A stretch of 64,000 nucleotides of DNA from Ylistrum balloti (taxonomy: Eukaryota). Position numbers and translations under genes: made by a program. This document shows positions 1-64,000 of the stretch, in pieces; within the stretch, counting starts at the first letter, position 1; each line of letters begins with the position of its first letter. A model generated the notes under the pieces. The model had not been told where the DNA came from. It saw only the letters and a list, made by a program, of their open reading frames with translations, and ran no database searches. The DNA is taken from the NCBI RefSeq assembly GCF_031769215.1, contig NW_026782650.1, forward strand, positions 186,001 to 250,000. The letters run 5' to 3'.

Positions 1-82
1 TATTTATCTCCTAAGTTTCAGCATATTAGACCCATGCACAGTTTCTTTTTCCTCTAGTATACATATCTTTTAAGAATCCTAC

Positions 83-3000
83 CTTCCATTTCTACAATGA
101 TTTGTGCGATCTCCTCCTCTCTACAGAGTCTAGCCAGGGCAATGGCAGACTTCTGTTGAACCCTTTCACAGGCTGCAGTCTCAGCTGCTGACTTATAGGT
201 CAAAGGTCGTTCCTGTAGCAGCTGCAGACAAAGGTCAAGGCCACCACTATTTATAATACACTGTCTACAGTTGTCAACAGCTACCATATTGGCAAGGACT
301 GTAGCCACCTGAAACATGTTTAAATGATATTATGAAGATGTAATAAATCAGATAAAAGAAAAACAAATGCCATAACAACCAAATGATTTGGAATATCATA
401 TGTCTGCATGTTTAAATATCTTCCTAGTGAGCTAAGAAGGACATTGATACTGTATAATCTAAAAGTAATACAAGTAATAGAAATAAGGTTCCATTGTTCT
501 GTGATATATAAAACAACACAGGAGACTGTGTAGTTCTGTATGTGATGCTTCTCGTCAAATTAGTCATATCACTTACTCACACTATTTTGATTGCTTCAAA
601 GTACTTTTTCTTAACACTTTCCTTTATTTTATCATCAGTGTCTTTATCAGTACCTCTTTTTGTTGGGAAATGATTAGCACTGTATACAAAGCTTACATGA
701 CACTTGTTTAGCAGACATTGAGGATATCAAAGTTAATTACCTGTATTCTAGGTTATTAATTAATTCAGCAAACGATTCATAATTACGTAGCAATACTTAA
801 TCTGTCCATTGGTTAATAAGGAAGTATATTTCTAATGAATATACTGAGACTAACAGGTGATTTCCTAAATATACCTGGTCCTTGGCGAAGAGAGATTGTG
901 CTACACTTGTACCACAGGACTGGATAAGAACACGAGGTGCATCATACTTAAGCAGAATATCACAAGCCATGCTGTCCATAAACGTGATATTAGCAATAGC
1001 TGCTGATGATAACAGGAACACTTCATGGGACAGAGTGTTGGCACATAAACCTGATATTTAAACATAACAGTGTAATGTAGCATCCTTATAAGAATTCTGA
1101 TGGAAATTGAAAATTATTGCTCAATTAATAATCTAGTTTATCCTAAAAACTTAAAATATTACATGTACTTCCCACAATTCAAATGTAATTAGGCAAACTG
1201 AAATACATCACATTACAAAAAAAAACCCTAAAAAAATATTGTTCTACAAGTTCACTTTCTTAGTGTCATACCAAAATCTAATGGAAAAGACAGAAGATCT
1301 GTAAAGTATTGTTATATAATTTTCTGAAACTAAACAGCAAACATTTTATTTAATACTTTCAAATATCATTCAATTCTCTGTCAAAATAATAAACATTCAA
1401 TGATGACCTACCTATCAATGCCCGCAATATTTCATCTAAATTTTCCACCAAGCCTGATAATTGCTGAAAGTTTTCAAGACAAGGGGAGGTAACTTGTGCC
1501 AATACTCCTGCTACTTCTCCTCGCACTTTTTCACTGTTAGCATAGTCACATAAGATGTCCATCAGACATTCTACGCCTCCTTCCTGTAACATCACATAAC
1601 CATTTACAGTAAATTTAAGCTAAAAATTGTCATATATTGTCAAGCAACAAATTTTGTTGGACCTTTGAAAAACAACCCATGGGAGACTTGTCACACACCT
1701 ACAAATATTGTGCCATAGATGCATTACCACTACAACACAGACCAGCCTGTTTCTCCGCTTTCTTTTTTAAATCACAGTATATTGTGTATCTGCTTATTAA
1801 TGGTAGGGTGGTTTATTGTTACAATCAGTAAGTGTCTTGTTAAAAGCAAAAACAATGCTAATTTCAAAATAGAAAATCAACAATTTTACATTTTACCTAA
1901 ATGCATACATGTATTTCACAGAATCAGGCAATGGCTTTCCATGACGCACTCACCTTTTCTATTTCAAATATTCCCTCAGCAACACAGCAGATGGTAGCCA
2001 GGGCCCTTAGAGTCTGTGGATGTACGAAGCTCAAGGACTCTGTCCGACAGATGTCCAGTAATGCCCTTACACCTCCCTCCTGAATAATGAACATAGTAGA
2101 AAATGTAATTTGAAATATTATTTCAGTAACAAATTCTAATATTTTTCATATCTGCAGTAATTGCATGTACTATACTATAACACTAATTCTACACACACTC
2201 ATTTCAGGTAACATGTAAGGCATTCTGATGGATATTCTCTTTTTTATGCATGAAATTCAATTATTTTCCAATGTACATGAGCTGTGGGGGTGTTCAATAA
2301 TAACATTTTTCTTATTCCGTTAAACTTTCTCAGAACTTATCCTTCTTCACATACCAACTAATCACGTATAACATTATAAGACAAATATCTTAGATATCAT
2401 GTCACAAAAAAAAACTTCCAGGTAAACAATCTCCTGTTACTGAGAGTGTCACCCAGGAAACCTTTACCTCGGTAGATAATCTCTTATTATAGAAGGTGAC
2501 ACCTGAGAAACCTTTACCCTGGTAAATATTATATACATAATCTCAAGAAAACTTCAGTAGTGCCCAGAGCCTTACAACTTGTATCTTACCAAGGTTAAAT
2601 ACTCCCCCTATAGGAAATCATCAACTCATCCAAGATTTCCAGAGATACAACACTGTAGATGCTTGTGAAAGTAATGCTGGGTATTATTCATGAGTCACTA
2701 CAGAAGTGCCAGTGTAAGAAAGGTCATTGTTAATTTCAATGTCCTGCTAGGATTTGAACCTAGGACTTCTGGCTTACAAGGCTGAACTCAACCAATCGAA
2801 CTAAAGAGAAGTTCTCTCTAGCTGATTGGTATATGGTGGCTAGTATTTGATCAGGGTAACACACATTTCACATTTCCATGATTTTGTCAATAAAAAATCT
2901 TACCCTAGCAAATATATAGCACATGTGTTCTCCCTCAAGTCCGAGACTGACCACTGTCCCCAGGGCACTTGACAGGGTCGAAAGATTGTTGGCCTCATCC

Positions 3001-6000
3001 AGAGTCTCTACCACCTTCTGTAACATGAAAACCAAACACAGTTATGCTCATATGCTGTGCCCTATTTCCCAGATAGATGATATTTATTTAATTAACTGAT
3101 GACACTATAATTTCCTTATTGAACATGATTGATTTGTAATTATCAATCCAAGTAGTAATATACTGGACAAAATAAGTCACGGATCATAAAGTGTTATCAC
3201 GATATGTTCGAAGATGAAATGATGTGTTGCCCATATTGATCTGTGCAGTGTTCTAAACATTGAATTTGAAAAGGCCATTAATCTAAGGATTTCATCACAG
3301 ACAGTTAGAAACAGACTCCATGCTACTAATTCTATGGCTCAAAGACTAACAATGTGACCTATTCTGACAAGTTTATCAGCAAGCTGGACAACAATTGGCT
3401 GTCCTAAAATTCAAACTGGCACTTGTGTCATTGGATAGGCAGGAATCAATATTTATTTCTATACAGACCCTTACATCATTGACAATGAAGCCTTAATCAC
3501 TGCCTACTACAAGGAATAGATTCTACACTATATTGTTAGGTCCAATGTGGACAACTATCATCAGAGGGAAACAATTGTCCTTCAGACTTGCAAAGTCCAT
3601 CTCCTTATTTAAACCAAATCAAGCATGCTTGGGATTACTTGCAATAATGGGTTTTCAGCTTCGGCAAACCTTCTATAAAACCACCATGAGCTTGTGACAG
3701 CACTACGAGAGGAATGACAATGTATCCCACAGATCAGTCGCAGATGACTAATAAGAAGCTTGTGCAAATGTTGCAGGGCAGTTGTAAGGTTAACAGAGAT
3801 CATGTTCTCTATTGAGATTCTAATGTCATTTTCTGAACTTCTTGTCCCTGTGATTCAGGTGTTGTATTCTTGTGAACACTTTAATTTACAGGGAGCTCCT
3901 TCTTATCTGCTCTAAGTAACATTTAACATGAAATATGAATGTGTAATCAATGACTAAACTGTAACCAAACATATCATCACAGTTCTAAGTATGAAAAACA
4001 ATGTTGTTTCAATTTCCTGATCCTTGACGTTTTTTGTCCTGTATGTATCACATTAATTTGAAATCATGAAATCATCCTAACATCTTTATAGTAAGTGCCT
4101 AAATCCATGATTTGAATGAAACATAATTGATGTTTTCTAAGTATTGATCTTCATTGTTTTTATTCATGATAATTCCTATAGAAAGACAAGACAAACCTGT
4201 AGTAGATGTCCAAGAGCCAGGTCTACTAGGCGACTGAAAGCTTGACCCAGGAATGTCAGCTGGTTAGTGACAGGGATCTTAGGTGGTGTACGGTCTTCTT
4301 TTGAAGAAATGCTCTTTCTGGAAAAAACAAAACATCTTCGCATTCTATCTAATTAAAGTTATTTCTAACACAAGTCTGATGGTATAAAAAAAGATTTGGA
4401 AGAAAAACGACTGTGCTTGAATAGAAAAAAACACTTCATTCATTTCAATTTCTCATGAAAGATAGAAATAAATCTCATAAACCTTCTAGTCTTAATAGAG
4501 GAAACTGATAATAGATCCGTGGGGGATAAATCTGTATCTAAAGACATGTAATTTTGTAAGTGTTATTATAATCACAAACTAAACCGATCAGCGGAGATCC
4601 CATTGATCAACAAGAAACAAACATATTATAACACATTTCACAGCAATCTAAAAAACAGAAGGGTCATACAAATCCAACAAACATCACTGAATCAACACTT
4701 TATATATTAGTGCCAGTTATGATGTATTTTCATTGTACCAATGTAAGATAAAAAGAAATCTAATACACATTGCATGCTTCAACATTCGTCAAGGACCATA
4801 ATTACACTCACACACAAATCAAATGTGTCATTATGATTAATAGTATAGTATGATACATTCCAAAATAAGGACATGAAGATTGTGAAAATATATCTGTTAT
4901 GGTTCATTTGTCAGTACCAACAGCAGTATACTGAAGACATTTACATACATATCTACCTTGGTATCTGTTCTGATAAGACTGGGACTGAGGTTGACTTACC
5001 TATCTACCTGCTGGGCTAGCTTGGCACATTCACCCATCACTGTTTCTTGATGCTGTAGAAAAGATAAGAGATACCGCTGCTGTGATACCCAGTCCTCCAT
5101 CAGTAAGTATTTAAATTTTCATAATGCATTCTAACCAAAAATTCACACTATCATAACTGTTAAATAAAACAAGAGGCCCATATGCCATAACGGTCACCTC
5201 AGTTCAATTTTTGTTTTCAACAAATGACAACCACAAACTTGACAAAACTGATTTATCCAATATCAAGCATACAAATTAAAGCCTGCAGAGAAATGTATGT
5301 AGCAAGTGTGGATTAAAATGATATCGCAGAAATTTTAACAAATTCAACTCTAAGGGGCCAGCACTGAAGTTTTCAAAACATTGAACCTCCTTGACAACGG
5401 AGTTCCAACCTGATTTTTGAATGCCAACTGAAAATGACTACAACTACTCAGACATTTGACCCCTGTGACCATGAAAGTGCATTAAGGTCACTCACTTGAA
5501 CAAACTTAGTCTTCATCTCACCATGCTACAGGCCTAATATCAGACCACTGGGCCTTTTGATTATTGAGAAGACGTCATTTGAAAAAAACAAATTTGACCC
5601 TTGTGAACTTTAAAGTGGTTCAAGGACATTTACTTACACAAACTTGTTAGCTCTTCATCTCAGCAAGATACAGGCTTATGGCCCAATATCATTACCCCTG
5701 ACCTTTCAGTTATTGAGAAGAAGATTTTTTTTACATATTTGACACCTATGACCTTGAAAGTGTGTCAAGGTATAGGTAAGGTTTGTCTATAAATATAGGT
5801 AAGGTCAGTCTATAAATATAGGTAAGGTCAGTCTATAAATATAGGTGAGGTCAGTCTATAAATATAGGTAAGGTCAGTCTATAATTATAGGTAAGGTCAG
5901 TCTAGAAATATAGGTAAGGTCAGTCTATAAATAAAGGTAAGGGAGCACTAACAAGGAAATCTTAATGAACAGACAGCACAGAGTATACCATAATTCTACC

Positions 6001-8283
6001 CATCGTCAACAGGCATACAAAAATGTAAGGTCATAAAATCATGCAACCATTTTATACACCTACCTCCAGTATATACGAAGGTGGCTCCGGCAGGCAAAGG
6101 TTACATTCTTGGATAAGTGACCGGATATGACAAGTCAGCTGTATCACCAGTGACCGCACAGCTGACCACTTCTCAGCTTCAACATACCTATGAATCAGAT
6201 AAACAATGAAATGTACATCGATACAAATTACAATCAGTTTTATAAAGACACAAAGCTGATAAACAAAACATCAAGCCCCTTCCATTGTCAGTAAACAATC
6301 ATATGATCAAATCGTTCCTTATAATTACATCATCAACAAGTTATAACAAAAAAATACAATCTTTAAGTATCAAGATAATTGTTTACTATGAGATAATATA
6401 CATCCATTTATTAGACTTATATCAGACTCATAGTGCAGTCTGTTTAAGGTTAAAACTCACTTAAAGAGTTTTGTAAACTCATTGCTGATGTGGTGAGAGT
6501 CATCTCTTATCGTGTCAATCCCATCTGAGGAAACAAAAAAATAAAAACAAGGTATAAATATCAGCAAGGTTCACAGACCTATGCATCCAATTGTTGATGA
6601 GCCCATTACTGGGTACAGGGAGAAGATTGAATCAGTCTCAATCTGTTACAAATAATGGAAATATTGTAAATCACTTATATTTTGTGTAGGTTTTAATTTA
6701 GCATTAATGTGTGGAGAAAGTCCATCATCAATTAATTGTTTTACAAAATCAATTCTGGATGGCATCCATGTTGATTTGGTTACTTAGTAACCTACATTGT
6801 AATGTTACTTCACAATGTAGGTTACTAAGTAATGTACAGTGTACATGTAATTTAATCACCTGAAGATGGCCGCGAGGCCTGAAAACGTTAGTGATATATT
6901 TGTTTGTCATGTGAAGTGATTAATTTTCTCTGTATATACGATACACAAAGATTTATCTTTTTAAATTATATATATATATACATACATATTATTCCAGCAT
7001 TAAATAGACCAACAGACAACCTCATTCCTGATATCAATCACTCAAATGTTTTAATGTCCTTCAGATTGACATTACAATTTTCATTCCCCTCCTTTTGATT
7101 TTTGAATGTACATACTTTTCACTACAGCAGCATGAAGGCTATACTTGTCCATCTCTGTGAGGAGAGACTTCCCCTGCAAAACGCTCATACATTCTGTCTC
7201 CGTTGACCATCGAATGTCTGACAGCCATCGCTGTGTAGGGTCAAATATAAACTTCTCTCTAGCACTGGAGTAAAAATAAAGATTGAAGAAAGATTATAAT
7301 GTGAACCAGACTTGTTCTGGCCATTTTAGAAAGGTACGATCAGTCACCATCTCATACATGTACTTTTATTATTTATACACAGGTATAGACAGGTTATATA
7401 GTTATATATTTGTTTATGACCAGTTTACACATTCTATACAGGGTAGAATTAGACTGCAGATATAACTCATTTGCACAGGTATGGGAAGATTGTTATAGCA
7501 TGATGACAATATTATCAAGGCATGACCAGTTTAAACAGTTGCAAACTCATACAAAAAAAAAAGAAGAAAATATCAACATTTCGATAGAATCATAATCCAA
7601 ACTCAAATTCAATCAAACTTGGGCAAAATATGAAAATAGAAAAAAGGACAAGGAGAATAAGACAAGGTGTACATGCTCTGGACAAGTATGTGTTTTCTGT
7701 TTCATCAATGACATCTGCCATGTAAATTTTTGTCAATCCAAGTACAGTATGTAATGTCATGTTTCTACACGAGAACACTGTAAACAACAACTGAACGATC
7801 AGGTAAACAAACAAGTATCAAACACATTCAAGGTTATATCGCATACAAAAATAGAATATTCGCTACTAATGAGACCATTATATAATATGACGACCATCAA
7901 AGTTAGTTGCCAACATCTTGCACAAAACAGTGACATTGGAAAGAAGCCCTTGAATGTCGACTCACTTATGACATGTAAACACCACAGACTGCGGATGCAG
8001 GAATGTTGCTCTCAAGAAATGGAAAATTTACAAAAGGGAAATTGATTTTTTTATGATGACCAGTCCACACAACTACGTGTAAACAAGGTCATACAAGTTT
8101 GACAATTTCATACATGTAAAACCAGGCATGGTAATTAAGGTATGAATGACCAGGTTGTATAGGTATAGCTGTCGTATGTATAATACTAACTGTATCAGTA
8201 TACTTCGAATGAACTCAATCTTTCTGTGTTCGATCTTTTAAAAACGGATTCTCTCACCTCTTTTTGACACTGTGTCGCAACAT
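83..8283 (-). CDS. INSC: Protein inscuteable homolog (spindle-orientation adaptor), 11 coding exons in window, 3' end beyond the left edge
   Basis: Exons (minus): 8283-8258, 7264-7116, 6524-6461, 6187-6064, 5052-5000, 4317-4197, 3017-2904, 2079-1954, 1583-1412, 1050-875, 308-83. All GT-AG with matching phases. Translation MLRHSVKKSAREKFIFDPTQRWLSDIRWSTETECMSVLQGK... matches the INSC LGN-binding peptide (QRWMEDLKLMTECECMCVLQAK). EGGVRALLDIC, VLAQVTSP, EVFLLSSAAIANITF and ACERVQQKSAIALARL match INSC ARM-like repeats (recognised from memory). An in-frame TGA lies upstream of the ATG at 8283. Confidence 0.95.
2415..2545. repeat. Degenerate ~50-bp tandem repeat, ~2.3 copies
   Basis: ggtaaa...aatctc...gaaacctttacc recurs at 2421, 2472 and 2521. 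Confidence 0.55.
2645..2875 (-). mobile_element. tRNA-derived SINE-like element, copy A
   Basis: Minus strand TAGTTCGATTGGTTGAG (A-box-like) ... CTTGTAA ... GGTTCAAATCC (B-box-like). Both flanks align with the copies at 17090-17590. Confidence 0.6.
3200..3790 (+). pseudogene. Highly decayed Penelope-like (Naiad-type) reverse transcriptase C-terminal fragment
   Basis: Frame-shifted peptides DPYIIDNEALITAYYK, GF.LRQTFYK, NHHELV and SQMTN resemble the order IDNEGRLRTKLYDK...LRKFYGRHHELV...SQMT. Many stops. Confidence 0.35.
5168..6023. mobile_element. Non-autonomous Helentron/HINE-type element with internal repeats
   Basis: Begins aacaagaggccca...cggtcacctcag and ends ccataattctacccatcgtcaacaggcatacaaaaa. 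Internal tttgacccc..tgacc..tgaaagt motifs. These termini resemble bivalve Helentron-associated elements as I recall them. Confidence 0.55.
5771..5940. repeat. 23-bp minisatellite (tataggtaaggtcagtctataaa), ~7.4 copies
   Basis: Units start at 5771, 5794, 5817, 5840, 5863, 5886, 5909 and 5932. Confidence 0.95.
6855..6895 (+). ncRNA. Minimal type I hammerhead ribozyme motif (Penelope-associated type)
   Basis: AUCAC CUGAAGA U GGCC-GCGA-GGCC U GAAA ACGU UA^GUGAU. 5-bp stem I, CUGANGA and GAAA core, 4-bp stem II with a GNRA loop, palindromic stem III AACGUU, UUA cleavage triplet. Confidence 0.75.
7600..7745 (-). mobile_element. 3' tail fragment of a Penelope-like family
   Basis: tttacatggcagatgtcattgatgaaacagaaaacacatacttgtcc (minus) aligns with tttacatggcaggtgtcgtcgatgaagcagaagacgcttactcttcc at ~30260-30315 (minus). 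Confidence 0.6.
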
Positions 8284-10401
8284 GGTGTATGATCACAGCA
8301 TGCTGAATGATAATCAGTTCATCTTCTACACCACTGAACCTACCAGGTAATGGTGGCAGTCAAAATATTTGGACAGAACAGACCTCCAAAATCTGCAAGA
8401 AATTTTAACATACTGTACAATACAAGTTCAAAGTGAATATATGTGGAGGTAATATTTAATTGTGAGAAAAAATATCCTTAAATATAATCTAACTTCTGCT
8501 ATTTCATGTTTCAGTTATTGTTATATAAGATATCTAATTTTGATATTATTCAGAATAGAATCCATGTTAGTTCAGTAAAGGTTTTGGTTCTAAATTAAAG
8601 TATACTACAGCACGAGGTGATGCAGTATATGTTATTTAGTGAAACCTCTATGTAGCTATTGAAAATTTAATCACTTATGTCAACATAGTACAATACTATT
8701 GTTACTTCCTTTTTTCACAGTTAAAGACATTCTATATACTATTCTATACACTTGTACTGTTTTTACACTTGTGTTTCATATATCTGAATTACTTATGTAC
8801 ATGCTGACAATGTGAATTTAGAGAGGGTGCCTGTTCACATTTTGATGTTTAAATTAACTTTATCTATGACTACTGTTTGTCCAAGTGATACGTTTGGATT
8901 TATTTTACTGTACAGTACTTCTATAGGTATTAATGGCCACCTACATGTACTGAGTTCATAGTCACTCAATTTTACACCACTCTGGGCTTCTTTATGGTGT
9001 CCCTATCTATATATGGTATCCTGATGTTATGCATTCAACCAGGTTTGCACAAAGTCATTTTGCATCCAGCATCGTTCGCACCACAACGTTTCGCTCCTAA
9101 TGCCACGAATGTTTGCACCCTATTTTTTTTATTATGAGTATAGATATAACTAATTCTATTTATATGTTCACTGTGTCTACATTTTGTGTATAGATAAAGA
9201 TAAATGTTAAACTCTTTCGCTTGATTTCTTCCACTTTTCATTCAACCAGGAAGTAAAGACTTGTTATCTAAACTACAGTTTACTCCATTTAATCATGGTT
9301 TCCAATGGTATTTAGGTAAAAATGTATCCCTTACTGAGATTGAACACAAAGAAATGATATTTTTTAATTACAATTTGTTGCTCATTCCACATTCACCATG
9401 TATATCTTAAGGAAAGACAATTGATTTATATTTACAGGTATATGTTGTACATGACATGGTTGAGAATTGATTTCTGGAGTAACCATCACTTATACCTCCA
9501 TTTACTTGTTGTATCGAAAACACCAAAACTCTCATTATGAGCACACCAATTTCCTCCATCGTTTCATCTTCTCTTGCTGAGCATGCCGCAAGAAGCACTT
9601 GTGTGTCATGTGTCTACATCATTAACTGTAATATTTTTTTGTCAAAACAACGACATATGATAAATTAACGTGGTTTTACACTTTCAAAAACAACTTTGGG
9701 CAAACATGTATTTTTCTCCATAATTGATACTAGTATTTTTCATTGAGGGCGAAATGTCATTTCTGAATTTTCAGTTTGGTAAGAACCAGCTGATGGGGTG
9801 TGGAACGTCATGGTGTGAAACAACTTTGGGGTGAAATGTCTGGCATTCTCTCAATGACATACTACACCCCGTCATCATTGACTCATTCCTAATTGTTTTC
9901 TAAATGTTTATGTGTATTTCTTTCCACATAATTTGGTCAACTTCCTTGACTGCTCTGATAGGCAATCCACAATAGGACCCAACCAGGTTATGTTAAACAG
10001 TATAACGATGATCCATTTGCTTAATCTGGCAAATTTGCTAAAAGCAGAAGGCCAAGCCCAATTCTATCATGGGACTCAGAGTGACATACTGGTCTGTGAG
10101 ATTTCACGCTACAATTTGTTGCAGATGAGGGATTTTACGTCACATTAAGTAAAAATGAGTGAACAACTTTTTCCGATGCACTCTTAAGTCTTAGCTTTAT
10201 GATACATAGTTTTACTTTACTTCACATCGTTTATATGTGTGTAACTCGATATCTTCAATCACCTGTTCACATATTATTTTTTAGTGCAATCACCAGGTTT
10301 TTCTTAAATAACAAGTACAAACGTATTTAATTCTACAGCAGAAGTAATGTTTAAAATAACATTTCTGTGAGGTTTTTCTGAAGAAATCTAGCATGGCTTA
10401 C

Positions 10402-10716
10402 CTAAATATCAATCCCATACACAAATTGGTCTCCGACAACAGAGAAATATTTGTTGTTTTCTGCAATACATAAGCGGCTCCGGAAAGGCGATTCTAGTTC
10501 GCGCACGGAATACGGAAATGGAAATATCATTAATGTAATAATTTATTTTCTTGCGTTGTTACTGTAGAGTGTGCATTTTTCAAAATTAAGATATGATTTT
10601 TTCTAACTTTAATTATTATTCTAAGATATTCTCATTTGAATTTGACGTGCCCTAATTACCATAGTTTGAGTCGCTTACATCACGTACAATTACCAATCTG
10701 TCAAAATTTCTCAAGA
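10402..10716. promoter_or_regulatory. Putative bidirectional promoter between INSC (-) and SVIP (+)
   Basis: Minus-strand donor TTTAG|GTAAGC at 10402/10401 suggests a non-coding INSC first exon. SVIP ATG is at 10717. Local CpG enrichment and CGGAA (ETS-like) motifs at ~10478-10523. Confidence 0.55.
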
Positions 10717-13700
10717 ATGGGCATATGTTTTCCTTGTTTCGACGGAGGTTCTGATTCCTCATACGATGATAATCAAACGCGTGTAAGTTCGCATATTCCT
10801 AAATTTGTTTTTGGTTTTATGGTGTTATTTTTTAAATATTTCCGCGGACACTGTTAATACGGTCTCTGTTGTCCTCCATGTACTTTCTGTTTGACCAATT
10901 AACTGAGTGTTATGAGGTAGCGATTTGGCATACAATTTTAAGTTTAGCCCGACCATTTCTATGCATGTTTTTCTTTTTGTTTAAAATACGAAGAAGCTTT
11001 GACCACAGGTTCATGATGGATGTCGTGCCATGATCTGATGATCTGAGTTTCCCATTTTTGTACACAGTATTAATGTCAGGGAAATCTCTGTGAATAGAAA
11101 TAGCTCTCAGGTATTGCCATAGCAACATATATATAGAAAGACAGTAAGTACCCTTGCATAACTTATCTAGCGTCCCCAGCCCAGAACAAGGCTCTCCCCT
11201 TTATCTCCACCCAGATACAAAAGAAATGTATACCACTTTCCACATATAAATTTGTAACACAAACAGAAGACATTAGTTAGTCCAATGTCTTTGCTAGGTT
11301 TTGAACCTAGAACCTCTGACTCATCATTCTTACACTCTACTGATTGAACTGAATTTTTTTTTTTTTTTTTAACCTGACTAGTATGTTGTGGCAAGTGTTT
11401 TATCAGTATTATATATATATGTAAATGAAGATTCTGTACATGTACAATGTAGCATGGCTCTTCATGAAGTCACATTACACTGACAACCTGGTAACAGATC
11501 CTTACCATCACTAAACCTGGGTGTTAATCAGGGGGTTAGTTATGTATACACTTCATAAAGTCATGTTACACTGACAAGAGGTTAACCAGTCCTAACCATC
11601 ACTAAACCTGGGTATTAATCAGGGGGTTAGTTATGTATACACTTCATAAAGTCACATTACACTGACAAGAGGGTAACCAGTCCTTACCGTCAATAAAACT
11701 GAGTGTCAATCAGGGGGTTAGTTATGTATACACGTCATAAAGTCACATTACACTGACAACAGGGTAACTTGTCCTTACCATCACTAAATCTGGATGTCAA
11801 TCAGGGGGTTAGTTATGTATGTACATATAGCATGGCACTTCATGAAGTCACATTACACTGACAACCTGGTAAACAGTCCTTACCATCACTAAAACTGAGT
11901 GTCAGTTAGGGAGTCAGTACATGTATATAGCAACATGCACAGAAATTATAAACTTTATTGAAATTTATTTTTTTGTTTTAGGAGACAGAAGCTTTAAAAT
12001 ATAAGTATCAATTGTTTTAATTAATTGCCAAATGACTACAATCTAACTTTATAAAAACTTGGCCCTAGTTGCTCAAAGTTGGAAAGAGTTAATCAGTGAG
12101 TAGTGAAAAGTTTAATTTGTTGTCATGGAAGAAAACAAGGACTCGAAGGAAAACTTGCAATCCAAACCTATCACTCTGACCTCTCTCATGAAAGCTTCCT
12201 CTGTAACATGATAATAACTGTTCAAAATTCAGGTTAATTAACATTTGAAAACTTTCAATGACCACTGTTAATCCTAGCAAAGTTTTGAGCAACTAGAGCC
12301 TGATGGGACGTCAATTTTAAACTTAATTTAAGATATTGATTCTTCATAAGTGAGATTCATTGTGTAACGGGCACCTGCTGTCTTTAGGTTTGAATATCAA
12401 GAATTTTCAAGGTCTTCAGAATTCAGGTTAATTAACATTTGAAAATTTTCAATGACCACTGTTAATCCTAGCCAAGTTTTGAGCAACTAGGGCCTGATGG
12501 GACGTCAATTTTAAACTTAATTTAAGATATTGATTCTTCATAAGTGAGATTCATTGTGTAACAGTCACCTGCTGTCTTTAGTGGTGCTGTTGTTCTGCTG
12601 TTTCATACTCTTTTCTTATTGGTCAGTAAATGGTCAGTTTACTTAAGGATTGTTTCTCATTTAATGATTGCAAATTAACAGTTACAAACTTAGATAATGT
12701 TATATTTTGATAGATGTAATTTATAATTTTATTATTTTAATTTGTGCTGATATGATTGATATGAAGGAAGCAAGACGTGAGAATATGGCAGCAGCAGCCA
12801 TGAAGAGACAAGAGAATGCAGCCAACCGAGGAATCAAGGACCCAGCCTCAGTCAAACGCAAACAAGAAGCCCAAAAAAAGCTTGAAGAAGAGGAAAATAA
12901 ACGAGCCAGAATGGGAGGGGGAGGAGGAGGAGACCTTAAAGTTTGTTTTCTAAAGTTTTTTAAGATCATTTCATTTTATTGAGGAGTTTATGGTGAAATG
13001 ATTGTGTTTGTAAATTATGTGTTTAGATTCAAATTAGAAAAGAAGGCAAATATTAGTTTACATTGCCATATAGTGTGTATATATATCTATAAACATGACA
13101 ATGTTATAATGTTGTTAAAGAGCATAAGATAAGGAATAAATTTTGTCCTCTGATTATCCTGTTGGTGAATCTATTAAGAAAGATGAAATAGACTTTCTGA
13201 TCCATTCCTTAAAACTTAAGCGAAAAGGCCTTTTAGAATCTCTCAAGACACCAGCTGGAGCATTCTCACAGGAAAGACAGGCTCAAAGCATTCTCACAAG
13301 AACGATATGCACAGAATAATCTCACAAAACATTGGCTGGGAGCAGTATCACAAGAAAGATCTGCAGAGCATTCTTACAAGAAAGATGAGTACAGAGCATT
13401 CTCACAACAAAAATTGCTCAGAGCATTCTCAAAAGAAACGTTTGGTCCATGCCTTCTCACAATGGCTCAGAGCATTCTCAAAAGAAAACATTGGCTCAGA
13501 CCATTCTCACAAGAAACATCACCTCAGACCATTCTCACAAGAAACATCACCTCAGACCATTCTCACAAGAAACATCACCTCAGACCATTCTCACAAGAAA
13601 CATCACCTCAGACCATTCTCACAAGAAACATCACCTCAGACCATTCTCACAAGAAACATCACCTCAGACCATTCTCACAAGAAACATCACCTCAGACCAT

Positions 13701-13941
13701 TCTCACAAGAAACATCACCTCAGACCATTCTCACAAGAAACATCACCTCAGACCATTCTCACAAGAAACATCACCTCAGACCATTCTCACAAGAAAGGTT
13801 TGCTTAGATTTGTTGTATCTCAGAACAGGTAGCACTGTAATAAAATGTGTCTCTTGATCCATCTTGTCTCATGTTTTTAAGCTGGTCCATACATATAAGA
13901 GTGCATGTTTTTTTTTATCTTTTCAGTGGAATGTTGACTGA
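10717..13941 (+). CDS. SVIP: Small VCP/p97-interacting protein, 84 aa, 3 exons
   Basis: Exons 10717-10782, 12767-12940, 13927-13941. MGICFPCFDGGSDSSYDDNQTR/EARRENMAAAAMKRQENAANRGIKDPASVKRKQEAQKKLEEEENKRARMGGGGGGDLK/WNVD*. The MGxCFPC acylation motif, R-x5-AAxxR VIM-like motif and C-terminal L-K-W-x-V match SVIP. Confidence 0.93.
11445..11935. repeat. 91-bp tandem repeat, ~5 copies, in SVIP intron 1
   Basis: The tcat(a/g)aagtca motif recurs with registers 11461, 11552, 11643, 11734 and 11839. Confidence 0.9.
12226..12581. repeat. Tandem duplication of ~160 bp (194-bp offset)
   Basis: attcaggttaattaacatttgaaa...cacctgctgtctttag at 12227 and again at 12421, near identical. Confidence 0.9.
13255..13796. 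repeat. 28-bp minisatellite (cagaccattctcacaagaaacatcacct) in SVIP intron 2
   Basis: 10 perfect units from 13497 to 13776 plus a partial unit to 13796. Degenerate gagcattctcacaagaaa units extend back to ~13255. Confidence 0.95.
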
Positions 13942-15614
13942 AGGAGCAGAATGAACAACTTGTATCTATGATTACTGAATTTCCTGGCCTAACATGCATT
14001 TATAGAAATACTATTTATTTATTGTGGACTGCTATTTGAATGACATATATTTTCTGATTTATTGTCTTAACCTGGAATTGATCTGTGTCACCAGTTTTAT
14101 TGAGGTGATCATGTATCATGTGTAGTCGATATATTCTAATTATTTCCCAGATTTCTACATAAAAGTGCCTATGTGACCAATATCTGTTGTTCTGTGTACA
14201 AGTATATCATCTCCAGTGTGAATGATGTAACTGCCTGTTATTAAGTGTATACATGCCTTGCACTTTCCTAAAGCCAAACATTTTAGGAAGGACATGAAAA
14301 AAGCATGGGGTCTGCAATATGTGAAAAAATTATGAGATGAAGTTGTCTTGAAAACCAAGACTTTTGTATTTTTTCTAAAACTTGCAATGAGATTTGGATT
14401 TTTGCTCACTAATATAAGGAAATATAAACAGTGTAAATGAAAAAATTTGCCTGAAATCCTCTGTATATGATGTATGTGGTTGGTAGTATGATATAATCTG
14501 TCTGATATTAAGGAGTGTCTCTGTATATTATGATTGTTGTCTTTCATCTTTATGTATAATTTTTTTTTAAGTTGATGCCATACAGGATGTAAACAAATAG
14601 AGGTTTTAGGATTAAGTGATTATTTACATCATAATTGAATAATTATTTAGCTAGTGTTATGATACCATCTAACTGATCAACCTGCTGCAGACTGAAGATT
14701 TTGTAAGAAAATGCTGTTGACATGTTATCAGGCACTTGTACATGTAAATGTATTGACATCACATGAGTGGTAACATACTGATTATTCCATTGGTTGTATG
14801 TTTATTCATTATAAAAAAAACATATGATGCTTTAATCATTGCTTAATTTCTTTGATCATTGTTTTATTTTCTATGAAGAAACAAAAATAACAAACGTTTA
14901 GAAAGAACCTTAGAATTTTTTTAAACACTTTTTTATACTCGTAGATAGATACATTGGTTCAAAATTTATTTATTTTTTTTTTCTTTTTAAAGTGAATTCA
15001 TTAAACCACTTAGATTTATGAGCTACTTTATCAACGGATATGTTTTAGAAAATGTACATACATTTGATAAGTGTTTGTATTAAAACTGTAGATATTAATT
15101 TAAATTCCTTGCACCTCACCACAAAACTGTTTATGTCAAATCTGTATCAGTGTGAAGGGTGTGTGTGTTAACAAACAAGGAATCTCTGGGATGTACAGGA
15201 TATTGGCTATATCTGTTATGTCTTTGTGTCCAAGTGATACATGTTGAATTGTAACAGAAATAAGAGTTTATACATCTATATTATAAAGTTGTCATGTGTT
15301 GCTTTGTTCACTTAATTAACTACAAATGTAGGCACTTCTGTGAACCAGTATCTTATTTTACTAGCAAACTAAAGTACTGTTATAGTAGTGTAAATGGATA
15401 CAGTTTTGAAGCAATTAAAACAATCCAAACCGGTTCTGAAATTTGTTAATTTTTTTATATATATATTCTCTTGAGGATCATCTAAATATCATTTAAGACA
15501 AGTTTAAGATAAATTTCAACAGTGGAACTTGAGAAGAAAATAACGATGATTGCACAATCATGTTACAAAAATGTTTTATTGAAACGTTGTCCAGAGGAAA
15601 TATTTAAAATGTGT

Positions 15615-15870
15615 TTTAGCTCACATAGATGGAAGGACCATGTAGGCTTATGCCATAGTGTAGCATCCATCGTCTGTCTGGCATCATTTTCCCCCATTTT
15701 AATAGGCTCTTCTCAAAGCAAAAAGCCAAAAATCAAAATATATGACTCAAAGGTTTCCATGGATTAAGCCCAACAAAGTTTGCGAAAATAAATCACCTTG
15801 ACCTACATTCCTGGTCACAATGATAAAATGTGTTGAAATCTTTAAATAACTGTTTCTGATTAACCGAAAG
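15615..15870 (+). mobile_element. Decayed Helentron/HINE-type element fragment
   Basis: Starts tttagctcacatagatggaaggaccatgtaggcttatgccatagtgtagcatccatcgtctgtc, resembling the ttttagctcacc...ccgtcgtc 5' end of bivalve HINEs. Contains a caccttgacctac motif. Confidence 0.45.
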
Positions 15871-16214
15871 ACCTACTGCAAGATCATCATAATTTTTGTG
15901 AGGAAATAATTTTCGTTGACTCGTGAGTACTCCCCATTTACAAATTGGTATGTCCACGAACTGTTAAAACTAGTATAAGAAGCTTATTGAGCTCTTTTTA
16001 TCCACGAAACTTAGAAGACTCCACAAAATAGTGATTAAAAAGTAACTTTGAACCCGACGAAAATATATGAAAACATATAAAATAGGTGGCGGGGTACATG
16101 TGCATTTGCATGAAAGTACCAGATGACGTGTATATAACAAACGTACAGGACAGATATATATATAGATATATATACTTTTTTAAAACAACGGAACCAACAC
16201 GGACAGCTTGTCAC

Positions 16215-16600
16215 CGGCAACTTGTATAATAAGCATGATGATTTCAACTTTCCAATTGTGAAATTTCCATTTCTGGATTCCAATATTCCTTCATCTCTAG
16301 CCACGCATTTGATTTGATATTCAAGTGTCTGTCCTCATTGTCACGATTTTCGTGCAAGAAGTCGTCAACTGAAGACAAACTCGTAACACGGCTATCAAAA
16401 GAAGCAGTTATCTCACTGAGAAATATGCTATTTCTTTATTCGATATGAAGCTGTTCGTGTTTGATGCTCGTTAGTTTGCCTATTGACTCCGTTTTGTATA
16501 CCTTGTTCTCATTTGAGAACGTAACATTAATTAATTGGGTTGACCAATATTTGTCTTATTCTTATGTACTTTTTCAAGAGTCTCTGTATCAGTCTTTTTT
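16215..16600 (+). pseudogene. Penelope-like element 3' end (RT thumb plus tail), probably Naiad-type
   Basis: Translates NLYNKHDDFNFPIVKFPFLDSNIPSSLATHLI*YSSVCPHCHDFRARSRQLKT-...GYQKKQL, matching the LYDKRDDFNFPIVNFPFL.SNIP...QLIRY motif. The tail aligns with 30180-30480 (minus). Confidence 0.75.
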
Positions 16601-16642
16601 TGTCCGCAACTAAAGTGACACCACACCTTTACATATCCAATC

Positions 16643-16652
16643 GGGAAATCCC
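16643..16652. promoter_or_regulatory. Consensus NF-kappaB site GGGAAATCCC
   Basis: Exact GGGRNWYYCC match 186 bp upstream of the NDUFAF3 ATG. Function not shown. Confidence 0.25.
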
Positions 16653-16837
16653 ATTCTGGTTGCCTAGATGAAAAGGTGAGTGGCATTTTACATAATATCA
16701 AATTCTCGGTAGCGGCAATAATTTTTACCATTCGGATATTATTAGCGTTGCTTGGGTCTAATTTTATAATTTCTAAGGGAGATCACTCTCCACTTTTGTT
16801 ATGAAACCGGCAGGTTGAGGTTGAGGAGAACATCAAC

Positions 16838-19800
16838 ATGACTCTAACAAGTCGTGCTCTATGGCACTTCAGTCGGAGACTGATGCCTTGTAGCAGGTAT
16901 GTTTTTCTATTAGTCTTAATATAATTAACATCATGATTTATTTCAAAATCATTCACTTCATTTAATCGGAGCACAGGTACTGGTGACTCAATTTCAATAG
17001 CACTTATAAATAACGAACCACGCAATAGCTTTATGTGTGATCGGAGACGCTCAGTCCGCCTAGTACTGTAATTTTGCACTGTACATAAGGCTGCGCTTTC
17101 TCAGAAAGGTGATGTAACATTACAAACAGGTACCCATGTGTTGACAGAATGATGGGGATCAATGCAAATTTTACTCTGCGGTAACCGAGTCAGAGGTCAT
17201 TATTTCAATGCCTCTGCTAGGATTCGAACCCGGGACCTGGATTTCTAGTCTGACGCTTAACCGAGCGAGCTAATGAGAATTTCTCTCTGACCTAGTGGTA
17301 TATTGCTGCTAGTATTTTACCAGGGTTATATACTCCCCCTCCATGAAAGACGAGTTTTCAGGGGGTACAGCAATGCTTGTGAAAGTATTGCTAAGTATTA
17401 TTCCCGAATCCCTACATGGTTGCCAATGTAACAGAGGTTATTATTTATTTCAATGCCTCTAGATCTGCTAGGATTCAAACCTGGGTACCCTGGCTTACTA
17501 GCGTGACACTCAACCGATCAAGCTAAAGAGAAGTTCTTGCTAGTCAAGTGGTGTACATGTCTTGCAGCTAGTATTTTACCAGGGTTATACAGATATACAT
17601 GTATATGTATAGGAATGGTTTGGAGCAAGTGACCAAGTAGCGCAGTTCAGAAAGTTGTATTGTCTGGTGTTGGGACATTGCATCTCAGTTTCATTTCAAG
17701 TGTCTGCCGAAAGAAGCATGTTTCTTGATTTTTTAAAATCTTTCATGTTGGAAAAATGAAGGGAAAGAAAAGGATGCTTATATATAATATCTCAAAGATG
17801 AAAATGCTAAAAACCGAAAACAAAAAATATCAGGATGAATCTTTATTTTACTATGTTTTCAAGTTCAACAATCAAAATAAGACATGAAGATCTGTTACAA
17901 AAATGGCCATTATTTTTATACAAAACTATTTCTCATTTGTAGTGCCACAGTGAGAGGTATGTGTGACCGTTCAGATTTTGCCTCAACAAAAATGAAGTCT
18001 ATGTTTGCTATGGCTGAGGAAAAGATCATCATTTCCAGTTTCAGCAACCTTGGATTTAAGATCAGCCCAGGTATCCAAGTGGTTGGACCTATCACAGTTT
18101 TTCCTAACACTGTGCTCCACTGGAATGTAAGATCATTCTTAAATCTTAACAAATCAAGATGCTCTAGGTTATAGGCATGTCACTTTTCAGATGTTTTATC
18201 ATTACACCAGTACCAGGGGCCCCTTGTAAAAGAGTATTTTTTCATGTGATTATTTCATTATGTTATGTAATATGATTACAGTATTTTACTGTAATCAAAG
18301 TCTCATGAAAACCTTCAGCTGATTCTTGGGTAGTATTGCAGAGTTATGCCTCTTTTACATGTATGACGTTGGAAGGGATATTATATTAAATTGTGAACAT
18401 TTTGACTTTCCTCATGAATAATATGTCCTAAGTGCATTAGTTTCAGACCCCTTATTAATTGTATCTTGGTCATAATGCTACATCAATGATTTGCAACTGA
18501 ATTTATACATAAAAGTATTGAAATATGTTCATACTATAAAACATTTTCATTTAAGTGATCAAGGAATCTTGAGTATTTTTCTGAAAGATATCCACAAATA
18601 CCATCTCAGATTTGCTAATCTGAAATGGCCGACCTGTGTATTGGAAACATGTCAACACTTTTGTTTCTGGTGACATCACTGAATCAAAGAGACACTTAAA
18701 AGCTTGAGTAAGCCAGATAGTGGCCAAGAAGTGCTTAGATTTTATATAAAATCTTCATTTAGAATGGGAATGATATTTCAATGGGGAAAAATCAAAATTA
18801 AAAGTATGTCAAGAAAATGGTGAATTTTTGTGTCTATGTTTGCCCCTTTTCTAAAGGACAAGATTGAAGGGTTTATTTTTTTTCTCTCTCTCTCTAATGA
18901 GCCACATTTCTGACTGAACTTTTTTTTTCATACCTTAGGTTTTATTGTTTTATCTTTTTTTCTCTCTAATGAGCCACATTTCTGACTGAACTTTTTTTTT
19001 CATACCGTAAACTTTTCAAAAAATGTAATATTTCACATGCTGGTCTACAACTCACTTGGTAATTAAAATCAGAATGCAGTCATCATTTTAGAATCATGAT
19101 TTTTTTTCAATATAAGATGTGCATGTTTGGACTTTCGTAGTAAAGATAAATGCAAGGAGGCGTGGCCTATTATTCATAGTTGATTTTTTCACTTGTTATA
19201 GACAACAAAATACTGGCATCAGATTGAATAGATTGGCTATCTAATGATATCTGGGAGGATGTTTGACATGTAAAAATGTGTATTAATTAAAAGTACCCAA
19301 ATTTGCCAATGAAACAAATACTCCTGAAGTATTATGATGATTGGATTTAATTACAGTTTTTATCTCTTTTTGGGAAGTGTCACATGATACATTAACCATA
19401 ATTTCCGGAGTTCTAGGTTAGGAGATCAATAGTTAATGTTATATACTTCAACAATATGACCAATCAAAATCTGTAACAGACTGTAACAAATGTCTAGACG
19501 ATATGTATATATATATCTTTGCAAGTGCATCATATCGACTATCTGTTATTTATAAAGTTTTATACAATTTTTGTAAATTTTCAATCTTTATACCTGTAAA
19601 CAGGTAAAAATGTATTGTACATAAACCATAGATGTGTATAACATGTATACATTTTTGCATAAACTCTTTCCACAGGTGAAGTCAGCCAAACACATAGATA
19701 AACACAGTCTTTCACTATTTTATATGCTGGAACCTAAACTGGGTAAGATTTTCAGGAACAATTCATTATCATAGAAAGTAGGTACCAGGTAATTAAGATT

Positions 19801-20834
19801 TCACATAATACATGGTCAATGATATAAGTGATATATACCATGTAGTTTGTTCAGGCTCCATAGACATCTTGGTACAAACATATAACACTAGCATGGTAAG
19901 CAGTTTTCCAACACGCCTATGCAAAGATTACCATAGGGAAGGATACAGCAGCGTTGACAAATACTCACCTCCCTTCTGTTCAAGTTTCAGAAGAATTTTC
20001 TGGTACCTGTACACATTGTCTTCTACTAATTTTGATAGTTCTTGGACATATAAATTCATTAAGAAGACCTGTAAAATCATCGAAAATAAAAGCCTCACGA
20101 AAATGAGAGATTTTACAGTATGGTGAAGTTGAAATATCGGCATTGATATAAATAGATTTGGAATTCATTTCATTTCATTTATACCTTTTTGACTGATGCA
20201 TACCTTCTCACCTTTTATAATTTCAGACATGTTAGTAATTGGAAAGGGTATGGCAACGGACAAGGTAAACCCTGATATCCAGATTTATATGAAAAAAAAG
20301 GGCATCAATGTAGAAATTTTACCAACAGTAAGTACTGGTCAGGGAAAGAATGATCTGTCTCATGGTTCTCTCTCTTACTTTCCACTAATTTCAAAAATTT
20401 TAATTCCTCATCAGATATTCAAAAATCGAAAGAAATCAAGGTGCTATTCTCTTGTGTGTCTTTTGTACAATCATTTAATAGTATTGCAGCATGTCCGTAT
20501 CAATTTACTGGTAATATTTAAGAAAAAAGAACAAAGATGAAATTTCAATTTATATAAACATGTGACAAAAATGAAGACCTCAAAATGATGGATGCTATGA
20601 TCTCTCTGGGTATTCTTCTTAATTTGTGTCAGTGTTTGTTAAAATAAATGATATTAATACAGTATTTCATCAGTCTATCACATGTTATGTGATATTTACA
20701 CCTTAATTTATTGTTTGTTTCAGGAGGAGGCCTGTGGTCTCTTTAACATGTTAAGTGCAGAAGATAGACATGTCGCAGCAGCACTCATCCCTCCTGAAAA
20801 GATTCCTTTTGATAGTGACAAGGTTTCTTTGTGA
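16838..20834 (+). CDS. NDUFAF3: NADH dehydrogenase (complex I) assembly factor 3, Mth938/AAMDC-like domain, 173 aa, 5 exons
   Basis: Exons 16838-16896, 17943-18126, 19676-19742, 20227-20327, 20724-20834 (522 nt, in phase). Arg-rich, acid-free N-terminus (MTLTSRALWHFSRRLMPCSS, mitochondrial targeting-like). Motifs ISSFSNLGF...VVGPITVFPNTVLHWNV, LFYMLEPKLDMLVIGKG and GINVEILPTEEACGLFNML...VAAALIPP match NDUFAF3. Confidence 0.93.
17090..17590 (-). mobile_element. Two tandem tRNA-derived SINE-like elements (copies B and C) in NDUFAF3 intron 1
   Basis: B: TAGCTCGCTCGGTTAAGCG..CTAGAAA..GGTTCGAATCC (~17272-17220). C: TAGCTTGATCGGTTGAG..CTAGTAA..GGTTTGAATCC (~17525-17471). Both share the 5' flank taaccctggtaaaatactagc. 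Stems are degenerate, so these are not intact tRNA genes. Confidence 0.65.
18876..19007. repeat. 72-bp-offset tandem duplication
   Basis: taatgagccacatttctgactgaacttttttt(t)tcatacc at 18895 and 18967. Confidence 0.85.
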
Positions 20835-21859
20835 TAGATCAGGAAAAAGTAAATCTGGTCAACAGCGTTGAAATTTGTGCATGGTGTATGTGTGTGACGA
20901 TTATGTAGTTTCAGTATATTAAAGTGACATTGTGGTAGCAGACCAGTGTGAACTCGTTAGAAGAAACTGATGTGGAGAATGACTGGAACAAGATCTAACA
21001 ATGAATATGATTGCAAGTGTGATGTGAAACATTTTTATGTTAGTTTTCATTTCATTTTTACCAGTGAAGTTTAGAAATTTATCAATTTATGAAAGCTTTT
21101 CATGTCATGATAAAACTTTCATACTATTGACCAACCATATTGGTGCTTTCTAGTCTCTTCATTGAAATTTTCAGATTTTCCTGTTTTTATGCAAATGAAG
21201 TGAAGTGTAAGTCAAAGAAATTTCCATCAAATAATTCCTGTGTACATTTCTTGTTTTCTCCAATTTAGTATATAATAATGGTTTTGAATATGATTTGCAC
21301 TAGATAACAGCATAAAATGGTTGAATAAATGGAAAGCAGCCTATTGAAAATGGTCATGTTGTCCATCATAATTTCACTGACATAAAAAAACATCCTATTA
21401 TTTCCCGGACTCTTAGAACACTGCTTAATTTTATGTTTAGATTGGATTTATTACTCTTTTTCCTTTTTTTACCCAATTGTTTTAAAAAGAAAATTTTATA
21501 GTTTCCCATTAAATATCATATATATTTCTCTGGTGTGACAAAAAATGTCTATATTTTCCATGCATGCTTTGCACTCCTGAAAAATATGTATATTCTGTCA
21601 TTAATTCAATAGGAAACCATTAAATACCCTGTATGTTTTATGTATTTACGTGTAAAAGCCAGTATTCTGAATGATGAACATGAAATGATGTGTTTTTCTT
21701 TTCCTAATTTCTTGCAATTAGATGTTTTTGTTTTTGTAAACATTTCAATGGTGCATTCAAGTTTGTCAAAGCTTACAGCTCTCTTGGGCCCCATAATAAT
21801 GGAGAAGGAAGGAGAGGGGGGAAGAGAAGGAAAGAGGGGTAGAGCAATAGTTTCCTCTC

Positions 21860-22160
21860 AGTCCATCCGTCCTGCATCTGTGAAAGATTGTCAATACTGT
21901 TGCAGTTTCATTCCTTGAGGGGTTCTGATCAAATTCATTGAGCATCAAAACATCTTGGACAAGTTCAAGTATCAGGACTTTTGGTTCAAGGTCACTATTA
22001 CATGTACTATTTTTAGAAAATCCTTGTCAGCACTCTAGCTTCTCTGTTCCCTGAGGGATTCTTATGACACCCACACACTTATAAAGCACCAAATGATCTC
22101 AGACGAGCTGGAGTTTCAGGGTTGATAGGGCAAGGTCACTGTTACCTTTTTTAAGAAAAT
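21860..22160. mobile_element. Helentron/HINE-type internal repeat fragment
   Basis: Two caaggtcact..tta motifs (~21987 and ~22131) with tttttagaaaatccttgtcagcactctagc, preceded by ccatccgtcc. Confidence 0.4.
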
Positions 22161-23834
22161 TAATACATATGAATCATTACAGCGCAGCTTGCAAGAGTCA
22201 GTATGGAGCATGTATTTTTCTAAACAATACTTGTTTCTTTTGTCTGCCCATTCTTACAGGATTCTTAGGTAACGCAGGACTTCTCAGGAACACCTGAATT
22301 AGTTACGATCCTTGGAGTTGGGAAGAATCCTTTTAAGTAGAAGATGAAGCAGAATAGTTAGCTATATTAACTATATCATGGTGCCCATGTCAAGGGACTG
22401 AAGGGGCGGGGGAAAAAAGGAGTCAAGTTGACTGACATTTTAAAATCTTTCAAAGTGGTAGAATCAAATAGCTCATGATGGACGGATGTTCAGTTTCTTT
22501 ACCCTGAGGAGGGTGTTAACTTTACTTTAATTCATCTAAACAAGTGTCATTTTTGAACATGACATTTAAACTTCCATCCAAAATAATTCAAACTGGCTTA
22601 GAATTAAAAACATGGAATGAATCAATATTTTATTTTAATGCATATATTGCATTTAAATTACATGTAAATGTATAATATAATTGGTAATTCTTAATTTCCT
22701 GCTTTAAAACAAAACAAGTTACAGCATTTATAGAACTCATGTGACTGTGAAGGTCCTTTGGCCTCTGGTTATTATATGCTACAGTGTTTTTTAGTTTGAA
22801 GATATTTGAATTAAGGTTTACAGCGAGATTTCCAAACAGCATTGTATCCAATAAACACAATGTTCATTCTCATACGTTTTCACAGGGATTACTATAAGTA
22901 CAAGAAGCTTAATTAAATTTACTAGTGAGTATAATTGAAACCAAACGGCGACTCCAGGGTGTCAAAGCCTGGTAGTATTATAAACAGCTTCTGAGCACTG
23001 ATGAGGAATTTACTGTATGTTTTCCTGTAAGAATTTCTGTATTTCAAAGTAACATACCATGGTACAACTTCTGTCCAAAAATACAAAAATGTATCAGTAT
23101 TTTTAAACTAACTTCAACTTTGGTGTCTGCTGTTTTTGATTAATGATCAGATGAATGACAAAATATGTATATAGCATAATGACAAATTAACATTATTATA
23201 TATTCCTCTATGTTAGATTGGACAATTAAAGTATTTGATTTATTTAAGATACTTCTTTATGTGATGCTGAATTATATCAGACTTTGATACAATATTTCAG
23301 TAATTATAGTTATCACAAAATAATAAGTGAATCCTGAGGTTGCATTTATCTTTATATACATGCAATATACACAAGTTATGATACAGAATCTTGGTTTAAT
23401 TAAATCATCTCAGTCCACTTTTTAGTCTATTAAGGTGTGAAAGGTGTAGATACCACTAAACACATGTGTCACTTGCTGAAATGACAAGAGGCCCAATGAG
23501 ATCAGTGGGATATCAATAGGTGGGGATGGGGTAACCTGGACTTGAAGTTAGTGGATTGGTGTAGGTTATGCTTCTTTCAAGTTTCCATTTTACAACAATA
23601 GCCTCAGTGATTATAATGAGGAAATGTGTAAGGACTAATTTGAAGAAAAATATTGATGTTTGAAATGTGCAAGTTTGATCAGATGGCTTATTGATGTATT
23701 ACTTATCTTTGTGAGACTTAAATGGACAGCTCTCTCTGCTAAATTCCTTAATTTGGTTAGTACATATCACAAGTATACTTCCTTACCTCTAATTAATTCA
23801 ACTATTCCAGATATATTATCACAAATACTACATA

Positions 23835-23881
23835 CTTATTCCAGGGACGTATAATACTGTATTATACGTCCCTGCTTATTC
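23835..23881. mobile_element. 33-bp perfect palindrome flanked by 7-bp direct repeats (collapsed MITE or transposon scar)
   Basis: cttattc CAGGGACGTATAATA ctg TATTATACGTCCCTG cttattc. Confidence 0.6.
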
Positions 23882-24889
23882 AGTCTCAGGCTTTTTATAA
23901 TTGCAGATTGAAATACACCTGTGGCCTCTCATTGTGAGCATAGATCTTTGCCCTAGAGTATCTGTTCTAATATAGCATATCTGCATTTCAAAAGATATGA
24001 GCGGTGGATACGCTTTTGTTAATTTGAATTTTATCCAGTTGTCAGCTTGTGTTGTATAAATTAAGGGTTCGTCATAATTTCCAGAGGAAAATTTTTAAAA
24101 GTATAATATTTACCGTCGCTAGATTCAAGAATTATGAAAACAGATTTATTCGACGTCAGATCTCGAATGATCAGGCACCCAAATACAGTACGTCGTCTAC
24201 TCAGATGGGAAAACTCATAATTGAATCTGTTAAAAAGTCATTTCTTTATTATGTAGCACTTTAAACATAGCCTACAGAAGTATGTGTCAACAGAATACAT
24301 CACACAGGTAGCCAAAAAGCCCGCATATCGAACACACGATGGGAACTTCCTGGTAGAGTTACTGCAATTCGTCTCAATCTTGTCAGTAAGGTATAAGGAA
24401 AATGATGGGACCGAAAATGATTTCTCTAGGGCTGTTTTGAGAGCGTTGGTATTATGACGTCACAGATGTGGGCTACCCATGTCGAGGCGATCGCCGTTGA
24501 GTAAAAGGCAAAAATTTCCCATAACTCACAATATCTCTGAAACGGAACTAACTGCGACGTTCGCACTTTCTTTGTATTTCATTGTATAATGTGTGTAGCT
24601 AAATATAGGGAAACAGTCAGTGTACATTTTAATGGTTCCTTGTTGGAGTCTTGTCCTTGATGGACTACTTGTGATGCTATGTAACTATAAACAACATTCC
24701 ACTTTAATACATATCGCACTGATATTTAATTTAATTCATGAAAGTATGATATGGCAGACAACTATATAAAAACAACAGTGTACATATCTAATTGTTGAGA
24801 ACGACAGTTAATGAAAATATATTGCTTCATTACTATACACAATGTATACATATTAGACGTGAATGATCTATTACAAAATGGCAGTTACA

Positions 24890-25070
24890 AATCATATTCC
24901 TTATATGGGTGATGATGGTCAATTATGAATCATTACCTTTTATGGATGATGATGGTTAATTATAAATAATTTTCCTTACATGAGTGATGATTGTCATTTA
25001 TAAATCATATTCCTTATATGGGTTATAATGGTAAATTATAAATCATGTTTCTTATATGGGTGATGATTAA
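24890..25070. repeat. ~37-38-bp minisatellite, ~5 copies
   Basis: aatcatattccttatatgggtgatgatggtcaattat-like units at ~24891, 24929, 24967, 25004 and 25041. Confidence 0.85.
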
Positions 25071-25808
25071 GCTTTTTCAATGAAAAGTAATTGTTTCGGG
25101 TGAATAAAGCAGGTTGTAACGACTGGGGAAACTATTTCCAAACTCTAGAAAGTAAATGTATGAAGTCCGTCTGTGGATTGAAAATTAAACGTCTGGAAAG
25201 TTGATACCATCGAAAACCATTCATGCAACCTAGCAAGACTTCTGTAGAGGAAATTGCGCGCTTAAATTGTGAATAATTTAGAAGATGTCAGATTACGCAA
25301 AATGACATTGGGAAATATGATGTTTCGGATAATAAGAACACTTTACTAGCGTATTCCAGACACATAAACGCTAGCACGATCAATGGACTTTCCACAGATT
25401 GGAATGGTCTATTTATGTCAGACGTTACGGCAGAGAGTCGAGAGTACGGGGTGGTGCCACGCCTTTCTGCTTCTCGGGTTCCTGTCCAGCAGACTCGAAA
25501 AACAATATCCTGAAATATCGTTAACATAAATTCGTACATTAACAACATACACATTTTGTAAGCATCTACCCAATTACCACGCCTAGGGTAATTATATCTT
25601 TTAAATATGGCAATCGTTAGGTCCATTTTGAAATCGTACATGTTAACGCCTTTGTTGGATATATGCATTTTTCAAAGGTCATACAGATTAGCCCATAGCC
25701 AAACTGGACGGCTAACCGGAAACCTTTGACTGTACGACTGATTACGAGATTGTATAAAAGAAAATATCAACAGCTATATACAGTAAAATCCAATAATGAA
25801 TTAACTTG

Positions 25809-25849
25809 CACCATACATCTGTTTCGTCCTTTTAGGACTCGGCAGTGAT
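25809..25849 (-). ncRNA. Degenerate solo hammerhead motif of the same family as the 33.7-kb array
   Basis: Minus strand: AUCA CUGCCGA GUCC-UAAAA-GGAC GAAAC AGAU GUA^UGGUG. The core has A6 changed to C and the stem III loop is no longer palindromic. Confidence 0.65.
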
Positions 25850-26346
25850 AGTAAGGCTGCAATTTTAACACTAAGATGCAGCTGAGGAAAATAAAAATTG
25901 ATCGAAAGAGGTGAAAAAAAACTGAATGGGAAAAACAATATTAAATATCCGTGATTGTATTTATTGTCAATATGAAAGCAATTTGGGAGCCAGATAAATA
26001 ATCATGACGTCCTAACTGACAATGAATACAATCGGACCGATATTTAATGGTTAAATAAGTACGTAGCATTTTTCAAGAAGACTGCACTCGTTGAAACTAT
26101 TATTGAAATGACGGTAAGCAGAGGAAAACAGTAAAGAACCACCCACCCATCCCCTTTCGCCCCCCCCCCCCCCCCCCAAAAAAAAAAAAAAAAAATAAAT
26201 AAATAAATAAAAAATCCAGTGCCTTGGTGCTAGGTACATGTGATAGAAATGTGAAAGTTGCAATCACATTTGTACATTATAGATGACCTACAACTATTTA
26301 ACATGTACACTACTACCTACTTAATAAATGTCAAGTGCCCGGGTAC

Positions 26347-29300
26347 TTACAGCCTGAGGATACACTTCTTGCCGCCCAACATCATCGTGACGAACTCCTT
26401 GTACGATATTGTTCCCGTGCCCGTCGTGTCAACCTCGTCCATTATTTTCTTCACATCCAAGTGTGTTTTAGTTGCATTCAGTCTTTCCAACATCCTTGTC
26501 AGTGCCAGTAAATCTGTTGTATGATGGAGAAGAGTTGTAGAAGTTTTATGTAGGGTGAATATCGGGATTTTACTACACAAGTGATTAAAAACCAACCGTA
26601 CTCTATGTTTTTCATGGAACACAGGCTTGTATGAATTTATATACAGATTATATCCTGACGAAATCTAATGCCAGTCCTGATATTGTTACAACACAGAAAA
26701 TATTCCTAGAATGTAACCAATCTATTAGATTTTTTATATTAGCTGCGTTTTTCTTAAATACTTTAGAGACATAATTGTCACTACTGATTATTTTACGTTA
26801 TGATACTTTCCTGATCACTGTCAACAAAAGACCTACCTATGTCTCCAGAATTGTCGAGGTCAAACTCGAGGAACTTCTCTATAACAAAAACAACGGCTGT
26901 AATTAATATATTTTATCACTAAAGACTTTCTATATTGAAGAGTAAACTCACGTGCAATACTACAATTATACTCGGAATTCGTGGTCTCTACACCTAGTTT
27001 ACGTGTACGGTTCTGCACCTTTGTTGTTTACCATCAAGACACACAGAAATAAGCTATTTAATCATTTCCGTACTAACTCTTAACGCGATGTTTATTGAAG
27101 GGATAAAGAACAGTAACTCCTTTAACCACAAAATATTTTGTAACGAATAAACTTAGTGGTGTAGAAATTAAGAGGAATATAACAAAATACTGTCATAGTT
27201 TTAAAGCTGGATGTTGATCTTTTGTAACCTTCAAAACGAGCGTATCAGCCTGTGATTGGTCAGTTGTTATCTCCTGGAACCAATCAAGTTATTTCATGTT
27301 GATATATGACATGGTCCAGGGTATCAGAGAGTGAAAGCGATCGTAACCGCTGGAGTATCGAATGTGTCAAAAGCAGACGTTACTCAATTTGGAGTTCACA
27401 AATCGACTCTAAGTCGGTTAGTTTGTGACTCAGAAGAGTCAATGACAGACCGAGATCTCGACGTCCATCTGTAACATCGCGACGTCGAGATCGGTTCATT
27501 AGGTTTGCACATTGACGTGACAGGAGATTCTGGTCAATCAGGCCACAATTAACGGCAGCCAAAACAGCACCAAATACCACTGGTGAAAAAAAGCGTCAAA
27601 TCGACCCGAAAACTGAGAAATAGACTGCGAGAGGCAAATCAACGCCCACGTCGTTTGCGATTGTTGACTGAACATGTACCTGATTGTTAGTATTTGTTGA
27701 TGATTAATCATTTTGGAGGGCCGAGTGGAAGATTAGTATTCTTATACTAAACATGTTACCTTCTGAAACTCAAAATATGTTATTATTAACGATGTCTCCC
27801 TATGAGACGTTGGAGGTCTATGCTCTTCACGGTTGTATCTCGATTCACGTTATTTCGATCAGATTGCTGTCAATGTGTGTACCGGCGTCGAAGTGTTTTG
27901 GAGAACGATAGATTGGGGATGGGTAGACTATGGTCTGAGAAGAAATTTCTCATGGTTTACAGACACTATTAATGACAACTAACGGCAATTTAACGGCTGT
28001 GCGCTATCGAGTTGAGATCTTTAGAATTCGTGTCATGGCTTCCATTATAAGGTACCTTTTGACTTCCATCATGATAACACTATTCAAAAACGTTGCAAGA
28101 GTTTGTGGGGACTTTCTTGCAACCCAGAACATCTTCCTTATTTATAAGCCTCCATATAGCCTCAGTATGTCCCAAATCGGAATTAAGCAAACAACCCAAA
28201 TGACATCTGCCAATTGGCCAACGCATTTACCGACATCATCGATACTCCAGGGATTACGATCACTTTCGCTCTCCGAACCCCCTGGAACATGTCATGACAC
28301 TAATGTTCTTGTGAACTCCGTGCTACGCTGAATAAGACACTATAGCTGTTCGGGGAGGGCACACACAATATTAGGGATCGGTCTCATAGCTGCCGTTATT
28401 TCAACTTTGTGTGCATTAGGGTATATACATATGTGGCAATCCGTCAACAGAAATAATCGCAGTACTATTTCCTCTTACATATTGGACTTTCCCATTTTTA
28501 CCCATACACTGTATCGCCTTTTTTCATATAGTGTTTCCTGTAACCACAAGACTGCCATAAAAAATCAGAAAATATGCATAGATTTCTCTTACTTTTTCTT
28601 ATAAATCAATTATGTCTCCTTCAAGTTAAGGGTTTGCTATATACCACTGCATGTTGAGAGAAGGTGACTAAAAGTATGCCAACCTACCCCAACCACGTAT
28701 CCCAAACCTCTGCATCTTATTCGCCTCGAATGCTGGCTCTCATTTGAGATAAATCGATTTAGAACACATACAGATTTCATTGGTATTGCAGTGAAATTGA
28801 TTTTAGAATTTTCACTTTTTTCAGAAATTTTATGTGATTGTAAAATATTGCACTCCGTTTCATATGATATTAGTTTAAATTGTTAAATATCGTTATTTGT
28901 TATTTCAGTCATCTAAAGGCTCGTAATATTTCTTATTTAAATCATATTATAAAACCCACCATATAACATCGACACTTATGTTTAGTCCCTATCTTAAATG
29001 CGTTTCAAGTTCAGGAAATTTGGGAAACATGGGCTCATTAAAAAAGAAATTTAAACATGTTGTCACCAATTTCGAACAAAAATATTACAAGCTTTTACAT
29101 CAATTTGGAACTTCTCTCAAATTTGACCTGATCACTCTATCGTTCCCCTTGTATTTCTTTGTAATATTTGACTAGAAAGCTGACCTTTATATTGATTGAG
29201 TTTCTCTTCCAGATCCTCCATTTCTTTGTAAGTATCATCGTCTTTAAATTCCTGCAAAAAGTACAGAAATGGTTAGAAATTATATGATGCACATTGTACC

Positions 29301-32300
29301 TGATAGAAAGAAAACAGGTAATTATGGGGCGTAGCTTCCATGGAAAGAAAAAGTCTGGGCTTACACATAAAAAGTCCGTGCATAGAGTATGTCGGACAAA
29401 ATTACAAAACCAAGGTTGAAAATAAATATCTAATATTTTTGATAAATAAAAAGATATAAATAGAAAATTGTTGAATAACTAGGCCTAGTGCATTGCTTTC
29501 CGGAACTTTATACATGTCATACTATTCTACTTCTTACTATCATTTCAACGTTTCCGTCCCTGAAAATTGACGGTATAATTAGAATTATATGCAGAAAACG
29601 TGTTTCCTAGTTTGTCCACATCCTAGCCTCACGTTACACATGTCAAGCTGCTTGAGAAAATTGACAATGGTTGACGTAAAACGTTCATTTTATGATTTGA
29701 TACTTGACTTTTAGCACTATATCAAGAGTGTATAGTGATTTCCTGTTCTGCTTTTTCTGTTAAATATTCCTCTCCTGTGAGACAAGCAATGAGACGAAAA
29801 CGATAGGGCAGTACTTCAGTCTGTGTTTTTATGTCTATCTGAGGTCATTAGATGGGAATCAAGTGACTAAACATGTAATTCTAAATAGTTGTTATAATAA
29901 TTTATAACAACGACAAACCAACCCATTGGAACTTAAGATTTGCAGGGTTTATCGCCATGAGAACAGCCATGATCATTTTGAGGTGGAATCTCCATGTAAT
30001 AGCTGGTAGCTTCCTTACAGAAAAAAAACATACTGAAAACTCGTCGCATTTCATTCCGAGTAATTAGGACAACGTGTCTTGCTAAAGACATTGACAAGAC
30101 ACAATCATTTTGACAACAAATTATAAAAACATCAAGAAAAAAAGCAACATGGAGACATAATCACAGTTCAAACTCAAATTCAATAAAACTAGATCAAAAA
30201 ATGAATAAAAGAAAGATTCACACGGAGACCCCTGAAAAAGTACAATGAGGATAAGACCATGTGTTCCGGAAGAGTAAGCGTCTTCTGCTTCATCGACGAC
30301 ACCTGCCATGTAAACCTTGCTCAATCCAAATAAGTAATGTCACGTTCTCAAACGAGAAGACGGTATACAACAAGGGAACCAACAGGCAAACTATCGAGCA
30401 TCAAAAGCGTCCAGCTTCATGTCGCTCAGAGAAAAAGAATATTTCTCAATGAGATCACCATGGTGACCATAACACTTTTGATGAACCATTATAAAATTCA
30501 GTGTGCGACATCCTGAAAGGTTCCATCGAATATGAAAAATTATCAACTGCTTATATGTTATTGGAACAATTTTCTACTTACCTCATTGATTTTCTCCAGT
30601 AGTTTTAATTTCTCTTCCATCAATAAACCAAACGCCTTTCCTCCTGTAATAACAAATATAATTCATCGAATCGGTATTGGGCTGATGAAGTTATACAGAA
30701 AACATTGTACCTATAGAAACATATGAAGATCAACTCTGTTGCTATACACGCTTTTTGGTGAATTCAAGTAATGCTCGACCCTAAACCAATTGGCCGATAC
30801 CCAACTTCATGGCTCGATAAACACTAAAGCTGAATGGATTACATATGTTTCACTATTGGATCGCGTCACTGAATTTGTCACACAAAAATATCCATACATC
30901 CACAAATTCAACGATCCTCAGCCTCGCCTGCCGTATAATGGACTGATGTAATAAATGTTATAGGACACCAAGTAACATCATTTTATGCTGCATAACACAA
31001 ATAAACATCATTTTGTGCTGTAGGACACAAAGTAACATCATTTTGTGCTGTAGGACACAAAGTAACATCATTTTGTGCTGTAGGAAACAAAGTAACATCA
31101 TTTTATGCTACATGACACAAATAAACATAATTTTATGCTGTAGCCTATGTAGGACACAAAGTCAGAGCCAAACATATGAATTATGTAATAAATATAATTC
31201 AAAGACTTTTAACGCTTATCTTTGGCAAATATTGCATCTTTTTTATTTTGGTTACAAGTAAATCTCCAACCCTTTACATAATCTTATACTCGAGTCAATT
31301 CTGTTTAATACTGATGATTTGTAGTACACATACAGTAATTTCCTAATGACGTGGGCACTCGTGTTTACAACATCCTCTGTTTCTATAGGTCTGAAGTAGA
31401 CCAGGAAAAGTGTTCTGACGTCTAGCACGCAGCATGCCCAAGTCTTACTAACGAGTTGAGATTTCTCTCTACATCATACAGAGATTATAAATTAGCTTAC
31501 CGTTTTAAAGTACTGATTTATCTGTTCGTAGGATGCAGACAATTTACACGAGTTTGTGACATCAGAATGAAAACAGATAACAGATTTCAGTTTTTAATGT
31601 CACGCTTAATACTGCACCTCAAAGTTACGGACGATGCCTTGACGGTTTTTGAGACAATAATCATCCCTTTAACATGACAATACAAATTTGGCGGCTTAAG
31701 AATATTCAATACAGATCCCGGATATTCTACACCAACGGTATAGAAATAATCGTTTAGTTAATCTTTTTCTTCTGTTCTTTTTTCTTTATGATCCCCAGCA
31801 ACGCAACAATGGGGCTAATAACAGCACTAGACTGTCTTCCCAAATAACTTGTTAAGCAATCGTTTTTAGCTAGATAAAGCACATATCTATTAATTTCCTT
31901 AATCTTTGTTACGTAAAATATATACATGTATCTTCCGTGTTTCCTCTCTCAAATATTTTAGATGACCTTTGTTATGTGGCCTTATCAAAACTTCGGAATA
32001 CTGAAAAACGTGAGAAAAGCATATCCTAGCTTCCCGTTTTCACAATGGTATTCCTCTGTTCCTCTATCGATCGTCGACTAGGCAGCGGAAAACTTTTGTT
32101 CACGTGTACCCAGGAATAAAGAATCATTTCAATACCAAAAGATCAAATGTAGTTGGTTTTCGGAAATTTGATATCTTAATTCAGTTTTTCAAAGCGCAGC
32201 GATATTAGGAAACAAACGCGTTTATGGAAATTTTGTCAAGGGCCTAGTTCGTCTGCATGCAGATTCACTATGTATAGCACAACGCCTCGCCACGTGCCTT

Positions 32301-32697
32301 GGTGTTATAAAGCCAGTGCTTCTATCAATATCGAATCTGGTATGTCTAGATCGACTGTTCAAACTGTAGTTTACCTTATCATCAAGCTTCTGATTAGAAA
32401 AGGCACATGGATGGACCCGTGCGGTTTACAGCACTATCACTACACAGAAAAAGGACTATACAAAATCCAATAAGAACGACTAGATACAGTACACGTATTT
32501 ACATATCAAATAGTATTATAAGTAATAATTAGGGAGATCAGAAGCCGTCGGATGGAAAATTAGACCAGACATGGAGATAAGAGATGGAAATAAAAGCATT
32601 GAAATAGATCCTCAGTTCGGGTGTGTACGATGTGTATATCGCTATATAAGGATTACTAACCTTGGCGATCGTTGGGATCCAATATTGGTGTCTCCAT
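26347..32697 (-). CDS. AIF1: Allograft inflammatory factor 1 (Iba1-like EF-hand protein); 3' end uncertain
   Basis: Exons (minus): 32697-32661, 30643-30582, 29251-29185, 26878-26837, 26513-26351 (or read-through to TAA at 26347). METPILDPNDRQGGKAFGLLMEEKLKLLEKINEEFKDDDTYKEMEDLEEKLNQYKEKFLEFDLDNSGDIDLLALTRMLERLNATKTHLDVKKIMDEVDTTGTGTISYKEFVTMMLGGKKCILRL. The QGGKAFG, EFDL.NSGDID and KTHL motifs are diagnostic. Confidence 0.92.
27155..28605 (+). mobile_element. Decayed Tc1/mariner DNA transposon in an AIF1 intron
   Basis: Broken peptides VNDRPRSRRPSVTSRRRDRFIR, LRNRLREA, SRFTLFRSD, GNLTAVRYR, VARVCGDFLATQNI, PPYS, LVNS and GGHTQY* follow Tc1 transposase order. Weak inverted ends at ~27160-27180 and ~28580-28600. 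Confidence 0.85.
30180..30480 (-). mobile_element. Penelope-like element 3' end and tail
   Basis: Minus strand encodes HGDLIEKYSFSLSDMKLDAFDAR* followed by a tail matching 16440-16600 (+) and 7600-7745 (-). Confidence 0.7.
30961..31164. repeat. 30-bp minisatellite (taggacacaaagtaacatcattttgtgctg), ~6.5 copies
   Basis: Units at 30961, 30991, 31021, 31051, 31081 and 31111. Confidence 0.95.
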
Positions 32698-33702
32698 TCT
32701 GGATATAAGAAATAGTAACGTCAATGCCTTTAATGCTTTATCAGCTCTGTGTACACTGAATGGTTACGATGGACCATCGACCGACTTTTTCCCGAATGAC
32801 AGCTTCAAGCAGTGGATATTGAAGTATTTTAGCTCATCCCTATATACATGTCCTTCCGCTTAATAACTTAAGCCCCAATATGAAACTATCCTACTTCCTT
32901 CCTTTATGTAACACAGGATAGAAATACAGCGTCAATGACGCATGTCTGTTGACGACAACTGCGCTCCCTGAACACCCCATCAGCTAGCGACTATAGGTTA
33001 CTGATGCTGGGAGCACCACAAGTCCACATCCCGCTTATAATTGTTCCCATTTATACTCCCGCTACGCTATGTAGCATTCAAACCGTTGTGCACATGTGTT
33101 CTGTGTTTTATTTAACAATGGTGAATGTAAATAAACACTGGTGACTAGTACATATACGGCTACTGGGTCATCGCATCAAAGCAGTCACTGCCTAATTATC
33201 CTCCCAGAACAAACACCTGCCCCTTTTTCTGTTTTAATGCCAAATCCATCATCATTTCATATGATGTCTGCCAGCAATCAAAAACTAAATACAACGATAA
33301 TTACTATATAGAGTTAGCTCTCCCACAGGCGCTGGTCACAATTTAACTTCTCGGGGACGTTGACTGTTTCGTCTTCATACGAAAACACTTTGGCATATAC
33401 AAATGATGTGTTACACGTACTGTTATTTCGCGGGAAATAGCTATAACGAGGATATCCCTTTTTGACACGCTAAACATCGTTTTATTGCAGCAGCAGAACG
33501 AAACAAACAATACATATAACACGAAATAACGAAAAAATGAAACAGTTGTTCATCAATCCAGGTATTTTGCATCGCGAGGTGAAATAACGACAACAATACC
33601 CATCTTGGTTGCTTCTAAATGTTGTACAAATGACATACGTTAGCATTACCTTTAAACACAGTTTAGAATTAATTACGTAGAACAAAATAATAAATCCAAC
33701 TG

Positions 33703-34166
33703 CATCATACAGCTGTTTCGTCCTTCTAGGAATCGTCAGTGATGCTACATCATACAGCTGTTTCGTCCTTCTAGGAATCGTCAGTGATGCTACATCATAC
33801 AGCTGTTTCGTCCTTCTAGGACACGTCAGTGATGTTACATCATACAGCTGTTTCGTCCTTCTAGGAATCGTCAGTGATGCTACATCATACAGCTGTTTCG
33901 TCCTTCTAGGACACGTCAGTGATGCTACATCATACAGCTGTTTCGTCCTTCTAGGAATCGTCAGTGATGCTACATCATACAGCTGTTTCGTCCTTCTAGG
34001 ACTCGTCAGTGATGTTACATCATACAGCTGATGCTACATCATACAGCTGTTTCGTCCTTCTAGGACTCGTCGTTGATGTTACATCATACAGCTGTTTCGT
34101 CATTCTGGGACTCGTCAGTGATGCTACATCATACAGCTGTTTCGTCATTCTGGGACTCGTCGATGT
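33703..34166 (-). ncRNA. Tandem array of 10 minimal type I hammerhead ribozyme motifs (45-bp unit)
   Basis: Plus-strand units start at 33703, 33748, 33793, 33838, 33883, 33928, 33973, (19-bp partial at 34018), 34037, 34082 and 34127. Minus-strand unit: (G/A)CAUCA CUGACGA GUCC-UAGAA-GGAC GAAAC AGCU GUA^UGAUG. Stem I, II and III pairings and the core nucleotides are all visible. Confidence 0.9.
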
Positions 34167-34409
34167 TGTTCAGGACCAAATCTTTGAAACCTGGAAGTAG
34201 TCTGAGAAAAATCTGAAGTGATAAAAATATTTTTAAAAATATAAATGGGTAGGTGCACTGGCTCCATAATACAATACATTTCGTAATTTGATATTTGAAG
34301 AACTAAAAGTCCACTAGAAGGGTCTACCACATTCTATCTCAAAGGTTATACGATAGACACATAAGCACCTTATAATACCATTTAGCCGGATACAGAAGTC
34401 ACTTCCTGT

Positions 34410-34810
34410 CAACATGCTGAAGCCTCAGTCGTGTCCAATAAAAACATCTACTCAACCTTGACCCTCACAAGGTCAGTGGGCCAGATAATATTAGTGGTCG
34501 TATACTGAAACAACTGCAATAACATAAAGTGCATTAATTTTCATCATAATCACCGTTTTAAAACAAAAGAAACACCACTGGCCTGGAACCTAACAAAAAT
34601 GGCGTCATCATTAAAAAAAACGGCGGAAAGCATAATCCGGGAAATGATCGTCTTTTATCCCTGACCTACATATGTTGTAAGATCATTGAACATATAATAA
34701 CCAGTAATGAAATGTCACATCTTGAATCAAATAAATCCTTTATGATCTACAACATTGATTCTGTAAATCCCGATCATGTGAATCCCAACTAAGACACTGC
34801 CTACGAAGTG
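34410..34810 (+). pseudogene. CR1/L2-type LINE reverse transcriptase fragment
   Basis: LNLDPHKVSGPDNISGRILKQL ... KKNGGKHNPGNDRLLSLTYICCKIIEHIITSNEMSHLESN ... LQH*FCKSRSCESQL, matching the KASGPD / NYRPISLTCICCK / QHGFR.SRSCETQL motifs. Frameshifts and stops present. Confidence 0.8.
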
Positions 34811-35060
34811 ACAGTAAACAACTTCAGTCAGACCTTGAAGCAGTTGCCAGGTGAGAAGTAGATTGGCCAATGGTTTTTCACTCCAATAATTTTACCTCAC
34901 TATCAGTCATACACGCTACAAAACCACTTGTTGTAATATAAGCTCTGCCGCCAATTTTAAGTACTTGGTGGTGACACTGATTTCAAACCCCATTAACAAG
35001 GCCAAAACTTACTAGTGTGGCCCAACTTAGTATAAATGATACACATGTGTGTGTGTGTAT

Positions 35061-35070
35061 GGGAATTCCC
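35061..35070. promoter_or_regulatory. Palindromic NF-kappaB site GGGAATTCCC
   Basis: Exact consensus in the divergent AIF1-VTA1 intergenic region. Confidence 0.3.
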
Positions 35071-36387
35071 GGACACCCGCGACCACGTTAACGCAATAAA
35101 AAAACAACAAAAAACCTTAACAAAAAGAAGGGGGTGGGGTGGTGGTGGTGGTGGGGGGGGGGGGGGGGGGTCAACGACATGCCGCTAGATACATATATAT
35201 ATATACAATAACTACCATAACACAAGCAAAGTAATTTGATTCTATATTCCAGCAGAAGAGAAAAAAACAACTGACCAATCAGAGGCTGATACGCTGCAGT
35301 TAAAGATTACAATGGAGCGACACTCAACTTTAAAGCCATTACAATGTACCTCGATATTCGTTGATGGACATCAAATGATCAAACTAGTCTGTTCGTCCTG
35401 TCTTCAATGTGTCGCATGTGGAACCTTCAATTTTGCCGTGACATGTTCCAGGGTGCAGAGAGCGAAAGTGGCTGTGACCCCGCGGGATGGACGTAAATCT
35501 GCAACAAATGACGTCGTCAAATGGTCCTTCTTTCTGCACACCATTGTCTAATGAAATGCCCTTCCTGCGGCCATTACAGTGTTTCTGTTGACGTCTTCAA
35601 AGATGAACTGATTCCAGCTGTTCTCACACCTCTCCTGTTTTTTTATTCTACTCATGTACATTTTTCAAAATGCGCAATTTTATGTTCAATTTAAGTTTAA
35701 AATGCGTGTCCTTCGCACTCTAGCTTGTCTTCTATGTTCAGAAGGTCTGACGAAATCATAAAGGGGAAGACTATGAGTGCTTCGTCAACGCCATCTTGAA
35801 ATATCCTCTAAGGACCAATAACACATTTAAAAGAAAATATGCAATTCTCTCTGTGTGACAAAACTGGCCATGTCTTACATTCCCCTCAAAATCTCCGTTC
35901 AGTCAAATGTTTCCTTTGTCATGCGCAGCCATACTGAATTTGGTGTGCTAAATCATATTTTTTTTTAAAACGATGCGTTAATTTTGGCAGATGGGCTTGG
36001 TAGGAATTTGGAGTCTGTTCATCAACTTTGATTAGATCATGATCAAAGAAGGGGTCTGCAATGTATTATCCGACCCTCATCTAATAATCTAGTGGTCTTC
36101 GAAATCGACAATGAAGTTAAAGTGCATTTTTTTCCTGATATGGACTATTGTTAGTAAAGACACTGAAACATTGGACGTATTTATCTCCAAATAAATTATC
36201 AATTCAATTCTAACAATGAAAGTCATATAACTAATAAGACACTAAATCCCGACACCGCTTTCACAAGACATTGTAGTGGTGTTACGAGTACATTTTCGTG
36301 TATGGTGAAAGGAGTTAGCTCCCTTTGGAGTAACTCTTGTTCGTGTTGACTTATTAGATAGTTCTGTCTAGGAAGAAACTGGTAACA

Positions 36388-39300
36388 ATGTCGAGTTTAC
36401 CTCCACTCCCTGCTAAACTTAAAGCTTTACAGCATTACTTAAAGACAGCCATAGAACATGACAAACGGGATCCAGTTGTGGCATACTACTGTAAGTATCA
36501 CAAGGACTTGGTGCTGTTATCATGGTCCTGAAAGTCGTGAATGACTATCTCGGTAGTTATTTACTGCTGATGCCTGTACATAATATTGTGAGTGATTATG
36601 AGTCATGTTATCGAAATAATCAGTGATTTGTCCAAAATTGTTATTAGTACCATTACTAAGAGACAGCAAAATTTGAGGGAGTTCACCAGGAAAATCATGA
36701 GTCAAAATCACTGAAGAATGCAACAGCATATTCCATAATTTTAAGTTAGTACCACAGGCTAACAGCATCACTTATAACTATCTATATACAAAATCACAGT
36801 GTACTGCATAACTACCTGTATACATAATCATACTGTACCGCCCGACCCTTATCTCTTTCTGACAGCTACATTTACAGAGCCAACAATTTCTTAAGCTACA
36901 CACACCAGGTTTTCCTCACCAACTTATAAACAACCATCCCAGCTTTTAACTGTGCAATGTTGAAATTAAACTACATCTAACTGTATATGTCTTTACTACA
37001 ACTCCTGAAGCAGAACATGTTATGAAGCAAATAGCACTATACCTTAATTTAGATGATAAGATCACATAATGGTGTTTAATATTTATTATGATATTCCAAG
37101 AACTCAAAAATCCAGAATTGAATTTGAATTGATATCGGAATGCTCATCATTCTGTAAAATGCTGAAAGAATACATTTACAGCCATACTCTATGCTGTAGT
37201 CCAAAGGGTTCTGACTACCATATCTATGCTGGTATTGGTGGTTTAAAGTTTTTTCTTGGCTGTGGTCAATAGAGAGAATACTCCTAGCTATATACATGTA
37301 AACACACAGGATTTAAGCCCCCTGTGCATGATTTAGCTTTCAGGCAATGTTTCACATAAAAGAAAATGTAATTTACAACAGTGTGATGGATGAAATATAT
37401 CTCTGCTAACCTACATAACTGTCAAAGTAACTGATGGTCATTATAGCTAAATATATCAACATTTTTTCTACCAACCACAGTTTCAAGCACATTTTGGTAA
37501 TGGCTGCTATTACAAAATCTAATTTAAAAACCTACTGAAAAGTAAACTGACACAACAATTGTACCCATTTCCAAAATGTTCTATATTTCGCTGAGAAACT
37601 AATATCAGCAGATTGGAAACTAAAGAAATATAAAATGAATTTTTCAACTCATTGGTCATCAGCTCCAATATAAATAAAATTTGTTTATTTGGTATTATTG
37701 ATTTTAATTTTGTTTATCTAAATTTTGTTTCTGAAAATTTAGGTCGATTGTACGCAATGCAGAAGGGAATGGAAATAGACAGACAGTCTCCTGAATGTCG
37801 AACGTTCCTAGTGACATTGATGGACTATATGGAACAGGTAATGCTCATCATGCTCCATTTAATTTTTTGTGTATTTGTGATAGCCTGTTAGATTTTCTTA
37901 AATTGCTGATGATCGCCTTTATACATGTAAATCAAATGTATCACAAAGAAATGGAGAAGATCCACAATCTGTCATACAAGTTTCACAACACAAAATTTAC
38001 AGTCATACATACCATGATATTTATGAAGTGTCACTTTATAAAGATGCATGGAAGGGATAATTTCAGTTTTGATTCTGAAGTTTTATTCAACATTTCATTA
38101 AGCTGAATGTATTTGTAGATGAAGACATCAACTGAAGATGAGGCAATTACCAATGAGGTAGTCGGACAAGCCCATGTGGAGGACTATGCCCTCAAAGTTT
38201 TCTTGTTTGCAGACAATGAGGACAGAGCAGGTAGATTTAACAAGTAAGTTTGTTTCAAGTGCCTGTCTGCCTATTGATTATTTGTTGAAAAGTGAAAAAA
38301 AAATGATGAACATAATGGAAATGTGAAATCATTATATCCAGCTTTTCAAACATTTATTTTATTTATTTCATTATTGTACAGTTTGTACTTGAATAGAAAT
38401 TTAGTAAGACAACAAACTTTCAGTGTTGGTTTAGAATTAATCATTGAGAAGAGTCAAAGAATGATTAGTTTTGTTTACTTTTCAGGAATGTTGTGAAATC
38501 TTTTTATTCCTCGGGTATGCTGTTTGATGTTTTAAGTGTGTTTGGAGAACCAAGCGAAGATGTAAGTTCATTTTATTTCATTCTTAATTACCAGTACATT
38601 TTTACTAAGTAATGAAAACTGCTGGAGGGTTACTTCTTATCTTCATAAATTTTTCCTCGCTATTTTTGAAGAAAACATATTACCAAAACCTTTATTCATA
38701 TTCGCTCATACTAAATCAGCCATTCTTGGTCCACAGCTGTCAGAAACATGGGAATCTAAAATTTGTCAAACTACAACAAAGAGCTTCATTTTCATATACA
38801 TTGTGTATATTTATGGGTTTTTTTTAAGATTGAAAAGAACAAAAAGTATGCAAAATGGAAAGCAGCCTACATACATAGGTGTCTGAAAAACGGAGAAACA
38901 CCTGTCCCTGGTCCATTGAATGAGGAAGAAGATGAACAAGAAGGTGGTCAGTATTATAAGTCTCGGAGTATAGTAAATTCAGATAAAAATAACCTGTACT
39001 TACTATTCTGAAGAAGTATCAAGCTTCTGATTTTGGACCTAGATATATACTGATAGCAAAATGTAATTGGTAAAAATAATTTGGTCACTTAACTGCATAT
39101 GGAAACAGTCACTCTAAATTAGGCTATTACTATCACTTAAGCACTGAAAATTCAGCAGTGTGGATGGTTGAATGACCTATAACCATTGTGTTCCATTTGT
39201 TGTTATGTGCCCTCCACTTTTGTTTACCATTACTTAAGATTAACTCCCACAAAATGATTTAGGTTTGTAGTTATAGCATTCTCCCAGTTCCATGGTACAC

Positions 39301-41068
39301 TGATTGTGACATGTCTTTTTTTTTGCAACATTTCCTTTAAAATATTGAGGGATTTAATTCTTTCAAACCTTTTTTCACTCATTATATCAAGAAAATTATC
39401 TTCTTCCTATTCAAGATTGTGTCAGTTACCAGGTTTTTGGACAAACATTACATAGTCTATTAATAAATTTTTCAAATTACCACTGATAAAGTATACTGAT
39501 AGAAATAATATAGTTCATTAGTGATGCATGTCTATTGTAGGAGCATTTGGTGGGGCTCCTGTGACTTCATCTACATCTCAGCCAGGACCTTCAAGTTACT
39601 CCAAGCCAGACCCTGCACCAGGATATCCTCCTCCACAACAGCCTTCATACCCCCCACCCCAGCAGCCAGGCCCCCCACCTCAGCAGCCAGGCAGTAGTAA
39701 CCCCTCCTATGGGAACCTCAACCTTCCGTCACCTGCTGGTAGTCAGTATCCCCCTGGGGCCCATGCTCCTCCCTCTACACCTCAACAGCCACAACAACCA
39801 GCAGGAGGAGCAGATTCATGGATGCCACCTGCAAACACTGGTATGTCAGAGAGAGGATAAAGCTGTGGTGTTATTAAAAATTAGGTTCCAAATTTGGTCA
39901 ATTACAAAGAGTGACATAGAGTGAAGTCCTGCGGAAAAAACTCTTTCAAATAAATTTCATTTTGGTTTTGAAGGACTTTGGTTTTTTAAATGGTGTGTCC
40001 TGACCCCCCAGGACCTAAAGGTTGGTGTCTAAAAGGGGAAATTTTGCTAATTCTTTAAAATCCTACTCTTCATATAGGAATAATTGGATTTTGTCCAAAT
40101 ATGGTCAGAATCCTGTTTGGGTGAAAGGGGATCAACTTTGTATAAATGACAGTTCTTGGCCACTTAGGGTAGGAAGGGAGGGGCCCAATAGAGGAAATGG
40201 GTTATATCTTTGAAACTGTTGAGATCCCCACCTCATAGCCTCCGATAACAATTATTGGCATCAAGAGATAAACATGTTCATGATGTAAGAATTGGCCATG
40301 GGGTGTGCCCCACCCCAAGAGACATAGTTTCTGGGTTATATCTTTTAAACAGTTGAAATCCTCATCCCTAAATCATATATGACAAAGCTGGTTATCAAGA
40401 GATAAACACAATCACAATGTAAGGACTGTCCACTGGGTGTGATCACACCCCTCTGGGCTTAATTTCTAGGCTGTATCTTTTAAACTGTTGAAATCTCCAT
40501 CCCATAACCATATATAGAGTTGCTTTGTATCAGAGGTAAACACACTTGTGATGTAAGTATGGACCCTTGGGTGTGGCACACCTCAAGAGGCATAATTTCT
40601 GGGTCATATTTTTGACATAGTTGAGATACCAACCTAATTAATCATATACACTCTTACTGGGCATCAAAAGAGAAAGACAGTCATGATATAAGAATTTTCA
40701 CATTGCAATGTCCTACTGAAGAGGTTGACTGAGCTGACATTTTGAAATATTTGAAATACTCAACCTATAGGCATGTATACCACTGCTGGACTTTAAGATC
40801 AAGGTGAAGGAAACATACCCTATGGTGTATAAGGTTTGTCTGTGTATTTGTTAATATCTATTTATGTATGTTTTATCTATTTCTTTATAACAATAAATAT
40901 TTGACATTCTCTTTCACAGCAGGTGTACAACTGACAGCAGACCAGTACCAAAAAGCCTTGAAGTTCTGTAAATATGCAAGTAGTGCCCTGCAGTATGAGG
41001 ATTCTCCAACAGCCATAGACAACCTTACAAAAGCTCTGAAATTATTGTCCACAGGAAAAGAAAGCTAG
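36388..41068 (+). CDS. VTA1: Vacuolar protein sorting-associated protein VTA1 (ESCRT, Vps4 cofactor), 7 exons
   Basis: Exons 36388-36490, 37743-37837, 38119-38243, 38486-38561, 38829-38946, 39541-39840, 40920(or 40923)-41068. Motifs LPPLP..LK..QHYLKTA.EHDKRDPVVAYYCRLYAMQ, ADNEDRAG, KYAKWKAAYIHRCLKNGETP and the C-terminal VSL KALKFCKYASSALQYED are diagnostic. Confidence 0.96.
40190..40790. repeat. ~134-bp tandem repeat (4-5 copies), Helentron/HINE-like internal array, in VTA1 intron 6
   Basis: g(t/c)t(a/g)tatc(t)tt..aaac.gttga.at units at 40201, 40335, 40470 and 40603. Confidence 0.75.
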
Positions 41069-41721
41069 TAGTCAGCATTATTCCCTTTCAGATTTAGTCA
41101 ATATGTGATATCAGTGCTTTTGTCTTCAAGTCCATTCAATGTGATATGAAGGAAAAAACTTTAAAAAAGTGACAAATAGCTGTATGTAGTTATATAAAGC
41201 TATGTGTATTATATAAAAAATCTTTGTGAATGGCATCCAAATCATTGTTGTTTTTATAGTATTCTTTGACAAGTTCTCTTGTAGAGTTAGTCCAAATTAC
41301 AAATATCAATTCTTTACTTCTCTTAAAATAGTAACATATAAATCAATATGTATAAGGTATTTTATTGTTAATGTTTATAAAACCTAGCTGTAGGTCAGAT
41401 CGCGATTCAGTTGGTCATGCATTCCTCAAGTTATTTAATCGTTCAATAAGATATTCAGTCAACTACAGAAACTAGAAAGTGAATACATGATAAAGGGTCT
41501 ATATTATACAGTATGAGGTTTAGATATATGGATGTCTGCATTAGTTCTATCATTTGTACTTAATGGAGTTAATGCCTTTAATGCATTCAGACATGATTCA
41601 CATTGTATCATTATGTATATGTGTTTCTTAAATGTTATGAAAATATCTAGTTTTAAGTCTAAGTTATTATGTGTCAATCGACAGCCATTACCATAAGAAA
41701 TACTAGTGGATTAAATTCATT

Positions 41722-41860
41722 ATTTAGGTGATCTGTGTAAATGAACCCTGATCAGAAAATTGTCAACACATCAAATCTGTCACTGTTAAATATATTTAGT
41801 GGATCTGTGTAAATGAATCCTTATCAGAAAATTGTGGACACATCAAATCTGTTACTGTTT
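41722..41860. repeat. 72-bp tandem duplication downstream of the VTA1 stop
   Basis: gatctgtgtaaatgaa...atcagaaaattgt..acacatcaaatctgt at 41730 and 41802. Confidence 0.85.
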
Positions 41861-44456
41861 ACCCAATATCTTATTTAGTAATTTGAATTTAGTACATAAT
41901 GTATTCATGATCAGCCCCACACTATTTTTGTTCCTATGTACAAATGTACCAGTTACAGGATTTAAAGGCTTTCACTCGGTAGTCTCCTGTCTGACCTATT
42001 TGGGTGGAATGACACATCAATCATTTCCCGTCATTTCCATGGCTTTTATCCCTGCTGGAGAGTATTTGTAATCTGATGGATCATAACTTTAGCATTTTTT
42101 TTTTCTGTTTCTGCGTCGTAATTTAAATACATACTTTGATCCTTAACACATGTGTTGGATTTCTTGACACGGTTTATTTAGTGTAGTTACAGTCATGTAT
42201 ATTAATTGTCATGTTTATCTGTCCACATTTCTTTACTTATTGATTTCTTTATACTTAATACATTGAATTAAAAGTGAAAAAACCTTTTAAGGAATTTTAT
42301 TTGTGTAATATATTTTGTTACTGTTCAGCTACAGGTATGATGACCCATGTTAAAGTCGTCACTAGTAAGTAATCCCTAGTACATTACCTGCACTAGAGAC
42401 AAGTGGGAGATATCGTATTGTATTGTAGTCAGTTGGAGCACCTGTTGACCATAAACAACTCAATAGTGGAAGTCCCATCTCAACACCACTTTCCTTTCAG
42501 GATTTGCAAGATGATAATAATGGCAGTCACCTTCCAAAGAGACCATTCAAAAACAGTAGTTTAGGATTGATGGATGCCATAACACGTTACATCCTAAAAA
42601 AGTGATGGAACAAGGAGTTTAAAAATGGATCAATGCATATAGGTCTGTCCCATCATACCACCTTCACTGAACTCAAGGCTAATCATGCAACCATAGGTTT
42701 TCAATGAAAAGGTAACAGAATTGATTAATGCATGTTTATTTACGATACTCTAGACTATATCACAGCACAATAAGGAATAATATATACATGTAGGATATAT
42801 CATAAAAGCACCGTTATAATGCTTGCATAATAAATATAGTAACATAGAAAATACTTAATGGTGAATTAAACAAAAATGCAAGTGTTATAAAAGTTATCAA
42901 ACCTAATATCTTAGGTACAGTTTCCATTACAGATATATCTCATCATCTGTATGTACACACTGTATATCACTGATATAGCTTTGTAATGTTTATCTACTGA
43001 TAAATGTCCCTTTATAGTGACTTGATAATGCCCTGAAAGTTGTATTTAACAGGTTTCTATTTTTCAATATTTTCGTTGATGGAATAAAAAACATGAAAAA
43101 CTGGAACATTGAAAATATTATCCAGCTTCTGTGAAATATACATCCCTTTTGCATCAAGTTTTTCAGTAAAACACAGAAAAAATTTGAATCATTGAAAAAA
43201 AAACAACCATTAAAGCAATTCATTGTATTTATGAAAGAGAAAACAAGCGTTTAATATTCATAAAAGAGAAAAGTTTTTATATATTTATGAAAGAAAAAAA
43301 TGCCATCCTTAACCTAAGCAATCTTGCATATAAAGATCTGTTTAATACACTACAAATAACTACAGACATGTGAGACAACAGTCATATCATGCATCTACAG
43401 GTAACATCTACATAATTAAATAAAAGGCTGAAAGAGTCATTTGTGTGTTTGTTGCCAAAATTATCTCTTCCAGTGAGTAATGTTAACTTCGGACATATTA
43501 TTCCCAGGGTTGTAATGACATCATACAGAGGTAATTGGTTATTTTTCTCCCAAACTTTGTGATCATCAATGACTTGCAAAACCAAAAAAATAAAAATTGA
43601 TGATGTTATCCAAATGCAGTTGTTGACCTAAATAAAATTATGATACAACCTGAATGTAAACAGTGACAGCAGGGAGCATGTTGACTGTGTACGGAAAAAC
43701 AGATTTATCTTCCTCTAGCAAATATGGGAATGCACCTGTGAAGCATGGAAGAAAACAATATCAGTGATCCATCTGCTATCAGTTTGTATTAAACATAACT
43801 TACTGTCAGAAGTGTAGAGTGTGATTAATACCCATATATAACAAAATCACTTGTCTGCCGTGAGACTGAAGGTAAATACTTATTATGGTTCCTCACAATT
43901 TTTTTTATGCTTGTATAAAGTTTTATTTTGGCACATATGGTCAGCAGCATAAAGATAATGGTGAGACTGATATTAATATTGAAAAGGAATGCTTTTGTTC
44001 CCAATATAGACTTAGGTGTTGGACCATTTCTCAATATCTAAATTCAGTATCCCAGTGTGATGAAGGAAGTCACACTTATCAGCTTAATTTATATGTTAGA
44101 CTGATGTACATCCATACTATTTTGATGCTAACACCTGTTCATTAAATGCATTGACAGTGTGCAGGTAATTATAGAAGTAATCATGATACATCAAACATCA
44201 GTGATACAAGGACCTATCAAAATACAGATATGTATAACATTCACAGACTGATCATGTCATCAGACATATAGACCAGCAGAAAACCTGTGGATGACAAAAT
44301 TTCAGAGCAAGATAGATAACATAAATATTGATCCCTGATTTATATACAGTAGTTAAAGGCCTTTACAAAAGGAAATTAAATAACAAATTCTGTTACACTA
44401 CACTAATATCTGTATGTACTTGGTCACCTCATTCAATATCTCACCTTCTCCAACTA

Positions 44457-45730
44457 GGAAAGTGGGTTAAATACAACATCTCACTTTCTTTGACAGGAAA
44501 GTTGGGTTACATACAACATCTCGCTCTATCCTAGAGGGAAGGTGAGTTACATACAACATCCAACTAAACCTGACAGGGAAGGTTGGTAACATACAACACC
44601 CTACTTTACCTGACAGGAAAGGTGGATTACATACAACATCCTGCTTTACCCAACAGGAAAGGTGGGTTACATACAACATCCTGCTTTACCCAACAGGAAA
44701 GGTGAGTTACATACAATTTCATACTTTACCCAACAGGAAAGGTGGGTTACATACAACATCCTACTTTACCTACAGGAAAGGTGGATTATATACAACACCC
44801 TACTTTACCTGACAGGAAAGGTGAGTTACATATAACACCCTACTTTACCTGACAGGAAAGGTGAGTTACATACAACACCCTACTTAACCTGACAGGAAAG
44901 GTGAGTTACATACAACACCCTACTTTACCTGACAGGAAAGGTGAGTTACATACAACACCCTACTTTACCTGACAGGAAAGGTGAGTTACATACAACACTC
45001 TACTTAACCTGACAGGAAAGGTGGATTACATACATCTCTTTCTATCCTAAGGGAAGGTAAGTTACATACAACATCCTACTTTACCTGACAGGAAAGGTGG
45101 GTTACATACAACATCCTACTTTACCTGACAGGAAAGGTGAGTTACATACAGCATCTCACTATATCCTAGAGGGAAGGTGAGTTACATACAACACCCTACT
45201 TTACTTGACAGGGAAGGTGAGTTACATACAACACCCTACTTAACCTGACAGAAAAGATGGATTACATACAACATCTCTTTCTATCCTAGAGGGAAGGTGA
45301 GTTACATACAACATCCTACTTTACTTGACAGGAAAGGTGGGTTACATACAATATCATACTTTACCCAACAGGAAAGGTGAGTTACATACAGCATCTCACT
45401 ATATCCTAGAGGGAAGGTGAGTTGCATACAACACCCTACTTAACCTGACAGGGAAGGTGAGTTACATACAACACCCTACTTTACCTGACAGGAAAGGTGG
45501 GTTACATACAACACCCTACTTTACCTGACAGGAAAGGTGAGTTACATACAACATCTCTTTCTATCCTAGAGGGAAAGTGAGTTACATACAACACCCTACT
45601 TTACCTGACAGGAAATGTGGGTAACATACAACATCCCACATTTACTGACAGGGAAGGCGGGTTACATACAACATCTCACTTTCCCTGACAAGGAAGGTGG
45701 ATTACATACATATACAACATCTCACTTTTT
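44457..45730. repeat. 40-bp minisatellite (gaaaggtgagttacatacaacaccctactttacctgacag), ~32 copies
   Basis: Continuous 39-41-bp periodicity with several subtypes (ctactttacctgacagg versus tctttctatcctagaggg). Confidence 0.95.
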
Positions 45731-47955
45731 GACTGATAAGTAAGGTCACAAACATTACGGTACATCCAGACATACAAAGTAATATTAAAAGCATCAAGCA
45801 CAATACTATAAGGGGAATCAGCAATTAAATTGCGTGTGGGTACAATATACATTTATATGCTCTACAGATACAGAGAAATGAAAACTGAAGGCTTACAAGT
45901 ATTGCCTCACTAAACAGATAAAGCTTCTCAAAATACAGTAGTATATGAATGCCTGTAATGAGACTTCAAAGATATCAAGGTAACTATTCAATAATAACAA
46001 CAAATTATAACAAAATTCTAATCTAGCTGTTAAATTGTAGCAGACAAACTGATCATTTTATCTTTCTGATTTCTTTCTTAATTTGATCCAGGATCTTGTA
46101 CAAACCAAAACTTCTGTCACAGAAAAATATTTATAGATGTAGGGAGATCAAATCTACACATGAACACATGTAATATTCTAACAAGTAACAAATGTTTTAT
46201 ACTGTAACATATCTGATTCAGTGAAACAATATCTCCAGGATATGTAAAACAGATAAAAAAAACATGAACTGCGTCATTAATTAATCTTCCTAAAAGTTGA
46301 TAGAAGTACATGATCAGAATATATAAAATCTACCCGGTTGTATCCTTAGATCTTGATCAAGAAAACAAAATATCATTATCACAGACTCAAGAGTGTGGAA
46401 TACAAAATGTGAAGTACAAGAGGAAGGATAAAATTTTCCATTAACACATATAGAAGTCTAGAGAGAAGCACCTTTGATCATAATTTGTTAATGAAGTAAG
46501 TTACAACAGCCAGTGTTAGTGACTTGCGGAACACAGTGGGCTCCAGGAGAGTTGACAAAAGAACATTTGAAGACTGGAGTGAGACTGCAGTTAGTGATAT
46601 AATCTGTAGTGTTGTACAATTAGTAGCCATCCCCAGGATTACTTGTTATTACTGTTTATTCATATATTAGGGTTTTATTACTTAAGTAAGTAAATCTACA
46701 AAAAAAGGAGAAAAAACCTGAAAAGTTCCTAATATTGTGTAAAATGATATAAAAAATAAACTTATATATATTAATATCTAGGGCTAGGTGAACACAAAAA
46801 TCAATATGATCACTATCTGAATATCTACATCTTCAGGAGAATCTCAAAGCTGCATCAGTTCAGAGACAAAAATAAATGAACATGTTACATATTGCGTGGT
46901 TGTAAGTCAAGCTGAAACCATTTCAAATAATTCTAATGCAACTTATATTTGTGTTATGGAAAATGAAATCTGAAATTTGTGTTACAGCAAAGGTGTAAGT
47001 CTAGTATAGTCATCCTCTAACACCAGTGTTAAAAAGACATACTAGTATATACACTTGTATAATGATAATGACGATTTAAAGACTAAAGTATTATCAATAT
47101 CATCATATTATCAATAGAGTACACAGGAACACATTAATACAAATGAACATGATCTGGAATTGCTACTACCAATTGTACATTTAGAATTAAACATATACTT
47201 AATACATTTCATCATCCTAAGATTGACTATGGTCCACTTGTTCATACCAATGTAAATCATTTTACACATATTCTCTTCAAATCACTTACACACAATAGAT
47301 ACAAAGAAAAGTAGTATCATGTGATACCATGAGGAAGATCCAGGATTTGTTTTTTATTTTTTTTGAAAAATCCACTTACATCAACAAGCAATGTTGATTT
47401 TCACATTATTTCTCCATTTTTAATGACCCCATAAGCTTATCTTTGTCAAATGAGTTAATCATTTCTTTCATTTAATTCAATATTGTATACTTTACTGCGG
47501 TTTACATTCCTGTTTCCTTTATAAAGAGTGGATCCATTTCAGTCACTACTAAAACTTTAAAGCCGTGGTTCAAGACTAAAACCCAAGTTATATACATTGT
47601 GAATCATGAATCATGATCCCAGTCTGATTTGGCAAGAGGCTGAACAAATCCAAAGACAATGACACAAGTATGAAAATGTTCGGCAGCTAAATGTATATTG
47701 TTATAAAGAGAAAATATCAACATCAAGGCCAATATAAAAAAAATGCTGATAGAACATTGGAATAGTTCTAACCAACAGGAATACATTTACACAGTTTCAA
47801 GAAGGATTCATCTCTAGTGAACATCATTGGGACCCCAACTGGGGTTCTCTGTTACTGTTGATATTATTATTCACTACTGGCTATCAATACTGGGGCCAAA
47901 GAAGGGGTTCTCTCCACTGTTGATGTTGAATTCACCGCTGGCATTTGAATATACC

Positions 47956-50900
47956 CTAGGTGTATACTACTGGAGGCCCAAGAAGGGGTTCTCTGTCACT
48001 GTTGATATTACTCTCTGTTGCTGGCATCGAATATGAGGTGTGACAATCCACGACCTCTTTTTCACGGTCATTCCTCATGATTGGATTGGATCGACTCTTC
48101 AACATTGACTGTGAAATACAAAGTTGACAACAACATTACATAACAATTATACAAACAGAACTCTCTACAGAGATTTTTCTGTCATACTAATTCTTATCAT
48201 TCATTGTTTCCATATTTTAGATATAATGTTTTCAGAAAAAGGCTTGTTGATTAATTGATAATAGTTTAAACACAATCAAATTTGAGAACATTCATTTATT
48301 TTAACACTTTACTAATCAAGGATTTTGCTACAATCCATAAGAAATAACCAACATATAGATGTTTTTACAGTGAAACAGATAAAATTGGAAGAAAATAGGA
48401 AACTACTAAAACATAGCAAAAAGGTAGTGAAAAAACAGAATCAAACAGAATCATACCTGTAGGGGAACAAAGACTAACAGCTAAAACTGTCATTAAGTCC
48501 AACACTGACTGTTGACAGTATTACATAGTCAAAAATAGAAATGTAAGGACTGAAATGTCCCTCTGTATGTGCAAATATGTACAGGTAGAGATTTAGTAGA
48601 AAATTCACACAGAATAGGGTCAAGTTGAGAATGGGTGTATATATTCTAATAGGAACTTCTAGCAGGCTGCATACAGAAATGGATGTTAAGGTCTTTCCTA
48701 TGAGTTAAATGAGCTGGATCTTAAAGTATGCCAGGTTAGTACAGTATATTAGGAGCAAACAGGCAACACATTCAGTTCCAACTTCACTACAGATTTTTTT
48801 ATAATTTGGAACTCACAAGGTCTAAAGAATCCATTAATCCCTGAGGGTCAGTGGTGACCCCGGAGTCAGCCCCCTGGTTCTCCATGGAGACCTGGCGACT
48901 ATGCAGGATCTGTGTAAAGGGAAGTGCATATAACTGGGAAGGAAGGCAAACCTAATGACCTTGACAACAGGATTAAATAAAAACTATACACAGCCAACCT
49001 AACCAGATAAGTTAAACGGAGGAGGACACTGTGTCCTGCTCCCCATCACTGAATATAGAATGGAATGGTTTGAGGAGTAACTAGAAATATTGCCATCAAA
49101 ATAAAAAAAAAAGAAATAAAAAACCACAATATACAGTCATCATAATTACAAACCAATATCAAGTGCGTAAGATCAAACAACACAAAAGATAGAGAAAAAC
49201 AAAAGATAAATCAACAAAACTGAATTTTTATGAAGTTTTGTACACAGGGCCAAAATTAGAAAATTGCTTTAAACAAAATATTGTGGCAAAGCTAATGTAA
49301 ATACTGCATGCTTTTGAAGTAAACATGAAGAAGTTCTCAAATCTTGACATAGGTGAACATTTTTTATTCACTTAATTCACATTTCATCAACAACTTCATG
49401 AATTATTAATCATCCAGTTAAAACGAAAACAAATCTTTTTTCTTTATTTTCTGACATTTTATCAGTAAAATAAAGAAATTTCCAGAGCACACACCACCTA
49501 CCCTTTGATCTCGCCTAGCTTTCTGTGCCCTTGCTACCTGTATCCGTTTATGTATGTCTACATAAACATCTGTTTCATCAATTATCTCCTCTTGAATGAG
49601 CTCTTCAATCACATCCTCTAAAGTTATTATACCTACAACCTACAAAATGGAGAGTAGATCAGTCAGTGCTTGACAACTACATCAAAAGATTCTTTGGAAA
49701 AATAAATCAATTAATTCAGTGCATCTAATCTAATCAGTTTCTTCCAAACTGTAAGTCACCCCACTTTCATTTACATGGTCACATATAACATCTGTTCAAT
49801 GACATTTTCATCTTTTTCAAAATTATTGTACTACTTCAAAGGTCTGAATTTAGCCCAAAGACATTCTTGGGGGATGTTTAGTTCTTAAGTTCATGACTAA
49901 CTTTCTCTGAGTATGAACATAAATTCTCTACCTAGTAAGATATCTAGTAAAAGGTACATTATGTACATTATATGTCATTAACATGTGTGCACCATCAATA
50001 TTAGCAACTGGGTGCCCACACTAGAAAATCTAAACTTAACAATAATAATTGTTATGTTTTCTATTCTTGAACCTTTAGCTGAATAATGTTCCTTTATTAA
50101 ACTTGTCTAATTTGAAATGATGAGTGAACAAAAGATATAGAGCTAATACTAGATAAACACAGGGATTATTGGAAAATATCCATAAGGGAGATAACTCGAG
50201 ACACTTACTGGTCCAGAGGACTGAGCGCTAGCACTAACACAATCCTCATCAGCTGTGGTGACCAGTAAATGGACATCATCTGCCTGGTCATCATGCCTCT
50301 CCCTGGAAGAACTTTTCTGTACAAAAGCTATATGACCTGGAAAATATACATATAACGTGACTAAACATATTCAGTATTCTGATCAATTTATGTAAACCTA
50401 CAGTGGATATTTTATTTTAGTGCTTTCAGTGATATAAGTATTACGCTAAAATATGATTGCACAAATAGCAATTTCTTTATATTGCTTGTAGATCAATTAC
50501 TATGGATGAACGTAGTCATCATTATGCTGTTTTCTTCGGAAAAAGTTAATACTTATTTCCCATAATTTGGATTGGGCCAAACTAAGCATTAAGACAGCAC
50601 ATTGTACTTGATTCTGTAGCAGAGAGAAAAGGTTAAAATCATCTTCATCCTTTAGATATGTATTATTGTTATACAAGTGCACATACCACTCATTAGATTT
50701 AACTTGATTTACTGTATATGACCAGGACCTTCACTCCCTTTAGATTTAATTACAGTACTTATTTGTCAAAAGACACTTACTTTTGCCAGTCTGGAATATA
50801 TTGAGGAGGTCAAATAGAGGCATGTCTTCATCAACAAACATGACTGTCTTTACTGCCTGACTATGTAGTAGAGTACGGATGGGTGTAGCATCCTCAGGGT

Positions 50901-53900
50901 CAAGTAATATCAAAGATTTCACCAGTATTACTCCTATAATGTTAGTGTATGGACCATCATAGATAGGGATCCGTGAGTGAGCTTTTTCCATGACCTATTA
51001 TAAAGTTAATCCACCATTATTTTTTTAATTTACGACATTTATCAGATTAACAAAATCATACAAAACAGTTTAGTTGATTTTGATTAAATATTCAGAGGTC
51101 ACCATTTTAAAATTACACTTGTAAAATAAATCAGAACATTATATGTGTGACCAGTGTTTACCAAAGGCATATTTGAAATATTTTTAACCACAGAAATATT
51201 ACAATGGTTAAGTACTACCAATCAGGTTATATAAGTCCACAGACAAATCCTTTCTCCACAGATATTTTGGAGTTAAAAAGAGACTTGGTGAGATACTGAG
51301 GGACAACATATATGAAATGATGTTAAAAATAGAAAATTACAAAACCAAATGATATATTTCACAAAATGCAAAACGTTTTGAAGATGTTAGCCATTTTAAG
51401 ATTATCTCATAAACAATATTGAAATTAAGATAATAACATTCTTTTTATGAAACATGTCTCAATTTCTAATGCCATACCATGTAAGAATCTATATCTTACT
51501 TTATCATTAAGTATCAACAAGGGTTAAGTCTCCTTACTCACCATCAACATGGTGGCCTTGTCCATCCTGTCTGTGATGCTCAGCATGAACACATCGTCCA
51601 GAGGTAACATGGCAACCTTGACAGTCTTGGTCTTCATGTCCAGGGCACCCTGTGAGGAATACAATACGTGACAGAGGTTTAAATATGTGATATAAATCTA
51701 CTACTCTCTGTGAAATTGTCCTTAACTGAAGCATCCTCCACAGACTCATAACATGATTATTGCTAACATAAATTACAGGTAACATAATTATCTAAGATGA
51801 TAATTGCAGTAATTAATTACAGATCTCCAAATTAAAATTTCTCTATTGCATCTTTGAGTTACTGTTTCCATGTCTAAAATGATGAAATACAGTAGTGTCT
51901 GTATTCAGAAATTGCATGAAGTGTGATCTGCAGGAAAATACTGCCAAGATCAAACGCTGGTCTTATGTGACCTTGACAAATTTATTTACCTGTATGATAA
52001 GAACTTCATCAATGCTAAGGTGCTCTCCTTGATGCTCGTCAGAGGAGTCATCAGGAGGCAGGCTGGAGCCATTGGGACCATGGAGGTTGACCAGGACCTT
52101 CAACTGGGCACGCCTGTAGAAAGTGGTATGATCCTTCCCCAACAGACAGTCCAAGATCTTGGACAAGGGCCAAGCAATGATGTAGAATATAGCCATCAGA
52201 AAGTACACCAACCTGCAGTCAGACAGCAGAGAAATATACCATACTAGAATTTATAGGAAAAAAAGTCAATCCTGCCAATCTGATAAGAAAGTAGCAGGCC
52301 CTTTCAGTTGAGTGACATAAGCCTTATGTAGGTAACAATTTTTGCAAAAATTTTGTCTAAGGTACATTTATATAGGTTTCTCTATGGTTCATTTAGTTTG
52401 ATATATTGCATAATAACATTATTGCATAACTACAACCATTTGTTCATTGAAGTGTTAATTAAATAATGCAATGTAGAATATACACTAAATGAAGGACATT
52501 GTAAAGCGATTAAAATGTTATGAAATTAAGATATTGAACTGTTATGAAATTACACCAATGACAGATTACTGACAGGGTCTGACATGAAACATGATTACAT
52601 GTACTGAATGTTCAAATTGTATTCACAGATTCATCTCACAATCTACATAAAAAAAATTACTTTAAAAACTTAAGTATACCAGTTTGAAGGAATTTGAAAA
52701 TTTTGTTCGATATATACATACGGTGATAAAGTTGCTCCAATTGCTAACCCAAATCTTGTACATATTGCCTGTGGGATTACTCTGAAAGGAAACAACTATA
52801 CCAAATTATCATCTATTACAACACAATCAGGAAAAAGTTTAGATGTCCAAGTACTTACACAATGACTCTTTTTCTCATTTTTCATGACAACAAAAACATT
52901 AAGAAGCTCAACTGACTCAAACTTTTTTTCGTTATCGGACTCAGTGTTTTACAATACATATATATTGAGAATAACTTACTCCCCAAATATGAGTACAGCA
53001 GTAACAGAGACAACAATGGCAGTGACTGGGTCTGAAATCTTGTCAAGAAAGATAGGCATTGACTCAACTGCAGCAGCATTAGCTAAAAGCAGAGTAACGA
53101 GAAGGAGATGATGACGCGACACCATAGGTAAAATTTTCTTTGCATGTTTTCTCTCCTTGGGAGTCCCTCCATCTTTCATCACTTTTAAACTCATCAAATC
53201 AAGTGACAGAAGTCCCATAGTCAGGCCAGACATCATTCCTACAATCAAAACAATTGTGTTCTTATATCGCTGGCTAGACAATGCAAGTGCATGAGTGACC
53301 AGAAAGATATCACAGTTATGTAATTGCTAAAGGCTTGTTTGTGTATGAATGTGAAATCGTGGATGTTGTCAGACTGATTTGTCATTACTAGAAGTATACA
53401 TGTAGATGCCCCGGTACAGTGATCACTAATAATGTGATGACATTCTCACTGACTGTCATGATGAATGTACTCAAGCATGAGTTTCAGATTAATTTCTCGT
53501 CGAACATTGGTTCCATACATACTGGCTGCAAGGGATCATATGTCAGCTAGGTTAGATTCCAGACTTCCCTACAATGGCACAATAGGTCCCTTAGTGTTGT
53601 ATGTACTTATACATTGTGGCTGCAATGATGTTGATACTAATATATATACCTGGTCTCTTCCTTTGTAATGTTGTTATAGACAAAGCCTACAACATTACAC
53701 CTACAAAAACAACTGTAACTTAAAAAGTTAAATGATGTACATTGTATATGGTATTCAATATAAAAAATGGCTTGTTGCCTCGAAAGTATATTGTGCTATG
53801 GTTAAAACAAATTACAATATTTGTCATTTCCCCAAACTACTGTGTGTTTCTGATGTTGTATATAATAGTATTTTCCTTGTACATGCCCCTGGTTGCATTT

Positions 53901-54248
53901 TTATATTTTAATCAATTTACATAATGTCCAATTGTACATGTAATATCCTCTTCCATTTACACCAATCCTAATTTGATTAATGTCATAACAAGGTACTCGA
54001 CTGGCGATAATTTAAAGTATAGATGCAATAAAACTGTCTATAACTAGGGTTGTCTTCATCAGCATTCTGCATGACAGCTGATAGATGATATTGCTAGACG
54101 TACCGGCCATAAGCACGAGACCGACATAAATGCCAAGATATATCCAGAACCATTCGTCGTTATAGGTCAGTCTTTCCTCGGCTTTGTAATCCGTTCCATT
54201 GCATCGCACGATGTCCTTGTCGACGACATCGCAAATGATTGATGCCAT
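47956..54248 (-). CDS. DUF21/CNNM transmembrane domain plus CBS-pair metal (Mg2+) transporter, short plant/fungal (Mam3/At4g14240-like) architecture, ~506 aa
   Basis: Exons (minus): 54248 (or 54278)-54104, 53238-52980, 52781-52722, 52212-51990, 51649-51542, 50994-50781, 50336-50209, 49639-49502, 48909-48817, 48108-47956. All in phase. Motifs [77 protein letters not shown] and [26 protein letters not shown]. Confidence 0.92.
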
Positions 54249-57248
54249 TTTATCGATAAATAATCGGGCTATAGGCATAGATCCATGACAGTTCCGTCTT
54301 GTTTACTGAGTCGTACCATTTTATTACCTCATGAAACAAAAGAGCTTCAACGGTGACTAACTTCTTGTACTTGTATATACCATGTATATACATTAGACGT
54401 TAGGTTTACAACTTCACGTGTGCCGTCGTTTGGGTATGGAAGTGTAATCGAAGGCGTTATTTAGATAGTTGAATTTAATGACATATTTTAGCATGTATCG
54501 TATATAGATTACTGGAGATGTTGCTATGTATATCTACTTTCGTATTGCATATACAATACATTGTTGACATGAAGGTACACGTATGGACTCGAAGCTGGGG
54601 AGCTCGAAAGTCAACTAAATTTAGATTTGAGTATCTCAGGTCTCAGTCTGAATATATATGACACGGCGTTAAGTTAGCTCTTATTGGTTGAAGGGCCTAA
54701 TTAGCTAACTAAGAGCTTCCGCTAAGGGCAGAACGATTTACTCCCTAACACCCAAAGCTACTTTCATACCCTTGTGAAATTACAGCTCCCGACGTTGTTT
54801 TGGAAGGGGTATAACCCTTACTCACGATAACAGATATAGGAGTAGTATCTGGGTGATTCGGGAAGTTTGCGAATGTTTTGAAGAAGGTTTTGGATGTCAA
54901 GTTTAGGGTAGTTTGTGGTATTTTGGATGCTTTTAGGCAAATCGTTATGCCGTCCGTGCACGTGGCACTGCGTCAGTACACGTAGCCCCTCCGATGATAA
55001 AAAAATCCCTTAAATAGCTTCTCAATTCAACAACGTGAAGGTTTACGAAAAGAAATGGTCGAATACAATACATACATGTACATCGACGCATGCGTGATAT
55101 CACAAAAGGAATTTCAAACACTGAAATTATTCACAGAACTTAACAAAAAAAACAACAACAAAACAACTATATGCAAATATCAACAGTGAGGAAGATTAGA
55201 AAAAAGTTTCAAGATGACATTGATAACACTGACCAGCTACAGAGCTAGTCACATAATAAATGGCAACTCATTTACAAAAATAAAAAAATAAAAAGTCGAG
55301 AAATTCTTGGAGTAATAGAACTTTTGAACCTCTGAACAAAACTCACTTGTGCACATGTACAAAATCATATTTACAATTGGGAATAATCTAGAAACCAGCA
55401 TGCAGTTACTACCAAAACAAAGGTAGCATGACCAAAGAGAATCAAAACTAAAAAGAAAGGCTATCTCATTTAGGTTTACTCTCCGCCGCCGTCAAAGAAC
55501 TGGCATAAAAAGTAAACAGGATACTCAATTGGATAGGCAATTGTAATAGCAACACCTTATTTACAATGAGTAGCAGAACATTTAGAGGACACAACGAAAA
55601 TATTGTTAAGAAATCTCAAAGAACAAATGTGCGGACGTTTAGCTCCCCTTAAAAGACAGGTAGACAAATGGAATTATCTTTCGAAGAAGTCTCCTTAGAA
55701 AGTGTAAAACTAATTTCAAATCCAGACCTTAAGCTAAACATCCACAGGAGAGACCACCTACCATCTCAGTGTTCTGGAACCTGGAATGAAAAATATCAGT
55801 AATTGGCCATAGAGACAGACGAAGTCCATTTAAAACAGATCTCGATAAACACATCAGAGGCTGATCCATAATCAAGGTCACTAGAGCCAAATCAACTAAA
55901 ACGCTTAAACGTGACGTTGACCTTACTTTGACATTATATTCAAAGCTATGGGGATAAAAGTCGCTAAAATGTTCAAACGAATTCAAACGATTAGATGTCT
56001 GAAATGCATAGATTCACGACATTTCACCTATAGGTTTTTGGGATAAAGCCGGACAAAGTTTACAAAAAGAAATAACATTGACACGATATTCAAGGTATCA
56101 GGAGTCAAACTTATTAAAATGCTCATATGGCTTATTCTGGTGAACGGAGTCGCATTTAATCATGGCACTTGGCTGGTACTTTTCTAAGATATGAGGACAA
56201 ATATTGCCAAAGGTATTTAAAATACTGAAATAGCTTCATATGCTAGATAAATTGTATTGACTGGTCAAAGTCGTAGCTGAGCCTGTATTTAGGTTCGGTG
56301 TGTGTGTTAGCAGACGGAGGCAAATGTACATCTAACTAGACTAATCGGTCCATTTGGCTCAATTACTCAAGGGCATGGATAATGCTTCTAGAGTCATGAT
56401 TAAAATCACAGCGAAATCGGCCTCGCTTTAAAGGGAAATAACTCGTCTAGCCTTCAAGACTAGATTGACTATAGGTGTTGAATTCATACAATTTCAACAA
56501 AAGTGTCATTAGTACGATGTCTTAGACTGCGTTTTAGAAAAGATAATTTGAATAAACAAATATTCGTTGTACTTTGAAGTCATCTCGAGACATTTGATTT
56601 TTGTTGAATGCCAAACCTACGATGTACTTGTACGAATACATAATTCTTCACGCCGATTTGTGTACCAGACTGCGGTTGTCATAAGAAATTATTTTCTTGT
56701 TTCATATCCAGACGGCCATTTCCTGTTAATTCCACGAAGATATTGAAAAGTGAATTTATAGCTGAGCAGCGCTTCAGACAGAGGACTACGAACGAAACCA
56801 TTACTTAACAGCACCGAATTTCCAATTTATATATACTGCCACCTTACCGCTTCTGGCATACAACAATCCCAATTTTTGGTAGACTATAATTTTCTTCATA
56901 TGATCTATCCAAATCACTATGAAACAGACAGAGGATATAAAAAAATCGATGTTCAAGATATTTTTTGTTCTTATACTGATCTAACAAGTTCCAGCTTCGA
57001 AGCGAAAATTGACCTGGTACGAACCTCATAAAAGTTTGTCTGGCAAACATCATTGAAATTCGATCAGTAGGTCACCGACTAAACCCTATTGCAACATTCA
57101 AAAGTAATTGTTGAACGGAGACCAAACTCGGAGTCAGCAGGAGTAAATATACTTCTCACCGTTAGCATGTCTTGTTTGATTATTGATATCGAGATATTGC
57201 ATTCCATAATATGAAAAACGAAGCTACATTCAACACAGCATAAACCTC

Positions 57249-57976
57249 CTGAATCACACTCACTACCATAAAGACTAACCGTCTGAATCACACTCACTAC
57301 CATACAGACTACCCCCTCTGAATCACACTCACTACCATACAGACTACCCTCTCTTAATCACACTCACTACCATACAGACTACCCCCTCTGAATCACACTC
57401 ACTATCATACAGACTACCCCCTCTGAATCACACTCACTACCATACAGACTACCCCCTCTGAATCACACTCACTACCATACAGAATACCCCCTCTGAATCA
57501 CACTCACTACCATACAGACTACCCCCTCTGAATCACACTCACTATCATACAGACTACCCCCTCTGAATCACACTCACTACCATACAGACTACCCCCTCTG
57601 AATCACACTCACTACCAAACAGACTACCCTCTGAATCACACTCACTACCAAACAGACTGCCCTCTGAATCACACTCACTACCATAGAGACTACCCTCTGA
57701 ATCACACTCACTACCACACAGACTACCCCCTCTGAATTACACTCACTACCAAACAGACTAACCCTCTGAATCACACTCACTACCATACAGACTAACCCCC
57801 TCTGAATCACACTCACTACCACACAGACTAACCCCCTCTGAATCACACTCACTACCATACAGACTAACCCCCTCTGAATCACACTCACTACCATACAGAC
57901 TACCCTCTGAATCACACTCACTACCATACAGACTACCCCCTCTGAATCACACTCACTACCAAACAGACTAACCCTC
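57249..57976. repeat. 35-bp minisatellite (ctgaatcacactcactaccatacagactaccccct), ~21 copies
   Basis: 34-36-bp units that differ mainly in C-run length. Confidence 0.95.
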
Positions 57977-58334
57977 CTGTATCATATTCGGTATTTTACA
58001 GTACCCCAAATGCCCGGATCGTAAGATCTGTTTCTGTGCTGTCTGTTTATCCGTGGTCAGTTTTAACCTTGTCCATAACTAGTACACAGTAAGAGCTTTC
58101 ATATTTGGCAAGGGTGTTCCTTGTGACAAGACCTTACTGGTGGTAAAAGTTTTGACCATACGATTTTAATTTTGCTGCAACCGGTGGCATAGAGTTTCTT
58201 TAGCACATGTTGTTCCTAATCTAACGATACCAAATGACGGAGTCATCATCTCACTGTGGTATCAGACTTAATTTATTGATTTTGTTACTATCTGCGATAA
58301 AACTCTTCTATAACTTGTAAAAGTGCACACATGT

Positions 58335-58570
58335 TAAGTTACACAGTGTACCTTTACCCTGTACCTGGTACTCATATACCTGTACTTAATTTTACACGAG
58401 GTACACACACCTGTTCCCCTACACTGTATAATTACACACATGTGCCCTACACTCTACCAGGTACACAAATTTACTTTTTCACTTTTTATAAGGTACACGC
58501 TTTATTTGTACTATACCAGGTCACACTGCGCCTTACAATGTACCTAGTACACTACAAGGTACACGCATTC
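58335..58570. repeat. Degenerate low-complexity repeat rich in ggtacac/taca
   Basis: Recurrent ggtacac and ctacac motifs without a clean period. Confidence 0.5.
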
Positions 58571-59562
58571 TTACATTGAAGAGTTCATGACCATAAATCA
58601 AATTTGAAGAACTTTTTATGCCACGAGGAGATATGATATTCTGGCACCTGTCTCTCATAGATAATTAAAATAAAGACTCGTAATTTTTTAGATATCAACA
58701 TTTTTTAAAATAAGTTTTGACATTTAGACGAGAAGTTGCTATCTACAATCATTTCCGGTAATATCTCCGGAAAGTTGGAGATATAAAAAATGTACTGATG
58801 ACATTGGTCGGGATATTTATAAATACACGTACGTTTTAAAATTTTAAGCTTGTTGCCATGGCGATAGGTCTAATTTTGTTATTGATACAATCAAGATGGT
58901 GATTCAGAAAATTGAAGAGCACGTAATTAGTATGAGGCATACATCACAGGCTAGGGGTAAGACACTCGTCACGCACGACTAACACCAAGACAGCTATCAG
59001 GTTCATGTCCAGCATTGAGAAATAACATCCGATATGGACAGACTCGCCTCAATTAATATCATTCGTTGCTTTTTTATTTACCTTTTTTCTATAAATACAT
59101 AATAATTTTGAAAATTGTGGAATTTTCTCATTCCATCAAGAAATTGAGCCACTATAGACTTCACCTGCCACCTGTTGCTTTAAGCCTAATTACTTTTATA
59201 ATAACCATAACGCACACGTGTTTCAATGTACTTAACGACTTTGAAATAAAATCATTATGAAATAGCGAGTTAAGCTCTAACAATATACTATTGGCGGCAA
59301 TCGTCTGAGTGTTTCACCCTTCCCTCGGACCTAAAATACCCGAAATTTCACCACGCGGGTTCCTCCAGTCAAATTTCCTGCAGTAAGATATATCCATGTT
59401 AGATATTCATTTAATTCACAAAATAATTTATTGCAATTGTGTTAAAAATTATTATGTGAAAAATTGCACTGATGAAACACAAATTAATCATAAACGCTAG
59501 CTGAAATCACTTTTAATAAAGTAGACTATTCTACAACGGAAGGAAAAGTAGATTATGGATGT

Positions 59563-60348
59563 TACAGACGACGCATGCTTCAGAAGTACAAGTAGACTAG
59601 GACTGCTTCAGAGGACACTTCAGAAAAGTAAAACTCGACTATAGAGAATGCTTACTTCAGAAAAGTAAGTCTCGACTATGGCCGCTATAGAGAATGCCTA
59701 CTTCAGAAAAGCAAGTATCGACTATGGCCGCTATAGAGAATGTTTACTTAAGAAATGGAAGTCTCGATTATGGTCGCTATAGAGGACGTTTATTTCAGAA
59801 AAGTAAATCTCTATCATGACCGCTATAGAGAATGCTTACTTCAGAAAAGTAAGTCCCGACTATGACAGCTACAGAGCTCGCTTATTTCAGAAAAGTTAAT
59901 CCCGACTATGACAGCTACAGAGCTCGCTTATTTCAGAAAAGTTAATCCCGACTATGACAGCTATAGAAAATGCTGATTTCGGAAAAACTTAGTCTCGATT
60001 ATGATCGCTTCAGTGGACGCTTAATTCAAGAACATTAGTATCGACTATGACCGCTATAGAGGATACTTTTTTCAGAAGTACGAGTAGACTAGGACCGTTT
60101 CAGTGGACGCTCACTTCAGAAAAGTATAATCAACTATGACCGTTACAACGGACACGTGCTTCAGGAAAGTTAGTCCTAACTATGACCGTGTTACAGAGGA
60201 CGCTTATTTCAGAAAATTATGGCTCTACTATGACCGCTATAGAGAATGCTTACTTCAGAAAAGTAAGTCTCGACTATCGCCGCTTCAGAAGACACTTCAG
60301 AAAAGTAAGTTTCGACTATTACCGCTACAGAGGTCGCTTACTTCAAAT
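59563..60348. repeat. 46-bp hairpin-forming minisatellite, ~17 diverged copies
   Basis: Consensus gaccgctatagagaatgcttacttcagaaaagtaagtctcgactat. Internal inverted repeat cttactt-cagaa-aagtaag (e.g. 59651-59669). Confidence 0.9.
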
Positions 60349-63109
60349 AAATGAAATTCTCACTATCTGGTTAGTTACATCGCACGGTTGGTATCGCTGC
60401 TGCACGGATTGCTTTGTTCAATCTCCATTCCAATGCTTTTAAGATTCCAATAACAGTTAAATTTTATTAGCGAAATACAGGCTGTATAAAGTTAGGTACA
60501 TGTATTTGAAATGGGAATAAAGAAATCGATAAATTAATTTTTAATGTTTTCCTGTCTATTTATAAAATATATCATGGCGAACACCATGCATACCTTCCTT
60601 AGTAAGTCACCTTGAAATGTCTATTACAGACTTATTTCTTTAGTAAAGGGTTTTCGCACCGGCAACTGTTACTGAAAACAGTTACACTGTTGACAAAATA
60701 GCGATATCATGGTCAACCGGCATATTCAAATACGTCCCGATATCGCTGTTAAGGCGATGGGAAGTAGTCGTTGCGCACGAATATTAAGAACTAGTAATGA
60801 TCGGTCGCTCTGTACTAAAGGAATCATGGATCAGCGTTTACCTTAATCCTAATGTCGTGCTCTATTTAGAAGACCCGCGGCCCCACCCATGGTTGCCATC
60901 AAAGTTCGTGTACGTAAGGAAGACAACTCTGGAATAAGATCATAATATAGGATCCTTTGTAGAGGCTGTGTAATTTGAAAACCACTTGAGCCCTTCTGTC
61001 GTTCTTAAGAAAAACTGCCATTATTGACGGAAATGCCTCTGTGGTTTTCCGATAAATGGAAGATGCAGGCATTCAAGGAACATAAACCGGAAGTAATCCG
61101 CGGCACTCATGGGGATCACGCCCATCACGTGACACAAAGATCCCATGATTACATAATTGTATATAGCGTTTTTACATATTGTAATTTCGCCCTGGTATTG
61201 TCTTTGAACTTATCTGAATTTCGAAATACACGTGAACAAGTTGGCTTGAACCAGAGATGGGTTTTATAACCATGTAAAGTGAAGCTGTTATGATTAGACA
61301 GGGAACACTGGAGCCGTAAATTGTAACAAGCCATCGGCGTATGATCTTCATCGGGACATCGATTCTACTGTATTTATCATGTTCTAGTAATATTTCTCAC
61401 AGTGAGAAAACAAACCTCTTCAACGGCAGTAAATTATCTTTATCTGTCTGATCTTAATGTATCATCTGACCAACATACTTCGTGAAACAGTTAAGCTTGG
61501 CAACGCATGCAAATATTTTCTTAAATGGTACTCTTTCATGAAATTCAATTTCAAAGCAACATATTTTATCGTGGAATTACTGACATGGCCCGCAAAAACT
61601 TAAACTTTATCCGAATTAGCCACCCCTTATGTTTGGTGTGTATCAGGAACTTGTCTTTGTTATGACAAGTCATTATCTGGGGGTCAGTGAATGGTCTTCC
61701 ACTAATTTTATCTAAACGCATACAAGTGTCTCTATTGTGTTCTTTGTTCATCTCTATTTATTTATTTCGTCCATGATAAATCTTTAGAGGACTACACATA
61801 TTCTATAAGTGTCAACAAGTTACGACAGATTCTATGAAAAGGTTTGAATTCCATATCACTGCAGGAGATGGTGTTAATACATATACTTTTTCATTAGACA
61901 ATTAAAACTTTTGAGCGACAAAGAGAAATAACAAAAAATCAAACCAACCTCTCTCTCCCTTATCAGTTACTATCGAGAAGACTTTGATAACGATCATTTG
62001 GTGTTGGTTTCATCTTGTTATTCAAAACCTGGAAACGAACGATGAAGATAAACATTCTGTTGAATTTAAACAATGAACTTATTGTTACGTAGTAAAAAAA
62101 CAACTGATGTGATTGGATAAGGTGTTAACTTTCAATGTTAGATAAATTGGCACAGTGAGTGTCCATCGTGAACGCTATATTATCCAAGCCTGTAGTCTCG
62201 ACACTGTATAACATCTAAAACGTTATCGATAGACAACAACACAAGATAGATGTGATGATCCCTGACATTACGGTACTTCAGCTGACCTTTCCGGCCTTCT
62301 ATGAAAGAAGAAACACGCTCCTGCTTTCAATATTTTTGTGTGCACGCGCTATTTACAGGAAGAGGTCGAACCCTTATTTACAAACATTAATTCAGCGTCT
62401 GAACTGACGGTCATCATATTAGCCGATTTTCTGTAATAAATATAAAGATTTTGTTATGACATATGATAGGAGACCGAGTAACTCACACGATCTGGTAACG
62501 ACCATCTGTTGTTGGTCTCTGGACACGTTCCAGGAATGCCTTACCTAACCTTGAACCCCAACATGCTTGTTTCAGTGATATAGACAACACAGTACGACGG
62601 ATACATCCTGTTTTTCTCTGTTTTATACAAATACATCGAGTACATAATTCTCGTATGTTATAAAAAGTGTTGAGGTTAAAGGCTTCCGCCGGAGGAGATT
62701 CAGGATGTTTGGACTTAAATTTGGGTAAAAGTAGTACTAATGATCCCATAATGACCTTTAATTGTGAACATGCATTTACTTAGTGCATATCAATAACTCC
62801 AATACATGCATGTTGACTTCACAAAAGTCTCGGAAGTGTCCATTAACTTTGAATTATCTATTTCAAAAATCCCGGAATTTCTTGAATTGTAAAAACATAT
62901 ATTCGCCAATACATCGTGACTAAATGATTATAGATGAGCGAAAAGCTCGAAACACGTATACGTGCACTGAAGTTTCGCAACTTCACTTCGTTATGTACCA
63001 ACAGAATCAGGGGTTAGAATGTATGGTCGTTTGGCGTGCATGCTGTATAATTTAGTTTGCGCATACGAATATGGCGGCGATTGTCCGCTTCCGGAGTAAG
63101 GAGTGAGTA

Positions 63110-63307
63110 CTGTAAACGTACCTATTTTGGCGCAATATCAATTTTGAAACAAAAAAACGTAATAATGAACTAGCGCATTCGCAATACTTGCTATATTGAC
63201 AACATACATTGTACAGGAACTGCAGTCAGCGCATTAATATTTCAGCGCTGTATCTTTGGCGCAAAAGCGCTAAAATGAGACTACCTCTAAAATATAATAG
63301 TTTTCAG
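63110..63307. mobile_element. ~200-bp MITE with TA target-site duplication (Tc1/mariner/pogo-type)
   Basis: TA|ctgtaaac..tattttggcgc ... gcgctaaaat...atagttttcag|TA. Imperfect terminal inverted repeats. Confidence 0.6.
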
Positions 63308-63700
63308 TATTCCATATTCTTTCCACAGTCATACCATAGATTCTTTCAATTCTAACTATTGAACAAAATGCATCCCTTAAAAAAAAAAAAAAAAACCATC
63401 TTCTAATATATTTTATCAAGTATGACATTGTTAGTCACAACTGCATACAGTACATCATCCAAAACAGATAACAGTACTCCTTAATCGATATATCCATGTA
63501 ACCACGCAAACGTTTGTTTCATTTTGGCGGATGCTTGATAGGTGTACAAAACCAAGTGTACGACCAGAATTGGTATGCGCTGATATTCGTATGTTCATCT
63601 AATTAGCTTACTATCTTGTGTCCAAAAAGCAAAAAAAAAAAAAAAAAAAAACAGAGATAACCTCACGAAGATTAAAAAGTAGCTTGAATCCATGCCGTAC

Positions 63701-63833
63701 CTCGTGCGAAGAAGAATTGCCTTCTTGTCATTGGTAATTGCTGTAGTAGCTAACATCTCTTGGGGGTTACTCCCATTCGTAAGGTGTTCAAATAAAAACG
63801 GCACTGCCGACTGTCTGTCTCGTCGCAAGATGT
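63701..63833 (-). CDS. Putative internal coding exon of an unidentified gene extending beyond the window
   Basis: Acceptor ttcttatgttcttcag|AC, open frame ILRRDRQSAVPFLFEHLTNGSNPQEMLATTAITNDKKAILLRT, donor AG|GTACGG. No family recognised. Confidence 0.4.
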
Positions 63834-64000
63834 CTGAAGAACATAAGAATTCAGGGGTGATTTACTAACCTCTTGCCTCCGAAGCTGACAGTCTCAGCAA
63901 TATTTGCAAACCAAATTACGCAATACGCTGGACCTCTGAACATCGAAAATATGTCATGACTTGTATTATCTCTGAAAACGTTCATATATATGAGTTTCAT

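What the first reader, a model, noticed from the sequence alone, without database searches (positions are those of the whole stretch)
33703..34166. A minisatellite made entirely of hammerhead ribozymes (45-nt unit, 10 copies)
On the minus strand every unit is a complete minimal type I hammerhead with essentially no spacer. Stem I is (G/A)CAUCA/UGAUG(U), the core is CUGACGA...GAAA, stem II is GUCC/GGAC, and stem III is the 8-nt palindrome ACAGCUGU with GUA as the cleavage triplet. Minimal hammerheads with palindromic stem III are known from Penelope-like elements, where they cleave as dimers. Tandem non-LTR retrozymes are known too, but as I recall with monomers of roughly 150-400 nt. A ribozyme-only 45-nt monomer would be far smaller. 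Transcription through the array could be chopped into 45- or 90-nt RNAs with 2',3'-cyclic phosphate and 5'-OH ends, which are substrates for RtcB-type circularisation. This is a candidate minimal retrozyme or self-processing small-RNA cassette.
Basis: partly seen in the sequence, partly recalled or inferred. Interest (0 to 1): 0.9.

Follow-up and report, generated by a model that had tools for sequence, protein, structure and literature searches.

The report
Decayed tandem array of hammerhead ribozymes
A 464-base stretch is ten head-to-tail copies of a 45-base self-cutting RNA motif (hammerhead ribozyme) that grew out of the single ribozyme of a small jumping-gene relic; it is one of hundreds of such arrays in this animal genome, and here only one copy still looks able to cut.

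Summary
The repeat is real: window 33703-34166, minus strand, period 45. It holds nine full units, one 19-nt deleted unit and one degenerate 5' unit. "Every unit is a complete hammerhead" is wrong. Only unit 34022-33978 passes Rfam's hammerhead threshold (50.3 vs 48.5 bits). The others carry A9U (2 units), G10.1U (5), C3U4 to AC (1), a weakened stem II (1) or deletions.

The array is not free-standing. It is the expanded ribozyme module of a ~400-nt non-coding dispersed retroelement, with a 5' arm at 34340-34167 and a 3' arm at 33702-33621. Most copies of that element carry one hammerhead; about a third of an unbiased sample carry 45-nt arrays. The genome holds 6,208 exact unit-to-unit junction words (control 0).

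Dead variants are amplified as readily as intact ones. Core, stems and loops vary equally and stem changes mostly break pairs. So the arrays behave as DNA minisatellites, not as a selected RNA-processing cassette. No RNA data were available.

The scan has found the same 45-nt arrays before on other DNA of this genome. A 2026 preprint lists ribozyme tandem-repeat families down to 51 bp and derives them from Penelope-like element ends.

One puzzle remains: interior array units are closer to the ancestral ribozyme than their flanks predict.

The parts
34167..34340 (-). 5' arm of the host non-coding retroelement. Relative to full-length copies it carries an internal deletion of ~110 nt.
   Evidence: Aligns to the 5' arms of other copies. 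BLAST to the natural full-length copy L038 gives 73.7% over 171 nt. The start motif GAGATAGAATGTGGTAGACC lies at 34340-34321.
34132..34166 (-). Degenerate first (edge) hammerhead unit. The core reads C-GACGA (U4 missing) and stem II is weakened.
   Evidence: Five mismatches to the canonical unit over positions 9-45.
34087..34131 (-). Unit with an intact CUGACGA and GAAA core, but stem II reduced to GUC/GAC.
   Evidence: RNAfold does not form stem II.
34042..34086 (-). Dead unit: C3U4 changed to AC (AACGACGA).
34023..34041 (-). 19-nt deleted unit, consisting of the stem I hairpin plus GCUGUA. It supplies the 5' strand of helix III and the GUA cleavage triplet for the next unit.
   Evidence: The same deleted unit occurs only 5 times in 4 loci genome-wide.
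33978..34022 (-). The only fully canonical hammerhead unit. The predicted cis cleavage is after A34023, between 34023 and 34022.
   Evidence: Rfam RF00008 scores 50.3 bits against a gathering score of 48.5 over 33980-34030. The three-way-junction fold is the MFE.
33708..33977 (-). Six units in the order G10.1U, A9U, G10.1U, A9U, G10.1U, G10.1U: an alternation that ends in two consecutive G10.1U units.
   Evidence: Rfam scores the A9U units 33932-33888 and 33842-33798 at 41.5 and 43.3 bits and the last G10.1U unit 33752-33708 at 38.5 bits, all below the gathering score. G10.1U is seen in 7 of 431 sampled units, 5 of them here.
33703..33707 (-). Closing UGAUG (the 1.x strand of stem I), shared with single-copy elements.
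33621..33702 (-). 3' arm of the host element, ending in the family's ...TTTGTACAA terminus.
   Evidence: Alignment A1.

Best explanation
The region is a DNA minisatellite that arose by tandem amplification of the single minimal hammerhead module of an old, ~400-nt non-coding retroelement. That element has the layout 5' arm, hammerhead, 3' arm. It has a fixed 3' end, variable 5' truncation and occasional head-to-tail copies, which are Penelope-like-element or retrozyme-like habits.

Shown:
- the array's anatomy and the host element
- the genome-wide family of such arrays
- the absence of selection for catalysis
- local amplification of dead variants

Inferred:
- Growth is by unequal exchange, replication slippage or repair-templated copying at the DNA level.
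- If the minus strand is transcribed, only unit 34022-33978 should self-cleave efficiently. It would fold as a cis type III hammerhead whose helix III is made by the two flanking palindromes, cutting after A34023.
- The G10.1U and A9U units should be strongly impaired. This rests on established hammerhead mutagenesis and was not tested here.
- This locus has no function of its own.
For: Anatomy and ribozyme scoring.

Host element:
- Conserved arms flank arrays at unrelated loci.
- The 5' arm has at least 753 candidate copies.
- Typical copies hold one hammerhead between the same arms.
- A natural full-length copy is 397 nt.
- The window's arms are mapped.

Family size:
- 6,208 exact 25-nt unit-junction words, control 0.
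- 719 exact hammerhead-to-3'-arm junction words.
- In 20 loci sampled by that word, 7 are arrays and 13 single.

No selection for catalysis:
- Core 6.1% variant units, loops 6.4-10.8%, N7 4.6%.
- Stems: 415 broken, 157 one-sided, 15 compensatory cells.
- 24% of 431 units are intact by sequence.
- CpG transitions hit G8, G12 and C11.1.
- The commonest unit is dead in 14 of 22 arrays, and intactness is uncorrelated with array homogeneity.

Local amplification here:
- G10.1U is nearly private to this array and occurs five times.
- Units are 94.8% alike, while the arms are at most 77% identical to any other copy.
- Edge units are older than interior ones, as expected for arrays that turn over by unequal exchange.

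Literature: local amplification of Penelope-like element termini into ribozyme-bearing minisatellites is proposed in doi 10.64898/2026.07.22.740005.
Against: - No RNA data were available, so transcription and cleavage are untested.
- Purely neutral in-situ growth does not explain why array units are closer to the ancestral hammerhead than expected. The hammerhead/arm divergence ratio is 0.76 in arrays and 1.32 in single copies (p = 0.001).
- It does not explain why arrays carry only 0.54 array-wide fixed differences.
- It does not explain why interior units are nearer the ancestor than edge units.
- Shared variants among arrays suggest some exchange or shared ancestry between arrays. These are A15.1U in 13 arrays against 1 of 19 scorable single copies, and the 19-nt unit at 4 loci.
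- The autonomous partner was not found. Twelve sampled RT/GIY-YIG loci share no arm sequence with this element.
Confidence: 0.72

Rival explanations
1. One reading: a functional self-processing cassette or minimal retrozyme. Transcripts of this array would be cut into 45- or 90-nt RNAs, which are circularised and act as small RNAs or transposition intermediates.
For: - The canonical unit is a bona fide hammerhead.
- Some other arrays hold runs of sequence-competent units: L010 23/32, L011 18/43 and L024 17/25 adjacent pairs.
- Array units are less decayed than single copies.
Against: - At this locus no two adjacent units are intact, so no monomer can be released.
- There is no sign of selection on the core or on pairing.
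- Dead units are amplified.
- These are minimal hammerheads without loop-loop contacts, and such motifs cleave poorly in vitro even as dimers (PMC4209133).
- There is no RNA evidence.
Confidence: 0.05
2. Arrays are made or refreshed through RNA. Hammerhead-only RNAs (monomers, multimers or circles) from intact arrays or active elements would be copied by a Penelope-like reverse transcriptase. The copies would be added at resident hammerhead sites by homology-guided priming or repair, and would decay afterwards.
For: - Interior units are nearer the ancestral sequence than the flanks or edge units predict.
- The period equals the ribozyme almost exactly: 42 nt plus 3.
- A third of elements are expanded.
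- Some variants are shared between arrays.
- Intact RT plus GIY-YIG ORFs exist in the genome.
Against: - Dead variants are amplified locally and higher-order patterns are private to each array.
- Both array junctions are always in register with the arms, so there is no footprint that distinguishes RNA from DNA copying.
- The divergence contrast is modest (about 1.6-fold), rests on short arms, and has a DNA-level alternative in homology-dependent unequal exchange or ectopic conversion.
- In the one Penelope-like element tested in vitro, hammerhead cleavage was not needed for insertion (PMC11167929).
Confidence: 0.12
3. Ectopic gene conversion or repair-templated copying between the hundreds of arrays keeps them alike. 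This would be concerted evolution across loci, so this array's units were partly imported from other arrays as DNA.
For: - The A15.1U allele occurs in 13 arrays but in 1 of 19 scorable single copies.
- An identical 19-nt deleted unit occurs at 4 loci.
- Arrays have few fixed differences.
- The arms tree is a star, and arrays do not form a clade: 7 label changes against 9.3 expected from shuffles, with 30 of 500 shuffles as low.
Against: Exchange among equally old arrays cannot by itself lower the mean distance to the ancestor. Array-private variants dominate. It was not directly tested.
Confidence: 0.25
4. Chance resemblance or assembly artefact.
For: None found.
Against: - Rfam E = 4e-8 for the whole window.
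- 6,208 junction words against 0 in the control.
- Contigs of an independent run span both array borders.
Confidence: 0.01

Closest known systems
Non-LTR retrozymes: tandem repeats with type I hammerheads in metazoan genomes (Cervera & de la Pena 2020, PMC7229834; Li, Clavereau & Pollet 2026 preprint, doi 10.64898/2026.07.22.740005)
   Same: Both are head-to-tail DNA repeats in which each unit carries a hammerhead. Both are AT-rich and found in an animal genome that also holds Penelope-like elements. The preprint's proposed origin, from Penelope-like element terminal sequence followed by local amplification, fits this locus.
   Different: - The unit here is 45 nt, the ribozyme alone plus 3 nt. 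Published units are 150-450 bp (PMC7229834) or 51-972 bp (2026 preprint).
- The hammerhead is minimal, without loop-loop contacts.
- The array sits inside a ~400-nt dispersed element rather than being the repeated element itself.
- Expression and circles are untested.
- At this locus the preprint's operational criterion, two consecutive complete hammerheads, is not met.
Minimal hammerheads of Penelope-like elements (Cervera & de la Pena 2014, PMC4209133; Lunse, Weinberg & Breaker 2017, not held in the library)
   Same: Both have the type I layout, short stems, no tertiary loop contacts, and a helix III reduced to a palindrome that needs a second copy. Both are massively repeated and fast-decaying in an invertebrate genome.
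   Different: - Helix II here is 5 bp with no bulged base between A9 and G10.1, whereas many metazoan PLE hammerheads have 7-8 bp plus a bulge.
- No RT/GIY-YIG ORF adjoins this element, and the sampled PLE loci carry other hammerheads.
- Tandem 45-nt spacing lets neighbouring palindromes form helix III in cis, so the dimer requirement disappears.
Hammerhead-bearing satellites and SINE-like repeats: newt satellite 2 and Schistosoma Sm-alpha (as reviewed in PMC6765202 and PMC7761336)
   Same: A ribozyme embedded in dispersed or tandem non-coding repeats of animals.
   Different: Those units are ~330 nt with cargo sequence and are known to be transcribed and to cleave. Here the unit is ribozyme-only and no activity data exist.
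Transposable-element-derived minisatellites: internal tandem expansions inside dispersed elements
   Same: A short internal segment of a mobile element is amplified in situ, with array-private variants, higher-order periodicity and older edge units.
   Different: The amplified segment coincides almost exactly with a complete catalytic RNA motif, and about a third of sampled family members are expanded.

Membership tests
Hammerhead ribozyme (Rfam clan CL00010; RF00008) | Conserved core C3 U4 G5 A6 N7 G8 A9 and G12 A13 A14 | tested here: met
   Met in units 34131-34087, 34022-33978 and the four G10.1U units. Not met in the two A9U units, in 34086-34042, in the 19-nt unit or in the first unit.
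Hammerhead ribozyme (Rfam clan CL00010; RF00008) | Three helices around the core, with an A15.1-U16.1 pair and H17 at the cleavage site | tested here: met
   For 33978-34030 the MFE is the three-way junction, with a 7-8 bp helix III formed between neighbouring palindromes and GUA at the site.
Hammerhead ribozyme (Rfam clan CL00010; RF00008) | Score at or above the curated gathering threshold | tested here: met
   One unit only: 50.3 vs 48.5 bits. The others score 38.5-44.5.
Hammerhead ribozyme (Rfam clan CL00010; RF00008) | Self-cleavage | not testable with these tools
   No RNA runs were offered. An in vitro assay is needed.
Penelope-like-element minimal hammerhead | Type I layout, helix III absent or palindromic, no loop-loop tertiary contacts | tested here: met
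   ACAGCUGU with no loop; loops of 3 nt. Definition from PMC4209133.
Penelope-like-element minimal hammerhead | Lies in the pseudo-LTR of an element encoding RT plus GIY-YIG endonuclease | tested here: not met
   - There is no ORF of 100 aa or more within 5 kb of the array.
- The host element is ~400 nt and non-coding.
- Twelve RT/GIY-YIG loci of this genome share no arm sequence with it.
- A more distant partner cannot be excluded.
Penelope-like-element minimal hammerhead | Long helix II (7-8 bp) with an unpaired base after A9, typical of many metazoan PLE hammerheads | tested here: not met
   Helix II is GUCCU/AGGAC, 5 bp with no bulge.
Non-LTR retrozyme | Tandem repeat with a complete hammerhead in consecutive units | tested here: not met
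   At this locus no two adjacent units are intact. The feature is met in other arrays of the family, such as L010, L011 and L024.
Non-LTR retrozyme | Monomer of 150-450 bp (PMC7229834), or 51-972 bp (2026 preprint), that carries sequence besides the ribozyme | tested here: not met
   The unit is 45 nt: 42 nt of ribozyme plus 3.
Non-LTR retrozyme | Expressed as linear and circular monomer RNAs | not testable with these tools
   Only one DNA run holds the locus.
Minisatellite evolving by unequal exchange | Array-private variants, higher-order periodicity and more diverged edge units | tested here: met
   - Units alternate between G10.1U and A9U.
- G10.1U is nearly private to this array.
- The first unit has 5 mismatches against 0-2 for the interior units.
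- Family-wide the edge effect has p = 0.001.

The most novel reading that the evidence does not exclude
The 45-nt arrays are not only slippage products. They would be kept near the ancestral, cleavage-competent sequence by an RNA route. In this reading, hammerhead-only RNAs cut out of intact arrays (45-nt monomers or 90-nt double-hammerhead circles) are copied by a Penelope-like reverse transcriptase and re-added at resident hammerhead sites. That would make this the smallest retrozyme-like replicator known, one consisting of nothing but its ribozyme. The window's array would be a decayed product of that process.
Probability: 0.1. Interest if true: 0.85.

Novelty: new member of a known kind. 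Interest (0 to 1): 0.4.

Why it matters
This shows that the ribozyme module of a Penelope-type non-autonomous retroelement can itself become a satellite. There are thousands of ribozyme-only 45-nt units at hundreds of loci, at the lower size limit of ribozyme-bearing repeats.

Tandem spacing also converts a dimer-dependent minimal type I hammerhead into a self-sufficient cis type III fold. That gives a natural test bed for how minimal hammerheads work in arrays.

The evidence says most of this is neutral DNA turnover, and the window's copy is largely dead, so by itself it is an ordinary fossil. The open point worth a specialist's time is why interior units stay closer to the ancestral ribozyme than their flanks. 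It bears on whether any RNA-mediated or homology-driven maintenance acts on such arrays.

Tried and rejected
- **Expression:** The look-up of sequencing runs offered one DNA run and no RNA run. Laying its contigs confirmed both borders but cannot show RNA, and the repeat collapses in short-read contigs.
- **Autonomous partner:** a GIY-YIG (PF01541) scan found 51 loci, including RT+GIY-YIG ORFs. None of the 12 fetched shares the arms, and three carry different minimal hammerheads. Loci that matched only the 3' arm have no upstream long ORF.
- **Array-bearing subfamily:** the tree of arms is an unresolved star (0 of 28 inner branches starred). The array label needs 7 changes against 9.3 for shuffles, with 30 of 500 shuffles as low, so the test is inconclusive.
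- **Young subfamily for the window's element:** rejected. No genomic relative of its 5' arm exceeds 77% identity over more than 90 nt.
- **First divergence estimate:** the multiple-alignment estimate of arm divergence (0.196 against 0.058 for the hammerhead units) was inflated by gaps. The pairwise, mismatch-only estimate on 3' arms gives a smaller but still significant contrast.
- **Literature:** no paper in the searchable library describes 45-nt hammerhead-only arrays or hammerhead satellites in bivalves. Lunse et al. 2017 is not held.
- **Whole-array fold:** the array has many competing nested pairings between distant palindromes, so it says little about activity.
- **Host organism:** not verified here. 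Earlier notes of this scan call it a scallop or bivalve. The Atlas look-up of a Penelope-like ORF shows only that the protein family is eukaryotic, with mostly animal phyla among its members.

Full report
**1. What is there**

Read on the minus strand, window 34166-33703 is a head-to-tail repeat of period 45. Splitting after each CAGCUGUA gives the following units:
- a degenerate first unit (34166-34132)
- 34131-34087
- 34086-34042
- a 19-nt unit lacking core and stem II (34041-34023)
- 34022-33978
- six more units down to 33708
- a closing UGAUG (33707-33703)

The canonical unit is UGAUG-UAR-CAUCA / CUGACGA / GUCCU-AGA-AGGAC / GAA / ACAGCUGU / A. That is stem I with a 3-nt loop, the C3-A9 core, a 5-bp stem II with a 3-nt loop, G12-A14, an 8-nt palindrome, and A17.

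Rfam finds one match above its gathering score in the whole 64-kb window: Hammerhead_3, 33980-34030, minus strand, 50.3 bits against 48.5, E = 4e-8. With relaxed thresholds the other units score 38.5-44.5 bits.

**2. Topology**

In the array, each palindrome can pair with the next one. The segment between two palindromes is then a complete type III hammerhead in cis. That fold is how Rfam aligned it, and it is the minimum-free-energy structure (-16.4 kcal/mol, z = -3.2).

In this fold a unit's core cuts at that unit's own 5' border. For the one intact unit the predicted site is therefore between 34023 and 34022, not 33978/33977.

**3. State of the units**

Only 34022-33978 is fully canonical. 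The defects of the others are:
- A9 to U in two units
- G10.1 to U, breaking the conserved G10.1-C11.1 pair, in four full units
- C3U4 to AC in one unit
- stem II reduced to 3 bp in one unit, where it is not formed in the predicted fold
- deletions in two units

From established hammerhead mutagenesis these changes should be strongly impairing, but this was not tested here. No two adjacent units are intact, so the locus cannot release a 45-nt monomer. The G10.1U and A9U units alternate. G10.1U occurs in 7 of 431 units sampled genome-wide, five of them here. So a dead unit was amplified locally.

**4. The array sits inside a mobile element**

Arrays at unrelated loci share the same flanks. The 5' arm has at least 753 candidate copies in the 648.5-Mb genome. 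The typical copy has exactly one hammerhead between the arms. A natural full-length copy is 397 nt.

The element has a fixed 3' end (...TTTTGTACAAT), variable 5' truncation and occasional head-to-tail copies. These habits resemble Penelope-like elements and retrozymes.

In the window the element runs from about 34340 to 33621. Its 5' arm has lost ~110 nt internally. A second, single-hammerhead, decayed copy lies at about 25930-25740.

**5. Family size**

The 25-nt word that only a unit-to-unit junction can contain occurs 6,208 times (control 0). The hammerhead-to-3'-arm junction word occurs 719 times. Of 20 loci sampled by that word, 7 are arrays of 2 to about 35 units and 13 are single.

RT plus GIY-YIG ORFs of Penelope type are present in the genome. 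None of the 12 fetched shares the arms.

**6. Is the ribozyme under selection in arrays?**

I analysed 431 in-register units from 22 arrays.
- Catalytic positions vary in 6.1% of units, loops in 6.4-10.8% and N7 in 4.6%.
- Stem changes are 415 broken, 157 one-sided and 15 compensatory cells.
- 53% of units keep the nine core bases and 24% meet all sequence criteria.
- CpG transitions are among the commonest core-killing changes.
- The commonest unit is dead in 14 of 22 arrays, and intactness does not track array homogeneity.

This is the signature of DNA-level amplification and neutral decay, not of a maintained RNA-processing device.

**7. An unexplained feature**

The canonical unit equals the commonest base at all 37 compared positions among 25 single copies, so it is the family's ancestral sequence. 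Array units are nearer to it than expected:
- 3' arms are equally diverged in array-bearing elements (0.098) and single elements (0.090). Hammerhead distance is 0.074 in arrays against 0.118 in singles. The hammerhead/arm ratios are 0.76 and 1.32, p = 0.001.
- The unbiased subset shows the same direction.
- Arrays carry only 0.54 array-wide fixed differences on average.
- 5'-edge units are more diverged than interior ones: 3.9 against 2.3 mismatches of 37, p = 0.001.
- In the window the arms have no genomic relative above 77% identity, while the units are 96-97% canonical.

Uniform variation across core and loops argues against selection for catalysis. Three candidates remain:
- homology-dependent unequal exchange that favours the majority unit
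- ectopic conversion among arrays, suggested by shared variants (A15.1U in 13 arrays against 1 of 19 scorable single copies; an identical 19-nt unit at 4 loci)
- RNA-templated addition of fresh units

The tree of arms is an unresolved star and does not decide between these. Caveats: the arms are short, unit recognition was filtered, and the first array set was chosen by likeness to the window's units.

**8. Comparison with what is known**

Minimal, dimer-dependent hammerheads are known from Penelope-like elements (PMC4209133). Tandem type I hammerhead repeats of 150-450 bp are known as non-LTR retrozymes with circular RNAs (PMC7229834).

A 2026 preprint reports retrozyme consensus lengths of 51-972 bp. 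It proposes that such arrays arise from Penelope-like element termini by local amplification and unequal crossover. I found no description of 45-nt ribozyme-only arrays, or of hammerhead satellites in bivalves, in the searchable library. Lunse et al. 2017 could not be read.

The same arrays have been noted by this scan on other DNA of this genome. Those follow-ups reached the same main reading, which I reached independently before reading them.

**9. Verdict**

The locus is a largely dead, locally amplified member of a large family of hammerhead minisatellites born inside a small Penelope-type non-autonomous element. It sits at the extreme short end of a known kind.

Expression, cleavage and circularisation remain untested. 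The relative 'youth' of interior units is the one point that could still make the family more than neutral DNA.

Noticed in passing
window 25740-25930 (- strand): A second copy of the same ~400-nt element family, with a single decayed hammerhead. Its core reads CUGCCGA and its palindrome is broken to CAGAUGUA. It serves as a handy unexpanded control in the same window.
   Followed up: partly
window 20438-20472 (+ strand): An isolated 35-nt match (91%) to the 3' terminus of the same element family, probably a severely 5'-truncated insertion.
   Followed up: no
L002, L003, L005, L006 and window 34023-34041: An identical 19-nt deleted unit (UGAUGUAGCAUCAGCUGUA) recurs at 4 loci, 5 exact hits genome-wide. 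The deleted 26 nt lie between two CA dinucleotides. It could be recurrent microhomology deletion or exchange between arrays.
   Followed up: partly
13 arrays: L008, L009, L011, L015-L019, L021, L024-L026, L029: An A15.1-to-U allele (GAAUCAGCUG), which should kill the ribozyme, is interspersed with GAAA units in 13 arrays but seen in only 1 of 19 scorable single-copy elements.
   Followed up: partly
L058:1170-1500: A different array built from half-hammerheads, with units of roughly 60 nt containing ...ACGAGACUUAGAAGCGUAAAACAGCUGUAUG..., directly upstream of the same 3' arm.
   Followed up: no
L071:928-2357: A Penelope-like locus where the GIY-YIG-containing ORF is followed immediately by a 190-aa ORF with C2H2 zinc fingers. 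A different minimal hammerhead (CUGAUGA...GAAA) lies about 200 nt further on.
   Followed up: partly
G000:C422:240415-261997: At least five RT/GIY-YIG ORFs, four with 755-aa open frames, spaced ~5.3 kb apart on one strand. This is a tandem array of an apparently intact Penelope-like element.
   Followed up: no
window 44456-45710, 57249-57974, 59639-60345, 13466-13796: Four other minisatellites: 40 nt x 31, 35 nt x 21, 46 nt x 15 and 28 nt x 12. None matches an Rfam family. The window is minisatellite-rich, with no ORF above 166 aa.
   Followed up: no
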